Virus record (IMG/VR): IMGVR_UViG_3300045988_000173
Location: 1 to 5,687 of that record
DNA: 5,687 bases
Strand: one strand, 5' to 3'
Origin: a virus
Position 1 is the first letter of the stretch. Each line of letters opens with the position of its first letter. The position numbers were made by a program, and so were the translations under genes. Below the pieces are notes generated by a model that saw nothing but the letters and a program-made list of their open reading frames with translations, had not been told where the DNA came from and ran no database searches. Below are positions 1 through 5,687 of this stretch, piece after piece.

Positions 1-55
1 CAAGTCATTCAGACGTCCAGCACAGACTCGACGAGTCCACAGGGTAACACTGCAG
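1..55. repeat. Terminal direct repeat, copy 1 (identical to 5633-5687); signature of a circular contig overlap
   Basis: CAAGTCATTCAGACGTCCAGCACAGACTCGACGAGTCCACAGGGTAACACTGCAG occurs at both 1-55 and 5633-5687. The capsid reading frame is continuous across the implied junction. Confidence 0.95.
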
Positions 56-579
56 CATTCTCCATGACCACGATGAGCCGGAACATGGCAACATACAGCG
101 CAACGGAGCATGGCTTCATCATCGGTCTGGCAGCGGTGCGAGTTGATCACAGCTATCAGCAAGGCCTGTCCCGGCTGTGGACACGCAGCACACGCTTTTC
201 CTACTATGACCCGATGCTTGCAAACCTCGGTGAGCAAGCGGTGCTCAATCAGGAGATCTATGCACAGGGCAACGCCCAAGATGAAGAAGTCTTTGGCTAT
301 CAGGAAGCTTGGGCAGACTACCGATACCGGACAAACATGATCACAGGCGAAATGCGCAGCACCTACGCTCAGACTCTGGATGCTTGGCACTATGCCGACA
401 AATACAAAGAACTGCCAAAACTCTCAAGTGACTGGATTAAAGAAGGCACAGAGAACATTGACCGCACGATCGCAGTTCAAAGCGACAACTCCAGTCAATT
501 TATCTGCAACTTCTACTTCGACCAGACGTGGACAAGAGCAATGCCGATCTACAGCATCCCGGGCCTTGATACCATCTAA
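1..579 (+). CDS. VP1: Major capsid protein VP1, C-terminal part (5'-partial in this linearisation; stop TAA 577-579)
   Basis: Frame 1 is open from base 1 (QVIQTSSTDSTSPQGNTAAFSMTTMSRN...) and is the direct continuation of the 4589.. frame. Total length is 1044 + 579 nt = 540 aa plus stop. The M at 64 is an internal methionine, not a start. Confidence 0.93.
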   Translation, partial: QVIQTSSTDSTSPQGNTAAFSMTTMSRNMATYSATEHGFIIGLAAVRVDHSYQQGLSRLWTRSTRFSYYDPMLANLGEQAVLNQEIYAQGNAQDEEVFGYQEAWADYRYRTNMITGEMRSTYAQTLDAWHYADKYKELPKLSSDWIKEGTENIDRTIAVQSDNSSQFICNFYFDQTWTRAMPIYSIPGLDTI

Positions 580-591
580 GGAGGAAGCACA

Positions 592-1530
592 ATGGCAATC
601 GGGCTAATGGGCCTTGTCAAAGGCGGCCTAACTCTAGCAAACACATTATACAGCATATACAACAGCATAAAAGGGAGCACCTCCAGCGCAAAACAACAGG
701 GCACAATGCAAAACACAATCCAAAGCGGTACAACCATGGGAAACACCGCACAGGACACTACAAGCGCAGGTGGGAGCGTCCAGACCGGCAACACAAGCGC
801 ACTGGGAAATCTGCTGGCAACAGCACTCGGAACTCCGACCGGCAACAACGCTCAAAGCGCAGCGAACTTCAACGCAGCGAACGCAAAAACTGCCAACGAC
901 TTGCAGACCGGTACATGGATGATGGGCAATCTTCTCAACATGGGAAACACTCTGGCATCCAATGCAATGAGTGCAGCAAGCCAAACCAGCGCAATGCGGT
1001 ACAACTCAGCTGAGGCCAAAGCGCAAAGAGACTGGCAAGAGCGAATGGCCAACACGAGCTATCAAAGAGGCGTCGCAGACCTCAAAGCAGCGGGGTTGAA
1101 TCCTATCTTGGCAGCCTATAACGGCTATGGGGCGCAGACGCCATCAGGAGGCTATGGAAGTCTCGGTGGCGGTCAGACCTTCGCACACGCTCAGGCTCTG
1201 GCAGCACCAGCAGCCAAAAACGCGACCATGCAAGCAATGTATGACTACGGCAACAACACCGCACAGATCGTGCAGAACTTTCAGACGGCGATCAACAACG
1301 CAAAGCAAAGTTCTGACTACTGGACAGCTGAGCACCTCGAACAGATGCAACAGCAAACCGTAAGCAGCAGCGCAAAAACCGTGGGCCAGCTGGGCGAGCG
1401 AATGGACAGCACCACGCAGCAGGAGCAAGAAACCAAAGGCCACAAGTTCAAAAACGAAGGGCAACTTGACGCAAGCCTTGGAGGAAAAGGCCAGTTCAGC
1501 TTACTGCCGGGTCTTCCGATGTTGCCATAA
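592..1530 (+). CDS. VP2: Minor capsid / DNA pilot protein (gokushovirus VP2-like)
   Basis: AAGGAGG 578-584 lies 7 nt before ATG 592 and overlaps the VP1 stop. The protein has a hydrophobic N-terminus (MAIGLMGLVKGGLTLA), a long N/Q/T/G/A-rich low-complexity region, and the conserved block ERMANTSYQRGVADLKAAGLNPILA characteristic of microvirus VP2. It sits immediately after VP1. Confidence 0.8.
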   Translation: MAIGLMGLVKGGLTLANTLYSIYNSIKGSTSSAKQQGTMQNTIQSGTTMGNTAQDTTSAGGSVQTGNTSALGNLLATALGTPTGNNAQSAANFNAANAKTANDLQTGTWMMGNLLNMGNTLASNAMSAASQTSAMRYNSAEAKAQRDWQERMANTSYQRGVADLKAAGLNPILAAYNGYGAQTPSGGYGSLGGGQTFAHAQALAAPAAKNATMQAMYDYGNNTAQIVQNFQTAINNAKQSSDYWTAEHLEQMQQQTVSSSAKTVGQLGERMDSTTQQEQETKGHKFKNEGQLDASLGGKGQFSLLPGLPMLP

Positions 1531-1535
1531 AGTAG

Positions 1536-1564
1536 TTGACAAGGGGAGAAAAGAGGTGTATATT
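1536..1564 (+). promoter_or_regulatory. Sigma70-type promoter P1: TTGACA (1536-1541) - 17 nt - TATATT (1559-1564)
   Basis: Perfect -35, optimal 17-nt spacer and a 5/6 -10. It lies about 40 nt upstream of the RHH gene start and directly after the VP2 stop. Confidence 0.7.
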
Positions 1565-1602
1565 ATGAGTGTACTAATCACACACTTAGCTAGGAGGCTA
1601 GT

Positions 1603-1800
1603 ATGAGAACGCAAATCACGAAAAGATTTAATGTCAATTTGACACAAAAGGAAGAAAGAGCACTAGAGCTTCTGACGGAAGAATACGCTAATCGGAACTG
1701 GAAAGGAACCCAAAGCGACATCATCCGAGAGGCAATAGTAAGCTACTGCAAGGAATGTACCGGAATCGACATAAACAAATTCAGCAACATTTATCCATGA
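1603..1800 (+). CDS. Small ribbon-helix-helix (CopG/Arc/MetJ-like) DNA-binding protein, 65 aa
   Basis: AGGAGG 1592-1597 lies 5 nt before the ATG. The N-terminal KRFNVNLTQKEERALELLTEEY ... KGTQSDIIREAIVSY fits the RHH pattern: an alternating beta-strand, helix A, a G-x-T/S turn, then helix B. Compare CopG KRLTITLSESVLENLEKMAREMGLSKSAMISVALENY. Confidence 0.65.
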   Translation: MRTQITKRFNVNLTQKEERALELLTEEYANRNWKGTQSDIIREAIVSYCKECTGIDINKFSNIYP

Positions 1801-1829
1801 AGTTTTTTATGAAAACAGCAAAAATTGTG

Positions 1830-1874
1830 TCAGTAAGCCCCTATAAGATCAAGAGGCTTATAGGGGCTTACTGA
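1830..1874 (+). promoter_or_regulatory. Perfect 18-bp stem / 9-nt loop hairpin between the RHH gene and Rep
   Basis: TCAGTAAGCCCCTATAAG (1830-1847) is the exact reverse complement of CTTATAGGGGCTTACTGA (1857-1874), with loop ATCAAGAGG. No U-tract follows. The 3' arm abuts the Rep SD (AGGAGG 1876-1881). Confidence 0.85.
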
Positions 1875-1895
1875 GAGGAGGTGCAGCAAAACAAT

Positions 1896-3050
1896 ATGTC
1901 ATGCACAAGACCACTGATTAGATTCAGCGACGGAAGAGTCTGGAAGCTGAAAAAATTCCTAGAAGTCAACGACAAAGGGATAATAAGAGACTACTATGAC
2001 CAAGAAGCAGAAATCAAGAACGAAAAATATGTTTTAGAAGCTCTCAAGAGAAACCATGCGCAGCTGCTACCATGCGGACAGTGTCCAGCGTGCAAGATGA
2101 CAGCTGCATCAAGCTGGGCAAACAGAATGGAGATGGAACTGCCATATCATAAAAATGCGTGGTTTCTGACGCTGACATACGACGACGATCATGTACCGTG
2201 GAGCTACAATAACGAACTGGGCATAGACATAAACACAGGGGAAGTAACCGTAGAAAACCTCACGCTCAACTTCAAAGACCTGCAAGACTTCTGGAAACGC
2301 TTGAGAAGATACATGGAATACCATGGAATGGCAGAATATGAAATCATAGTGGAAGAAGACGGAACACAAAAGCTAAAGCCGAAATTCTGCTATTTCGCAA
2401 GCGGAGAGTATGGAGGTAAAACCAAAAGACCGCACTATCATGCAATCGCATACGATATACCAATCAAAGAAGACGAACTCAAAGTATACAAAAAGAAAAA
2501 CGGCATAGTCTACTACAATTGCGAATGGCTTAGCAAAATCTGGGGAAACGGTCATCTAGTAATAGCACCAGCTGAATGGAAAGCAATGGCCTATACAGCA
2601 AGGTACACCACAAAAAAGATATACGGCAAAGGAGCAAAAGAAAAGTATCTGGAAATGGGAATCCTTCCAGAAAAGTGCTTCATGAGCAAAAACCCGGCAA
2701 TTGGAACAAGATACTACTACGACCACGCAGCGGAAATCTACGAAAAGGACAAAATCCAGCTGAAAAACGGAAAAGTATGCAAACCACCAAGGTACTTTGA
2801 TAAACTCTTTGATTTAGAACACTCAGAAGCAAAACCACTATCCGATAAAGAAATAGAAGAAATGGAAGACACAACAATAAAAGCCGAATCTGAAGAACTG
2901 AAAGCAATCAAAAGAGAACGTCGCAGAATCGCAAACGACGCACTCTTTGCTCAGCTCAAGCAAACCGGCTTAACTATGCAAGAATACTATAACCTAAAAG
3001 ACGCAAAAATGCAAGAACGCTTTAAAAAACTTATCCGGGAGGAGATCTAG
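1896..3050 (+). CDS. VP4: Rolling-circle replication initiation protein (HUH endonuclease, Microviridae VP4 / gene A-like)
   Basis: Cys cluster CGQCPACK; motif I FLTLTYDD; HUH motif RPHYHAIAY; catalytic two-tyrosine motif AYTARYTTKK (Y-x3-Y-x2-K). The start is set at ATG 1896 (MSCTRPLIRF, a typical VP4 N-terminus). The track's GTG 1881 lies within the SD itself. The 14-nt spacing from the SD to ATG 1896 is longish, so the start remains uncertain. Confidence 0.93.
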   Translation: MSCTRPLIRFSDGRVWKLKKFLEVNDKGIIRDYYDQEAEIKNEKYVLEALKRNHAQLLPCGQCPACKMTAASSWANRMEMELPYHKNAWFLTLTYDDDHVPWSYNNELGIDINTGEVTVENLTLNFKDLQDFWKRLRRYMEYHGMAEYEIIVEEDGTQKLKPKFCYFASGEYGGKTKRPHYHAIAYDIPIKEDELKVYKKKNGIVYYNCEWLSKIWGNGHLVIAPAEWKAMAYTARYTTKKIYGKGAKEKYLEMGILPEKCFMSKNPAIGTRYYYDHAAEIYEKDKIQLKNGKVCKPPRYFDKLFDLEHSEAKPLSDKEIEEMEDTTIKAESEELKAIKRERRRIANDALFAQLKQTGLTMQEYYNLKDAKMQERFKKLIREEI

Positions 3051-3116
3051 CGCTCGCGCGGGGGTAAACCAGAGAAAACCGAAAGTCAGCATAAAGAACG
3101 GCCAATAGAGGACACT

Positions 3117-3152
3117 GGACGGCGTAGTCACGAAAAGCTACGCCGTCCTTTT
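3117..3152 (+). terminator. Rho-independent terminator downstream of Rep
   Basis: GGACGGCGTAG (3117-3127) pairs with CTACGCCGTCC (3138-3148) to give an 11-bp perfect GC-rich stem with a 10-nt loop, followed by TTTTCATT. It lies 67 nt after the Rep stop. Confidence 0.75.
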
Positions 3153-3201
3153 CATTCGGCGCACCAGCGCCGACCGGACGGCCATCTAGGAAAAATTCTG
3201 C

Positions 3202-3230
3202 TTGACAAGTGTATGTTTTAGGTGTATAAT
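3202..3230 (+). promoter_or_regulatory. Sigma70-type promoter P2: TTGACA (3202-3207) - 17 nt - TATAAT (3225-3230)
   Basis: Both hexamers match consensus perfectly with a 17-nt spacer. It lies about 40 nt upstream of ATG 3272. It shares TTGACAAG and AGGTGTATA with P1 at identical spacing. Confidence 0.8.
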
Positions 3231-3271
3231 AAAGATGTAAGAAGAGCACACCACAAAATAGGAGGCACACC

Positions 3272-3430
3272 ATGAAAAGCTACTATGAAGAAGAAGTTGA
3301 AAACTGTGCAGCAGCACTATATGACGGTGGATGGAGAAGCGAAGACCGAGAGCAGATAAAAAAAGAGTACAACATGGATGACGAATGGACAAACGCAATC
3401 TGTAAAAAACTCAAAGAATACGAAAGATAA
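3272..3430 (+). CDS. Small acidic hypothetical protein, 52 aa (below the ORF-track length cutoff)
   Basis: AGGAGG 3260-3265 lies 6 nt before ATG 3272. Hand translation: MKSYYEEEVENCAAALYDGGWRSEDREQIKKEYNMDDEWTNAICKKLKEYER, stop TAA 3428-3430. It has 14 D/E against 9 K/R. It has its own consensus promoter and sits between two terminator-like elements. Confidence 0.6.
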   Translation: MKSYYEEEVENCAAALYDGGWRSEDREQIKKEYNMDDEWTNAICKKLKEYER

Positions 3431-3433
3431 ACC

Positions 3434-3482
3434 AAAAAACGTGAGATTGACGAAAGTTGACCTTGCGTTTTTTTTTTTTTTT
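3434..3482 (+). terminator. Candidate intrinsic terminator: A6 - imperfect hairpin with GAAA loop - T15
   Basis: AAAAAA (3434-3439), then an imperfect stem 3440-3451/3456-3467 closed on a GAAA tetraloop (3452-3455), then 15 consecutive T (3468-3482). The stem needs several G-U pairs and has one mismatch, so it is weak. The long U-tract is the main argument. Confidence 0.4.
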
Positions 3483-3490
3483 GGTAAAAT
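3463..3490 (+). promoter_or_regulatory. Candidate promoter P3 for the structural-gene operon: TTGCGT - 16 nt (mostly T15) - TGgTAAAAT extended -10
   Basis: TG at 3482-3483, one base, then TAAAAT 3485-3490 fits the extended -10 TGnTATAAT. A weak -35 TTGCGT lies at 3463-3468. A better TTGACC at 3457-3462 would give a 22-nt spacer. It is followed by a leader of about 100 nt and then a run of SD-led genes. Confidence 0.4.
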
Positions 3491-3594
3491 CGACATGAGG
3501 GGACTGGCAGCGAAATGTAAAGGAGGAATGCTCTGCCTCCACTGTCAGAAACCTTCTATTTGCACAAAAATATGAAAAGAAAGGAGGTGCTGCC

Positions 3595-3738
3595 ATGATA
3601 ACTTTGAAAGACATCCGCGGGATTTTTAATCAGCTGAGGAAGATCCTTGCGATGCTGGACAAGATCTATCACACCATAGGACTGGATAAGGAGGAAGAAT
3701 ATGGCTCACAGAATGCCGGTCAATCCAAAAAAGGATAA
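3595..3738 (+). CDS. Small hypothetical protein, 47 aa, heptad-repeat (coiled-coil-like) N-terminal helix and polar tail
   Basis: AAGGAGGT 3581-3588 lies 6 nt before ATG 3595. Translation: MITLKDIRGIFNQLRKILAMLDKIYHTIGLDKEEEYGSQNAGQSKKG, stop TAA 3736-3738. Hydrophobic residues fall at 7/10-11/14/17-18/21/24-25/28. It overlaps the next gene by 38 nt. Confidence 0.5.
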   Translation: MITLKDIRGIFNQLRKILAMLDKIYHTIGLDKEEEYGSQNAGQSKKG

Positions 3739-3820
3739 GAGAATCTTCACCAATACCGCAAAGAAGACGAAAAAAATCAACGTCAATCCGAAGCCGTCGC
3801 GCGGCGGCATCCGTCTGTAA
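3701..3820 (+). CDS. Small highly basic DNA-binding/packaging protein (phiX174 J-like / gokushovirus ORF8-like), 39 aa
   Basis: AAGGAGG 3688-3694 lies 6 nt before ATG 3701. Translation: MAHRMPVNPKKDKRIFTNTAKKTKKINVNPKPSRGGIRL, stop TAA 3818-3820. It has 12 K/R in 39 aa, and the KR.F..TA ... RGGIRL C-terminus is typical of microvirus DNA-condensing proteins. Confidence 0.8.
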   Translation: MAHRMPVNPKKDKRIFTNTAKKTKKINVNPKPSRGGIRL

Positions 3821-3832
3821 AGGAGAATCATC

Positions 3833-4096
3833 ATGGAATTTCAGGTATACGCAGTAAAAGACGAACTGTCTGGTATCTTCGGCAACTTGATGGTGGTCAA
3901 CGAAAAAGTGGCCGATCGGACCTTCAAATGGATGGCACAGGAGATGGAGAAAGCCGACTGTGAGGATAAGCGAGTCTATCTTCTGGGCAAGTACGACAAC
4001 GAAAGCGGCCAGATCAAGCCGCTGGCGCTGCCGATGCTCATGTACAACATCGAACTCATGAAAAAGGAACAGCTCAATGAAAGTAAGAATCTTTAA
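3833..4096 (+). CDS. Conserved microvirus nonstructural protein (gokushovirus VP5/ORF5-like), 87 aa
   Basis: AAGGAG 3820-3825 lies 7 nt before the ATG. The pattern M.F.VYAVKDE.SG.FGN.M...N...A.R.F ... Y.LG.YD.E.G.I resembles the small ORF5-family protein found beside VP3 in gokushoviruses. This assignment is by pattern memory only. Confidence 0.6.
   Translation: MEFQVYAVKDELSGIFGNLMVVNEKVADRTFKWMAQEMEKADCEDKRVYLLGKYDNESGQIKPLALPMLMYNIELMKKEQLNESKNL
4019..4034 (+). repeat. 16-nt perfect direct repeat, copy 1 (CCGCTGGCGCTGCCGA), inside the VP5-like gene
   Basis: Identical to 4116-4131. With flanks, 19 of 19 positions match except one (AAg/AAa). Here it reads PLALP in the 3833 frame. Confidence 0.9.
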
Positions 4097-4592
4097 GCCC
4101 TACGAGGACGAAAAACCGCTGGCGCTGCCGAACAACCCAGGCAACCGGTTTGAGCCGGAGTACAAAGAGCGGTACGACGACCGAGGACAGCCGTATCTGG
4201 AAAAAGTGGGCGAAGTGGACACCTACGAGAAAATCCAGAGCTATAAGGACGAATGCGACGTCATGACAATACTGAGCCGGTACGCTGCCGGCGACGAAAG
4301 CGTGCTGACAAAACCGGGCTGGTACATCGACACCAGCAAGCTACCGCAGACCTACACCGAATACCTTAACCTGATAAAAGAGAAACGCGAACAGTTCGAC
4401 CAGCTGCCGCTTGCTATCCGGGCAAAGTTCAATATGAACGTCGAAGAATGGATGGCAACCGCAGGTGAAGAAAGCTGGATGAGCAAGATGGGCTTCAAAA
4501 TTCAGCAGGATCAGAATGAACAAAAAAAGCCCAATAAAAAGCCCAATCCAGACACGGATGAAACTGTGCAAAAAGGAGAAAACAAGGAATGA
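4077..4592 (+). CDS. VP3: Internal scaffolding protein (gokushovirus VP3-like), 171 aa
   Basis: Blocks YEKIQSYKDECDVMTILSRYAAGDESVL and QLPLAIRAKFNMNVEEWM match the VP3 scaffold family pattern. It lies immediately upstream of, and is translationally coupled (ATGA) to, VP1. It overlaps the upstream gene by 20 nt. The SD is weak (AAGGAA). Confidence 0.85.
   Translation: MKVRIFKPYEDEKPLALPNNPGNRFEPEYKERYDDRGQPYLEKVGEVDTYEKIQSYKDECDVMTILSRYAAGDESVLTKPGWYIDTSKLPQTYTEYLNLIKEKREQFDQLPLAIRAKFNMNVEEWMATAGEESWMSKMGFKIQQDQNEQKKPNKKPNPDTDETVQKGENKE
4116..4131 (+). repeat. 16-nt perfect direct repeat, copy 2 (CCGCTGGCGCTGCCGA), inside VP3
   Basis: Identical to 4019-4034 and 97 nt downstream of it. Here it reads PLALP in the 4077 frame, which is shifted +1 relative to copy 1. 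Confidence 0.9.
4524..4547 (+). repeat. Perfect 2 x 12-nt tandem repeat AAAAAGCCCAAT in the VP3 C-terminal tail
   Basis: 4524-4535 equals 4536-4547. It encodes KKPNKKPN in the low-complexity basic tail of VP3. Confidence 0.85.
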
Positions 4593-5687
4593 ACCGAAAC
4601 GCTGAGCAGCATTACAACCAAGTGCCTCATGCAAACGTACCGCGTGCGAGATTCAAGCGAGATTATAGCCTGCTAACGACCATGAACGAGGGCGATCTGG
4701 TCCCGATCTACTGTGACGAAGTACTGCCGGCAGACACGGCAAAAATCGACCTCAATGCACTTATGCGCATGAGCACTCCGCTGTATCCTGTCATGGATAA
4801 CTGTTACTGTGACTTTTACTTCTTCTTCGTACCGTCGCGGCTGCTGTGGGAGCACTTCGAAAACCTCATGGGCCAGAACGACTCGACCTTCTGGGCCGAA
4901 AAAGTAGAGTACACGACTCCGAAAACGACCGCACCAAGTGGCGGCTGGAACGTGGGCACGCTGGCGGATTACTTCGGCATACCGACCGGAATAGAAAACC
5001 TTCAGGTGAACAGCTTACCTTTCAGAGCATATGCCAAAATCTGGAACGAGTGGTTCAGAGACGAAAACCTGCAGCAGCCTGTCACGATGAGCAAAACGGA
5101 CGCCACGACCGCAGGAAGCAACGCAGGAACGGCACTGACGGACGCCGAAGCCGGAGGACTGCCGCTCAAAGTCTGTAAATACAAGGACTACTTTACAAGC
5201 TGCCTGCCGAATCCTCAGAAAGGCGAGACTGTGACACTGCCGATGACAGGAGCAGCACCGATTTATGGATACGGCACAGCAAGCCTCAAGGAAAAACTGG
5301 ACAACGAAGACCTAGAATTGATAACAAGCTTCATACCTAACTTTGCAGGCATAAACGGAGATGATACAAGCGGAGCGAAACCAGCGCAGGTATACACCGA
5401 AAAAGACGATAGTCTGCACCCAGTACTTGGAGCAGACATGAGCAACGTAACGGCCGCGACCGTCAACGAACTCCGACAGGCTATCGCAGTGCAGCACATC
5501 TTAGAGAGGGATGCACGAACCGGCACACGGTACAAAGAAATCCTGAAAGGAGCTTGGGGCGTCACCAGTCCGGATGCACGACTTGACCGATCGGAATACA
5601 TCGGCGGGTATCGACTGCCTATCAACATCAATCAAGTCATTCAGACGTCCAGCACAGACTCGACGAGTCCACAGGGTAACACTGCAG
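4589..5687 (+). CDS. VP1: Major capsid protein (Microviridae F/VP1), N-terminal part; continues through the circular junction into 1..579
   Basis: ATG 4589 overlaps the VP3 stop (ATGA, 4589-4592). Hand translation is open to the window end: MNRNAEQHYNQVPHANVPRARFKRDYSLLTTMNEGDLVPIYCDEVLPADT..MDNCYCDFYFFFVPSRLLWEHF..LPFRAYAKIWNEWFRDENLQ..KYKDYFTSCLP..VNELRQAIAVQHILERDARTGTRYKEILKGAWGV..DRSEYIGG. These are typical microvirus capsid motifs. It is absent from the ORF track only because no stop falls inside the window. 5633 is equivalent to 1 and is a codon start, so it joins in frame to 1..579. Confidence 0.95.
   Translation, partial: MNRNAEQHYNQVPHANVPRARFKRDYSLLTTMNEGDLVPIYCDEVLPADTAKIDLNALMRMSTPLYPVMDNCYCDFYFFFVPSRLLWEHFENLMGQNDSTFWAEKVEYTTPKTTAPSGGWNVGTLADYFGIPTGIENLQVNSLPFRAYAKIWNEWFRDENLQQPVTMSKTDATTAGSNAGTALTDAEAGGLPLKVCKYKDYFTSCLPNPQKGETVTLPMTGAAPIYGYGTASLKEKLDNEDLELITSFIPNFAGINGDDTSGAKPAQVYTEKDDSLHPVLGADMSNVTAATVNELRQAIAVQHILERDARTGTRYKEILKGAWGVTSPDARLDRSEYIGGYRLPININQVIQTSSTDSTSPQGNTA
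5633..5687. repeat. Terminal direct repeat, copy 2 (identical to 1-55)
   Basis: Exact 55-nt match to the window start. It implies a circle of 5,632 nt. Confidence 0.95.

Follow-up and report, generated by a model that had tools for sequence, protein, structure and literature searches.

The DNA analysed here, called the window throughout (IMGVR_UViG_3300045988_000173, 5,687 nt), represents the complete circular genome of a gokushovirus, 5,632 nt in length. Between its genes for VP2 and for VP4, the rolling-circle replication initiator (Rep), lies a small open reading frame, rhh, that an initial annotation had described as the gene of a CopG-like ribbon-helix-helix (RHH) protein; when the sequence was re-read, every feature listed in that annotation was found in place (Table 1). 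Read along the + strand, the features suggest a transcription unit of two genes, in the order strong promoter P1, rhh, origin-like hairpin, rep and terminator.

Table 1. Sequence features at the rhh-rep locus and downstream of it (positions in the window)
Feature	Position	Strand	Description
Promoter P1	1536-1564	+	TTGACA (1536-1541), 17-nt spacer, TATATT (1559-1564); 11/12 consensus
Near-invariant block	1549-1590	+	Covers -10 region and 5' leader; candidate operator and/or 5'-terminal mRNA stem-loop
Shine-Dalgarno of rhh	1592-1597	+	AGGAGG, 5 nt 5' of ATG 1603; direct reading of sequence
rhh gene	1603-1800	+	65-aa ribbon-helix-helix protein; ATG at 1603
Conserved motif	1784-1798	+	GCAACATTTATCCAT; intergenic alignments
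Origin-like hairpin	1825-1874	.	Flank TTGTGTCA 1825-1832; arms 1830-1847 and 1857-1874; loop ATCAAGAGG 1848-1856
Shine-Dalgarno of Rep	1875-1881	+	GAGGAGG, immediately 3' of hairpin; direct reading
Rep (VP4), HUH rolling-circle initiator	1896-3050	+	PHYHAI 2431-2448, YTARYTTKK 2593-2619
Intrinsic terminator closing the rhh-rep unit	3117-3152	+	12-bp G+C-rich stem, then TTTT; terminator scan
Promoter P2	3202-3230	+	TTGACA-17-TATAAT, for small ORFs and structural genes; 12/12 consensus
Small ORF, basic VP8/J-like protein	3701-3820		39 aa; found in 721 phage records

The rhh reading frame is under purifying selection. Its dN/dS ratio is about 0.2-0.3, with a median of 0.29 over all usable pairs of homologues and of 0.20 over those with dS<1 (dN 0.019 and dS 0.176 against the closest relative), and this provides the coding signal that the initial annotation had named as a check. 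A survey of relatives at the VP2/VP4 junction, proposed there as well, located the ORF in all of the related genomes found, i.e. the order VP2-rhh-VP4 is kept in 40/40 (35 genomes and 5 later finds), and in every one of them rhh lies on the same strand as Rep and immediately upstream of it, as had been described for the window. The family comprises 37 representative clusters. The gene also falls outside the canonical set of gokushovirus genes (VP1-VP5 and VP8), as had been noted with respect to VP1-VP5: tblastn recovered the protein from 3 of 50,697 phage records at E<=1e-3, besides a divergent copy in MG945569, none of them annotated; no PHROG family was found for it, and the RHH HMM matched a single ORF in 22 other gokushovirus genomes. 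The ORF is an accessory gene specific to one clade of gut gokushoviruses. Its identification with the 'VP8 putative DNA-binding protein' of enterogokushoviruses was rejected, the widespread basic protein being encoded by the separate 39-aa ORF of Table 1. The conserved motif at the 3' end of rhh is non-coding in most relatives and forms part of the gene in the window following a deletion.

Judged at the family level by sequence comparison, the window ORF encodes a CopG-type RHH protein. The alignment displays the strand-helix-helix pattern (a KR.N.NLT strand, a helix, a loop and SDIIR.AI), which in the window protein corresponds to a beta-strand KRFNVNLT and helices at about residues 15-30 and 37-53; K7, R8, N10, N12, L13, T14, S38, D39, I40, I41 and R42 are invariant among close relatives. 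Pfam RHH_1 (the 'copG family', a likeness to CopG of pMV158) is matched by 18/42 family members, among which the homologue P0021 reaches 22.4 bits (gathering cut-off 20.5) over model positions 3-39 of 39 and E = 8.7e-14 against the rhh family profile. The RHH assignment made initially for the window protein therefore stands for the family, by RHH_1 and by profile alignment to CopG, and not for the protein by itself, which is without significance in Pfam (best RHH_3, E = 0.35). The profile-profile search that had been suggested aligned the family with CopG in register over residues 2-42, covering CopG over its whole length (hhalign, E = 2.6e-4), the present protein having 65 residues with a variable C-terminal extension as against the 45 of CopG; in the PDB, the best matches of the family profile were TTHA0139 (E = 0.009) and ParD. 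The JGI pipeline labels the relative P0006 an Arc/MetJ-type RHH regulator; kinship with the Arc repressor was rejected, the profile comparison giving no similarity. RHH proteins bind DNA as obligate dimers, with their paired strands inserted into the major groove. The models obtained for single chains had low to moderate confidence: AF2 placed helices at 15-30 and 37-53 in the window protein (pLDDT 70) and gave an E-H-H-E-H-H arrangement for the tandem-repeat homologue P0022 (pLDDT 54), and Foldseek returned no PDB match below E = 1 for either model. DNA binding is predicted for the window protein. Weak similarities to Pfam CcdA and, in the PDB, to ParD could be taken to mean that the protein is an orphan of the antitoxin type, or the ORF spurious, without a role in phage gene control; this is scarcely credible, as purifying selection and the strict gene order already contradict it, no toxin family occurs among the window ORFs and the next gene is Rep.

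Rep itself is of the microvirus/inovirus type (Pfam REP_ORF2-G2P, E = 5e-12; phrog_942, E = 1e-96). Its start at ATG 1896 (MSCTRP...) is conserved in relatives, and the GTG at 1881 given in the ORF list overlaps the Shine-Dalgarno sequence. A promoter scan of the + strand from 1565 to 3201 gave no sigma-70-like site of at least 9/12, so that no promoter specific to Rep is recognisable, as had been claimed for the 95-nt spacer between rhh and Rep. The length of this spacer is correct when counted to ATG 1896; it is not empty, since the hairpin at 1830-1874, which had been overlooked, fills half of it. From these data we infer that rhh and rep are co-transcribed from P1. Genome-wide, sites of at least 11/12 occur twice on the + strand (1536 and 3202, i.e. 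P1 and P2) and not at all on the - strand, whereas 2000 shuffled genomes contain 0.033 such sites on average (P(>=2) = 0.001). P2 is conserved in relatives, and P1 is present in 35/35 related genomes examined. The near-consensus promoter and the strong Shine-Dalgarno sequence initially annotated for the small ORF are both confirmed.

The conservation of P1 extends beyond its promoter hexamers. In an alignment of 33 genomes, positions 1549-1573 are the second most conserved 25-nt stretch (0.949 versus a genome mean of 0.744), the conservation of the block equals that of the best coding sequence, and the block is invariant although rhh itself drifts to about 40% identity. Direct GTGTA repeats stand in it at 1556-1560 and at 1569-1573, and its positions 1566-1573 form an inverted repeat with 1581-1588; the block overlaps the -10 region and the start site. 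Within the inverted repeat one pair shows A-U to G-C covariation and wobble pairs are present; the remainder never varies. Neither the candidate operator nor the DNA-reading residues of the RHH protein vary among relatives. The + strand of the genome has four copies of GTGTA, all inside P1 and P2, which share the pattern TTGACAAG..AGGTGTATA.TA..G.TGTA and have GTGTA at identical offsets from TTGACA (21 and 34), with an extra copy at offset 8 in P2. The block at P1 could be an operator; equally, a strong promoter combined with a stem-loop at the 5' end of the mRNA could account for it. A conserved 19-mer of P1, scanned in bacterial genomes, gave 25 matches where about 17 were estimated by chance; no match lay beside microvirus genes and most were ordinary bacterial promoters, and a host or prophage trace by this route was discarded. 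A dif/XerCD site in P1 was likewise rejected: the identity to the E. coli dif sequence is limited to the 11 nt TGTATATTATG, and neither arm matches otherwise.

The reading that we favour, with a probability of roughly one half, is a CopG-like autoregulated rhh-rep operon, in which the RHH protein would repress P1 and thereby buffer Rep dosage. It is the best reading because P1 is near-consensus and conserved, Rep lacks a recognisable promoter and a terminator follows Rep. Dimers of the RHH protein would occupy the invariant block of GTGTA and inverted repeats at P1, over its -10 region and start site, throttling synthesis of both the RHH protein and Rep, as CopG does for RepB. The occurrence of a separate RHH_1-like ORF upstream of VP4 in MG945221, another gokushovirus, speaks for the operon as a recurrence of the arrangement. 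Counting against it are the lack of Pfam significance and of confident structure models for the window protein, the alternative reading of the P1 block, the occurrence of near-identical -10/+1 sequences in bacterial genomes at about the chance rate, the stable hairpin between the two genes, which might uncouple them, and an SSB-like C-terminal tip in about one-fifth of the family (see below), which a plain repressor would not need.

In pMV158, CopG represses Pcr, the promoter from which its own gene and repB are transcribed together (PMC2724298). The parallel with this plasmid, drawn in the initial annotation, survives in the gene order (a very small RHH gene directly 5' of an HUH Rep gene on the same strand), in the single promoter in front of the RHH gene and in the CopG-type family, and fails in other respects. 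First, the antisense-RNA arm across the rep translation start was not detected: for a counterpart of RNAII, the - strand lacks both a promoter-like site near 1880-1960 and a conserved terminator tail after the hairpin. Second, Rep belongs to the microvirus VP4 type (REP_ORF2-G2P, phrog_942) and not to the plasmid type. Third, the spacer holds the hairpin, so that the origin-like element is situated between rhh and rep, whereas the origin of pMV158 lies upstream of the operon.

Small phage-encoded RHH repressors with operators that overlap promoters are represented by Arc and Mnt of P22. The present protein resembles these in being small and phage-encoded, its own repressor role being inferred, but it has no detectable profile similarity to Arc, and P22, a dsDNA temperate phage, uses a different circuit. 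Microviruses are regarded as minimal phages and are not known to have dedicated transcription regulators; promoters, terminators and the stability of their mRNAs would fix gene expression. A full-text literature search found no RHH/CopG-type regulator in Microviridae; with a conserved DNA-binding regulator ahead of Rep, this family would have its first control gene of the kind, and one that gives a handle on what limits replication in gut gokushoviruses.

Since its GTGTA motifs are placed at the same distances as those of P1, P2 may be a second target of the RHH protein. Taken further, binding to both promoters would make the protein a genome-wide switch or immunity repressor, which times early (rep) against late (structural) expression, silences superinfection or holds a carrier state. 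The confinement of GTGTA to the two promoters and their common pattern agree with this, as do reports of a carrier or pseudolysogenic state in other gokushoviruses (PMC7062461), on which replication limited by an RHH protein would bear. The likeness of P1 and P2 may nevertheless stem from a shared ancestry of these two strong promoters, the GTGTA repeats are 13 nt apart, which is not a helical repeat, the genome has no integrase, and its sole resemblance to dif, of 11 nt, falls short of the 15 nt required of gokushovirus dif motifs (PMC7062461). We regard a switch of this kind as unlikely, and the idea of a carrier state or pseudolysogeny as pure speculation.

The same 350 nt also hold a candidate gokushovirus origin of replication. 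The hairpin in the spacer pairs perfectly over 18 bp around a loop of 9 nt, which reads CCTCTTGAT on the - strand; as DNA it folds with -18.8 kcal/mol (z = -6.9), and compensatory changes are seen in 14/18 pairs, with 95.7% of cells paired. Chp2 and the window share the whole element, with its flank, stem and loop, in conserved form; it lies on either strand relative to the genes, and in most gokushoviruses it occurs without any RHH gene. One strand of the loop reads (A/T)CTTGAT across gokushoviruses (ACTTGAT in Chp2, bajarodmic virus 446 and tortoise microvirus 68) and contains the phiX174 nick motif CTTG^AT. In the viral-strand origin of phiX174, the gene A protein nicks CAACTTG^ATATT, which the loop ACTTGAT matches; the phiX174 nick site is located inside gene A and outside any hairpin, whereas the gokushovirus motif is in a hairpin loop. 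A role as intrinsic terminator or attenuator was rejected, no genome having a T-run on the + strand after the hairpin, and the presence of the hairpin on the antisense strand in other lineages argues against any role at the mRNA level. No known RNA family or tRNA was found, and a loose pattern scan of IMG/VR for the hairpin was abandoned, as it gave mostly chance matches in large contigs. Our full-text literature search found no description of a gokushovirus replication origin; by its sequence characteristics, the hairpin at 1830-1874 probably is one.

The location of rhh next to an element that behaves as an origin at the DNA level raises the alternative that the RHH protein is an origin accessory, which binds by the hairpin, for instance at the invariant TTGTGTCA flank, and helps Rep to melt or nick it or recruits host replication proteins, autoregulation of P1 being a by-product. 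Among RHH relaxosome accessory proteins, TraY and NikA have a nickase-operon arrangement of this kind. An RHH gene 5' of an HUH nickase gene in an autoregulated bicistron is the rule in relaxosomes; in mobC-nic of RA3, the RHH gene precedes that of the HUH nickase within a single operon, autoregulated and next to the nick site (PMC4175270). The exchange of rhh cassettes between genomes independently of Rep type, with the flanking DNA blocks unchanged, has been counted in favour as well, as has the C-terminus of relatives: an acidic stretch with an LPF end occurs in about 8/37 family representatives and 8/35 genomes, and endings such as EEEDLPF and DDDDDLPF resemble the C-terminal tip of SSB (DDDIPF / DDDLPF), the hexapeptide of E. 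coli being DDDIPF (PMC5872125). This tip points to a role in replication beyond repression; unlike in SSB, it is attached to an RHH domain (dsDNA-binding) and not to an OB fold, and it is absent from the window protein. The gene, moreover, belongs to a phage replication module and not, as with MobC, TraY and NikA, to a conjugation module. Most gokushoviruses have the same hairpin without an RHH gene, and the RHH protein is therefore dispensable for origin function, unlike in relaxosomes. One and the same type of Rep and hairpin combines with three very different RHH types, and no repeated sites of the RHH type occur by the hairpin except one GTGT. We consider an accessory function at the origin improbable, and retain the autoregulated operon as the preferred reading.

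The orientation of the hairpin appears to predict which strand carries an ssDNA mutational signature. The strand that bears CTTG^AT is always the T-rich one, and in the clade of the window it is antisense to all genes. Hairpin orientation tracks the sign of the A/T skew at synonymous sites: at four-fold degenerate sites of VP1, the AT skew is -0.32 to -0.95 in 11 genomes with the Chp2 orientation and +0.18 to +0.64 in 14 with that of the window, phiMH2K, L106 and L117, all with weak hairpins, fitting poorly. These sequence patterns could mean that the hairpin is the viral-strand origin and has been inverted in the lineage of the window, so that the complement of the mRNAs would be nicked, displaced and packaged, an interpretation that we advance tentatively, at somewhat less than even odds. 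If it is true, this lineage would be the first negative-sense Microviridae, and our literature search found no paper on negative-sense microviruses. Under an inverted origin, the rhh-P1 cassette would have been inserted right beside the origin, and the SSB-like tip on the RHH proteins of relatives could bring host replisome proteins to it. Through the link between orientation and skew, predictions of which strand is packaged can be put to a direct test in hundreds of uncultured genomes. The two orientations, that of Chp2 and that of the window, are interleaved on a rough VP1 tree.

The window begins and ends with the same 55 bases and is therefore a complete circular genome, 5,632 nt in length; every gene in it has the + strand as its coding strand, and its nearest matches in GenBank, gokushoviruses from pig and human gut, align with only part of it, at about 80% identity. 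The elements that the initial annotation had listed upstream of rhh, the gene for the 65-aa ribbon-helix-helix (RHH) protein, are all in place (TTGACA at 1536-1541, a 17-nt spacer, TATATT at 1559-1564, AGGAGG at 1592-1597 and ATG at 1603), as is the 95-nt spacer between rhh and the Rep ATG at 1896. This promoter (P1) had been called near-consensus, and it is indeed one of only two + strand sites (1536 and 3202, the latter being P2) that match at least 11 of the 12 consensus positions, a level reached by no site on the - strand of the window. Shuffled genomes contain on average 0.033 such sites, two or more being found with a probability of 0.001; the P1 and P2 matches are not due to chance. 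Since a promoter scan between P1 and the terminator 3' of Rep returned no promoter-like site, in agreement with the initial annotation, which had seen none for Rep in the spacer, the genome reads as two putative transcription units, i.e. P1-rhh-rep-terminator and P2-small ORFs-VP5-VP3-VP1-VP2. The 52-aa and 47-aa ORFs of the second unit are conserved (80-96% identity in several relatives) and match no Pfam or PHROG family. A run of 17 T residues without evident function follows the 52-aa ORF at 3467-3483; the T-rich stretch at this position is shorter in relatives, and one frame translates as LAFFFF.

Features of the window and positions of the hairpin element in other gokushovirus genomes
Feature	Genome	Position	Strand	Basis
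VP1	window	4589 across junction to 579	+	ORF listing, family matches
VP2	window	592-1530	+	ORF listing, family matches
rhh (65 aa)	window	1603-1800	+	ORF listing
Rep/VP4	window	1896-3050	+	ORF listing, family matches
Terminator 3' of Rep	window	3117-3148	+	terminator scan
Small ORF (52 aa)	window	3272-3430	+	
Small ORF (47 aa)	window	3595-3738	+	
Small ORF, basic J/VP8-like protein	window	3701-3820	+	
VP5	window	3833-4096	+	ORF listing, family matches
VP3	window	4077-4592	+	ORF listing, family matches
Hairpin element	window	1825-1874		
Hairpin element	L177	2727-2792		
Hairpin element	L178	2715-2751		
Hairpin element	L179 (Chp2)	2904-2941		
Hairpin element	L183	2796-2857		
Hairpin element	L184	2742-2806		
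Hairpin element	L185	2875-2938		

That rhh is a real gene is borne out by a median dN/dS of 0.29 over 35 distinct sequences (0.20 for pairs with dS<1) and by a protein core that is retained despite synonymous sites near saturation; with respect to the closest relative, the window gene has a dN of 0.019 and a dS of 0.176. The order VP2-rhh-VP4, all on the same strand, recurs in 35/35 related genomes first collected and in 5 later ones, and an orphan antitoxin or a spurious ORF is essentially excluded by the purifying selection and the constant gene order. Homologues form 11 clusters in a 90% identity collection, and a profile search of 1.84 billion representatives yielded 37 clusters, every one of 55-125 aa. 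The RHH assignment holds at the level of the family but not for the window protein on its own, which reaches only E = 0.35 against Pfam RHH_3: RHH_1 (the Pfam CopG family) is matched by 18 of the 42 family members, and one homologue (P0021) scores 22.4 bits over the whole model, the curated cut-off being 20.5. The alignment displays the RHH signature, in which a strand at the N-terminus (KR.N.NLT) precedes two helices joined by a variable loop, the second of them starting from an invariant SDIIR. The best PDB matches of the family profile are TTHA0139 (E = 0.009) and ParD, and the profile aligns in register with residues 2-42 of CopG (pairwise E = 2.6e-4). The AF2 model contains two helices, at modest confidence. 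In a 125-aa homologue (P0022) the RHH unit is naturally duplicated in tandem within one chain, and its low-confidence AF2 model (strand-helix-helix-strand-helix-helix) suggests a single-chain pseudo-dimer. RHH proteins are obligate dimers, and it is therefore unsurprising that Foldseek searches with monomer models found nothing.

As had been proposed, rhh lies outside the canonical gokushovirus gene set: in a tblastn search of 50,697 phage records the RHH protein was recovered in 3 and the canonical basic protein of the window genome in 721, and no PHROG family was found for the former. The gene is unannotated in GenBank entries KX513873, MG945797, MG945186 and MG945569, and a full-text literature search retrieved no paper that describes Microviridae as having a dedicated regulator, RHH or otherwise; the gene had been recognised before only through JGI's pipeline, which automatically named one homologue cluster Arc/MetJ-type RHH regulator. 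Between genomes with near-identical VP1 and VP2, rhh is only 41-69% and Rep only 51-65% identical, and one Rep type occurs with three RHH types; rhh therefore acts as a cassette, with conserved DNA blocks on either side, that can be exchanged. Because these ranges apply to related loci L007, L008, L023, L025 and L034, whose VP2 is 93-96% identical, recombination must exchange the replication module and also the rhh cassette separately from the capsid module; its likely crossover points are the invariant P1 block and the hairpin described below. The G+C content of the window is 52-55% in the structural genes and 40-44% over 1500-3750 (rhh, rep and the small ORFs). One related locus, L035 (IMGVR_UViG_3300006298_000061, 6963 nt), exceeds unit length and has two Rep genes that differ from each other (74-1345 and 5671-6849, respectively 64% and 51% identical to the window Rep); either the assembly has fused two related phages into a chimera or the genome has Reps of two types. 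In another gokushovirus, MG945221.1, a different 82-aa ORF (MNDKTAAIRLSEKEFEKLEMLKTAYGISNTSELIRMLIRK..., 295-543, annotated only as 'hypothetical') precedes VP4 and matches RHH_1 with E = 0.007, so that the RHH-before-Rep order seems to have arisen more than once, here independently of rhh.

The P1 region itself is strongly conserved. TTGACA-N17-TATAWT followed by ATGRGTGTA...AATC..AC.C is found in 35/35 related genomes, and only one 25-nt stretch of the whole-genome alignment is more conserved than 1549-1573. We consider it about an even bet (roughly 0.5) that rhh and rep form a single operon under P1, in which the RHH dimer would bind, as its candidate operator, the invariant block that spans positions -10 and +1, repress the operon and thereby buffer Rep dosage. 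The block alone is no proof of an operator, because bacterial genomes contain near-identical -10/+1 strings, often evident promoters, about as frequently as expected by chance. In an inverted repeat (1566-1573/1581-1588), a single pair shows a compensatory change (A-U to G-C) and some are wobble pairs; the repeat may serve as an operator, as a 5' stem-loop of the mRNA, or as both. The -10 region of P1 also contains an 11-nt identity (TGTATATTATG, 1557-1567) to the E. coli dif site; it was judged a chance likeness because neither Xer arm is otherwise matched. P1 (1535-1595) and P2 (3201-3260) are similar outside the hexamers too (TTGACAAG..AGGTGTATA.TA..G.TGTA), with GTGTA at offsets 21 and 34 from TTGACA in both, and the four + strand copies of GTGTA in the genome all lie within P1 and P2. 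P2 could thus be a second target of the dimer; that the protein serves as a global switch or immunity repressor on both promoters seems to us rather improbable.

The proposed operon has the layout of the CopG-RepB system of pMV158, in which a single promoter is followed by a small RHH gene and then by an HUH Rep (PMC2724298), and is also similar to relaxosome operons of the mobC-nic type (PMC4175270). However, it is not a member of the pMV158 circuit, as no antisense RNA arm was detected, its Rep belongs to another family and the origin-like hairpin lies between the two genes. The observation behind the initial annotation is thereby confirmed and its interpretation supported in part only: rhh would be a replication-control module of a known type, in a virus family from which no such module is known.

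What is more surprising in this region is the origin-like hairpin, together with its apparently inverted polarity. The rhh-Rep spacer is not empty but holds a perfect 18-bp hairpin (1830-1874, loop ATCAAGAGG), in which, across 22 distinct sequences, 14 of the 18 pairs show compensatory changes, 95.7% of cells are paired, G-U intermediates are almost absent, and the loop TCAAGA and the 5' flank TTGTGTCA are invariant. It matches no Rfam family. A covariance model built from it recovers the same element in gokushoviruses without rhh, and in Chp2, bajarodmic virus 446, Dulem virus 117, tortoise microvirus 68 and others it is antisense to the genes. Because the sequence (TGTCA flank, xTCAAGxxG loop) is conserved across gokushoviruses yet occurs in either orientation relative to transcription, the hairpin must, on this comparative evidence, act at the DNA level. 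One strand of the loop reads (A/T)CTTGAT (ACTTGAT in Chp2), the same as in the site at which phiX174 gene A protein nicks (CAACTTG^ATATT, RefSeq annotation at 4306); the window clade carries this motif on its - strand.

The adjacency of rhh and hairpin could point to an origin-accessory role, like that of relaxosome RHH proteins, and so could the exact C-terminal end of about one-fifth of the family, an acidic stretch plus LPF (EEEDLPF, DDDDDLPF; homologues P0006, P0027, P0034, P0035, P0037, P0043, P0046 and P0048, loci L002, L003, L005, L006 and L010-L013), which matches the C-terminal tip with which bacterial SSB docks replication and repair proteins. Yet the window protein lacks this tip, owing to the deletion of some 66 nt compared with tip-bearing genomes, and most gokushoviruses dispense with the RHH protein altogether, so that we regard such a role as doubtful. 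Other RHH subfamilies end in GYTFANEWK.

The sign of the AT skew at VP1 synonymous sites flips with hairpin orientation (14 genomes versus 11, with 3 ambiguous), and the strand with the (A/T)CTTGAT loop is always the T-rich one. Genomes in the Chp2 orientation have T-rich coding strands (genome AT skew -0.03 to -0.25; at VP1 four-fold sites T 43-76%, skew -0.32 to -0.95), whereas those in the window orientation, including the window clade, KT264785, MN379640, MG945221, MG883722, MG945627, PP511733 and PQ007383, have a genome skew of +0.23 to +0.41 and a VP1 four-fold skew of +0.18 to +0.64. Read most simply, these data would make the hairpin the viral-strand origin, marking whichever strand is single-stranded for part of the time, which suggests that in the window lineage the single-stranded, packaged strand is antisense to the genes. 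On a rough VP1 neighbour-joining tree the two orientation classes are interleaved; phiMH2K and loci L106 and L117, with weak or imperfect hairpins, make up the ambiguous class.
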